Source of the DNA: Parcubacteria group bacterium | GTDB taxonomy: Bacteria; Patescibacteriota; Minisyncoccia; Moranbacterales; UBA2206 | NCBI GenBank assembly: GCA_041659585.1 | Contig: JBAZXY010000001.1 | Span: forward strand, 1 to 53,408 | Direction: 5' to 3' | DNA: 53,408 nt | Part shown: piece after piece, positions 1 to 53,408 of the stretch | How positions within the stretch are numbered: position 1 is the first letter of the stretch | How the letters are laid out: each line of letters begins with the position of its first letter | Program-made: the position numbers and the translations under genes | The notes under the pieces: model-generated | Told to the model about the DNA's origin: nothing | The model's input: only the letters and a program-made list of their open reading frames with translations | Database searches by the model: none

Positions 1-161
1 TCAGAAAGGCAATCACCTTTTTTATAAAAAACCTCGGCTGGAAAATAGAAGAAAGTGGTTTGAATGAAAAAAGTGATTTAAATAAAAAACGTGAATGGTT
101 AGCGGTGAGAACTTCTGAAAAAGGAGATACTAGGCAGTGGAATGATTTTATTGATTTTTAA
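1..161 (+). CDS. C-terminal fragment of an unidentified protein (gene starts upstream of window)
   Basis: Frame 3 is open from base 3 to TAA at 159-161 (...GDTRQWNDFIDF*). No family motif recognised. No start codon in the window. Confidence 0.3.
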   Translation, partial: RKAITFFIKNLGWKIEESGLNEKSDLNKKREWLAVRTSEKGDTRQWNDFIDF

Positions 162-178
162 TCCAAATCTGATTCCAC

Positions 179-215
179 CACAGAAAGGCTTGGAATGTAG
201 ATAAATTATTTATTT
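179..215 (+). repeat. Intergenic repeat family, short copy A (CACAGAAAGGCTTGGAATGTAGATA...)
   Basis: About 30 of 35 nt match the 5' part of the copies at 1587 and 6808. Confidence 0.5.
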
Positions 216-427
216 TTTTATATGGATGCAGTAGGAATCGAACGGGTGGCATTGAGCTAAGTAATTTTCTGTAGAAAATTATCGCATTGAGCAATGGATT
301 GATTAATAGCAAGTGATAATGTGAGGTCGTATAAAATTATTCTAAATTAAAATAATAAACGGTATTGAACCGCCATTGATCATTTCTTGTTACTTGAACG
401 TCTGAAAGACTTGTAATGAGTATAATC

Positions 428-455
428 TTGACAATAAATATAGCTCTGCTAAGAT
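428..455 (+). promoter_or_regulatory. Sigma70-type promoter of the pheA leader (TTGACA-16 nt-TAAGAT)
   Basis: TTGACA at 428-433 and TAAGAT at 450-455, directly upstream of the leader ORF. Confidence 0.5.
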
Positions 456-461
456 GGGGGT

Positions 462-530
462 ATGAATAGAATTATTAGTCAAAATAGCTTTTTCTTTTTT
501 AACCGATTATGGATGTCGGCTGGTTTTTAG
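462..530 (+). CDS. Phe-rich leader peptide MNRIISQNSFFFFNRLWMSAGF (pheL-like attenuation leader)
   Basis: 22-codon ORF with four consecutive Phe codons at 489-500. A GGGGG sits upstream of the ATG. Alternative pairings and a terminator follow, immediately upstream of pheA. Confidence 0.6.
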   Translation: MNRIISQNSFFFFNRLWMSAGF

Positions 531-560
531 CTACTAAGCTAAATAGTAATGAGAAACTAG

Positions 561-583
561 CCGATCTCCTGATCGGTTTTTTT
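561..583 (+). terminator. Attenuator terminator (CCGATC-TCCT-GATCGG followed by T7)
   Basis: Perfect 6-bp GC-rich stem plus U-tract. The 5' arm can alternatively pair with 516-521 (TCGGCT with AGCCGA at 559-564). Confidence 0.65.
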
Positions 584-623
584 GTTCGCTTAGTTGTTTA
601 AAAATTAAACAAAGGAGAGAGAG

Positions 624-1454
624 ATGAAAAAGTTAGGTTACTTGGGTCCTGAAGGAACATTCAGTCATGAAGCAGCGGCTAACTGGGGTGTTGAGGGTGT
701 TGAGCTGGTTGGCATGACATCCTTCAAGGTTTTGGTTGACAGATTAGTGGCTGGCGATGTTGAAGAAGTGATATTGCCAGTAGAGAATCTGCTTTTTGGC
801 GGAGTCGGTCAATGTATCGACGCAATTATTGCCACCGATGGACAACTAAAAATCAGAGGGGAGATGGTTCTGGATATTAACTTAAACCTTATTGCCACAC
901 GGACAATGCCATTAAATCAAATCACTAAGGTAATTTCTATTGGTGAGGCTATCGGTCAATGCACAGGATGGATAGCAACAAACATACCAAATGCTTCTAT
1001 TGAGTATGTTGGCAGTAGCGCAGTCGCCATAAGGGATTTAGAAAAAAATGGCGACAAGGCTGTAGCCGTGGGTTCTGCCTTCGGAGCAAGGCTTTATGGT
1101 CGGACAGTTCTAGAAAGGAATATACAGGATGTGTCGGACAATGTTACTCACTTTATTATTCTGGGACGGTCAGAAATCAGAAGGAGTCGGAGTAAACGAT
1201 ATAAGACTTCTATCATCTTTTCTGTACTTGATCGGCCAGGGGCTCTTTTGAAGGTGCTGAATGTTTTCGATGCACTGGATATTAATATGGTGAAAATAGA
1301 ATCCCGTCCATCCAAAAATAAACTCAATGATTATATTTTTTGGGTGGATATTGAGGGGCACTATTATGATGGGAATGTAAAAGAGGCTTTGGCGGTAATA
1401 GCTAAAAATAAAACAGCCTTTTTTAGAAACCTTGGTTCGTATCCAAGATTTTAA
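624..1454 (+). CDS. pheA: Prephenate dehydratase (PDT domain plus C-terminal ACT domain)
   Basis: N-terminal LGPEGTFSHEAA motif, THFIILG and the IESRPSK ACT-region motif. Strong RBS AAGGAGAG. Confidence 0.9.
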   Translation: MKKLGYLGPEGTFSHEAAANWGVEGVELVGMTSFKVLVDRLVAGDVEEVILPVENLLFGGVGQCIDAIIATDGQLKIRGEMVLDINLNLIATRTMPLNQITKVISIGEAIGQCTGWIATNIPNASIEYVGSSAVAIRDLEKNGDKAVAVGSAFGARLYGRTVLERNIQDVSDNVTHFIILGRSEIRRSRSKRYKTSIIFSVLDRPGALLKVLNVFDALDINMVKIESRPSKNKLNDYIFWVDIEGHYYDGNVKEALAVIAKNKTAFFRNLGSYPRF

Positions 1455-1488
1455 CAAGGGGGTGAAAACTAAAAAATAATTTATTTCA

Positions 1489-1521
1489 AAGGGTTACGCT
1501 ATGCGTAGCCCTTCTATTTTT
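1489..1521 (+). terminator. Rho-independent terminator after pheA
   Basis: GGGTTACGC-TAT-GCGTAGCCC stem followed by a T-run. Confidence 0.6.
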
Positions 1522-1586
1522 AAATGCATAAATTTTTCATTAATGATGAAAAATAAAGGAAATTAATTAACTAATCCCGATGTTGT

Positions 1587-1716
1587 CACAGAAAGACTTG
1601 GAATATAGATATTTTCATTTCTATCCTTGAAAATAGTCTTAACATCCCTTATTAACTTGTGCCGTGAAAAATACATACAAAAAGAGGTTCATCGGAGTCT
1701 CTTTTTTGGTTCGAAC
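1587..1716 (+). repeat. Intergenic repeat family, full copy B (ends in hairpin plus T-run plus TCGAAC)
   Basis: Aligns with 6808-6929 at roughly 65-70% identity by eye. Shared blocks are AGAAAG.CT.GGAATAT.GATA, AATAGT.CT.AA..TCCCT, GTGC, A-rich, hairpin, TTTTTTG.T.TCGAAC. Confidence 0.5.
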
Positions 1717-1862
1717 TTTTTGATATTTTATGATAAAAGTCTAGGGTTTTATATTGCCTACCATAGATGTGTTTGCTATTAGCACAATTCTGTTATACTA
1801 TTTACTATTGGTCTTTGACATTATAAAAATAACATACAACCTCTTTATGGGAGATATCACAA

Positions 1863-2822
1863 ATGATTATTAATTCAGCAGAGAATGAATTGCCAGATGT
1901 TGTGGAAGTTGAGCCCAGTGAAGATGAATTGGTGGCACTGGAAATTGAAGTGGAAAAAGAACTGTCTGATAATATTTTTGATGTAGAGACGGACGACATT
2001 GTACGTAAATATCTAAAGGAGATTGGTCGGAGTTGTTTTCTTACCAGGGAGGATGAGGTCGAATTGGCTAAAAAGATTGAGAAAGGAGATCGAGATGCTT
2101 TTGCATTATTTGTAGTTTCTAATCTTCGACTGGTTGTTTCTATTGCCAAGCGCTATTCGACAACTTGTCATTTGAAATTTCTGGATTGTGTCCAGGAGGG
2201 AAATGGAGGTCTTTTGGTGGCGGTTAGAAAATTTAACTGGCGAAAGGGCTATAAATTTTCAACTTATGCTACTTGGTGGATACGTCAGTCAATTAGAAAT
2301 GCTATTGATGATAGAGATAGGACAATTCGTTTGCCGGCTCATATGAAGGAAAGTATTACGCAATTAGTGAAAGCGATAGCGAAGTGGTTGGTTAGATGGG
2401 GATATTATCCATCGACATTTGAAATCGCTAGGCACATGGGTGTTTCCGAAGAAGAAGTAACCATGCTTTTTGATGGGTTGCATGACACCAAGTCGCTACA
2501 AGATTTGCTTTCGAATGATGGTGACGATACGGAGTTTGGAGAGTTGATTGAAGATAGGAGGATTCAATCACCAGAGAAAGCAGTGGAGCTGAGAAGGATG
2601 ACAAAAAAACTCCAGCAAGCCATTGGTGATTTGCCGACAATAGAAAGACAAGTTTTTTTATTGTCTAATATGGAACAACTTCCATATGATGAGATTGCAG
2701 AACAAATGGATGTGGATGAACGAGAGATTAAAAAAATCAGCGATAGTGCCATAAAAAAGCTTAGCATCTCGCAAGAGTTAGCGCCGTATAAGAATTATAT
2801 TGCGCAGCTGATGGAGGATTAG
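1863..2822 (+). CDS. rpoD: RNA polymerase sigma-70 family factor, primary-like
   Basis: Region 1.2/2.1 (VRKYLKEIG...LTREDEVELAKKIE), region 2.3/2.4 (FSTYATWWIRQSIRNAI) and a region 4 HTH (LPYDEIAEQMDVDEREIKKI). Confidence 0.8.
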   Translation: MIINSAENELPDVVEVEPSEDELVALEIEVEKELSDNIFDVETDDIVRKYLKEIGRSCFLTREDEVELAKKIEKGDRDAFALFVVSNLRLVVSIAKRYSTTCHLKFLDCVQEGNGGLLVAVRKFNWRKGYKFSTYATWWIRQSIRNAIDDRDRTIRLPAHMKESITQLVKAIAKWLVRWGYYPSTFEIARHMGVSEEEVTMLFDGLHDTKSLQDLLSNDGDDTEFGELIEDRRIQSPEKAVELRRMTKKLQQAIGDLPTIERQVFLLSNMEQLPYDEIAEQMDVDEREIKKISDSAIKKLSISQELAPYKNYIAQLMED

Positions 2823-2831
2823 TTGGCGCAG

Positions 2832-2861
2832 GGCAATCGGAGAATATCGATTGCCTTTTTT
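2832..2861 (+). terminator. Rho-independent terminator after the sigma factor gene
   Basis: GGCAATCG...CGATTGCC stem followed by TTTTTT. Confidence 0.65.
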
Positions 2862-3048
2862 ATTTTTTTGAAATATGAAAAAAAGTGATGTTTCAAGGTA
2901 ATGTATTATAAATAAAAATGTGCTGGCTATAAATATGGTATAATCAGCTCAGGGGATTTCCCTTGTTGTGGTGAGGATTGTCTAATTAAAATTACAGCTG
3001 CTGATATCCTGTGGGCTCGCCCCGGAAAGCTGCATTAGCGAAACGTAA

Positions 3049-3609
3049 ATGATTAAGAAGAATTTACCGCTTATTGTATTTACAATTTTTGTAGTAGTTT
3101 TTTCGTTGTGGTATGTGGAGCATATTTCCTTGCAGGGCGGTTTGGAATATGTAAGAAATAGGACGGAGTTGGGAATAATCGGCAAAACGCTCGGATCAGT
3201 CGGATTTTTCGCTTTGGCGCTGGTGTATGCGCGTAGTGTTTTGAAAATCATCGTTCGTACTGATGCTTTTTGGAAAAGACTGGTACCGTTTGATGCTGAC
3301 AATTTCAATGCTAAAAAGATTTCAACAAAAATACTTATTTTTCTGAACAAAACGCATACCTATCTAGGAGTATTAGCGATTACTCTTATTTTCCTGCATT
3401 GCTATCTGACCGGCAGTTATTTGGACAATCTATTGCTTCAAATCGTATTGGTGCTTTTGGCTGTTGAAGGGATTTCAGGTTTTATTTTGAAATTAAAATA
3501 TACACCCGCTGAGTTGAAACAAAAAAGTTATCTTATCCATCATCAGTTTTTGATTGGAATCATGCTGGTTGTCCTGACTATTTTTGGACATTTAATTTTG
3601 GGAAGATAA
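3049..3609 (+). CDS. Integral membrane protein, unknown function (about 5 TM, conserved-looking His residues)
   Basis: Hydrophobic segments throughout. His occurs in TM contexts (LHCYL, IHHQF, GHLILG). No family assigned. Confidence 0.55.
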   Translation: MIKKNLPLIVFTIFVVVFSLWYVEHISLQGGLEYVRNRTELGIIGKTLGSVGFFALALVYARSVLKIIVRTDAFWKRLVPFDADNFNAKKISTKILIFLNKTHTYLGVLAITLIFLHCYLTGSYLDNLLLQIVLVLLAVEGISGFILKLKYTPAELKQKSYLIHHQFLIGIMLVVLTIFGHLILGR

Positions 3610-3668
3610 TAATGTATATTTTGGTGTAGCTGGTAAAATAAGTGTAATAATTATTAATAAAAAGTAGT

Positions 3669-4169
3669 ATGAAAAAAATATTTAGAATTGCCTTTATCTT
3701 TTTCCTGACCATAATTATATCTGGTTGTTCGACTGAAGAACTAGTGGCGACTGAAAAGAAGGCAGCTGATGACGCAAGCTCCAATTCAGGTGCGCAGAGT
3801 GGTCAAATAAAAAGCTCAAGAGAGGATTGTATAACTGGTTGTAATGCCATGTGGAAATCAAATAAGGTAAATGCAGGAAGATCTGAGGGTGAAATGGCGA
3901 GTGATTGCAATTCCTTATGTGATGCTGGACAAGGAATACAAAAGCAAGATGCTGCTTCCTGTGCTAAGGCGGAAGGCATTCTGCGAGATACTTGCTATGG
4001 TGATATTGCAAAAAACACCAATGATCCAAGATTATGCGAAAAAATAGAAGGCGGGATGCTGAAGGCTGCTTGTTATGTTGCTATTGTGGAAAAAACCGGT
4101 GATAAGTCTCTTTGCGAAAAAATAACAGTTAAGATGATGAAAGATTCTTGTCTTGATGGGGTAAAATAA
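3669..4169 (+). CDS. Cys-rich lipoprotein, unknown function
   Basis: Signal peptide with lipobox IISGC. 16 Cys in total, several in recurring C-x(10-13)-C spacing. Confidence 0.6.
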   Translation: MKKIFRIAFIFFLTIIISGCSTEELVATEKKAADDASSNSGAQSGQIKSSREDCITGCNAMWKSNKVNAGRSEGEMASDCNSLCDAGQGIQKQDAASCAKAEGILRDTCYGDIAKNTNDPRLCEKIEGGMLKAACYVAIVEKTGDKSLCEKITVKMMKDSCLDGVK

Positions 4170-4228
4170 CAGAGCAGCTCCCGGGATTCATTGCGGTATA
4201 ATTAAATGAATATTTTTTTGCTTTTATT

Positions 4229-6763
4229 ATGGAAAAAGAATTTAACTACAGCGGGATAACGCAGAAACAAGCCGATGAAATTTTGCAAAAGGACGGCTTC
4301 AATGAACTTCCCTCGCAAAAAAAACAAAGTGCTTTCATAATGCTTTTGAATGTTATGAAAGAGCCTATGTTGCTTCTCTTAGTGGTTGCGGGATCGATAT
4401 ATTTTTTGATGGGAGAATTGCAGGACGCGTTGATGCTCCTCACATTTGTGATTGTGGTTATCGGGATAACCTTCTATCAGGAACGAAAAACGGAAAAGAC
4501 GCTGGATGCGCTGCGCAACCTTTCAAGTCCCAGAGCCTTGGTGATAAGAGATGGTGAACAGAAGCGAATCGCTGGCCGCGAGGTCGTCCGCGGAGATAGC
4601 ATCATAATTCGCGAAGGAGATCGCATTCCGGCTGATGCGGTGGTTTTGAGTTGTGAAAATTTGAATGTTGACGAATCTCTTTTGACAGGGGAATCCATTT
4701 CGGTTAGAAAATCTGAGGGCAGTGAGGCGGCTGAATTCAAAAGGCCGGGAGGTGACGACATCCCTTTTGTTTATTCTGGGTCATTGGTTGTGAGCGGGCG
4801 AGGACTTGCAAGAGTTTTGTTTACGGGCACTGACACTGAAATGGGTAAGATTGGAAAAAGTCTGGAATCAATAAGTGACGAGGACACCCTTTTGAGTAAG
4901 GAGATTCTTAAAGTCGCTCGTTGGCTAGGTGTTTTTGCTGTTATCTTATGCATGGCATTCGTACTTATCTATTATTTCATGAGGGGTAATTTTCTGGAGG
5001 GATTTTTGGCTGGGCTGGCCTTGAGCATGTCAATGCTTCCTGAAGAATTTCCGGTAGTTTTGATAATCTTTTTTACCTTGGGGGCTTGGAGAATCTCAAA
5101 AAAGAAGGTTCTGACCAGGCGCCCCGCAGCTATTGAAACACTGGGGGCGGCGACAGTTCTTTGCACTGACAAAACAGGCACGCTGACCTTAAACAAGATG
5201 AAGCTCGACACGCTTTATTGTGAGGGAGATTTTTTTGAAATGAAAGATGCTCAGGCAAATGATTTGTCGGAAAAATTCAGCGGGCTTCTTGAAATGGGCT
5301 TGCTTTCCAGTCAGCAAGATCCATTTGATCCTATTGAAAAAGAATTAAAGCGGGCTTGTGGAAAATATTTGATTGATAGAAAAGAGACCCTGGACGATTT
5401 ATCCCTGATCAAGGAATATCCGCTGGCCAAGGAATTGCTTGCGCTATCGCATGCTTGGAAAACAAAGGATGGTGATTGGTTAGTGGCCTCAAAGGGCTCA
5501 CCGGAGGCTATCTTGGAGCTATGCCATATCGACTTGGAAAAAAAGGAAAAGCTGCTTGCGATTGTCAGTGACATGTCGGAAAAGGGCTTGAGAATCTTGG
5601 GTGTCGCCAGGGCGGTGTTTTCTCGTGGCGAACTGCCAGAAGAACAGCATGCTTTCGATTTTCAATTTACGGGATTTCTAGGATTTATTGATCCGCCTAG
5701 AGAGACCGCTCTGGGTGCAGTTATGCAAGCCTACCAGGCCGGCATAAGAGTAATCATGATCACAGGGGATTATCCTGGAACCGCCCAATACGTTGCAAAA
5801 AAAATAGGTATCAAAAATCCAGCGTTGTTTATTACGGGAGAGGAGATGGATAGGATGCAGCCGCATGCGCTTGCGGAAAAAATAAGGGAGGTAAATATTT
5901 TTGCCCGCGTTGCCCCTGAGCAAAAACTTCAGATTATTAATGCTCTGAAATCCAATAATGAGATTGTGGCTATGACAGGAGACGGTGTTAACGATGCTCC
6001 GGCCCTCAAAGCTGCTGATATCGGAATAGCTATGGGCGAACGAGGTACTGATGTTGCAAGAGAGGCTTCAGCGCTTGTCCTACTGAATGATGACTTTTCT
6101 TCCATTGTGGATGCTGTCAGGTTGGGTAGGCGTGTTTATGCAAATTTGAAAAAAGCCTCGGGATATATCCTAGCAGTCCATATCCCCATTGCGGTGATGT
6201 CTTTGTTGCCGCTGTTTCTTAATTTTCCTGCAATTCTCCTGCCAGCCCATATCGCTTTTTTGGAGCTGATAATAGATCCCGCTTGTTCAACAGTATTTGA
6301 ATCTGAAAAAGAATCTCCGGATACCATGAATCAACCGCCGAGAAACATCAATGAATCCATTTTCAACAAAAGGACGGTCATGATAAGCGTATTGCAAGGC
6401 CTGGGGGTGTCATTAACTACTTTTCTAGTGTTTTTGTATGCGATGAAAACTGGCAGAAGCGAAGAAGAGATTCGCTCCTTTGCATTTGTTTCACTGGTCC
6501 TCTCAAATCTCATCTTGATAGTGGCTAACCTTTCCCAGCATAAAGTTATGTACCGGACTCTTTTGACGGGCAACAAGGTTTTATTTTTTGTTATGAGTGG
6601 GGCAATCGCTTGTCTTTTTGTGGTTTTGTATACGCCTTTCTTTTCCAGTTTATTTCACTTGGCGCCTATCAGTTCTGGGGAATTTTTGACGATTGGCGTG
6701 GTTTCATTGGCCGGCTTTCTATGGTATGAAATATTTAAGATAGTTAAATTTAAATTCTATTAA
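4229..6763 (+). CDS. Cation-transporting P-type ATPase (type II, Ca2+/Mg2+-like)
   Basis: TGES, phosphorylation site CTDKTGTLT, MITGD, hinge TGDGVNDAPALK and a PEEFP-type TM4 motif. 844 aa. Confidence 0.9.
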   Translation: MEKEFNYSGITQKQADEILQKDGFNELPSQKKQSAFIMLLNVMKEPMLLLLVVAGSIYFLMGELQDALMLLTFVIVVIGITFYQERKTEKTLDALRNLSSPRALVIRDGEQKRIAGREVVRGDSIIIREGDRIPADAVVLSCENLNVDESLLTGESISVRKSEGSEAAEFKRPGGDDIPFVYSGSLVVSGRGLARVLFTGTDTEMGKIGKSLESISDEDTLLSKEILKVARWLGVFAVILCMAFVLIYYFMRGNFLEGFLAGLALSMSMLPEEFPVVLIIFFTLGAWRISKKKVLTRRPAAIETLGAATVLCTDKTGTLTLNKMKLDTLYCEGDFFEMKDAQANDLSEKFSGLLEMGLLSSQQDPFDPIEKELKRACGKYLIDRKETLDDLSLIKEYPLAKELLALSHAWKTKDGDWLVASKGSPEAILELCHIDLEKKEKLLAIVSDMSEKGLRILGVARAVFSRGELPEEQHAFDFQFTGFLGFIDPPRETALGAVMQAYQAGIRVIMITGDYPGTAQYVAKKIGIKNPALFITGEEMDRMQPHALAEKIREVNIFARVAPEQKLQIINALKSNNEIVAMTGDGVNDAPALKAADIGIAMGERGTDVAREASALVLLNDDFSSIVDAVRLGRRVYANLKKASGYILAVHIPIAVMSLLPLFLNFPAILLPAHIAFLELIIDPACSTVFESEKESPDTMNQPPRNINESIFNKRTVMISVLQGLGVSLTTFLVFLYAMKTGRSEEEIRSFAFVSLVLSNLILIVANLSQHKVMYRTLLTGNKVLFFVMSGAIACLFVVLYTPFFSSLFHLAPISSGEFLTIGVVSLAGFLWYEIFKIVKFKFY

Positions 6764-6807
6764 AAAATTAAATTATTTCTGAAACTTATTGAGTTATTAG
6801 GATTCTG

Positions 6808-6929
6808 CCATAGAAAGGCTGGGAATATGGATAGCTTCATTATTCTTCTCAGAAATAGTTCTAATGTCCCTGACTAGCCCGTGCAAAAAAGAAAAGAACA
6901 CTTAATGGGTGTGTTTTTTGTTGTCGAAC
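6808..6929 (+). repeat. Intergenic repeat family, full copy C
   Basis: Homologous to 1587-1716. Ends in hairpin AACAC...GTGTT plus TTTTTTG..TCGAAC. Confidence 0.5.
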
Positions 6930-7028
6930 CGGTATTTTGTATGGTATACTGGAATCACCTTTGAATATGGGTGACAAGGCGGATGGTCTTTTTTTGACCG
7001 TTTTTATTTTTAAATACTCTTTAAATTT

Positions 7029-7652
7029 ATGGGAATTATTGATTTTATTCTGCATGTTGATGTGCATCTGGGCAAGATTATCGCGGATTACGGTATTTTG
7101 ACTTATGGCATTCTGTTTTCCATTATCTTCGCCGAAACCGGGTTTGTAGTAACGCCATTTTTGCCGGGAGACTCATTGCTGTTTGCCTCCGGCATGTTCG
7201 CCGCGCTGGATGCTCTAAATATCTGGGTGTTGTTTTTGATGCTTTGGTTAGCCTCTTTTTTGGGCGACAATACGAACTATTGGGTTGGTCGTTTTTTTGG
7301 ACAGAAAATAGTTGACAACCGCCGCATTCCCATCAAACAAAGTCATATTGATAAAACGCAAGCCTTTTTTCAAGAACATGGCAAAAAAACGATGATTCTG
7401 GCCAGATTTATGCCCATTATCAGGACATTTGCACCCTTTGTGGCTGGCATTGGACAGATGAAATATCGGGATTTCGTCTCGTTTAGTTTTATCGGCGGCT
7501 TAAGTTGGATTACTATTTTCGTTTTCGCCGGGTATTTTTTCGGCAACATCCCGTTGGTGCGAGATAATTTTTCCGCCGTCATTATGCTGGTAATCGCCGT
7601 TTCTATCTTGCCGGCGCTGATAAAAGTTATCAGACATCAATTTAAAAAATAG
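7029..7652 (+). CDS. DedA/SNARE-associated family membrane protein
   Basis: FAETGFVVTPFLPGDSLLF and GRFFG...ILARFMPIIRTFAPFVAG motifs typical of DedA. Confidence 0.85.
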   Translation: MGIIDFILHVDVHLGKIIADYGILTYGILFSIIFAETGFVVTPFLPGDSLLFASGMFAALDALNIWVLFLMLWLASFLGDNTNYWVGRFFGQKIVDNRRIPIKQSHIDKTQAFFQEHGKKTMILARFMPIIRTFAPFVAGIGQMKYRDFVSFSFIGGLSWITIFVFAGYFFGNIPLVRDNFSAVIMLVIAVSILPALIKVIRHQFKK

Positions 7653-7781
7653 CCCTGCAAGCTAAAAATGCAAACTAATATAACCCTTGGTTATTAATGA
7701 AAGACGAAAAAGGGTGTGGGGAAAATTATCTGACTTGGGAGTTATATTTTCTAGACCATCCTTTTCTAATCCGAGGATTTG

Positions 7782-7810
7782 TTGACAATTTTTAACTCAT
7801 GGTGTAAAAT
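7782..7810 (+). promoter_or_regulatory. Promoter of rpsP (TTGACA-17 nt-TAAAAT with TG extension)
   Basis: TTGACA at 7782-7787 and TGGTGTAAAAT ending at 7810. Confidence 0.55.
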
Positions 7811-7845
7811 AGCCAAGTAACTAAAATAAGGTTTAAGTATAGAAT

Positions 7846-8181
7846 ATGTTAACTATAAGATTTGCTCGCGTCGGTAAGAAAAACAAAGCTCAATTCAAGA
7901 TAATGCTGCAGGAAAACACGATTGCACCTGGTGGGCGTCATATTGAAATTTTAGGCAGCTATGATCCGCATTCCAAAGAAGCTGTTTTAAAAAATGAAAG
8001 AATCACTCATTGGATTTCTCAAGGAGCGCAAATGTCAGATACAGCTTATAATCTTTTTGTAAAAAAAGGAGTGATTGAAGGAAAGAAGCGAAATGTGAAG
8101 GTTCCCGCTAAAAAGGTAGAGGAAGTGGCAGTGGAGGCTCCTAAGGCAGAGGCAACAGTTGAAGCGCCTAAGGCTGAATAG
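7846..8181 (+). CDS. rpsP: 30S ribosomal protein S16 with a short repetitive C-terminal tail
   Basis: MLTIRFARVGKKNKAQFKI... is the canonical S16 N-terminus. The tail contains VEAPKAE twice. Confidence 0.9.
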   Translation: MLTIRFARVGKKNKAQFKIMLQENTIAPGGRHIEILGSYDPHSKEAVLKNERITHWISQGAQMSDTAYNLFVKKGVIEGKKRNVKVPAKKVEEVAVEAPKAEATVEAPKAE

Positions 8182-8276
8182 TTGACAAAATAGCATTTTT
8201 TGATATACAATATAGATAATATTCCGTAGATAGTAGGTATCCATAAATCCTACTGAGGAGCAATAGTTGCTTTTTA

Positions 8277-8302
8277 AATCTGCGGTTAGACGCGGATTTT
8301 TT
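8277..8302 (+). promoter_or_regulatory. Hairpin plus T-run in the rplJ 5' leader (possible L10-leader attenuator)
   Basis: AATCTGCG-GTTAGA-CGCGGATT followed by TTTT, 22 nt before the rplJ ATG. A TTGACA box lies at about 8182. Confidence 0.4.
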
Positions 8303-8324
8303 AATTTCTAATAAATTTACAAAT

Positions 8325-8843
8325 ATGGGACAAACCAAACAGCAGAAAGAAGTCATTGTCAAGGATTTGGCAGAAAAATTGAAAAACTCCAAGGCGGTTG
8401 TTTTCTCTGATTACAAAGGTCTGAAGGTGAAAGACATGACCATTTTGCGTAGAGATTTGCGAGCGGAAGGAGTGGATCTGAGCGTAGTGAAGAAGACCTT
8501 GATTAATATTGCTCTTCAAGATGCCGGCATTGAGATGGATATCAGTGCCCTGGAGGGACAAATCGCCATTGCAGTATCAGAGAAGGATGAAGTGGCGGCA
8601 GCTAAGATCATTGCCAAGTTAGCTAAAGTGAATCAAAATTTGAAAATAGTGGGTGGAATATTGGGAGTTAAGGAATTGACCGCGGAAGAAGTGAACGCAC
8701 TGGCGAAACTGCCAAGCAAGGAGGAATTGTTGGCCAAATTGGTCGGTACGCTCAATGCTCCAGTTTCCGGATTTGTCAATGTGTTAGCCGGCAATTTGCG
8801 CGGATTGATGACCGCTTTGCAAGCGATTGCAGATAAAAAATAA
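8325..8843 (+). CDS. rplJ: 50S ribosomal protein L10
   Basis: Typical L10 N-terminus (K...V..L.EKLK.SKAVVF.DYKGL.V..M..LR..LR). Precedes rplL. Confidence 0.9.
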   Translation: MGQTKQQKEVIVKDLAEKLKNSKAVVFSDYKGLKVKDMTILRRDLRAEGVDLSVVKKTLINIALQDAGIEMDISALEGQIAIAVSEKDEVAAAKIIAKLAKVNQNLKIVGGILGVKELTAEEVNALAKLPSKEELLAKLVGTLNAPVSGFVNVLAGNLRGLMTALQAIADKK

Positions 8844-8925
8844 GCTTAATAAATAATTTAAATAAATTTAGGTTAGAAGTCGGTAGTTTGTATGAGCTAC
8901 AAGCTGATAGCCACAAATCAATATT

Positions 8926-9330
8926 ATGACAGAAGAAAAAAAGGAAGCCGTAGTAGTGCCAGCAAAATTTGAAAAACTAGTTGCTGAAATTGAAACCATG
9001 ACTGTTTTGGATCTAAGCGAGCTAGTGAAGGTGCTAGAAGATAAGTTTGGTGTTAGTGCTGCTGCTCCAATGATGATGGGAGCTGCTCCAGCTGCTGAAG
9101 CTGCTGCTGTAGAAGAGAAGAGTGAATTCGATGTTGAAGTGACTGCTTGCGGTGCTTCAAAGATCAATGTAATCAAAGCTGTTAGAGAAGCTACTGGCTT
9201 AGGACTAAAAGAAGCTAAAGATTTGGTAGATGCTGCTCCAAAAGTAATCAAGGAAAAAGTATCTAAGACTGATGCTGAGGCCATGAAGAAGAAATTGGAA
9301 GAAGCTGGCGCAACTGTAACCTTGAAATAA
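8926..9330 (+). CDS. rplL: 50S ribosomal protein L7/L12
   Basis: Ala-rich hinge [17 protein letters not shown] and C-terminal domain [24 protein letters not shown]...GATVTLK. Confidence 0.95.
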
Positions 9331-9353
9331 TCCCGATTCAATAGAAGACAAAA

Positions 9354-9387
9354 AACTCATCTCACTAAGCGGGGATGAGTTTTTTTT
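9354..9387 (+). terminator. Rho-independent terminator after rplL
   Basis: AACTCATC...GATGAGTT stem followed by a T7 run. Confidence 0.7.
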
Positions 9388-9388
9388 G

Positions 9389-17089: not shown

Positions 17090-17488
17090 ATGAAAACACA
17101 TATTTGCGTTCCAATAGATAGAGCAATTGAAGAGTTGCAAAAAGGAAATAATTTATTTGAACCAGCAACTCCATCAGAGGCATTCAGGGTATTAATAAGA
17201 CAAAAGGAGAAAGGAAAAAAGTATTTTACTGGATGCAGTAATGAAGGACCAGATGGGATGTGTCAGGGGCATCCGGACATTGTGGATGCTACACATAAAC
17301 TTTCTTGTAGTCATTGCACAAATAGTCGAAATAGATTTAATTATGAAATGTCGTGTATTGTTTTAAAAAAAATGCCCCAAAATCGTGTAAAAATTTTAGT
17401 TTTCGGAGAACGTTATTGGAATGATCGTAACCGGAAGGAGAGAATTAGATATGTTGATAGCGTAAGAGTTAAGAGAATTAAAGAATAA
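17090..17488 (+). CDS. Hypothetical Cys-rich phage protein
   Basis: ORF with no family assigned. Confidence 0.45.
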   Translation: MKTHICVPIDRAIEELQKGNNLFEPATPSEAFRVLIRQKEKGKKYFTGCSNEGPDGMCQGHPDIVDATHKLSCSHCTNSRNRFNYEMSCIVLKKMPQNRVKILVFGERYWNDRNRKERIRYVDSVRVKRIKE

Positions 17489-17492
17489 GCAT

Positions 17493-17843
17493 ATGAAAAT
17501 CATCTTAGAAAACTTCAAGTGCCTTTCCTGGAACGATATGCAGAACATCCACTGGTCTCTCCGGGCGCAAGAGAAAAAGAACTTGCAGAATGCGGTGTAT
17601 GCTCTGGCCTACAATCTAGGCAAAAAAGAAAAGGTGAACATTCCGGCGCTGGTGAAGATTGAAGCTCATTTCAAGGACGGTGGACGGCACGACCCGGACA
17701 ATCTGTATGTGAAGCCCATCCTGGATGGATTGGTGCGCGCAGGAGTATTCGAGGACGATAACGGAAAAATCATTGACTGGGTGTGCTCAAAGGCTGAGGT
17801 TAAAATGCCAAGTGATCAAATAATAATTTATATTAACGAATAA
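17493..17843 (+). CDS. rusA: RusA-family Holliday junction resolvase
   Basis: GGRHDPDNLYVKPILDGLVRAGVFEDDNGKI matches the RusA D.DN..K...D.L...G...DD signature. 116 aa. Confidence 0.8.
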   Translation: MKIILENFKCLSWNDMQNIHWSLRAQEKKNLQNAVYALAYNLGKKEKVNIPALVKIEAHFKDGGRHDPDNLYVKPILDGLVRAGVFEDDNGKIIDWVCSKAEVKMPSDQIIIYINE

Positions 17844-17849
17844 AAACTT

Positions 17850-18158
17850 ATGATTAATGAACAAATAATAGAGTGTCCAGATGGTTCATTTTACAGGAAA
17901 GATGGAGGAAGTCCAGAAACTAGTATTTTTGAAAAATTAGCGGATATTGAGCATCAGCGCTGGGCTGATTGGCAGAAATATCTGCATAGCCTGTGTGATG
18001 TCAATCCAAATGGGAGCCTGACAATACCTAGTTTCTTTGTGAATAAATGGAAAAAGCAAATCGAAACACCCTATCAAAGATTGAGCGAAAAAGAAAAAGA
18101 TAGCGATAGGGAACAAGTTCAAAGGTATTGGAATTTAATTAATCCTAATAGATTTTAA
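17850..18158 (+). CDS. Small phage protein with an RyR-domain-like motif
   Basis: LADIEHQRWADWQ ... PYQRLSEKEKDSDREQV resembles the RyR repeat pattern (memory-based). Confidence 0.35.
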   Translation: MINEQIIECPDGSFYRKDGGSPETSIFEKLADIEHQRWADWQKYLHSLCDVNPNGSLTIPSFFVNKWKKQIETPYQRLSEKEKDSDREQVQRYWNLINPNRF

Positions 18159-18161
18159 AAA

Positions 18162-18602
18162 ATGGAAAAAATAATCATTCCAGTCAAAGACATCACATTA
18201 AATTCTCTGGTCGCGGACATGATAGATGGTCAAAAAGTAATTGAGGTTCCAGTTGAGAATACAAACGACGTTTCAGACGGCTATCACACTTTTGGCGAAT
18301 TGTATGACCACCGCATCACTCTGTTTATTGCACTATGTAAAGAAATTGATTTTTCAAATAAGGCTTATGGTTATGATAACAGGCAGGTATGGAGATCAAA
18401 GAAGCACTCAGACGGGGAAATTTGTTTTGGTACTGGCACACAATTTGTTTTAGGACTCGGATATAACAAAGGTGAACAACTCACTTACCACATTCCGATT
18501 GAAAGATGGGAAGAGTGTAGATTTGCTGAAACACTGGAAAAAGCTCCCGAGTGGGATGGTCACACTAGCTCAGATGTTTTGGAGAGAATAAAAAATTTAT
18601 GA
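18162..18602 (+). CDS. Hypothetical phage protein (DGYHTFGELYDHR ... WDGH motifs)
   Basis: ORF whose stop overlaps the next start (ATGA). Confidence 0.45.
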   Translation: MEKIIIPVKDITLNSLVADMIDGQKVIEVPVENTNDVSDGYHTFGELYDHRITLFIALCKEIDFSNKAYGYDNRQVWRSKKHSDGEICFGTGTQFVLGLGYNKGEQLTYHIPIERWEECRFAETLEKAPEWDGHTSSDVLERIKNL

Positions 18603-18706
18603 ATAAAATCAAAAAAATCTTAAAACTAATAATTCTAATCCTTCAGCAAAAAGGACTCATCACCGCTCAAGAGTTTGCTGATTTATTGGAAGAAATAAAA
18701 AAATGA
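18599..18706 (+). CDS. Small ORF (35 aa), translationally coupled on both sides
   Basis: ATGA overlaps at both ends: 18599-18602 and 18703-18706. Confidence 0.3.
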   Translation: MNKIKKILKLIILILQQKGLITAQEFADLLEEIKK

Positions 18707-19068
18707 AACAATTACAAATGCAGTTCGATGAGGTCCGGGAGATGAAAAAGGAGATGAAGGGTATCCGGGAGATGTATAAGGACGCGCTAAGCAATGCTGA
18801 TGATTATGCTGATATTTGCGAGAAGGTGAAAGAGCTGCGCGACAAGAAAAAGCAAATTGAGGAGGGAATCAAAAACGGGATGGGCAAGAGCTGGGAGAAA
18901 TATGAAGAATTGAAGAGTGAAGTGGCAGCGAACAAAGTCCTGATGAGCGATATCGCGATGACGACATTGATGGACGGCAAGACGGTGGAGGTGGTGGATG
19001 AATATTCTAATCGATATGAGCCGGTTTATGCTGTGAGTTTTAAAAAAACTAAGGAGGTTAAAAAATAA
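18703..19068 (+). CDS. Hypothetical coiled-coil phage protein
   Basis: ORF with charged heptad-like sequence. Confidence 0.45.
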   Translation: MKQLQMQFDEVREMKKEMKGIREMYKDALSNADDYADICEKVKELRDKKKQIEEGIKNGMGKSWEKYEELKSEVAANKVLMSDIAMTTLMDGKTVEVVDEYSNRYEPVYAVSFKKTKEVKK

Positions 19069-19073
19069 AAATT

Positions 19074-19358
19074 ATGAACATTAATAAATTTAAAGAGGGG
19101 GATATTGTGACTAGGAATAATCCTTGCGATTATGACCACAATGGAATAAAAGATTCTAGTTATTGCGGAGATAGATTGTTATTTTGTGGTCTTGATGAAA
19201 AGGCTAAAATTATATTTTATAAGCACACCCAGGGGATATTAAAAAGCGCTGATATATGTACATTGAGTTATGCAAGAGATAACTGGGATGAGGGCTGGGA
19301 ATATTATCCAGACTCAATGTTAGAAAAAATTAAAGATAAATTTTCTAAAAATAATTAA
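19074..19358 (+). CDS. Hypothetical phage protein
   Basis: ORF. Confidence 0.4.
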   Translation: MNINKFKEGDIVTRNNPCDYDHNGIKDSSYCGDRLLFCGLDEKAKIIFYKHTQGILKSADICTLSYARDNWDEGWEYYPDSMLEKIKDKFSKNN

Positions 19359-19410
19359 ATTCAAATAATCCAAAAACCCCAGCCATTAAGGCGTGGGTGG
19401 AGGATAAAAA

Positions 19411-19653
19411 GTGATGGAAGAAGAAACACAAAGAGAATTAACTTTTGGGGAAAAGGCAGTGGGTTTGACATTCAACCCTAGTGGAAGTACGTTGGTCGAT
19501 ATTATCAAGAGAAATTATGCTGGTATCATTGACCATCTAAATATCGAGCGTGAAGGAGCTACGCCGGATAAGGCTAGATTATGCTCTGTAGCTATCACGG
19601 AAGCCCAGACAGCTCAGATGTGGGCAGTTAAGGCCGTTACCTGTCAGTTCTAA
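19411..19653 (+). CDS. Hypothetical small phage protein
   Basis: ORF. The track start is GTG; ATG at 19414 is also possible. Confidence 0.4.
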   Translation: MMEEETQRELTFGEKAVGLTFNPSGSTLVDIIKRNYAGIIDHLNIEREGATPDKARLCSVAITEAQTAQMWAVKAVTCQF

Positions 19654-19754
19654 TCTCCTCCCTTGGAGCCTCAACTAGGCAGGGGCTTCAAGATGAGGAT
19701 GTTAAAAGGAAAGTTCTTTAAAACACAAATCAAAATCAAAAATGGAGGTGGGCC

Positions 19755-19943
19755 ATGTCAGTTCAAGTTTGCTTTGATCACAACAAAAAAGATGAAGGGA
19801 ATGGATGGATAGATGAGCCGAATATGCCGGGATATATGCTGTATCTTCGCAGGCCAACCAAAATGGGAAAATGCCCAATTTGTAAACAAGAGCAGAATGT
19901 GCGCGACACTATCAATGCTTTACGAGAACAGGAGGCGCTATGA
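19755..19943 (+). CDS. Hypothetical small protein with a CxxC motif
   Basis: ORF containing KCPICK. Confidence 0.35.
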   Translation: MSVQVCFDHNKKDEGNGWIDEPNMPGYMLYLRRPTKMGKCPICKQEQNVRDTINALREQEAL

Positions 19944-20128
19944 AGCAAATAATTTTGTGCATAGGGTGTGCCAAAGTTTCTGGCTGCCGCATCAAAGGGG
20001 TTGAAAAACTCTGCTCCGGATGTAAGTCAGTTGCAAACTGCGATTTGCTTTCTGTGGAAGAGCCAGCCACTGAAAGTTTTGTTACTTGTGGCAGTTGCGC
20101 TAAACGATTTGATGGTGATTATGACTAA
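19940..20128 (+). CDS. Hypothetical Cys-rich (zinc-ribbon-like) small protein
   Basis: CIGC...CSGC...CGSC motifs. Start overlaps the upstream stop. Confidence 0.35.
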   Translation: MKQIILCIGCAKVSGCRIKGVEKLCSGCKSVANCDLLSVEEPATESFVTCGSCAKRFDGDYD

Positions 20129-20285
20129 GGTGAATATTGTTTCATCTAACGAGCCCGAGGGACTCTCTTCCCTCAATTTTGATAATTATTAGTTTTAAAA
20201 TAATATGGAGTGGATAGAGTTTTTTGAAGCACTAAGAAAAATAAAAAGGGATAGAATAATTATAAACCCTTGGATAGACTAAATA

Positions 20286-20915
20286 ATGAAAAAACAGAAA
20301 AAGACAATTAAAAAGAAAGTTGCGAAAAAGCCGGCAAAGAGAAAGGCTGTAGTTGAGAAAACTAAATTGCTTCCTTTGATGCCGAAACCTTTGAAGACTC
20401 CAAAATCTCCAAAGAAAGATAAGGTGTCTGTGCAGGATGTGGCTTTTTTAGAGAAAGCTTTTGAGGGAGATAAGGAGATGACTTTGTTTTTTCTTGCCTA
20501 TCTAAAGCACGATAGAAACGCCAGCAAAGCATATAAGTTTCTTCACCCCGGATGCACTGATCACTCCTCTCGGGTGCTAGGCTCTCGCCAGTTAGCAAAG
20601 GTTAGCATTTCTATGATTTTAGACAGCTATGGGTTGGGAGTGGAGACCTATATCAAAAAGATAAAAGAGGGCTTGGAAGCTGCGAATTATGAAAAGGTGA
20701 GTGTTGGAACAGTGGATAAATTAAAAAATGGAAAAATTAAAAAAGAAACCATCTATAAAATTGTTGAATCTCCCAATCACCAAGTGCAAAAAGCCTATCA
20801 CGAGTCTCTTGGAAAACTTCTAGGAATTGAAGGTAAGAAAGATGACACAGCTCCAAACATATCGGTCCAAGTCAATAATCTAATCAACGATAAAAAAAAC
20901 AAGTATGGCATTTAA
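20286..20915 (+). CDS. Terminase small subunit
   Basis: Basic N-terminus. FFLAYLKHDRNASKAYKFLHP...SSRVLGSRQLAKVSI resembles the Terminase_2-type HTH. Immediately precedes the large terminase. Confidence 0.6.
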   Translation: MKKQKKTIKKKVAKKPAKRKAVVEKTKLLPLMPKPLKTPKSPKKDKVSVQDVAFLEKAFEGDKEMTLFFLAYLKHDRNASKAYKFLHPGCTDHSSRVLGSRQLAKVSISMILDSYGLGVETYIKKIKEGLEAANYEKVSVGTVDKLKNGKIKKETIYKIVESPNHQVQKAYHESLGKLLGIEGKKDDTAPNISVQVNNLINDKKNKYGI

Positions 20916-21741
20916 CTCACAAGGCTACAAAGACGCAATCCAAAAAGAGTTGGCGATTGTGAACAAGGATAAGGTGGAGGTGCCTTTCATGCTCAATCCA
21001 GCCCAAGACCACTTTGTTGGCCAGATGGAAACCTATTTATTAATTGTGATCCTCAAAGCGCGCAAGATGGGATTCTCATCTGTGGCGCTGGCCATTGCAG
21101 TTCTCAAGTTTATCTTTGGCGAGAATGAGCGTTGTGTTTCTATGTCATTTGATGCTGATGCCGCCGGAAAGCAATTAGAGCGTGTGAAGTATTTCCTACG
21201 CTCATTTGAAAGAACTAATAACATCAAGATACCCCTTAAATATAATTCCAAGAAAGAGCTTGTCTATGAAAAGAAAGATGAGAATGGAAATATTGTATGC
21301 GTGAACACATTAAGGATCGGAACGGCTAAGTCAGGAAGTTTCGGACGAGGTGACGACATCACATTTCTCCATCTTACTGAGGTTGCCTTTTGTCCAAGCA
21401 TGGAAGACCTTTTGTCCGGTGTAGGTGAAGCCTGCGTGAATAATGCCCATAAGATATTTGAAACAACAGCTAATGGATATAACGATTTCAAAGAATTCTG
21501 GGATAGAGCGAAGCTAGGATTGAATGGTTACAAAGCTTTATTCTATGGACCACATTGGGAATATGATGAAATCTTTTTGGCTGGCAAACTGCAGACACTC
21601 GGAGAAAGGCTTTTCAAACAAGAATATCCCAAAACAGAAGAAGAGGCGTTCCTTACTTCCGGCGCATGCTATTTTGATATCCTAGTTATTTCAGAGATGT
21701 TAAAGAAAGCGAAAGAGCCAATCATTAATCAATTTTCATAA
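20905..21741 (+). CDS. Terminase large subunit, N-terminal ATPase part (split gene)
   Basis: Walker-A-like ILKARKMGFSS and Walker-B-like ITFLHLTEVAF. Ends at TAA 21739-21741. Confidence 0.65.
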   Translation: MAFNSQGYKDAIQKELAIVNKDKVEVPFMLNPAQDHFVGQMETYLLIVILKARKMGFSSVALAIAVLKFIFGENERCVSMSFDADAAGKQLERVKYFLRSFERTNNIKIPLKYNSKKELVYEKKDENGNIVCVNTLRIGTAKSGSFGRGDDITFLHLTEVAFCPSMEDLLSGVGEACVNNAHKIFETTANGYNDFKEFWDRAKLGLNGYKALFYGPHWEYDEIFLAGKLQTLGERLFKQEYPKTEEEAFLTSGACYFDILVISEMLKKAKEPIINQFS

Positions 21742-21752
21742 TAAAAACAAAG

Positions 21753-22388
21753 ATGTTTAGACAATACAGACAAATTGAAAAAGGTGAGTTCTTTGTGGTA
21801 GCAGTCGATACCTGTTCAGGTGGAGGAGACTTCGGACCAGCGCAATTTCTTTCCAAGACCAAAGTGGATGTTCCATTGGTTTGGCATAGCGATGTAACCA
21901 CCTCAGACTTCATTCCTATTCTGGTGCGAACATTGGAGATGATCTACGACATTACAGGAGTTAAGCCGGTCGTTGCGCTCGAGCGTCAAAACGGAGGGGC
22001 ATTCTTGATGGATAGGTTGGCCGCTATGAATCTACTGGGGAAGTTTATACTATTCATCATGCCTTCAATTGGAAATACTGAACCGGGAGAATCAAAGAGA
22101 TTGGGCTGGGATACAAACCTCGCCACACGTCCAAAAATGCTCCAGGACCTGCAAGGAGCAATGAACAACACACTTATCAAGATTTATGACAAACAAACGC
22201 TCAGCGAGTGCCTATCGTTCGTAATCGTGAAGAATTCCAGTAGTTGGAAAGCTCAAGCCGAAAAGAAGTCTCATGACGACCTTGTAATGGCACTGGCCAT
22301 AGCTTGGCAGATGTATCAGATATGCCAGCCATCAGTTTCAGAGGCTAAGGACTATTCTAAATATGAAAATTATAAACAAGAAGAATAA
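21753..22388 (+). CDS. Terminase large subunit, C-terminal nuclease part (split gene)
   Basis: RNaseH-like nuclease motifs (VAVDTCSGGGD ... HDDLVMALAIAW). Different frame, starting 11 nt after the upstream stop. Confidence 0.65.
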   Translation: MFRQYRQIEKGEFFVVAVDTCSGGGDFGPAQFLSKTKVDVPLVWHSDVTTSDFIPILVRTLEMIYDITGVKPVVALERQNGGAFLMDRLAAMNLLGKFILFIMPSIGNTEPGESKRLGWDTNLATRPKMLQDLQGAMNNTLIKIYDKQTLSECLSFVIVKNSSSWKAQAEKKSHDDLVMALAIAWQMYQICQPSVSEAKDYSKYENYKQEE

Positions 22389-22392
22389 AATT

Positions 22393-22551
22393 ATGAAAAA
22401 GAAATTTGATATATATTGTCCGCCAAAGGTTGTTATATTGGATGGCTTGGAATATCTACAATTTAAACCAGGAGCGTGGACGATCATAGGCATGCCAGAC
22501 ACCATGCCCGAACCAAGAATAATCAATTTAAAAGATAAAAAATATGTGTAA
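22393..22551 (+). CDS. Hypothetical small phage protein
   Basis: Internal ATG at 22393 chosen to avoid overlapping the terminase end. The track ORF starts at 22363. Confidence 0.35.
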   Translation: MKKKFDIYCPPKVVILDGLEYLQFKPGAWTIIGMPDTMPEPRIINLKDKKYV

Positions 22552-22840
22552 ATGCACTCCAAATATATGGGAATCATTTTGTGGACAGCCAGGCTGCGAA
22601 TGGCCAAAGCAGGAAGTGGCAAAACCATCAGCTGCCGAAGAGGTTGATGAATTAATCATAAAGCCAGCGGGATTTACTTGCAGTTTAATTTTTGAAAAAG
22701 GAAGGATGACCTGTGGAGACGCTCACGAGGGAATTGGGATAAGGCTTTCGAACGAACCAGGTGGAGGAGTGTTGAAATTAGATGATGTTATCCAAATAAA
22801 AAATTGGATAGAATCCCACCTAAAGTCATTAATAAATTAA
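22544..22840 (+). CDS. Hypothetical phage protein
   Basis: ORF. Confidence 0.4.
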   Translation: MCKCTPNIWESFCGQPGCEWPKQEVAKPSAAEEVDELIIKPAGFTCSLIFEKGRMTCGDAHEGIGIRLSNEPGGGVLKLDDVIQIKNWIESHLKSLIN

Positions 22841-22850
22841 AACAAAACCC

Positions 22851-23024
22851 ATGGGACAAGCAAAAACATTTAAAAAGCAGCGTAAATATGCCAGGCAAGC
22901 AATGTATATGTCACTCCAACAATTCAAAGAGGAATTTAATTCAGACGACTTTGTGAAGCCCTGCCCAAAATTTATCCCGAAGATTATCTGGAACATCCTA
23001 ATCAACATTTTAGTGAAAAAATAA
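22851..23024 (+). CDS. Small ORF (57 aa), basic N-terminus and hydrophobic C-terminus
   Basis: Fills the gap between neighbouring ORFs. Below the track cut-off. Confidence 0.3.
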   Translation: MGQAKTFKKQRKYARQAMYMSLQQFKEEFNSDDFVKPCPKFIPKIIWNILINILVKK

Positions 23025-23025
23025 T

Positions 23026-23208
23026 ATGATCTACATCACATCAATCAAAGACGGGAAGGTGCTGGCCGATGCAACTGAGCGTGACATTGGATTTCTGGAA
23101 GGATATTTCAATGGCGAAATCGTTGAAGATGAAGAGCTGGAATTTATTATCGTCACTAAAAACACCATGGTTGCTGACAAATTAATAAAAAAACTAATGA
23201 AAAAATAA
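23026..23208 (+). CDS. Hypothetical small phage protein
   Basis: ORF. Confidence 0.35.
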   Translation: MIYITSIKDGKVLADATERDIGFLEGYFNGEIVEDEELEFIIVTKNTMVADKLIKKLMKK

Positions 23209-23212
23209 AAAA

Positions 23213-23389
23213 ATGATTTCTAGTCAACAAGAAGAGGAGAAAAAAAAGGACGAAGTTTTGCAGCAGATAAATGATGCCCTGGAGAAGGAAAATTGGGGAG
23301 GAAGCTGTGGAAGGTTTGTACTTAAAGTTGTTTTTAACGGAAAATATCAGGTTGAATCAGTATGTGGAAACAAAAAATTTGACAAATAA
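23213..23389 (+). CDS. Small ORF (58 aa)
   Basis: Fills a gap. Below the track cut-off. Confidence 0.3.
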   Translation: MISSQQEEEKKKDEVLQQINDALEKENWGGSCGRFVLKVVFNGKYQVESVCGNKKFDK

Positions 23390-23406
23390 TTTATTTCTGG
23401 TATAAT
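23379..23406 (+). promoter_or_regulatory. Near-consensus promoter (TTGACA-16 nt-TATAAT with TG extension) upstream of the virion module
   Basis: TTGACA at 23379-23384 and TGGTATAAT ending at 23406. Confidence 0.6.
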
Positions 23407-23412
23407 AGCCTC

Positions 23413-23549
23413 ATAGTTCTTTATTCTCAGTCGTAGTTTGAGCAGATAATTCCACAATTAGGGTGCAATATCCCAAGCTGTCCGAGGCATTATGTTGAAA
23501 GGGCAGGTAAGTAACTTTGTAAAAAAGGTTTCTTACCTGCCCTTTTTTT
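23413..23549 (+). ncRNA. Candidate short transcript (about 135 nt) between the consensus promoter and a strong terminator
   Basis: Bracketed by the 23379 promoter and the 23500-23549 terminator. No convincing ORF. Confidence 0.3.
23500..23549 (+). terminator. Strong rho-independent terminator
   Basis: 12-bp stem AGGGCAGGTAAG / CTTACCTGCCCT followed by T7. Confidence 0.75.
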
Positions 23550-23680
23550 ATTGTCTAAAAATGCAATTTCTTTCTCGTAAGCGCGCGAAAAATAAACATC
23601 TTTCTTTCGTCTTTCTAGTTTTACTAGGATGTTGCGAGAGTCTGAAAAGTGGGTTTTGCCCACTTATGAGAAAAAAATAA

Positions 23681-25516
23681 ATGGAAGAAACAAAGACAAC
23701 TGAAGAAACTGGAGAGGAGAGCACAGTCAATGTTGACAAGGTTCTTCTTGATGTTATTTCCAACCAGTATGACAAGGCCGATACCTCTCACAAGGAGATT
23801 CGCGACACCGGATTCACTTTCAACGACAGAGAGGAGTTGTTTTTGCAACGATACAAAGAAAGCAAAGAAGACACTGAATCAGTCCTGTCCACCGGAGAGC
23901 TGACAACTTTGGCCATTGACGGATCATGCCGCGTGATGGCGCAACTGCCAAGCGGAAGATTCTACAACTATAACGGCAAGACCGGCGCCAATATGATCAT
24001 GAATCTGTATTTCAAACACGCGGTGGTGCGAAATGCCAACACCGGCGGACCACTGCTGATGAAATATCGCATGGTGGATATGTATTCCAGAGTTTTCCCA
24101 TATATCCCGTGTTTTATCGATTGGAAAGTGACTGACAAATACACCGGTCCCGATTTGATTGTCATCCATCCAAGGCGTTTTCGACCACAACCCGGCAAGA
24201 CGGCCATTGAGGATATGGATTATTGCTTTATCGACACGGAAGTCTCCACGCAATGGTTGGAAGAAAAACTGAAACAAGACAGCGAAGGAGTGGTATTTAA
24301 AAACATTCAAAATATTTTAGACAGTGCCAAAGATGAGGGCACTGGCGCGCCTGTCACGGAGCGTTCTCCTGACCAGTCCAACAAGACCAAGACCGGCATC
24401 ACGCTGCGGCATAAATTGAGTTCTAACGGGGACTGGCAGGTATGGGCTCCGTTTGATAGAGAAGATTTGCTGTTGGTCAACGAAAAGAAGTGGTTTCCGG
24501 GCATTCCGATTTCCATCAAAATCCAATATCCCAGCATGGACAAATTGGGAGGTATCACAGACTTTGACCGCGGTGAGAAGAATCAGAAATCTATCGATAG
24601 GTTGGTGCGAAACAATGAAGACAACTCTGAAATGATGACGCATCCGCCTCTCGTAATGGATCCGGAAGACGTGGTGCTCTCCTCGATTGTCAGAAAAAAG
24701 AAAGCCAAGTGGTTTGTGAAAAATAGCAAAGTGGATTCTATCAAAACAATGACTATCTCCCCGCAAGGCATGAACACTTTCCAAAGTACCTATCAGATTT
24801 ATAAAGGCAACATGCTTTCCATGGGCGCGCAGACCGATACAGCGGTCTCCGCCAGTATCGACCCGGGAATGGGCAAGACTCCGGAGGCTCTGCGCCAGCA
24901 AGGAAGCAAGCAAGGAGCGCGTGACGCCTGGGACATTTCTATGGTGGAGAATTTCATCGACAGGACGCACACCATCATGGCCAACATGATTGCCATGAAA
25001 GGCATCAACGAATATTCCTTCAATCTATTCGGAGAATCCATCAAGAAAATCAAAGATGAATATCCGGATGAAGACCTGACTATGTTCGGAGAAGAATTCG
25101 AGAACGGTCTGGCCAAGGTAGATCCTAAGCTGTTGGAAGGTGAATATGTCTATATCTCGGACGAAGGCAGCACGCTGGTGAAAAATGACGATACCGGAGT
25201 GAAGATGATGAATTACATTGAAAAATATAACAAATTCCCGGGAATCCAAGAAGATTTCGCAGAAGCAGGCCAGAAGTTCAATCAAGGAGAGGCTTTCAAA
25301 CGAGCCATGCTGGACGACGGAATCAAGGACGCGGAGAAGATTATCGTGATGCAAGAAAATCCGGAAAGCGTGGCAGGAGTGGGAGAAGACGGCGCGACAG
25401 CTCCGGAGGCTGGCATGATGCCAGAAGACCCAGGAATGCCCCCAGAAGCTCCGATAGTTCCGATGCCACCAAGTATGCCTCTCATGCCTGATAATCAACC
25501 AATAATCGCACAATAA
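23681..25516 (+). CDS. Portal protein (putative)
   Basis: 611 aa, first large gene after terminase and followed by scaffold-like and capsid genes. Pro/Met-rich C-terminal tail. Assigned by position and size only. Confidence 0.5.
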   Translation: MEETKTTEETGEESTVNVDKVLLDVISNQYDKADTSHKEIRDTGFTFNDREELFLQRYKESKEDTESVLSTGELTTLAIDGSCRVMAQLPSGRFYNYNGKTGANMIMNLYFKHAVVRNANTGGPLLMKYRMVDMYSRVFPYIPCFIDWKVTDKYTGPDLIVIHPRRFRPQPGKTAIEDMDYCFIDTEVSTQWLEEKLKQDSEGVVFKNIQNILDSAKDEGTGAPVTERSPDQSNKTKTGITLRHKLSSNGDWQVWAPFDREDLLLVNEKKWFPGIPISIKIQYPSMDKLGGITDFDRGEKNQKSIDRLVRNNEDNSEMMTHPPLVMDPEDVVLSSIVRKKKAKWFVKNSKVDSIKTMTISPQGMNTFQSTYQIYKGNMLSMGAQTDTAVSASIDPGMGKTPEALRQQGSKQGARDAWDISMVENFIDRTHTIMANMIAMKGINEYSFNLFGESIKKIKDEYPDEDLTMFGEEFENGLAKVDPKLLEGEYVYISDEGSTLVKNDDTGVKMMNYIEKYNKFPGIQEDFAEAGQKFNQGEAFKRAMLDDGIKDAEKIIVMQENPESVAGVGEDGATAPEAGMMPEDPGMPPEAPIVPMPPSMPLMPDNQPIIAQ

Positions 25517-25517
25517 T

Positions 25518-25871
25518 ATGCCAACAGCTAAAGAAATATTAGACATACATCGAAGAAGAGACGAACGAGACAAATTGAGGTTAGCGGGAAAGATTGATTC
25601 CAATGTGGATGATAATCACCTAGCTCAATTAGGAGAGAGTCAGGGATGGGAACTGCTGAAATTGAAGATTGAGAAAAACATAAGCGAATTGCTGGAACCT
25701 GGCATGGATGATGAATTAGTTTCTTTGGAAACTATCGGAGCAGTCACGATGGCCAGAGAATTTGCTATCCAGGCACTGAGCGAAGTGGTCCAAATGGTGG
25801 AATCAACTATGGCCGCCAAGAGAATTGAAAAACAAGAAGCAAAGATAGTCCCGGCACAAGAAACATTATAG
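25518..25871 (+). CDS. Hypothetical head-morphogenesis protein
   Basis: ORF abutting the portal stop. Confidence 0.4.
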   Translation: MPTAKEILDIHRRRDERDKLRLAGKIDSNVDDNHLAQLGESQGWELLKLKIEKNISELLEPGMDDELVSLETIGAVTMAREFAIQALSEVVQMVESTMAAKRIEKQEAKIVPAQETL

Positions 25872-25972
25872 ACAGACGCGCAGGAATCTCCTCCTGGTGC
25901 ACAGGAGGGTATTTCTGCAAAAAGCAGATAAAAATTAATTCGTAGCGCACCCGTAAGGTGCTGAAAAACTAA

Positions 25973-26872
25973 ATGAAAGAAGAAACAATCGCCACTGATG
26001 CCAGCGTAGAGGCACCAACAGAAGAAACCAATCCAGTAGTCGATGAAGTCGTTACTCCCGCGTCAGAGGAGAGCGTCGATGAAGACCTTAGTGAGTATGG
26101 AGTTCCTCCTATGCCTACTGAGGAAGAAGAAAAGACTGAGGAGCCAAAGCTGGAAACACCACCGGCAGTAAATGGTGAGGACAAACAGGAGGAAGAGGTG
26201 GTTTTGCCGCCGATTACTCAACCCGAAGCCAGGACAACCCGCCTAGAAAAACGGATAGCCAAAATCTATATTCGCAATTTGCGTTTATCGGGTGAGGATG
26301 AGGACAAAATCCCTTCCGAAGAAGCAATCTTTGCTGAACTCAAACAATATTCTATTCCAGAAAAAGCTCAATCCCTTAAAATGCATCTCAGACAAGGAAA
26401 CGAAATGATGGGAAAGCCTTCCACCGGCAATGTTATGGATGAGGAAGATATGGAGGCTATCAGAGACGCTGAGAGAGAATCTATCAGGCAGGAGATTATC
26501 ACTGAACAGCACGAAGTCAAATATAAGGAGGATTTTGTGGCGTTTATGGATAGTCACCCGGAATTGGACGCTTCCAAAAAGGAGCATAACCCGAAACTGG
26601 AAAAAGCAGTGGCGGCACTCCTCAGTGGGGGCATGCCTATCGCTGAAGCCTATGAGACTGTCTCAGAACTGACCACAGGCGTGAAAGTAGATGAGCACAA
26701 AGAAGCTGAACTCAACAAGCAAAAACTCCTCGGTGGATTAGTATCGGCCACTAACGATGTTTCAAAGGGAGCGAAGAACATGACATGGGAAGAATTCGAC
26801 AAATTAAGAACATCGGACCCTGACAAATACGAAAAATTGCTTGATTCAGGGTATCAGCCAAGCGACGACTAA
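25973..26872 (+). CDS. Scaffolding-like acidic protein
   Basis: Highly acidic, helical and low-complexity. Lies between portal and capsid. Confidence 0.45.
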   Translation: MKEETIATDASVEAPTEETNPVVDEVVTPASEESVDEDLSEYGVPPMPTEEEEKTEEPKLETPPAVNGEDKQEEEVVLPPITQPEARTTRLEKRIAKIYIRNLRLSGEDEDKIPSEEAIFAELKQYSIPEKAQSLKMHLRQGNEMMGKPSTGNVMDEEDMEAIRDAERESIRQEIITEQHEVKYKEDFVAFMDSHPELDASKKEHNPKLEKAVAALLSGGMPIAEAYETVSELTTGVKVDEHKEAELNKQKLLGGLVSATNDVSKGAKNMTWEEFDKLRTSDPDKYEKLLDSGYQPSDD

Positions 26873-26891
26873 TTAATTTTAAAAAATCAAA

Positions 26892-28052
26892 ATGAAAACA
26901 TACGGAACAGTAGTAACTGGCATAAAGTACATGGCGACAGTTCTTGGACTGACTCGCAAAAAAGCTTTTGTCGGTAAATTGACCAATCGGGATTTTTACA
27001 CCCCAGGGGATGAAGATCCAAAAAGCACCAAATCAATCAAGAACAAAGGACAGAAATTCACCATCACCTCTCTGCATTCCAATGGATGGAGCTCTTACAC
27101 CGGATCTAATTTGAGTTTTACAGATGTGAAAGAAGTAGTTTCCACTCTAACGATTGGAACTTATAAAGCGTTGCAGGATAAAATTGCAAGTTTGGCAGTG
27201 TTCACCTCCGCAGTCAGCGACCCGAAATCTTCTATCATGACAAGCGCTGGCGGAAAGTTGATCGCTATCCTAGACAAAGCCATGTTGGCAATGTATGCCG
27301 ATGCTGGTGCTGGTAACTGGGTAGGAACAAGTTTCACTACTGGAACTTGTACGGTTGATGTTACAACTGGTGTTGTCACCCATTCTGCTACGGGATTTTT
27401 AGCCGCTATGGTTGGAAAGCCTTTCAAGGCTGTTGGTCATTCTAAATGGTATCGCGTGAAAACTTTCATCGATACATCTCACCTTATTATCGAAAATGAT
27501 GAAGATGATCAAGACAGTTCTTACGACGGAGGTGCTATCGCTGGTGGTACAGCTTTTGAAATCCAAGCTGCTGCAGTGCTAGCTGTGACCAAGACTAATA
27601 TCGCTGCGACATTGTCTTTGGCTGCTTCTCTTTTTGATGAGGCTCATGGTGATCATGACGAATTGACTGTGCCAGAGGAAGGACGCTTTGTTATCCTGCC
27701 TGCTTGCGCTAAGAATGCACTTCGCCAAGCTGCTGAATTCAACAAAGACCTGGACATTTCTTTCAACGACACAATCGTGAAGGGAAAAGTTGGTTCTGCT
27801 TATGGTTTGGAGGTATATATCGCTCCAACTGCATGGTTCCAAGGAAACAACACATCTGGAATCTATGCTATTACCGGTCACAAAGATTGGTTAACTGCAG
27901 GATATGGATTTATCGAGCCAATCAATGTTATCCCATCTGCTGAAAATCAAACCAATTTCGGAGACATGATCAAAGGTTTGTTCGGTTATGGATTTAAGGT
28001 GGCTGACGACAGACGTATGAATGGTGGAGTTATCTTCGCAACATTCAACTAG
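26892..28052 (+). CDS. Major capsid protein (putative)
   Basis: 386 aa, position after the scaffold, strong RBS context. No motif verified. Confidence 0.5.
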   Translation: MKTYGTVVTGIKYMATVLGLTRKKAFVGKLTNRDFYTPGDEDPKSTKSIKNKGQKFTITSLHSNGWSSYTGSNLSFTDVKEVVSTLTIGTYKALQDKIASLAVFTSAVSDPKSSIMTSAGGKLIAILDKAMLAMYADAGAGNWVGTSFTTGTCTVDVTTGVVTHSATGFLAAMVGKPFKAVGHSKWYRVKTFIDTSHLIIENDEDDQDSSYDGGAIAGGTAFEIQAAAVLAVTKTNIAATLSLAASLFDEAHGDHDELTVPEEGRFVILPACAKNALRQAAEFNKDLDISFNDTIVKGKVGSAYGLEVYIAPTAWFQGNNTSGIYAITGHKDWLTAGYGFIEPINVIPSAENQTNFGDMIKGLFGYGFKVADDRRMNGGVIFATFN

Positions 28053-28131
28053 AGATTCTGACAATTGAATATTTATGTGCTGGAGGGATTGGTTCTCTCT
28101 AGCCACAAGTAATTAATTTAAACAAAAAAAT

Positions 28132-28437
28132 ATGAATGAAGCATCAAAAAAAGTGCTAGATGAGATTCTAGCAAAAGGAGCAGGCACATTAAATGAATAT
28201 GAGGTGTCAATTCTTCGCGCTCGAAGATCTTATCTTACTGCAGAGCAAGAGGAAAAATTTGCTGATGTCTTGAAGGTGGAGGAAGAAATCGTCCCCCTTG
28301 ATGAAATGAAATTTACGGAGCTTAAGGAACTGTGCGCTCAAAGAAAAATTGACGTTCCAACGACCGTAAAGTCAAAAGATGCTATCCTCGCGCTTATCGC
28401 GGAAGCAGAAAAAGCAGCTGATCAACTAGAAAAATAA
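28132..28437 (+). CDS. Small virion-associated protein with a C-terminal HeH/SAP-like motif
   Basis: MKFTELKELCAQRKIDVPTTVKSKDAILALIAE. Confidence 0.4.
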   Translation: MNEASKKVLDEILAKGAGTLNEYEVSILRARRSYLTAEQEEKFADVLKVEEEIVPLDEMKFTELKELCAQRKIDVPTTVKSKDAILALIAEAEKAADQLEK

Positions 28438-28441
28438 ACTC

Positions 28442-29077
28442 ATGCAAAAAGAACTCAACCAGGCATATTTGAAACAAAAGCATCAGTCTGATGATCAGGA
28501 CGATTTCATCGGACGGCTTTTGTTTCAGTTGGTTGAGAATTCGAAAAAAAACGAGGAAAATCCCCAAGATATGGCAAAGGCGCTGGGGGATATCGAAACC
28601 GTCACTATCAAGGGCGCTCCTGGAGAGCCTGGTCAACCCGGCTACACTCCGCAAAAAGGAAAGGACTATTTTGACGGAAAAACTCCGCAGAAGTATGTGG
28701 ACTATTTCACCCAGGAAGAAGTGGAGTCGATTATCAAAGTCATTCAGGAAGCGATTGAGATTCCAAGGAATGGAGAAAACGGATTCTCTCCCCAAGCCGG
28801 GATTGATTATCCCACACATGAGCAGGTGGAACACTTTGTGAAAAACAACATGGCCATGCTCCCAACACCCAAGGATGGAAAAACACCCAAGCACGAATGG
28901 AATAAGGATGGAGTGCAGGTGCGCTTTGAAAATTCTGATGGAACTTGGGGGGCGTGGAGCGGAATTTTGAAGGGAGCAAGTGGCAAGGCAATTTATAGTG
29001 GAGGAGGACGGCAGGATTTATCAGATTATGCAATTAAGTTAGATGCAATAGCTTATTCAATCGCTTTAGGATTTTAA
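28442..29077 (+). CDS. Structural protein with a short collagen-like G-X-Y stretch
   Basis: GAPGEPGQPGYTPQKGKD. Confidence 0.4.
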   Translation: MQKELNQAYLKQKHQSDDQDDFIGRLLFQLVENSKKNEENPQDMAKALGDIETVTIKGAPGEPGQPGYTPQKGKDYFDGKTPQKYVDYFTQEEVESIIKVIQEAIEIPRNGENGFSPQAGIDYPTHEQVEHFVKNNMAMLPTPKDGKTPKHEWNKDGVQVRFENSDGTWGAWSGILKGASGKAIYSGGGRQDLSDYAIKLDAIAYSIALGF

Positions 29078-29087
29078 TAAAAAACAT

Positions 29088-31268
29088 ATGAAAATACGCA
29101 TTTCCAATTACATTTTTGATGCCTCAGCCAAAACCATAACCTTTTTGGATTATTCCACTATTTCTTTGGAGGCAGTTTTGTTGATTACCAATGTCACTAA
29201 AAATACTATCATCTATAATTTTGCCGACGAGACTAAGGGCGGGGCAGTAGAAGGAAATATTTTATATCTAGCATACAGCACTTTAGCGATGGAGGACGCA
29301 GATAAGCTGCTTATTTTTTATGACGACGAGCAGGGGAGGCAGATTGTGGGGAATGCCAGACAAAAATTCAGAGATGGTTTTGCTTCCTCCGGAGCGCAAC
29401 CTGACCCAACTGCTTGGGAACTGAATAATTCCGATCATATCGTTAACGCCGGGGGAGACGCCGGGTCATCTTCCTATTTGCGCCTATCTCTCAGTCCACT
29501 GGTATCAGATTCAGAAATATCTATTTTAAGCAAAGAAAAATTCAAGTTTCCTTTCCGTTTTGGGGCTGGAATATCCATCTCACAAAGAATTTTAGGCCAA
29601 GAAGTGGGAGTGGAAATGGTCAGAGTAGATTCCAATGGAGACGTGGAATCGTCTACAGTCATTGTAGATAAGTCCATAACCGGGGCGACCATTTCCATTA
29701 CTACCAATGTCGGAACAGTCACCTTGGACAATCATGGATTGAAAGGCGGAGATAGGATTTCTCTGTATGGATGCCCTGATTCCAGATTGAATGTCGGACC
29801 GGTGATTGTCACTATTTTGACCACGGATACTTTTACCGTGCCGATAACATTGGCTAACGGATCATATAACAGCGACGGAGGATCTATTGAAATTACTGAC
29901 CCATTCAACTATGCCAAGAATGCCGCTAGCTATCTGTTTGAGAATGCAACCGCTACCAACGCCAGTTTTGCCACGAGAAGAAGTGGCGCCAGCGCAAGAC
30001 TGGTGAATGTGACTGTGGGCACCACTTTGGCCACACAGGCCAATACTTCGCCATATTCTGATGCTTTCCTTGCTCCAAGCAACCAAGAACTGTATGCCAC
30101 GCTGGACGAGATTAATTATCGCTCCTTTGCCTCTGACGGAGTAGCCACTATGAGCGGGGCCGGAAAAAGAACCCAGGGAGTCCCGGATGAAGACGGGGAA
30201 TATAAGATTAGAATCAGAGCTAAAAATATCAAAGGGCTTTCTCGTCCGATTGCGCGCATTGTTTCCATTGTCAAAACTGGGACCACCACCGCCACTGTCA
30301 CCACAGATGTGCCTCATGGGCTGACAACCGCGGATTATGTTCAGATTTACGGCGTGAGAGATATCACTAATTTCCCCAATCTGACCGCGCAGACTGTAGT
30401 GGGAAGTGTTCCGACTGACACCACCTTCACGATTATCATCGGGTCGGCTACTTCAACTTCTAGCGCCGGCGGATGTGTGTATAACATCCGAGGTTCAGTC
30501 TTGGCCCCAGGAGCCTTTGCGCAAAATGTGCAGAGCATATCGAGAACAAACAATATCCTTTCAGTGATTGGCAACACCACCTGGGCTACACCTCTTCCAG
30601 GCGAATTCGTGCATCTCTATGGCATGGACGGAGATGCTAGCGTTTATGATGGCGCTTACAAAGTTTTGCGGGTTAGCACCAGTACCTTGGAATTGGAAAG
30701 TGTCGGAGAGGATTTCGCTTCCATAAACTGCGGCGGAGCCTTGATTCGCAGGACGGACGTGCGTATCCATTTCGTGCGGGTGTTGGATTATACCAGATTG
30801 GTAGCTGAGATTGTCGGAGGACGGGGAAACACAACCGATATCAACAATGCAGTGCCGGTGGCGCTTGTTGGCGGGGCTACTTTGGCCACTACTTTGGCTT
30901 CAACTACATTGACACCATCCACTACGGTGGGTGCAGCCACACATCATCACAGGCTGTCCAGCGCTGATACCAATCTGGTCAATGTTAAGAATGCAGCCGG
31001 ATCTATTAGTGAAATGGTTCTTAGTAATAATGGAGCTAGCGCGGCATTTTTCAAATTATACAACAAGGCATCTGCACCGGTTCTCGCTAGCGATACGCCG
31101 ATACGAACGATTATGATTCCACCAAATAGCACAGTAGTTTGCGCCAATACTGCTTATAATGTTCGTTTAGCTACCGGAATTTCCTTTGCAATTACTGGAG
31201 ATGTTCCGATAGCGGATACGACAGTAGTAGCTGCCAATCAGGTGATGGTGAACATTTTATACACATAG
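29088..31268 (+). CDS. Large tail/fibre-like structural protein with three internal repeats
   Basis: 726 aa. The motif HGL..(G/A)D...(I/L)YG... recurs three times: DNHGLKGGDRISLYG, PHGLTTADYVQIYG, GEFVHLYGMDGD. Confidence 0.4.
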   Translation: MKIRISNYIFDASAKTITFLDYSTISLEAVLLITNVTKNTIIYNFADETKGGAVEGNILYLAYSTLAMEDADKLLIFYDDEQGRQIVGNARQKFRDGFASSGAQPDPTAWELNNSDHIVNAGGDAGSSSYLRLSLSPLVSDSEISILSKEKFKFPFRFGAGISISQRILGQEVGVEMVRVDSNGDVESSTVIVDKSITGATISITTNVGTVTLDNHGLKGGDRISLYGCPDSRLNVGPVIVTILTTDTFTVPITLANGSYNSDGGSIEITDPFNYAKNAASYLFENATATNASFATRRSGASARLVNVTVGTTLATQANTSPYSDAFLAPSNQELYATLDEINYRSFASDGVATMSGAGKRTQGVPDEDGEYKIRIRAKNIKGLSRPIARIVSIVKTGTTTATVTTDVPHGLTTADYVQIYGVRDITNFPNLTAQTVVGSVPTDTTFTIIIGSATSTSSAGGCVYNIRGSVLAPGAFAQNVQSISRTNNILSVIGNTTWATPLPGEFVHLYGMDGDASVYDGAYKVLRVSTSTLELESVGEDFASINCGGALIRRTDVRIHFVRVLDYTRLVAEIVGGRGNTTDINNAVPVALVGGATLATTLASTTLTPSTTVGAATHHHRLSSADTNLVNVKNAAGSISEMVLSNNGASAAFFKLYNKASAPVLASDTPIRTIMIPPNSTVVCANTAYNVRLATGISFAITGDVPIADTTVVAANQVMVNILYT

Positions 31269-31286
31269 ATTTGTCTTTCGCTAAAA

Positions 31287-31308
31287 ATCCCCGGATTGCT
31301 CCGGGGAT
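31287..31308 (-). terminator. Terminator of the antisense cassette
   Basis: 9-bp stem ATCCCCGGA / TCCGGGGAT. The T-run is on the minus strand only. Confidence 0.6.
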
Positions 31309-31348
31309 CGTAGGGGAAGGTAAATGGGAGGTTCTTTGAAAAATTTAA

Positions 31349-31921
31349 TTAAAAAATAACATGAGAATACGCAGTTAACAAGGTGCTTAATATTTTGTTA
31401 CTAGATACGGTTATTTGAATAATAATGAAAATAAAAATGACCATTATGGCTATTGATGATATTTCTCCAATAGTTTCATGCTCTTTTGTTACTACAAAAA
31501 ACATTGAGATTGCATAAAGTATCAAGGCTGTAAACCAAACTACAAGGGAATACTCTAATTCCATTGAATATTGATATGTAGAAAGTCCATATGATTTAGC
31601 TTCATCTAGCTCAGATTTTAGATCATTATTTTCGATTTTTAATGTGTCTAATTGAGACTGTAGGGATGATGAAAATGCTTTGTAATCCGTAGTGTCTTTA
31701 ATTGGCTTGGGAATAATAGTTTTCATTGGAGCAGGCGGAATATACTGGCAACCGCAACTCGGGCTATCCGTACCATCGCAACATGATTGACTCCCCGTAG
31801 AAGTATTGCAACCGCAAACACCTCCATGCCATGAACAGCAACCGGAACCAGCTAGGGAAAATGAAGGCCAATAAATTATGAGAAATGCAAAAAGCGTTAC
31901 GAGTAATTTCTGGGTTTTCAT
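31349..31921 (-). CDS. Secreted/membrane-anchored Cys-rich protein (signal peptide, Cys cluster, coiled coil, 2 C-terminal TMs)
   Basis: SP ...SFSLAGS, then GCCSWHGGVCGCNTSTGSQSCCDGTDSPSCGC, a Pro-rich linker, heptad region and hydrophobic tail. Confidence 0.6.
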   Translation of the reverse strand: MKTQKLLVTLFAFLIIYWPSFSLAGSGCCSWHGGVCGCNTSTGSQSCCDGTDSPSCGCQYIPPAPMKTIIPKPIKDTTDYKAFSSSLQSQLDTLKIENNDLKSELDEAKSYGLSTYQYSMELEYSLVVWFTALILYAISMFFVVTKEHETIGEISSIAIMVIFIFIIIQITVSSNKILSTLLTAYSHVIF

Positions 31922-31940
31922 AAGAAGTTAAACTTTATGA

Positions 31941-32126
31941 TTAAGATTTTTTAAAAACGAATTTTCGAACAAATGTATAGGAAAGATAGATAAAAAATAA
32001 GGTTAACGCGAAATAGAAGAGCTGCGCCACAACAAATCCCCAGTTGATTTGATTGGGAGTAAAAAAAGCCCAAATCAAAAATAAGGAGAAAAGTGAAAAA
32101 ATTAAAGTTTTAACAAATATATTCAT
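31941..32126 (-). CDS. Small 2-TM membrane protein
   Basis: 61 aa, Phe/Leu-rich. First gene after the minus-strand consensus promoter. Confidence 0.5.
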   Translation of the reverse strand: MNIFVKTLIFSLFSLFLIWAFFTPNQINWGFVVAQLFYFALTLFFIYLSYTFVRKFVFKKS

Positions 32127-32145
32127 AACAATAAAGTAACACTAA

Positions 32146-32174
32146 ATTATATATTAATCAAATTAATTTGTCAA
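32146..32174 (-). promoter_or_regulatory. Perfect consensus promoter on the minus strand (TTGACA-17 nt-TATAAT) driving the antisense cassette
   Basis: Minus-strand TTGACA is at 32174-32169 and TATAAT at 32151-32146. Confidence 0.65.
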
Positions 32175-32212
32175 CAGTATTGCCAAGAGTAATACAACGA
32201 CACGGTAAAAAA

Positions 32213-33454
32213 ATGGCACTAATACCAAAAGCAAGCAACATAGTAACCAAGGGAATAAATGAGGCCTACGGAATTTTGGCTACCGGTTTCACGAAACCAT
32301 CCCAAAAAGGTAGTAACACATCAGCCCTTGGGGCGATGTATGACAAGTTTAAAAGTGACTTAGCTAAGGGCAAAGAAAATGTTGGTGGTTTTTATGACAA
32401 TAACATAAAAGTCCAAAATGCCTCCGCCTCCGAAGGCGACAACTCCTATGACAACCGCAACGCCAGCACTGACGAAGAAACGCAGCAATTACAGAAAAAT
32501 GGACCTGCCAGCCTTTACGCCAAAGCAAAGAATGGCGGAAGCGGATCATCTTCCAATGATTCCAGGATTATTGGTTCTATTGGAAAAGGCTGGGATGAGG
32601 CTGGTGGAGTAATTGGCGACACTAAGAAATCACTCAACAGCTCTCAAAACTACATCAATAACCTTGGAAAAGTGCGCGACCAATATCTAACCTCCATTGA
32701 TAACTACAAGAAAAATACAGATTCCGCTATTGCCGGAAACAAAACTTTGATTGAACAAAACCAAAAGAAAGATTTAGATAGCTTAGCCAAAGACACCCGA
32801 AAAAGCATGGACAACACCAACGTCATGTTAGGAGTGAAAGGCGCCAGCGGCGGAAGCGCTTCCAGAATGGCTGCGCGCGCTATTTCTGAAAGTGCCGGAA
32901 GGGAAAGAGCGAGCAGACTCACAGAACGCGGAGACCAAATGTCATCACAAAATCAAGCTGCACAAAATGCCCTAGACGACTACAACACCAAGAGAGGACA
33001 GGCCTATGAATGGGAAAAGACGGCCAGAGAGCAGGCCATGGAAGAATATACAGCACAGAAGAAAGCCTTGGACAGATTGAACAACAAAAAATCCGGCTGG
33101 AAAGAAGCTGATATCGCAGCGCTTAGCGACAAGAATCTAAATAGCTTCATGGGCAGTATCAATGCCATCCAACAGCAAGCAAAAGCTTTCAGAGACAATC
33201 TTTCTGCCAAGATGTCAGAATATGGCGGATTGGCTGATGCTTTGGACACTGCAGCTGTAGGAGTGGACGCACCAGCAGAACTGGACACGCCACAATTCGA
33301 TGAGACTATCGATATCACGGATCCAAACAATGCGGAGGATTGGTACAACCCTGACAAATCAGGAAAAATTACCAAGAAATTCAAGGGATATGACGCTATG
33401 GGAAATCCAATCTATGAGGATGAAGCACCTGCTGAAACAGTTGTAACTGCTTAA
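32213..33454 (+). CDS. Virion internal/structural protein (coiled-coil, Gln/Asn/Ala-rich)
   Basis: ATG at 32213 is preferred over the track's TTG at 32168, which lies inside the antisense promoter. Confidence 0.45.
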   Translation: MALIPKASNIVTKGINEAYGILATGFTKPSQKGSNTSALGAMYDKFKSDLAKGKENVGGFYDNNIKVQNASASEGDNSYDNRNASTDEETQQLQKNGPASLYAKAKNGGSGSSSNDSRIIGSIGKGWDEAGGVIGDTKKSLNSSQNYINNLGKVRDQYLTSIDNYKKNTDSAIAGNKTLIEQNQKKDLDSLAKDTRKSMDNTNVMLGVKGASGGSASRMAARAISESAGRERASRLTERGDQMSSQNQAAQNALDDYNTKRGQAYEWEKTAREQAMEEYTAQKKALDRLNNKKSGWKEADIAALSDKNLNSFMGSINAIQQQAKAFRDNLSAKMSEYGGLADALDTAAVGVDAPAELDTPQFDETIDITDPNNAEDWYNPDKSGKITKKFKGYDAMGNPIYEDEAPAETVVTA

Positions 33455-33534
33455 TTAAAATCTAAATAATTAACTTGCGCCCCCTGTTTCTTGCCTTTCT
33501 CGCAAGTTGGGCAAGGAGTAGGGGGGAAAATAAT

Positions 33535-33981
33535 ATGTCAAAAGGAATGTTTGGAAAGCATCACTCCGAGGAAACCAAAATAAAAATGAGTTTGTCGCAA
33601 AAAGGAAGAAAATTAACCGAGGAAACCAAAAGGAAAATAAGCGAAGCGCATAAGGGTAAAACAGCTTGGAATAAAGGGAAAATCGGATGCTACAAACTCA
33701 GTGAAGAAACTAAAAATAAAATAAGAAAAAATAGCATAACAGGAAGCAAAAATCATTTATGGAAGGGTGACCATGTTGGATACGATGCATTGCATGACTG
33801 GATTAGAAGAATAAAGGGGAAAGCAAAAAAGTGCGAACATTGTGGAAATACTAGCGCCAAAAGATACGAGTGGTCAAATATAGATCATAAATATCGAAGA
33901 AATGTAGATGACTTTATAGAATTATGCGTTAATTGCCACAGAAAATATCATAAGGCTAATAATTTAACAAAAAGAAATTAA
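33535..33981 (+). CDS. HNH homing endonuclease with NUMOD3-like repeats
   Basis: Repeats HSEETKIKMS, LTEETKRKISEAHKG and LSEETKNKIRKN. C-terminal part is CEHCG...HKYRRNVDDFIELCVNCHRKYH. ATG at 33535 preferred. Confidence 0.7.
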   Translation: MSKGMFGKHHSEETKIKMSLSQKGRKLTEETKRKISEAHKGKTAWNKGKIGCYKLSEETKNKIRKNSITGSKNHLWKGDHVGYDALHDWIRRIKGKAKKCEHCGNTSAKRYEWSNIDHKYRRNVDDFIELCVNCHRKYHKANNLTKRN

Positions 33982-33983
33982 TT

Positions 33984-36900
33984 ATGTCATTTTTAGGAAA
34001 TTTTTATCAAAAGGCTAAAAAGAAATTATACGACACTGAACAAGGTGTTGTTTCTGGACTTTCAAATATTGCAAATTCTTTCCGGAATGATTTGAGTGGT
34101 GAAGTCAAGAACACTACGAGGTCGGTGATGGATTATGCGCAGCCAAGAGTGCAAAGTTTCCAAGATAATTATGTGAAGCCGGTGGAAGATTTCGTGCAGA
34201 AAAACCCCACACCATATTCCTATGTGGCGCCGAAAGTGAAAGATTATTCCAATAAAATTATAAATTATGCAAATAATCCAACGAATACTCCTGGTTGGAT
34301 GAAAAAAGTTGATTCAGGCTTAAAGAGTTTTTCTCAAAAAGCGGAAAATGTACCAAAGTTTGATTTTGCGGAAAAAATAAATAATCCAGTAGGAAAGTTC
34401 GCAGCAGAAATTCCACAGACAATGCTTAATATTCCGTCGAGAACAGTGAGTGCTGCATTTAAAGATTACGGAAAAGTAAAGGTCGAACCATCTTATCTGG
34501 TGAAGCGCGGAGCGGAAGCGGCCAATATCGGAGTGGACGTCGGATCTCTTTTTGCCGGCGGTGGAACTGTAAAAAATTTAGCACAAAAAGGATTGAAATC
34601 AGCTGGCACCGGAGTGATGGATGTAGTCAAGCAAGGAGCAAGGAGGGGAGCTAAAGAGGGTTTGCTGTATGGTGGCGCTTCCGGAGCATTGAGCGGAGCA
34701 CAGGAGGGTAATAATCTTAGAGAACAAGGAAGAAATGCAATTAAAGGTGCAGCCGGCGGAGCAGTGATTGGTGCAGCCGGCGGAGCTGTCTTAGGTGGTG
34801 CTATCTCAGGAGGAGGAAAAGTTGTTGGGGATGAAATTAGAGGTATTTCAAAAGATATTTCTCATTTCAAAAACCCCTACGCAAAGCGAGTGGTGACTAA
34901 AATGGATTATTCTCCAAACTATGGTGTGATGCTTGATGGCAAGCCACAGAGGGTTCCGAACCCAAACACTGCCAGAAAAGTGGTGGAAACTGTTAAAATG
35001 CCTTTTCAACCGCAAAGCATTACCGGAAAACTGCTGACAGCGCGTCCCGGAATGAACATTCAAGATGTGAATGCCTTGAAGCCGAAAGTGATGCCCGATT
35101 TAGACGCTCGCATAGCTCAAAAACGAGCCCAGGCGGAGAGTTTGGTCAACAAGCAGATAGATAATCAAAAGCAAGGACTGCCAGTCGCAGAGAAGGGTTT
35201 TGTGGCTCCGCAGAGTGTGGTGGCGCCAGAGAAAAAACCGCTTCCATCGATTGAAGAATATGTCAATGCAAAAAATGCGGCTAATGTTAAGAAAATATTG
35301 GATGATCAGTTTGCTAGTTTTGGTCCCGATGGTCCTAGTGCTATCCCGGACTGGATTGCTAAGAAAAACAAGATCCAGGAAGATGTCAGGAAAAAGATTG
35401 CCTATCAGGATAGCAGGGATAAATTGCCGAGCATTGATGAATATGTGAACAAAAAGACGGGAGAGATTATCACACCTAAAGAAGTTTTCCAAGAAAAGCC
35501 ATACAATCGATTCCAACAAAAAGCTTTTGACGCAAAGGCAGACAGAATGAATGCGCTGGGAGATGTTTTGAATTATCCCAATGAATTGCGTCAGATCGGA
35601 TATAAGAAAAATGAGATTGAAAAAATTAGCAAGGAGCAAGCGGAAAGAATTTTGAAGCTAGCTAATTTGGGTTATCCCAAGAACGCCATGCCAAAGGATC
35701 TCCTTTCTGATCAGGTGAGTAGAACCATAAAAAACAAGGTTTCATGGGGGCAAATGAAAGATTACCACGGAAGAATGAAGGCTTTAAATACGAACTTCTT
35801 GGAAGATATTGACCCAGAGAAACTTAATGATATTAACTCACTGATGGGAAGTGCTAGAGATGTTTATCGAAATGTTGATGTAGTTTTTGGTGATAATTCA
35901 GTAGTTAAGAAAAAACTATTAGACCCTCTGGATCAATCTAAAGGTGATTTTATAGATGAACAAAGCTCTCAACTTGGACAATTATGGGATGGAATAGTTG
36001 AGAAATATGGAATCAAGGAGGTAAAAACTTTCTTCGGGTTCAAATACGGGGACAGGTCTTCAGAATATGTCCAAAAAGTCGGTGAAAATGTGCTTTTGAG
36101 GCCACTTAAAGAAACAGATTTATCTGACGATGTTAGAGGGCAAATAAACTTTACAGAGTTAAAAAATTTGGCTGAAAAAACAAAAGCTGATTGGAGAATG
36201 CTTGTCGGCAAGAAATTGGAAGAATTGCCAGATATCAAAGAAAAAATAATTCTGACACAACTTAAAGAAGCAGCTCCAAAAAGTTGGAATAACATTGTCA
36301 ATGCAGTTTCTTGGTTTAGAAATAAGTATGATGATTTGCTTCCAGAGCTTAATAAAGTCCGCGAGGCGACATATCCAACGCACCCCCTTTATCCGGAAAC
36401 CACTAAGGTAATACCTTTCAGGAAAAATTATTTTCCACATTCTCTTGAAAGAGATGGAATTACAGGACTTAAAAATCTCTTCGATACTCCATCAAGTATT
36501 GACCCTTCCTTAGCAGTATCTTCAGAATATAGTAAGCCAAAATCAAAGTTCCTCGGATTTGCGCAAAGGAGAACTGGAGATAAAACTGAATATGATGCTG
36601 TGAAAGGAATGAAAAATTATATCAGGGACTTTGCTTTTGCCAAACATATTGATCCGCAAATCCAAAAATTCCGTGGAATGAATGAGGAAGCAAAGGAGCT
36701 GGCAAAAAATTATAAAGGTGCTTTACCTGAAAGAATCGGATTAGCTGAGGAATTATCTAAAAAGCTCGATCCAATTCAACAAATCACCGACGCTACCGAT
36801 TCAGATAAGATCCAGAAAGTATTAATGGATTATGGCGTAAGTGACGGACAATCTGACTGGATGAGCAAGGAATTGGCTAATATAAGTAATTACGACAAAG

Positions 36901-38981
36901 TAAAAAACTTCATCAAAAGTAAAACGGAGAAAAATAAGGAAGACGTATTTGGCAGAATGGAACCAAAAGCAGTGGCGGAGGGTTCGGAAAATAAGCTGAA
37001 TAATTTTCTGAAGTTTCTTGATAATTATGCCAATGATTTAGCTGGAAAAACAAACCCCTTTGATCGGCCAAATCAAGATGCCTATGCCAGAAAATCTTTC
37101 AAGATATTGCGCGCTGGACTTTCAAGAATAAAATCAAACGCAGTAGTTGGAAATGTCGGCTCGGCAGTTTCACAATTTTTCAGTCTGCCACCAGGAATAG
37201 CTAGCGCTGGTGTTAAAAACACAACAAAGGGAATTAAGGATAGTCTTGTCGGGGTATTCAGGGATGATCTTCCCATTAAAAATTCAAACTTCTTGAAAGA
37301 GAGATATTTTGATGGAACTAGCAGATTTGACGAGACCTTTCTTTCAACTCCCAAAAAGTTTGCTTCTTGGATGATGACTTTTGGAGACGAGGTTAGTGCC
37401 AAAATTATTTGGAATTCACATTATCGAAAGGCTTTGTCTGAAAATATACCTAACCCAGTGAATTATGCTGATGACTGGACCAGGAGAATGGTTGGAGGAA
37501 GAGGAGTCGGTGAGGTTCCCCTCATGCAAAAGTCTTTGATGTATCAAATTACAAATCCATTTAATCTGGAAGTTACAAACTATTGGTATTCTCTTCGTGA
37601 TTTAGCGAAACACGATCCTAAGAAATTAGTTTATGCAAAAAAACTCGTAGAAGCTTTTGTCATTGGACACATTATGAATCGCGTCGTAAAAGAGATTCGT
37701 GGTTCTGATGTTATATTCGACCCCATACAGGCCATGATAGACGGCTACCAAGAATATGAGGAAGAAGATAATAAAAAATTAGGGCTTCTGAAGGCTGGCG
37801 GAAGAATGGCTGGAGAATTTTTGTCAAACGCTCCGGGACTTCCGAGCCTTCCTACGGGTCAGACAATTGCCAATATGTATGACGAATATGGCGGAGGAGC
37901 ATTAGGTTCAGCTTTGCAAAAAATTACTGGTTCGGATAAACCAATACTCAGGAAAACTCTATTTGGAGAAGGAGATCCAACGAGATTTGGATCTGGTGGA
38001 GTTTCGGATGTTATAACTGGGGGACTTCAAGACCCATTATATAAAATAATTCCTCCATTTGGCGGTTCTCAAATCAAGAAAACCTATGAAGGGACAAAGT
38101 CTATAATTAACGGATTTGCGGAAAATGCAGCTGGAAAAGTAATGTCTCCAATAGAGAGAGATGTTCCTAATATCATGAAGGGAGTTTTATTCGGGAAGAA
38201 CGCTTTGAACGAAGTGCAGGATTATTTCAAGAATGACAGCTTGCCACTAAGCGATTTGCAAACTGAGAAATATAAACTAATGGGCAATAGCCAGGATTAT
38301 TTCAACAAGATTGCAAATGAAAGGAAAACTAATCGAGAAAAAGAGGCTTTGAAAGGCGGCAAGACAATCGCTTCTGCCGGTGAATTATCTGACGGAATGA
38401 GCCAACTGTCCAATGGAAGCATCTATGTGAAATCTCTGGATAAGGAATTCAAAACAGCTAAGGAAGCATCCATGGCGATTGCTATGGATGATTTGGCGAG
38501 CTCTGAAGATAATTTCAGAGACCTTAATAACGGATGGGTGTTGCGCAAGGGTGAGGATGGAAACGTGGTGAAACAAAGAAGATCATCTTATGACTCAGGA
38601 CTCAACACGGCAAAACTTAGCGGATACAAAAAGAATAAGGATCTGGAAAATTGGAAAAAAACAGCTGACACCCAACTGGATCTACTTGGCAGGATGATGA
38701 TGGATCCAAATATTGATGATTTTGACAAAGCGAAGATTCAAAATTCCCTCGATACGCTTGAAGGAGAATATGAAAAATATGCCGGATATGGCGGATTCAC
38801 CAAAGGAAAGAAAGCGGCGAAAGTAGAAGAAAAATATCGATATCCCTTGGTTGACGTGGAGATGATGAAAATCAAAAATCTCATCGCCGGAACGGGTGGA
38901 ACTAAATTCAGAATGACGAGAAAGCCAATGCCGCTCATATTGCGCAAAGCTCCGGTAGTGCATCGCACCCGCAGAAGATAA
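33984..38981 (+). CDS. Giant virion protein (1665 aa; ejection/internal-core or tape-measure-like)
   Basis: Gly-zipper segment GAAGGAVIGAAGGAVLGGAISGGG and long helical regions. Assigned by position within the tail module. Confidence 0.4.
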   Translation: MSFLGNFYQKAKKKLYDTEQGVVSGLSNIANSFRNDLSGEVKNTTRSVMDYAQPRVQSFQDNYVKPVEDFVQKNPTPYSYVAPKVKDYSNKIINYANNPTNTPGWMKKVDSGLKSFSQKAENVPKFDFAEKINNPVGKFAAEIPQTMLNIPSRTVSAAFKDYGKVKVEPSYLVKRGAEAANIGVDVGSLFAGGGTVKNLAQKGLKSAGTGVMDVVKQGARRGAKEGLLYGGASGALSGAQEGNNLREQGRNAIKGAAGGAVIGAAGGAVLGGAISGGGKVVGDEIRGISKDISHFKNPYAKRVVTKMDYSPNYGVMLDGKPQRVPNPNTARKVVETVKMPFQPQSITGKLLTARPGMNIQDVNALKPKVMPDLDARIAQKRAQAESLVNKQIDNQKQGLPVAEKGFVAPQSVVAPEKKPLPSIEEYVNAKNAANVKKILDDQFASFGPDGPSAIPDWIAKKNKIQEDVRKKIAYQDSRDKLPSIDEYVNKKTGEIITPKEVFQEKPYNRFQQKAFDAKADRMNALGDVLNYPNELRQIGYKKNEIEKISKEQAERILKLANLGYPKNAMPKDLLSDQVSRTIKNKVSWGQMKDYHGRMKALNTNFLEDIDPEKLNDINSLMGSARDVYRNVDVVFGDNSVVKKKLLDPLDQSKGDFIDEQSSQLGQLWDGIVEKYGIKEVKTFFGFKYGDRSSEYVQKVGENVLLRPLKETDLSDDVRGQINFTELKNLAEKTKADWRMLVGKKLEELPDIKEKIILTQLKEAAPKSWNNIVNAVSWFRNKYDDLLPELNKVREATYPTHPLYPETTKVIPFRKNYFPHSLERDGITGLKNLFDTPSSIDPSLAVSSEYSKPKSKFLGFAQRRTGDKTEYDAVKGMKNYIRDFAFAKHIDPQIQKFRGMNEEAKELAKNYKGALPERIGLAEELSKKLDPIQQITDATDSDKIQKVLMDYGVSDGQSDWMSKELANISNYDKVKNFIKSKTEKNKEDVFGRMEPKAVAEGSENKLNNFLKFLDNYANDLAGKTNPFDRPNQDAYARKSFKILRAGLSRIKSNAVVGNVGSAVSQFFSLPPGIASAGVKNTTKGIKDSLVGVFRDDLPIKNSNFLKERYFDGTSRFDETFLSTPKKFASWMMTFGDEVSAKIIWNSHYRKALSENIPNPVNYADDWTRRMVGGRGVGEVPLMQKSLMYQITNPFNLEVTNYWYSLRDLAKHDPKKLVYAKKLVEAFVIGHIMNRVVKEIRGSDVIFDPIQAMIDGYQEYEEEDNKKLGLLKAGGRMAGEFLSNAPGLPSLPTGQTIANMYDEYGGGALGSALQKITGSDKPILRKTLFGEGDPTRFGSGGVSDVITGGLQDPLYKIIPPFGGSQIKKTYEGTKSIINGFAENAAGKVMSPIERDVPNIMKGVLFGKNALNEVQDYFKNDSLPLSDLQTEKYKLMGNSQDYFNKIANERKTNREKEALKGGKTIASAGELSDGMSQLSNGSIYVKSLDKEFKTAKEASMAIAMDDLASSEDNFRDLNNGWVLRKGEDGNVVKQRRSSYDSGLNTAKLSGYKKNKDLENWKKTADTQLDLLGRMMMDPNIDDFDKAKIQNSLDTLEGEYEKYAGYGGFTKGKKAAKVEEKYRYPLVDVEMMKIKNLIAGTGGTKFRMTRKPMPLILRKAPVVHRTRRR

Positions 38982-38999
38982 TTTATTAAAAGCAAAACT

Positions 39000-39611
39000 A
39001 TGATTGAGGACATATTGAAAAAAGTGCATAGGAAAGTTTCCAAGGACACCGACTATCCGGTGGCGGGCAGTGAGGATCTGCTGGTGACGCTGGACCATGT
39101 GGATGACGCCATCAGTGAATGGGAAGACTTGGTGCAGGAAGGATATAACTGGCCGGAACTGATGGTGCCTCCCACGGCGATTGTTTTTGGCGGAACTGGC
39201 ACGGACGCCTTGCCGGCGGATTTTCTGGATTTTCCCAGTAGTTTTGGAGACGACGGTTTTGAAAGGATGGAGCTTTTGATTGGCAATAGTGCCTATGCAG
39301 AGGTCAGCAGCGGAGAAGGCGAGCAACTGGCTTTGCAGGGAGTGACGCCAAATGTCTATTGGATGGTGGCCGGATTCGTCCGCACTCTCCCCGCCGCTTC
39401 CGGCACAGTGAGTTTGCCCTATCTCAAAAAAGCCACACGCTTTGTCACCGGAGCGGAAACTACCGAGCCGGAGATGAGCAATCAGAAATTCATCGAAGAC
39501 TATGTCACAGCCAAACTGTTTTTGGATAATGCTGATGACACGCTCTATCAGGCTTTTATGAACCAAGCCAATGACAAATTAATGAAAATGAAATATAAAG
39601 CGTTAACTTAA
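39000..39611 (+). CDS. Tail/adaptor protein (possible tubular-protein-A analogue)
   Basis: 203 aa, directly preceding a 654-aa tail protein. Assignment is positional only. Confidence 0.3.
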   Translation: MIEDILKKVHRKVSKDTDYPVAGSEDLLVTLDHVDDAISEWEDLVQEGYNWPELMVPPTAIVFGGTGTDALPADFLDFPSSFGDDGFERMELLIGNSAYAEVSSGEGEQLALQGVTPNVYWMVAGFVRTLPAASGTVSLPYLKKATRFVTGAETTEPEMSNQKFIEDYVTAKLFLDNADDTLYQAFMNQANDKLMKMKYKALT

Positions 39612-39615
39612 TTTT

Positions 39616-41580
39616 ATGAAAATATTACCAATAACAGGCAGAAGCTCCAAAACACCCTGGAAACTGATTATTGATTCTTTCAAAGGATCGGCTTCACTGT
39701 TGGATGATATTATTTTGGGCGCCAAATTTGCCAAAGAAGCTTTGAATCTCATTTTGGTGCAAGATGGGCGCTGGAAAACGCGCTGGGGAACAGCCGTCTA
39801 TGGCCAGGCTTTGCCGGATGGCACGCAATTTATGGCTTGCGGAATTTATGAAAAGACGGACGGCACGCAAGAGAAGATTGCTATCGGAAAAAACGGCAAA
39901 GGCTATCGCTGTGTAGACCAGGGCGCTTGGACGGAAGTGACCGGCGCCACCTTCACCACTACGGCCACCAAATATAATTTTTTGCAATCAGTGAATCAAC
40001 TCTATAACTCTAACGGCGTGGATAGGCTGACACGCTATGACGGGTCAAACTTTGTCCGCTATACCCAAATAGCCGCCCCCACCGGACTCTCCGGGGTGCG
40101 CAATGTGCTCACCGCTGGCGCTTATCACAATTACTATAAAATAACCGCTCTCAACCAAGTAGGTGAGACGCAGGGAAGTGCGGAGTATGACCTGACCACC
40201 AACAAAGCGAGAAATTCCTGGATAACCACTTCTAATGAATATCTGACCATTTCTTGGTCCGCCGTAGTAGGCGCCTCACGTTACCAAATCTATTATTCTG
40301 ATGAATCCGGCAAAGAGATGTTGCTGGCGGAAACTTCCACCACAGACGTCACTTTCAAAGATGATGGCACCTATATCCAAAATCCTTTTTCCACTTGCCC
40401 GGAGGACGACACCACAGGCGCGCCGGCGTTTGCCATGATTGCAGACTCGGGCTCCAGATTGTGGGGCATCACCGGAGACGACAAAATTTTTTGGAGCGGC
40501 ACCGGACTAGACTTGGGAATCTTTTCCGATTTCCATGGCGGAGGTTGGCAGCCAATTCTTGGGGGAACCGGGGAGAAATTTGAACATATCTGCCATTTCC
40601 GCAGCGGCAAGGGAGACGGTGTGGCTACTGCTATCACCAGAAACAAAGCGGGTATCGGGTCTATTTGGCAAATTCCTTTAGAGGCCACTGCTATTGCTGA
40701 CACTACCATCATCGTGCCTAATCCCAGCAAGCTTCCCGGTCCGATCGGAACAGTGGCGGCTCTCGGAGTGGTGAGCGCCAATGATTCCCTCTATATCCCG
40801 AATAGTCGCGGAATTTTCTCGCTGAACAACAAAGCCAATGTGACGAATATTCTCTCCACTGGAGAACTTTCCGGCAATATCCGACCATTCTATCGCGGGT
40901 TGCAAAATATTGAAAATATTGCCGGAGTCTGGTATGACTCGAAAATCTTTTTTACCGCCTCGGAAAGTGGCAACGGTAATGATGTGATGTTCGGACTGGA
41001 CACGGAGCAAAATGAATGGTTCTTGAAATGGACTATTGGCTTCAAGTCGTTTTTGGAAGTCACGGAAAGTAATGGCACCACCAAACTCTTGGGCATTCCA
41101 GAAAACGGCACGCAACTGATTGAAATTTCTAAAAACATCAAAGGAGATTTGGGACAACCATTCTATCAATCTTGGCTTTCCGGTCTCATCCCTATTTCTA
41201 ACGACTCGACAGTTTTCGCCAAAGTGCAGGAAGCTTTGGTGGAACTGGGACGACCAACCGGCACTATTTTCTTTGAAATTTTGGGGCTGGGACAAAAAGG
41301 CGAATTCTCCTCGATTGCCACCAAGCAAATTGCTGACAATCTGAATGCAATTGAATTTTGGACAGGCGACCTGGGGGAAATTACTCTCAAGGATGAAGAA
41401 GATGCCCCAGTGACCTATTCCCAAGCCTCAGTGCCCAAAGCCAAAAAGATTGGCAAATCATTGCGCGCTATCCAGTTTCATATCTATTCCTCCAGCGCTG
41501 ACACGGATTTCACCATTCTCAAAGTGCAGGCGAAAGGCGTGATTGATAAGCTTAAAACCCCATCGAAGTTTTTCAAATAA
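39616..41580 (+). CDS. Tail protein with an FN3-like insertion (possible tubular-protein-B/nozzle analogue)
   Basis: YYKITALNQVGETQGS... and ISWSAVVGASRYQIYYSDESG are FN3-like patterns. Confidence 0.35.
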   Translation: MKILPITGRSSKTPWKLIIDSFKGSASLLDDIILGAKFAKEALNLILVQDGRWKTRWGTAVYGQALPDGTQFMACGIYEKTDGTQEKIAIGKNGKGYRCVDQGAWTEVTGATFTTTATKYNFLQSVNQLYNSNGVDRLTRYDGSNFVRYTQIAAPTGLSGVRNVLTAGAYHNYYKITALNQVGETQGSAEYDLTTNKARNSWITTSNEYLTISWSAVVGASRYQIYYSDESGKEMLLAETSTTDVTFKDDGTYIQNPFSTCPEDDTTGAPAFAMIADSGSRLWGITGDDKIFWSGTGLDLGIFSDFHGGGWQPILGGTGEKFEHICHFRSGKGDGVATAITRNKAGIGSIWQIPLEATAIADTTIIVPNPSKLPGPIGTVAALGVVSANDSLYIPNSRGIFSLNNKANVTNILSTGELSGNIRPFYRGLQNIENIAGVWYDSKIFFTASESGNGNDVMFGLDTEQNEWFLKWTIGFKSFLEVTESNGTTKLLGIPENGTQLIEISKNIKGDLGQPFYQSWLSGLIPISNDSTVFAKVQEALVELGRPTGTIFFEILGLGQKGEFSSIATKQIADNLNAIEFWTGDLGEITLKDEEDAPVTYSQASVPKAKKIGKSLRAIQFHIYSSSADTDFTILKVQAKGVIDKLKTPSKFFK

Positions 41581-41602
41581 TAATTAATATAAGTTTAAAA
41601 TT

Positions 41603-42493
41603 ATGGCAGCAGCAAATACAGACAAATTTAAAAAAGTCGCTCCCAACACCGGGTGGCAATTGGGCGCCTCCGGCATCTCTGACGCAGTGGTGAATAATTT
41701 CTCTTTGGTTTCCGCTTCCGGACTGCCCACCGACACCGCGGTGATCATCACGGTTGACCGCGTGGATGCCAGCGGCGCTAAAACACCGACCAAGATGGAA
41801 CGGATTACCGGGGTCATTTCGGGTGACAATGTGATTTCTTGCTTGCGAGCAGTCGGCGGAACAGCCCAGGCGCATGCAGGAGGTGCAGTAGTGGAAATTC
41901 TAGTGTCGGATGACAACATCAATGATTTGATGGTTGGAATTTTGGCGGAGCATAATCAGGATGGGACGCATAAATCAGCGGTGCAGCCTATCGGGGCTAT
42001 AACTCAATATGCTGGTTCAGCATCTCCATCTGGGTGGCTACTATGTGATGGAGCTGCAATTTCCAGAGCAACATATGCAGCATTGTTTGCAATATTAAGT
42101 ACTACGTATGGTATAGGCGATGGTTCTACGACATTTAATCTTCCAAATTTAAAAGGTAAGGTTGTTGTTGGATATGATTCTGGACAGACTGAATTTAATT
42201 CGTTGGGAAAAACAGGCGGGGAAAAAACACATCTATTGACTGGCGCAGAAAGTGGAGAAAAAGGGCATAATCATACCCAAGATAGTCATTATCATAATAT
42301 AGGGGGGAATACGTTGATGACTGTTGCTGGTTCAGGATGGTTTGCCGCAGCTAGTGGTTTTGCTCACGGAGTAGACGCAGTTAATGTCTCTGGAACAACC
42401 GCAACCAATCAAGCTGTCGCAGCATCTAATGCTTCAACTGCTCACAATAATCTGTCTCCATACATTATTCTTAATTTCATAATAAAAACTTAA
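41603..42493 (+). CDS. Tail fibre protein with a C-terminal phage tail-collar domain
   Basis: GAITQYAGSASPSGWLLCDGAAISRATYAALFAILSTTYGIGDGSTTFNLPNLKGKVVVG is the classic collar-domain signature. Confidence 0.75.
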   Translation: MAAANTDKFKKVAPNTGWQLGASGISDAVVNNFSLVSASGLPTDTAVIITVDRVDASGAKTPTKMERITGVISGDNVISCLRAVGGTAQAHAGGAVVEILVSDDNINDLMVGILAEHNQDGTHKSAVQPIGAITQYAGSASPSGWLLCDGAAISRATYAALFAILSTTYGIGDGSTTFNLPNLKGKVVVGYDSGQTEFNSLGKTGGEKTHLLTGAESGEKGHNHTQDSHYHNIGGNTLMTVAGSGWFAAASGFAHGVDAVNVSGTTATNQAVAASNASTAHNNLSPYIILNFIIKT

Positions 42494-42690
42494 TGAAAAA
42501 CATAGCGATTTATTTTCCACAATCGAATAGTTATTTTGAAGTTGGTGGGTACTTATTAGATAAAAATGGAAAAGAAACAAAAATAAAAGTTGAAAAAATA
42601 TCTGTATTTTTTGGTAAAATAAAAATCAAGCTTAGTGATGGATGTATGTATATCTACAAAAATGTGAGTTGGAGTTGTAAATTAAATTAA
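42493..42690 (+). CDS. Hypothetical small protein
   Basis: ORF whose start overlaps the upstream stop. Confidence 0.35.
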   Translation: MKNIAIYFPQSNSYFEVGGYLLDKNGKETKIKVEKISVFFGKIKIKLSDGCMYIYKNVSWSCKLN

Positions 42691-42700
42691 AAACAAAAAA

Positions 42701-42970
42701 ATGGAAGAAAACTGCAAAACAGACCACGACGCCGTAGTCACCCTAGTAGCTGTGGTGAAAAATCTTAAAGAGGGACAGGACAAATTTCACGTCGAGATGA
42801 AAGACTCTTTCAAGGACTTGAAGGATAATTTTGCAGTAACTCTGGCCAATCATGAGGAGAGAATAGTCAGGTTGGAAACTTCTAAAACTAAGCAGACTGT
42901 ATTGATGAGCATCGGAATTTCAATTATGGGAGTCCTGGTCGGATTGATGGTTTATCACATCGCCAAATAA
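42701..42970 (+). CDS. Small protein with a single C-terminal TM (holin/lysis-accessory candidate)
   Basis: Helical N-terminal part followed by TVLMSIGISIMGVLVGLMVYHI. Adjacent to the peptidase. Confidence 0.3.
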   Translation: MEENCKTDHDAVVTLVAVVKNLKEGQDKFHVEMKDSFKDLKDNFAVTLANHEERIVRLETSKTKQTVLMSIGISIMGVLVGLMVYHIAK

Positions 42971-42987
42971 TTTGTAAGAACAAAACT

Positions 42988-43728
42988 ATGTATCATCGAT
43001 TCGGACATGCTCAAGCTCACTTTGTGAAATTGGGCGACAAAGTGAAGAAAGGGCAAAAAATCCTGACTGTTGGCACGGGCAATGGCCAGTGGAGCGCGCA
43101 TTGTCATTATGACTGCCCGCAGAGGAAATTGAACTCCTGGACCAGCTATGTTTTTGGATGGACTAGTTCGGAAGTGAAAGGCTCCTATGCTGACCCGACA
43201 AAAAACATCAAGACGGTGATGCCGGGATATGATCACATGGGTTATGGCTATTTGCAGAGCGCTAATTATGGCACGCTGAAAGCTCCTAAGTGGTGCTATC
43301 ACCCGGGAGTGGACTTGAATGGCAAGGGGGCCGGCAACGCCGATTTGGGCGCTCCCATATATTCTCCTTGTGACGGCGTGGTGGTCTATGACTTTGACGA
43401 CGGAAAAGCTTTGGACGGGGGATGGGGGAGATTGCTGGTTATTGAGGAGACCGTTGCGAAAGTGATAGAAACTACCGCGAAAGTGAAAACCGAACAAGCG
43501 CCGCAAATCACCATCGCTCCCAACGTGGATGAAATTGTGGCTATCCCGGTGCGCGTGGAGCAGCCGGCTGCCAAAGTGGACGTCATTGAGCAGCAGGTGG
43601 AAGAAATCCGCCAGGCGGAAGAGGTGCAGACGGAAACCGCCCCGGCGGAAAATAATATCTTGCAGATAGTTTTCAATTTAGTAGGGGATTTAATCATTAA
43701 AATAATAAACATATGGAAAAAGCGATAG
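42988..43728 (+). CDS. M23-family peptidase (endolysin candidate) with permuted motif order
   Basis: HxH-containing block (VKLGDKVKKGQKILTVGTGNGQWSAHCHYD) at the N-terminus. HxxxD block (YHPGVDL...GAPIYSPCDGVV) lies downstream. Confidence 0.55.
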   Translation: MYHRFGHAQAHFVKLGDKVKKGQKILTVGTGNGQWSAHCHYDCPQRKLNSWTSYVFGWTSSEVKGSYADPTKNIKTVMPGYDHMGYGYLQSANYGTLKAPKWCYHPGVDLNGKGAGNADLGAPIYSPCDGVVVYDFDDGKALDGGWGRLLVIEETVAKVIETTAKVKTEQAPQITIAPNVDEIVAIPVRVEQPAAKVDVIEQQVEEIRQAEEVQTETAPAENNILQIVFNLVGDLIIKIINIWKKR

Positions 43729-43862
43729 AAACAATGCTGGCAGTGTCAGTGGTGCTTTCCACTATCGGCGGCACCCTGGTGACCACTGGTAAAATTTGGG
43801 AGGGGTTGGCGTGCATCATGGTGGGAACGGGATTGATTTTTTTACGGGGGATGATAAAGTAG
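43713..43862 (+). CDS. Small 2-TM protein (49 aa; holin-like candidate)
   Basis: MEKAIETMLAVSVVLSTIGGTLVTTGKIWEGLACIMVGTGLIFLRGMIK. Overlaps the peptidase 3' end. Confidence 0.35.
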   Translation: MEKAIETMLAVSVVLSTIGGTLVTTGKIWEGLACIMVGTGLIFLRGMIK

Positions 43863-43874
43863 AAAAACTGAAAA

Positions 43875-43929
43875 AGAGGCTCAACACGCATTTATTCACC
43901 CAAAGGCGTTTCAATTGAGCTTCTTTTTT
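43875..43929 (+). terminator. Terminator after the lysis genes
   Basis: 10-bp outer stem (AGAGGCTCAA / TTGAGCTTCT) with an inner ACGC/GCGT helix, followed by T6. Confidence 0.5.
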
Positions 43930-43957
43930 ATGGATGATATTACTGATTGAATAGCAC

Positions 43958-43986
43958 TTGACAAGAATTTTTTGGAGTGATAGTAT
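43958..43986 (+). promoter_or_regulatory. Promoter (TTGACA-17 nt-TAGTAT)
   Basis: TTGACA at 43958-43963 and TAGTAT at 43981-43986. Confidence 0.5.
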
Positions 43987-43999
43987 TTATTCGTTATGC

Positions 44000-44029
44000 A
44001 AAGGTTACTAAAGGTTGGTAAAGGCTACT
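44000..44029 (+). repeat. Three tandem decamers AAAGGTTACT / AAAGGTTGGT / AAAGGCTACT
   Basis: Exact 10-bp phasing immediately downstream of the 43958 promoter. Confidence 0.6.
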
Positions 44030-44086
44030 AACTTAAAGAAATATTAATATAAACAAAATGAGGGGAGATAATAAAAGAAAATAGGT

Positions 44087-44116
44087 GCAAGCTGATTGAT
44101 TATGCTTGTTTTTTTT
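44087..44116 (+). terminator. Terminator-like hairpin plus T8
   Basis: GCAAGC...GCTTGT stem followed by TTTTTTTT. Confidence 0.45.
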
Positions 44117-44153
44117 GTTCATTAAAATAAAAAACTTTCAAAATATTAAACTG

Positions 44154-44237
44154 TGGACCTGATGGGACTTGAACCCATAATTCCGGGCAGGAGCTCCTTT
44201 TTCAAAGGAGTGAGGTTAACCATTTTTCTACAGGCCC
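44154..44237 (-). tRNA. tRNA-like gene or pseudo-tRNA (anticodon loop TTGAAAA = GAA; long variable region; weak D arm)
   Basis: Minus strand reads GGGCCTG acceptor paired with CAGGTCC. T arm ATGGG-TTCAAGT-CCCAT. Anticodon stem CTCCT/AGGAG. 15-nt variable region. The D stem does not pair canonically. Confidence 0.4.
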
Positions 44238-44313
44238 ACACTTTAATACATTGAAAGCAAGATTTTTCGCTAAAAAGGTAACTGTAACAAGAGAAAAATT
44301 TACATAACAATTT

Positions 44314-44349
44314 AAGCTAGCTTACTTTAGACGGTTGCTAGCTTTTTTT
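44314..44349 (+). terminator. Rho-independent terminator in the ORF-free region
   Basis: AAGCTAGC...GCTAGCTT stem followed by a T-run. Confidence 0.55.
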
Positions 44350-44543
44350 GTTTTCGGTGGCCGACAAAAAATTTCATCCAGCCTTTGAGACTTCGTACTA
44401 TTTTTCCTCTACGTACTACGAAGTTACAATACATGTAACCATCGTCTCCGCGGAAGCATTGTTGTCCTTCATGAAGATCCACCATAAGCGTACCTCCTTT
44501 CCGTCTCTCCTAATTTTACAGTTACCTTTTCAATGAACAAAAA

Positions 44544-44662
44544 AACACCAACTTTGACAGTCCCTCCACGAAGCTTCGTTTATTTCTAAACTCACCTAAC
44601 GTGGACTTTACGGGTCCCCCGAAGTATTTCTACATCGTGGAGATCCTGTCAAAAATGGTGTT
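44544..44662. repeat. Long imperfect inverted repeat / roughly 120-nt hairpin
   Basis: AACACCAACTTTGACAG pairs with CTGTCAAAAATGGTGTT at 15 of 17 positions. Inner helices are CTCCACGA/TCGTGGAG and CTTCG/CGAAG. Confidence 0.55.
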
Positions 44663-44953
44663 GTGTTTAGGAAATTAGACTGTCATCTTAATTGCCATCC
44701 GTAAAATGGCTTTGATATAGACACTACATATAGTGGTACCTGATACTATTATACCACAATTGGAAAATCCGCCAAGTTTTTGTCGAATGACGCATTTTTC
44801 CTAGTAATTTTCAATTTTACGGCAAAGTTATCCACACCCCCCCCAAGAAATATGATTGACAAATAACGGTATGAAGTGTTAGTGTTCTATATTAAAAATT
44901 TAAAATCATTTTTGCCTGTGGCTTCGGCCAGTGCTTTTGAAAAAAAAGTATTT

Positions 44954-44982
44954 TTGCAGACAGGGTCAAAGTGGTGTAAAAT
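44954..44982 (+). promoter_or_regulatory. Candidate integrase promoter (TTGCAG-17 nt-TAAAAT with TG extension)
   Basis: The TGGTGTAAAAT sequence is identical to the rpsP -10 region. Confidence 0.4.
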
Positions 44983-45034
44983 ATTAGTAGCTAAGTAAAT
45001 TAGTCTTCACGGACTAACCTTGCTTTGCTGCAAC

Positions 45035-45093
45035 ATACAACACCCCGTTGAAACCTAGGTCTGCAAACCGAGGGAGTAGGCGGGGTGTTGTAT
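45035..45093 (+). promoter_or_regulatory. 13-bp perfect stem-loop in the integrase 5' leader
   Basis: ATACAACACCCCG (45035-45047) pairs with CGGGGTGTTGTAT (45081-45093), ending 4 nt before the int ATG. The only SD-like GGGAG sits in the loop. Confidence 0.55.
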
Positions 45094-45097
45094 TATT

Positions 45098-45970
45098 ATG
45101 TTCAGCAAAAAAATGTGTGAATTTTTTGAACCATTCATAGATTGGTCCATTCGCATGGGAAAAGCAGAGTCAACAATCAAAGAATATCGTAGGATGTTCA
45201 ATGGTCCACTTCAAACAATCTCAAAAATAAAAATAAACAAGTTCAAGATGAAAGATGTTTCCTTTGCAGTGGAGGCAGGACAGCAGTATGGAAAATATGG
45301 AGAAGAAAAAGCAGTGATCACGCTGCGGTCACTAATCAGGTTTATTAAGGAAAATGACCATGAATTTCCGATTGATTGGCGTGACATCAAAGGACGGAAG
45401 AATCAGCGCCCTGAGGTGCAATATTTGACCCCTGGCGACATTGAAACGCTCCGAACGACAATAGACACGGATTCGCCCAGCGGACTCCGTACGAGGGCAT
45501 TATTTGAACTTCTACTGCATTCGGGATTGAGGATTGGAGAGGCCATCACGCTAGACATTGCCGACATTGATTATGACAAGATGGAAATGCATATTGTGAA
45601 TTGCAAAAATAAAGTGCATCAAACCGTGTTTCTGACTGACGGGGCTGTGGCATGGCTAAAAAAATATCTGGCGTCAAGACGTGATACAGAACCGTGCCTT
45701 TTTATCTCCGGCGGCGGAAGAAGATTGCTGGCGGTGACAGCGCGTGCTTCACTCACGAAATATGAAAAGATGAGCGGATTGAAAAAACACATTCATTGGC
45801 ATCTTTTGCGAAAAACCTTTGTCACCAATCTGCTTTTCGGGGGAGTGGACATCAAGACCACGCAACATTTGGCGCGGCACACTTCGGAAATCACCACCCT
45901 CCGGCACTACGCGGCCATCAATCACCAAGAGGAAAGATTGCTTTTGACTAATGTCATGGCCAATGTTTAG
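45098..45970 (+). CDS. Tyrosine recombinase / phage integrase
   Basis: GLRIGEAITL (box I Arg), HWHLLRKTF (H-x-x-R) and ARHTSEITTLRHY (catalytic Tyr region). Confidence 0.9.
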   Translation: MFSKKMCEFFEPFIDWSIRMGKAESTIKEYRRMFNGPLQTISKIKINKFKMKDVSFAVEAGQQYGKYGEEKAVITLRSLIRFIKENDHEFPIDWRDIKGRKNQRPEVQYLTPGDIETLRTTIDTDSPSGLRTRALFELLLHSGLRIGEAITLDIADIDYDKMEMHIVNCKNKVHQTVFLTDGAVAWLKKYLASRRDTEPCLFISGGGRRLLAVTARASLTKYEKMSGLKKHIHWHLLRKTFVTNLLFGGVDIKTTQHLARHTSEITTLRHYAAINHQEERLLLTNVMANV

Positions 45971-46018
45971 CTATTAAAAATGTTGACGGCTAGTGGTCTT
46001 TAGGAGTATAATGGTGGA

Positions 46019-46204
46019 ATGAAAAGACCAGGACAGCCAATCGACATGAAATCCGTCATTAAAGTGCAGGAGTATCTGGATAAAGGGTTGAACCAGTACG
46101 AAATTGCACGAGTGATGAACACCACAAGACAGCAAGTAAATCGCTGGGTTTTTTACATTAAAAGAGGCGTGCTTGAGCCAAAAGATGATACTGTTGACAC
46201 GTAA
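46019..46204 (+). CDS. Small HTH DNA-binding protein (excisionase/regulator candidate)
   Basis: LNQYEIARVMNTTRQQVNRWV helix-turn-helix. Adjacent to the integrase. Confidence 0.5.
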   Translation: MKRPGQPIDMKSVIKVQEYLDKGLNQYEIARVMNTTRQQVNRWVFYIKRGVLEPKDDTVDT

Positions 46205-46222
46205 TAGGGAAAATGCTATAAT
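46194..46222 (+). promoter_or_regulatory. Perfect consensus promoter (TTGACA-17 nt-TATAAT, TG-extended) facing outward from the prophage right end
   Basis: TTGACA at 46194-46199 and TGCTATAAT ending at 46222. Confidence 0.6.
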
Positions 46223-46356
46223 GTACTTAGTAGTTTGAAAACAGAATAAAAATGAAATGTTTTGCATCTATCTTTTTGCCGCTGATTAATTCGGCTCTAA
46301 AGAAATTGATGCAAGATACTTTCGATTAGATTTATAAATTTCATTCTCTCCTCAAA

Positions 46357-46382
46357 TTAGCACTCGACTTGACAGAGCGATA
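46357..46382 (+). promoter_or_regulatory. CIRCE-like element with degenerate right arm (putative attR core)
   Basis: TTAGCACTC-GACTTGACA-GAGCGATA. Near-identical to 14149-14175. Confidence 0.5.
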
Positions 46383-46409
46383 TCGGTAAAAACTCATTAG
46401 CTCATCAAA

Positions 46410-46436
46410 TTAGCACTCAGACTTGACGAGTGCTAA
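46410..46436 (+). promoter_or_regulatory. CIRCE operator (HrcA binding site), perfect consensus
   Basis: TTAGCACTC-AGACTTGAC-GAGTGCTAA. Confidence 0.9.
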
Positions 46437-46451
46437 AAGATAATTTATAAT
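46423..46451 (+). promoter_or_regulatory. hrcA operon promoter overlapping CIRCE (TTGACG-17 nt-TATAAT)
   Basis: TTGACG at 46423-46428 lies inside CIRCE. TATAAT at 46446-46451. Confidence 0.65.
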
Positions 46452-46604
46452 GGAAAAAGAATAAATAAACGCATGCCATTATGAATCACGCACTAACTTT
46501 TGATGCAGTTAATAGTGCAGTGAAAATTAAGGCGAGGCGATATAAATAATTAATTGTAACCTTTGATCTTATTGGAATTTAGTATTATCAAAAGTTAGTG
46601 TGGG

Positions 46605-47342
46605 ATGAATAAAAGACAAGAAGAAATTTTAGCAGCGGTGATTGAAGAATATACCGAATCAGCCATCCCGGTGGGATCAAAGATTTTGGTGGAGAAATAT
46701 GGTTTTGATCTGAGTCCCGCCACTATCCGCAATGATATGGTCAAGTTGGAGGAAGAAGGATTTTTGCACCAGCCGCACATCAGCGCCGGGCGCATCCCCA
46801 CCGACAAAGGCTATCGCTTCTTTGTGGAAGAAATCATGGGGGATCAAGAAATGTCTTTGGCAGATCAGAAGAAATTGCAAACGGAACTCCTGAAACTGCG
46901 TGCGCAACACCAACGCCTTTCTCGCACAACTGCCAAATTGCTCTCTGGGATGAGCGGCAATCTGGCTATCAGTTCGATGGAAAAAGATTTTTCGGAATTC
47001 GGCATTCGAGAGTTGTTGGAGAAACCGGAGTTCCGCGAGGTGGATGAATTTTGCAAGGTGGTGGAAGCGTTGGATTTTATTGATGAGAATGTGGATATGA
47101 TTTTAGCGAAAATGAAGACGGACGAAACGAAGATTTTCATCGGCAAGGATAACCCTATCAAGGGCATTTCCAATTGCTCGATGGTAGTCTCTCCCTACAC
47201 CACAAAATCAGGGGAAAGAGGCGTGTTGGCCATCATCGGACCCAAGCGCATGAAGTATGCAGAAAATAAATCCTTACTAGATTATGTAAGAAAGATTCTG
47301 AGTGTTTCGAGTGTAGTATTGTTAGTGATATATGGCGTATAA
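46605..47342 (+). CDS. hrcA: Heat-inducible transcription repressor HrcA (short form, 245 aa)
   Basis: ILAAVIEEYTESAIPVGSKILVEKY...SPATIRNDMVKLEEEGFLHQPHISAGRIPTDKGYRFFV is the canonical HrcA N-terminal domain. Confidence 0.85.
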   Translation: MNKRQEEILAAVIEEYTESAIPVGSKILVEKYGFDLSPATIRNDMVKLEEEGFLHQPHISAGRIPTDKGYRFFVEEIMGDQEMSLADQKKLQTELLKLRAQHQRLSRTTAKLLSGMSGNLAISSMEKDFSEFGIRELLEKPEFREVDEFCKVVEALDFIDENVDMILAKMKTDETKIFIGKDNPIKGISNCSMVVSPYTTKSGERGVLAIIGPKRMKYAENKSLLDYVRKILSVSSVVLLVIYGV

Positions 47343-47393
47343 ATAACGGATAATAGATAACTCAAATCCATAATAATTAAAAAATAGAAGCAT

Positions 47394-47984
47394 ATGAAAA
47401 ATAAAAACGTCGAAGAAGAAAAAAATATGGAAGAGGACAGAATAATCGAAGAAGAGTTGGTGGAGGAATCACAAACTGTTGAAGAGTCTGTAGCAGATCA
47501 AGCAGAGGCTCCTGCAGGGGAAGAGAATGTAGATGCAGAAGACCTAGTGGTGCAATATCTGAATGGTTGGAAGCGATGTCAGGCGGACTTTGAAAATTTC
47601 AAAAAGCGGCAAGCGGAATCACAAAAAGATTTGTTACGCTACAGCACCCAGAGCATTGTTTTGCAAATCTTGCCGGTGATTGACAATTTTCAAGCATCCA
47701 CTGCACACATCCCGGAGGATCAGAAGAGCAATCCTTGGGTGACGGGCATCATGTATATCCAGAAACAATTGGAGCAGGTTTTGGTGGATAATGGAGTGAC
47801 AGAGATGGAGGCAAAAAATGGTGATAGTTTTGATCCCGCGCGACATGAGGCGGTGGCCGATATGGAATGCAAGGGTTGCAAAACCAAAGATTATAAGTTT
47901 AGCAACAAGATCAAGCAAGTGGTGACGCGCGGTTACATGATGGGGGAGAAGATTATCCGTCCGGCGCGGGTGATAGTGGAATAA
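47394..47984 (+). CDS. grpE: Nucleotide exchange factor GrpE
   Basis: RCQADFENFKKR, LPVIDNF, FDPARHEAV and the C-terminal GY..GEKIIRPA.V pattern. Confidence 0.9.
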   Translation: MKNKNVEEEKNMEEDRIIEEELVEESQTVEESVADQAEAPAGEENVDAEDLVVQYLNGWKRCQADFENFKKRQAESQKDLLRYSTQSIVLQILPVIDNFQASTAHIPEDQKSNPWVTGIMYIQKQLEQVLVDNGVTEMEAKNGDSFDPARHEAVADMECKGCKTKDYKFSNKIKQVVTRGYMMGEKIIRPARVIVE

Positions 47985-48069
47985 ATTTTAAAGGCTAAAT
48001 TTGAAATTTAATTTAGATGATTGATTTTTTTGAGAGATATTTTTTAAACTAGAAAGGTGGTGAAAAAAT

Positions 48070-48486
48070 ATGACCAGAGGAATAATAAATTGGTCTCCTA
48101 ATTTTCCGTTCAGAGATTTTGACAAGATTTTTGACGAAGGTATTTGGGAAGGAGTGGATTTTACTCCGGCAATCGATGTCTATCAAGACAAGAACAATGT
48201 TATTGTCGAAGCTCCATTAGCTGGAGTTGACCCGGAAAAAGTGGACATTACTATTGAAAACGATGTTTTGACGATTTCCGGAAAGACGGAGGAAAAAGAG
48301 GAGGTGAAGAGAGAAAATTACTATCGCAAAGAAGTGCGTAAGGGAAGTTTCTCTCGCTCAGTCATCTTGCCGATGAGTGTGAAGGCTGACCAAGCGGAAG
48401 CGCACAGCGAAAAGGGAATACTCAAAGTGACTATCCCGAAAGCGGAAGAAGTGAAACCTAAGAAAATAGCGGTGAAAATCAAATGA
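48070..48486 (+). CDS. Small heat-shock protein (Hsp20/alpha-crystallin)
   Basis: PAIDVYQDKNNVIVEAPLAGVDPEKVDITIENDVLTISG...F.RS..LP...GIL.V.IPK. Confidence 0.9.
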   Translation: MTRGIINWSPNFPFRDFDKIFDEGIWEGVDFTPAIDVYQDKNNVIVEAPLAGVDPEKVDITIENDVLTISGKTEEKEEVKRENYYRKEVRKGSFSRSVILPMSVKADQAEAHSEKGILKVTIPKAEEVKPKKIAVKIK

Positions 48487-48602
48487 TGTATTCCTAGGTT
48501 GCCTAAATATTTTTTAGGCAACTCATGGAGTCCGGCAAGTTCGTTGAAAATAAAAAAAGCCCCCAACCGAGAAATGATATTCTCGATTGAGGGCGGGTCG
48601 TT

Positions 48603-48887
48603 CTAGAGGCAGCTTCCTGCATATCCATGACGAGACAGCAAGAAAGCTATTTGTTTCAGGTTGGATCCACAGGTTAGATATGCTGCGGAAGCACTGTCTT
48701 CTGTTGTGCCAAATATCTTGGCAATAAACGGTATGACATCGGTTTCACAGTACTGGAACAGCAGAGCTTGAATCTTTTTGAAATCTCTGCCGTAATAACT
48801 CACGGCCAGATAAACCTTTTCATATGGTTCATGGAGCTTGCTGGCAAGTAACGCGATATAATCTTTGTGCGAAATCCTGCTTTTCAT
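48603..48887 (-). CDS. Hypothetical protein (94 aa from the internal ATG with AAGGAG RBS)
   Basis: Start MKSRISHKDY is preceded by AAGGAG. A terminator lies downstream on the minus strand (about 48546-48590). Confidence 0.45.
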   Translation of the reverse strand: MKSRISHKDYIALLASKLHEPYEKVYLAVSYYGRDFKKIQALLFQYCETDVIPFIAKIFGTTEDSASAAYLTCGSNLKQIAFLLSRHGYAGSCL

Positions 48888-48959
48888 GTATGAACTCCTT
48901 CTGTAGAGGTTGATGGATGAAAAAAACTGTCTATAATCTAGCATAAGAAAAATAAGTTG

Positions 48960-49268
48960 TCACTTCTTTTTCCTGGGAAAACTTTCTGAGTATGCCTTGA
49001 AAAAATTTTGCAAATCATCAACAAGTTGTCTGGGGATGGTAATCTGGGTGTAAGCCGCAGGTATGGAGCCCTTGCTCTTGGCTATAAAATTTTTATAGTT
49101 GGCGGCTAATTGTTCGGCTACAATATCGGCGACGGCCATTTGTTGGAGTGTTCCTTGGGAAAAATTACCTTCTCTTCTCAAGTCTAGTCCCTTCAGATAC
49201 TTCAAGGTGACTAATAATGTCTCTATTGTTACAGCAACATCTTTATCACTAATACGTTTTCCAGACAT
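48960..49268 (-). CDS. Hypothetical protein (102 aa from the internal ATG with AGGAGG RBS)
   Basis: Start MSGKRISDKD is preceded by AGGAGG. The N-terminus resembles that of the downstream ORF. Confidence 0.45.
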   Translation of the reverse strand: MSGKRISDKDVAVTIETLLVTLKYLKGLDLRREGNFSQGTLQQMAVADIVAEQLAANYKNFIAKSKGSIPAAYTQITIPRQLVDDLQNFFKAYSESFPRKKK

Positions 49269-49462
49269 GATAAACCTCCTGAGGTTAGGGTTGAATTGGT
49301 AAATAACTATCAAGTATAGCAGAAAAAAATAGTTTTGTCAAGTATTATTTTTTCAGTTTCTAAATCGATTTGGAAATTGAAATGCATAATATAAGTCCCA
49401 GTCAAATATTTTCTTACGAAAATTTGACGGGATAAATAATAAAATAACAAATCCTGGTTGGA

Positions 49463-49483
49463 TAGTGTGGCATAATCACACTA
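49463..49483. promoter_or_regulatory. Inverted repeat TAGTGTG-N7-CACACTA enclosing an extended -10 (TGGCATAAT) upstream of dnaK
   Basis: Perfect 7-bp arms. The spacer contains CATAAT with an upstream TG. Ends 18 nt before the dnaK ATG. Confidence 0.4.
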
Positions 49484-49500
49484 CCACTGGATAAAAAAAT

Positions 49501-53408: not shown

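What the first reader, a model, noticed from the sequence alone, without database searches (positions are those of the whole stretch)
31287..32174. Self-contained antisense membrane cassette (a moron) inside the tail module, encoding a Cys-cluster exported protein
These are the only two minus-strand genes in the element. They are bracketed by a perfect TTGACA-17-TATAAT promoter (32174-32146, minus strand) and their own terminator (31308-31287, T-run only on the minus strand).

The first gene encodes a 61-aa two-TM protein.

The second encodes a 190-aa protein with this layout:
- a signal peptide;
- a dense Cys cluster, GCCSWHGGVCGCNTSTGSQSCCDGTDSPSCGC (11 Cys in 32 residues);
- a Pro-rich linker;
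- a coiled coil;
- two C-terminal TMs.

A promoter-gene-terminator unit in opposite orientation is the hallmark of lysogen-expressed accessory genes such as superinfection exclusion, envelope modification or defence. I cannot assign either protein to a known system.
Basis: partly seen in the sequence, partly recalled or inferred. Interest (0 to 1): 0.65.

Follow-up and report, generated by a model that had tools for sequence, protein, structure and literature searches.

The report
Prophage surface-protein cassette with Dis2-like knot
A prophage in an uncultured Candidatus Moranbacteria (CPR) bacterium carries a small backward-facing two-gene unit that probably puts a membrane-anchored, disulfide-knotted protein on the lysogen's surface; its knot is the same domain as the uncharacterised Legionella secretion-system subunit Dis2 and E. 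coli YdcA.

Summary
Two minus-strand ORFs (61 aa and 190 aa) sit between a perfect TTGACA-17-TATAAT promoter and a one-way hairpin terminator. One detail is wrong: the 32-residue motif has 8 cysteines, not 11.

The element is a 32.2-kb prophage of a Candidatus Moranbacteria genome. A near-identical genome has the empty site, and the att core is the CIRCE operator upstream of hrcA.

The moron reading is largely supported. The unit is AT-rich, antisense to the virion genes, and uses a host-type promoter. It occupies the same position in at least three sister phages.

New findings:
- The Cys cluster is a Dis2 (Lpg0823)-like disulfide knot. The match to the Legionella Dot/Icm outer-membrane-cap subunit has profile E = 3.7e-18. 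E. coli YdcA is a distant relative. The domain occurs in at least 319 species and 37 viral contigs.
- Sister phages start the cassette with a 127-149 aa membrane-anchored type I signal peptidase, which this prophage lacks.
- The 61-aa protein has no database homologue. It resembles only one 85-aa partner protein, in a viral contig.
- In two Firmicute-like prophages, proteins of the same architecture lie between the cI-like repressor and the recombinase.

Most likely function: a lysogen-expressed surface protein, probably for superinfection exclusion. This is inferred, not shown.

The parts
32146..32174 (-). Host-type sigma-70 promoter TTGACA-17-TATAAT at the head of the cassette.
   Evidence: It matches 12 of 12. 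It is one of 3 perfect matches in the window against 0.06 expected. The homologous promoter, including its spacer TTGATTA, is conserved in L001, L006 and L010.
31941..32126 (-). 61-aa two-TM protein (W61), an orphan. It may be a remnant or fusion of the signal-peptidase membrane anchor and a small 2-TM partner protein.
   Evidence: ORF. Two hydrophobic segments. No homologue found. It resembles the 85-aa 2-TM protein of L015 (z = 5.7, 0 of 500 shuffles) and the N-terminus of the L010 S26 peptidase (z = 2.9). Its coding strand is 48% T.
31349..31921 (-). 190-aa exported, membrane-anchored protein (W190).
   Evidence: ORF. 21 homologues found. AlphaFold2 model.
31850..31921 (-). Signal peptide, residues 1-24, with an SLA/GS type I cleavage-type site.
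   Evidence: Hydropathy. The alignment has an invariant Ala24. Its codons are conserved at the nucleotide level among sister phages.
31748..31843 (-). Dis2/Lpg0823-like disulfide-knot domain, residues 27-58, with 8 Cys.
   Evidence: Profile search against PDB: 7muc_AN, E = 3.7e-18, with both Dis2 lobes matched. It is the top Foldseek hit, prob 0.98. Three short strands with pLDDT about 85. The extra Cys pair co-varies.
31559..31747 (-). Pro-rich linker (residues 59-79) and helical stalk (residues 80-121).
   Evidence: AlphaFold2 predicts one helix over residues 80-147.
31388..31558 (-). Two C-terminal transmembrane helices, at about residues 122-146 and 156-178. Most homologues have one TM plus a short basic tail.
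   Evidence: Hydropathy and alignment.
31283..31309 (-). Intrinsic terminator for the minus strand only.
   Evidence: 10-bp GC-rich stem followed by U5, -19.7 kcal/mol, z = -3.4.
14146..14174 (.). attL of the 32.2-kb prophage. The core is a CIRCE-like inverted repeat.
   Evidence: Comparison with the empty site in L132/L133 and the repeat family D1.
46407..46435 (.). attR of the prophage, at the CIRCE operator upstream of hrcA.
45098..45970 (+). Tyrosine integrase of the prophage.
   Evidence: Pfam Phage_integrase, E = 2e-32.
42701..43862 (+). Separate lysis-like module: an 89-aa protein with a C-terminal TM, an M23 peptidase, and a 49-aa 2-TM protein. It is context that argues against a lysis role for the cassette.

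Best explanation
The cassette is an independently transcribed accessory unit of a temperate phage integrated in a Candidatus Moranbacteria chromosome.

Proposed mechanism:
1. Host sigma-70 RNA polymerase starts at the consensus promoter, reads against the direction of the virion genes, and stops at the cassette's own terminator. The two proteins can therefore be made while the late genes are silent, that is, in the lysogen.
2. W190 is exported by Sec, and its signal peptide is cut after SLA. Sister phages bring their own mini type I signal peptidase for this step. This prophage has lost it and must rely on the host enzyme.
3. The mature protein stays anchored in the cytoplasmic membrane by its C-terminal helices.
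4. It holds a 32-residue knot, probably with four disulfides and of the Dis2 type, away from the membrane on a Pro-rich linker and a helical stalk of about 45 residues.
5. By analogy with Dis2, which docks as a peripheral subunit on the Legionella Dot/Icm outer-membrane cap, the knot is most likely a docking module. It would bind a component of the cell envelope.

The most likely benefit to the phage is superinfection exclusion or another change of the lysogen's surface. W61 is a small two-TM partner of uncertain standing.

Shown: the anatomy, the prophage status, conservation of the cassette, and homology of the domain. Inferred: timing of expression, topology, the binding role and the exclusion phenotype.
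For: The element is a prophage.
- A genome with an identical CysRS protein has CorA-YidD-145aa-HrcA with no insert.
- The flanks are 99.3-99.5% identical, and a repeated 29-nt core marks both junctions.
- An integrase lies at 45098-45970.
- The host is Candidatus Moranbacteria: CysRS is 69-79% identical to MAGs named Moranbacteria or Moraniibacteriota, and 84% to an unnamed one.

It is an autonomous transcription unit.
- The promoter is perfect.
- The host uses this promoter type: 13 TTGACA-N16-18-TAnnnT sites against 1.7 expected, mostly upstream of host genes.
- It has its own one-way terminator.
- It is AT-rich compared with its neighbours.

The cassette is conserved.
- Sister phage contigs L001/2, L006-9 and L010 carry an antisense cassette between the capsid module and the 354-418 aa plus 1149-1733 aa virion genes.
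- L019-21 show the same arrangement in my own greedy ORF calls.
- Near-consensus promoters head the cassettes of L001, L006 and L010.
- The first 59 residues of the Cys protein are 75-81% identical, while the capsid and portal proteins are 41-62% identical.

The domain is identified.
- The profile of 22 homologues hits Dis2 (7muc_AN) at E = 3.7e-18.
- It is the Foldseek top hit, with 41% identity over 34 columns and rmsd 1.5 A.
- Dis2 has two similar lobes held by five disulfides near the outer membrane (PMC8486379).
- The 6-Cys core plus a co-varying extra pair fits a disulfide fold.

Lysogeny context in other phages: in L022 and L023, a protein with the layout signal, knot, coiled coil and TM lies on the same strand between an HTH+S24 repressor and a recombinase or integrase.

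A lysis role is unlikely, because a separate M23 peptidase with small TM proteins lies at 42.7-43.9 kb on the + strand.
Against: - There are no expression data. The late operon also has a perfect sigma-70-type promoter (23379-23406), so a consensus promoter alone does not prove expression in the lysogen. The conserved promoter spacer could be an operator.
- No homologue has a known function. Dis2 is dispensable in Legionella (PMC12716638) and YdcA is uncharacterised.
- The window's cassette lacks the signal peptidase found in its sisters. W190 also carries an unusual C-terminal extension, so this copy might be decaying.
- Outside this phage lineage, the genes next to the domain are heterogeneous.
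Confidence: 0.45

Rival explanations
1. Lysogenic conversion without exclusion. The anchored knot acts as an adhesin or surface-docking protein. It would change how the ultra-small CPR cell attaches to partners or surfaces, or how an envelope machine such as type IV pili works.
For: The anatomy is the same as in the best explanation. Elsewhere the domain is fused to extracellular modules: FN3-like domains, Excalibur, thermonuclease and repeats. Dis2 is an accessory part of an envelope-spanning machine.
Against: No binding partner is known. The window has no T4SS genes among the annotated ORFs. Whether Moranbacteria are episymbionts is not known from this window.
Confidence: 0.2
2. A decaying cassette. 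The functional unit is the three-gene module of the sister phages (mini signal peptidase, small TM protein, Cys protein). The window's copy has lost the peptidase by deletion and is on its way to becoming a pseudo-operon.
For: No S26 coding sequence is found anywhere in the window. The N-terminus of W61 resembles an S26 membrane anchor (z = 2.9) and the rest resembles a partner protein (z = 5.7), as expected for a deletion fusion. W61 has no database homologue, and not even a self-hit came back. W190 has an extra C-terminal TM and tail.
Against: The promoter is perfect, the terminator is intact and both ORFs are open. All invariant residues of the domain are kept in W190. L021 and L020 also lack an S26 gene yet keep the Cys gene.
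Confidence: 0.13
3. A lysis or release accessory. W61 would be a class II-like holin. W190 would be a spanin-like envelope-spanning protein, with a membrane anchor, a coiled coil and a distal Cys domain.
For: W61 is small, has two TMs and a basic C-terminus. W190 has a TM, a helical stalk and a Cys-rich head, which loosely recalls i-spanins and u-spanins.
Against: The cassette is antisense to the late genes and 11 kb from the M23 peptidase module, which has its own small TM proteins. There is no lipobox; the cleavage site is of the AXA type in all homologues. As far as is known from the literature, the host is a CPR bacterium without an outer membrane. L022/L023 homologues sit beside the repressor, not beside lysis genes. 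PHROGs gives no holin or spanin hit.
Confidence: 0.07
4. The main role is regulatory. Antisense transcription across the gap between the tail-tube-like genes and the ejection-protein genes would interfere with read-through of the late operon in lysogens. The ORFs would be secondary.
For: The unit faces the late operon head-on. The promoter, its spacer and the first 60 nt of the Cys gene are conserved at the nucleotide level well beyond what the protein requires.
Against: The Cys domain is conserved at the protein level with many synonymous changes, which indicates selection on the protein. The domain family is widespread as a protein.
Confidence: 0.07
5. A secreted disulfide-rich toxin or bacteriocin-like peptide with a small TM immunity protein and a dedicated peptidase.
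For: Many relatives are small secreted precursors with the knot at the very C-terminus, preceded by basic residues. Small TM proteins are frequent neighbours, in 30 of 116 loci. A dedicated peptidase is present in the sister phages.
Against: W190 and its closest relatives are membrane-anchored and cannot diffuse. Dis2 is a structural subunit. There is no match to bacteriocin families in Pfam or NCBIfam.
Confidence: 0.05

Closest known systems
[quoted passage not shown]
   Same: The Cys-knot domain is the same. The profile E-value is 3.7e-18 and both Dis2 lobes match W190 residues 27-60. It is the best Foldseek hit. Both are Sec-exported, disulfide-bonded and close to a membrane.
   Different: Dis2 is a soluble 124-aa protein with two tandem lobes, and it sits in a T4SS of a diderm. 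W190 has one lobe, a stalk and a membrane anchor, is encoded by a prophage of a CPR bacterium, and has no T4SS genes nearby. Dis2 lobe 1 lacks the His and Asp that are invariant in the phage family. The function of Dis2 is unknown, and it is dispensable.
E. coli YdcA (b1419; NCBIfam PRK10040), a 57-aa periplasmic protein of unknown function
   Same: It has a signal peptide followed directly by a related Cys motif, CSGSKGGISHC...CNDGSISAS..C. hhalign gives prob 89.6%, E = 1.9e-6. NCBIfam gives weak hits for three family members.
   Different: YdcA is much shorter and has 4 Cys. It has no stalk or anchor, is chromosomal, and lacks the CCSxHGG signature.
Superinfection-exclusion proteins of temperate phages, such as Ltp of Streptococcus phage TP-J34, Sie2009 of Lactococcus phage Tuc2009 and SieA of P22 (named from general knowledge)
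   Same: They are made in the lysogen from their own promoter. They are anchored at the outer face of the cytoplasmic membrane and small. Homologues of W190 in L022/L023 occupy the classical repressor-integrase position of sie/ltp genes.
   Different: There is no sequence or fold similarity. The window's cassette lies in the virion-gene region, not in the lysogeny module. No phenotype is known.
Dedicated signal-peptidase and cargo pairs, such as SipW-TasA/TapA of Bacillus subtilis and SipA/LepA with pilins in Streptococcus (named from general knowledge)
   Same: Sister phages place a membrane-anchored S26 peptidase directly upstream of a cargo with a strongly conserved signal peptide.
   Different: The phage enzymes are minimal (127-149 aa) bacterial-type Ser/Lys peptidases. 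The window itself has none. Cleavage of the Cys protein by them is untested.
Classical morons of lambdoid phages, such as bor and lom (named from general knowledge)
   Same: A promoter-gene-terminator unit among late genes, with different base composition, encoding envelope proteins.
   Different: This unit is conserved at one position throughout a phage lineage rather than sporadic. It is transcribed antisense to the late genes.

Membership tests
Moron / lysogenic-conversion cassette | Lies inside an integrated temperate phage. | tested here: met
   Empty site in L132/L133, att repeats and an integrase.
Moron / lysogenic-conversion cassette | Has its own promoter and terminator, independent of the flanking operon. 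| tested here: met
   Perfect promoter, one-way terminator, and antisense orientation. These are consensus matches only; function was not tested.
Moron / lysogenic-conversion cassette | Base composition differs from the neighbouring genes. | tested here: met
   GC is 0.28 for W61 and 0.35 for W190, against 0.47 for the 726-aa gene and 0.51 for the 30-31 kb block.
Moron / lysogenic-conversion cassette | Present in some relatives and absent in others ('more DNA'). | tested here: not met
   All sister phages examined carry a cassette at the same place. Only its content varies.
Moron / lysogenic-conversion cassette | Expressed from the repressed prophage. | not testable with these tools
   No transcriptome data are at hand.
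Dis2 (Lpg0823)-like Cys-knot domain | Significant sequence match to the Dis2 lobes. | tested here: met
   E = 3.7e-18 for the whole chain, 5.4e-11 and 7.2e-6 for the two lobes.
Dis2 (Lpg0823)-like Cys-knot domain | Conserved Cys framework: CC...C...C...C.C. | tested here: met
   Invariant C28, C29, C47 and C56; nearly invariant C38. W190 has these, plus C58 and the co-varying extra pair C36/C48.
Dis2 (Lpg0823)-like Cys-knot domain | Same fold. | tested here: inconclusive
Dis2 (Lpg0823)-like Cys-knot domain | Part of a type IVB secretion system. | tested here: not met
   No dot/icm-type genes appear among the annotated window ORFs. The host is a CPR bacterium.
Superinfection-exclusion proteins (Sie/Ltp type) | Sequence or profile similarity to known Sie, Ltp or Imm families. 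| tested here: not met
   No hit in Pfam, PHROGs or BFVD. PADLOC was not searched.
Superinfection-exclusion proteins (Sie/Ltp type) | Gene lies in the lysogeny module next to the repressor or integrase. | tested here: not met
   In the window it lies between virion genes. Homologues of the same architecture in L022/L023 do lie between the repressor and the recombinase.
Superinfection-exclusion proteins (Sie/Ltp type) | Blocks adsorption or DNA entry of incoming phage. | not testable with these tools
   Needs an experiment.
Spanin / holin lysis cassette | Adjacent to an endolysin and co-oriented with the late genes. | tested here: not met
   The M23 peptidase module is 11 kb away on the + strand, and the cassette is antisense.
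Spanin / holin lysis cassette | Lipobox in the outer-membrane part (o-spanin or u-spanin). | tested here: not met
   The sites are of the AXA type: SLA/GSGCC, SFA/TSGCC, and so on. The residue at -3 is never Leu-like before Cys.
Type I signal peptidase (S26) with a dedicated cargo | An S26 peptidase gene in the cassette. | tested here: not met
   tblastn with three phage S26 proteins finds nothing in the window. The gene is present in L001, L006, L010 and L019 above the Pfam cut-off, and the L001 protein is above the TIGR02227 cut-off.

The most novel reading that the evidence does not exclude
The window holds a reduced copy of a previously undescribed three-part module of CPR phages: a mini type I signal peptidase, a small TM protein, and an anchored Dis2-type knot. 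This module would remodel or block an envelope-spanning machine of the lysogen. More broadly, the 'Legionellales-specific' Dis2 lobe would be a widespread docking domain, largely carried by mobile elements and used by phages of many phyla to act on the cell envelope.
Probability: 0.25. Interest if true: 0.75.

Novelty: new variant of a known kind. Interest (0 to 1): 0.55.

Why it matters
- It gives a first wider context for Dis2. The Legionella literature treats Dis2 as specific to Legionellales and without structural relatives. Here the same knot turns up in at least 319 species, 37 viral contigs, 565 protein clusters and E. coli YdcA. It often lies in prophages, and sometimes beside the repressor.
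- It documents an integrated, recently mobile prophage of a Candidatus Moranbacteria (CPR) genome, with exact att sites in the CIRCE operator. Experimental handles on CPR-phage biology are scarce.
- A phage-borne mini signal peptidase paired with a cargo whose signal-peptide codons are frozen at the nucleotide level is an unusual arrangement and can be tested.
- If the knot proves to be an envelope-docking or exclusion module, it would name a function for a whole family of small Cys-rich prophage proteins.

Tried and rejected
- DNA similarity to known phages found nothing. A protein search of the phage collection found only two Helicobacter prophage hits to the Cys motif.
- Pfam, PHROGs and NCBIfam gave no meaningful family for either protein. 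The below-threshold hits to LptF_LptG and phrog_20638 lie in the helical and TM part and were disregarded.
- A literature search for the motif string found nothing.
- The homologue search for W61 returned no candidate at all.
- I looked for a general gene neighbourhood of the domain in 115 neighbour proteins. The result was heterogeneous: only 3-4 each of S24, S26, HTH and integrase. The signal-peptidase link is therefore specific to the CPR phage lineage plus L004/5.
- I considered a metal-cluster reading of the Cys motif. I rejected it in favour of disulfides because Dis2 shows five disulfides in density and because the extra Cys pair co-varies.
- I considered that the element might be a lytic T7-like phage because of its gene order. 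I rejected this because the 844-aa ORF is a host P-type ATPase, not an RNA polymerase, and because the element is integrated.
- From memory, I recalled a permuted resemblance to Pfam DUF3761 (CxDGTxS...CSxHGGV). The Pfam scan gave no such hit, so this remains only a lead.
Full report
1. THE OBSERVATION

The region holds two minus-strand ORFs: 31941-32126 (61 aa, W61) and 31349-31921 (190 aa, W190).

- A TTGACA-17-TATAAT promoter lies at 32174-32146 on the minus strand. Only three perfect matches occur in the 53-kb window, against 0.06 expected.
- Forty bases after the W190 stop codon there is a 10-bp GC-rich hairpin followed by U5, at about 31309-31283. It folds at -19.7 kcal/mol with z = -3.4. 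On the + strand the same stem has no T-run after it.
- W190 has an N-terminal hydrophobic signal ending in SLA/GS, the motif GCCSWHGGVCGCNTSTGSQSCCDGTDSPSCGC at residues 27-58, a Pro-rich stretch, one long predicted helix (80-147), a second helix (151-189), and two hydrophobic segments.
- W61 has two hydrophobic segments.

2. WHAT THE ELEMENT IS

The window is not a free phage genome.

- Positions 1-13.1 kb carry host genes: pheA, a sigma-70 factor, a P-type ATPase, L10, cysS and corA.
- Positions 46.6-53 kb carry hrcA-grpE-hsp20-dnaK and others.
- The closest named CysRS relatives are from Candidatus Moranbacteria / Moraniibacteriota MAGs, at 69-79% identity; the best hit from an unnamed MAG is 84% identical.
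- Two other contigs encode the identical CysRS but have CorA-YidD-145aa-HrcA with nothing in between.
- Their flanks are 99.3-99.5% identical to the window, and the alignment breaks at about 14169 and 46408.
- Both junctions carry a 29-nt repeat whose core is TTAGCACTC-N9-GAGTGCTAA, the CIRCE operator of the hrcA operon.
- A tyrosine integrase lies at 45098-45970.

The element is therefore a 32.2-kb prophage that is polymorphic in the population. Its gene order is:

- replication initiator (15228-16106) and terminase pieces (20905-22388);
- a putative portal (611 aa) and scaffold (299 aa), assigned only by position and by similarity to the matching genes of the sister phages, with no family hit;
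- major capsid protein and a 726-aa virion protein;
- the antisense cassette;
- a 428-aa protein, an HNH homing endonuclease and a 1665-aa protein;
- a tail-fibre-like protein;
- a lysis-like group with an M23 peptidase and two small TM proteins.

3. THE CASSETTE IN RELATIVES

W190 has 21 homologues, all from metagenomes. Their genomic contexts are informative.

Three sister phage lineages share the capsid, portal and large virion proteins at 41-62% identity. Each carries an antisense cassette at exactly the same place:

| Locus | Cassette genes |
|---|---|
| L001/2 | 127-aa peptidase, then 164-aa Cys protein |
| L006-9 | 149-aa peptidase, then 61-aa one-TM protein, then 191-aa Cys protein |
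| L010 | 136-aa peptidase, then 235-aa Cys protein |

- The first gene is a membrane-anchored type I signal peptidase. Pfam Peptidase_S26 scores 29-50 bits against a cut-off of 22.9, and the L001 protein scores 49.5 bits on TIGR02227 against a cut-off of 47.
- Viral contigs L019 and L015 also have a mini S26-like gene directly upstream.
- L020 has a membrane-anchored CAP-domain protein there, and L021 has an 81-aa two-TM protein.
- A non-phage element, L004/5, has the Cys protein, a small two-TM protein and a 589-aa S26 peptidase.
- The window has no S26 sequence anywhere.
- Near-consensus promoters head the sister cassettes. A DNA alignment shows the promoters are homologous, including the spacer.

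4. THE 61-AA PROTEIN

- It has no homologue among 5.8 billion proteins, and the search did not even return the protein itself.
- Its N-terminus (MNIFVK plus TM) resembles that of the L010 peptidase (z = 2.9, 4 of 500 shuffles).
- Its whole length resembles the 85-aa two-TM protein that sits between the S26-like gene and the Cys gene in L015 (z = 5.7, 0 of 500 shuffles).
- It may therefore be a genuine small partner protein. It may also be a fusion left by the deletion that removed the peptidase.
- Its coding strand is 48% T, which by itself favours hydrophobic codons.

5. THE CYS DOMAIN

- A profile of the 22 family members matches one solved structure strongly: chain AN of 7MUC/7MUD, at E = 3.7e-18, with both halves of that chain aligned to W190 residues 27-60.
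- The family has a six-Cys core. W190 has two more Cys, and these always appear together in homologues. This fits a fourth disulfide.
- E. coli YdcA is a distant relative.
- The domain is widespread. It occurs in 37 viral contigs, in at least 319 of the species genomes scanned, across Patescibacteria, Bacillota, Pseudomonadota, Desulfobacterota, Bdellovibrionota, Melainabacteria and others, and in 565 clusters at 50% identity.

Three layouts recur:

| Layout | Count | Description |
|---|---|---|
| A | 56 | Small secreted proteins with the knot at the C-terminus |
| B | 25 | Knot directly after the signal peptide, then linker or stalk, then a C-terminal TM, as in W190 |
| Other | 35 | Fusions to FN3-like, Excalibur, thermonuclease and other extracellular modules |

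In two Firmicute-like prophages, a layout-B protein lies on the same strand between an HTH+S24 repressor and a serine recombinase or tyrosine integrase. That is the classical place for genes expressed in lysogens.

6. HOW IT MOST LIKELY WORKS

Shown:
- It is an autonomous, AT-rich, antisense unit with a host-type promoter and its own terminator.
- It sits inside an integrated temperate phage.
- It is conserved in position across a phage lineage.
- It encodes an exported protein with a Dis2-type knot and a membrane anchor.

Inferred:
- Transcription while the late genes are silent.
- Sec export and cleavage after SLA, by the host enzyme here and by the phage's own enzyme in the sisters.
- An N-out topology, with the knot held off the membrane on a linker and helical stalk.
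- A docking role for the knot on an envelope component, by analogy with Dis2.
- Superinfection exclusion as the selective benefit, by analogy with Sie/Ltp-type proteins and the L022/L023 context.

I put about 0.85 on the anatomy, about 0.6 on expression in the lysogen, and about 0.35 on exclusion as the function.

Rivals:
- Surface conversion without exclusion.
- A decaying copy of a three-gene module.
- A lysis accessory. This is unlikely, because a separate M23 module exists, the orientation is wrong and there is no lipobox.
- A purely regulatory antisense transcript.
- A toxin-immunity pair.

7. UNEXPLAINED

- The first 21 codons of the Cys gene are 84-94% identical at the nucleotide level among the four phages, with almost all synonymous sites identical. 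The Cys domain right after is only 63-67% identical (76% between L006 and L010), with many synonymous changes.
- The promoter spacer is conserved too.
- This points to a constraint on the DNA or RNA, such as an operator, an mRNA structure or a recombination joint. I could not resolve which.

8. NOVELTY AND VERDICT

- The kind of thing, a prophage accessory cassette for an envelope protein, is known.
- Three points are not in the papers I could find and read: the protein family's link to Dis2 and YdcA, its breadth in phages, and its pairing with a phage-borne mini signal peptidase in CPR phages.
- I rate it a new variant of a known kind, with interest 0.55.

Noticed in passing
window 14146-14174, 14182-14202, 46354-46382, 46407-46435: The prophage attachment core is the CIRCE operator (TTAGCACTC-N9-GAGTGCTAA) upstream of hrcA-grpE-dnaK. 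Integration leaves CIRCE-like copies at both ends, so it may affect heat-shock regulation.
   Followed up: partly
window 13633-14169: The 145-aa ORF region next to attL is only 81% identical to the allele at the empty site, while the surrounding flanks are 99% identical. The phage may replace the end of this gene on integration.
   Followed up: no
window 33475-33981: An HNH/NUMOD3 homing endonuclease gene sits between the 428-aa and 1665-aa virion genes. The two matching virion genes are directly adjacent in sister phages L001, L006 and L010.
   Followed up: partly
window 20905-21741 and 21753-22388: Two consecutive ORFs match terminase families (phrog_2 large subunit, phrog_24361 terminase). 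This suggests a split or interrupted large-subunit gene.
   Followed up: no
window 14272-14344 and 44153-44237: ARAGORN calls a tRNA-like sequence with a four-base 'tagt' anticodon just inside attL, and a tRNA-Phe on the minus strand near the integrase end of the prophage.
   Followed up: no
window, whole (for example 428, 7782, 8182, 9389, 13172, 46194, 49341): TTGACA-N16-18-TAnnnT sites number 13 against 1.7 expected and lie mostly upstream of host genes, so this Moranbacteria genome uses canonical sigma-70 promoters. A second perfect promoter, at 23379-23406 (+), precedes the portal gene.
   Followed up: partly
window, start regions of about 50 genes: Most host and phage genes lack a Shine-Dalgarno motif and have A-rich leaders. 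The two cassette genes have T-rich leaders instead.
   Followed up: partly
L030, L043, L011, L100, L101, L099, L112, L079: Small secreted proteins with the motif RxDGTYVQPHxRSxPD...GN.NPYTG are frequent same-strand neighbours of the small (type A) Cys-domain genes. In L079 the motif is fused to one. This is a second uncharacterised family that travels with the knot.
   Followed up: no
L004 6080-7849 and L020 5396-5914: A CAP/SCP-like domain recurs next to Cys-protein genes. In L020 it is a membrane-anchored 172-aa protein. In L004 it appears, by eye only (Pfam reports only Peptidase_S26 for that protein), as the C-terminal part of the 589-aa signal peptidase.
   Followed up: partly
L121, L128, L013 (P0015): The knot domain is fused to thermonuclease-like sequences (assigned by eye) in L121 and L128. 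It is fused to Excalibur Ca-binding motifs in L128 (by eye) and in L013/P0015 (so named by NCBI).
   Followed up: no
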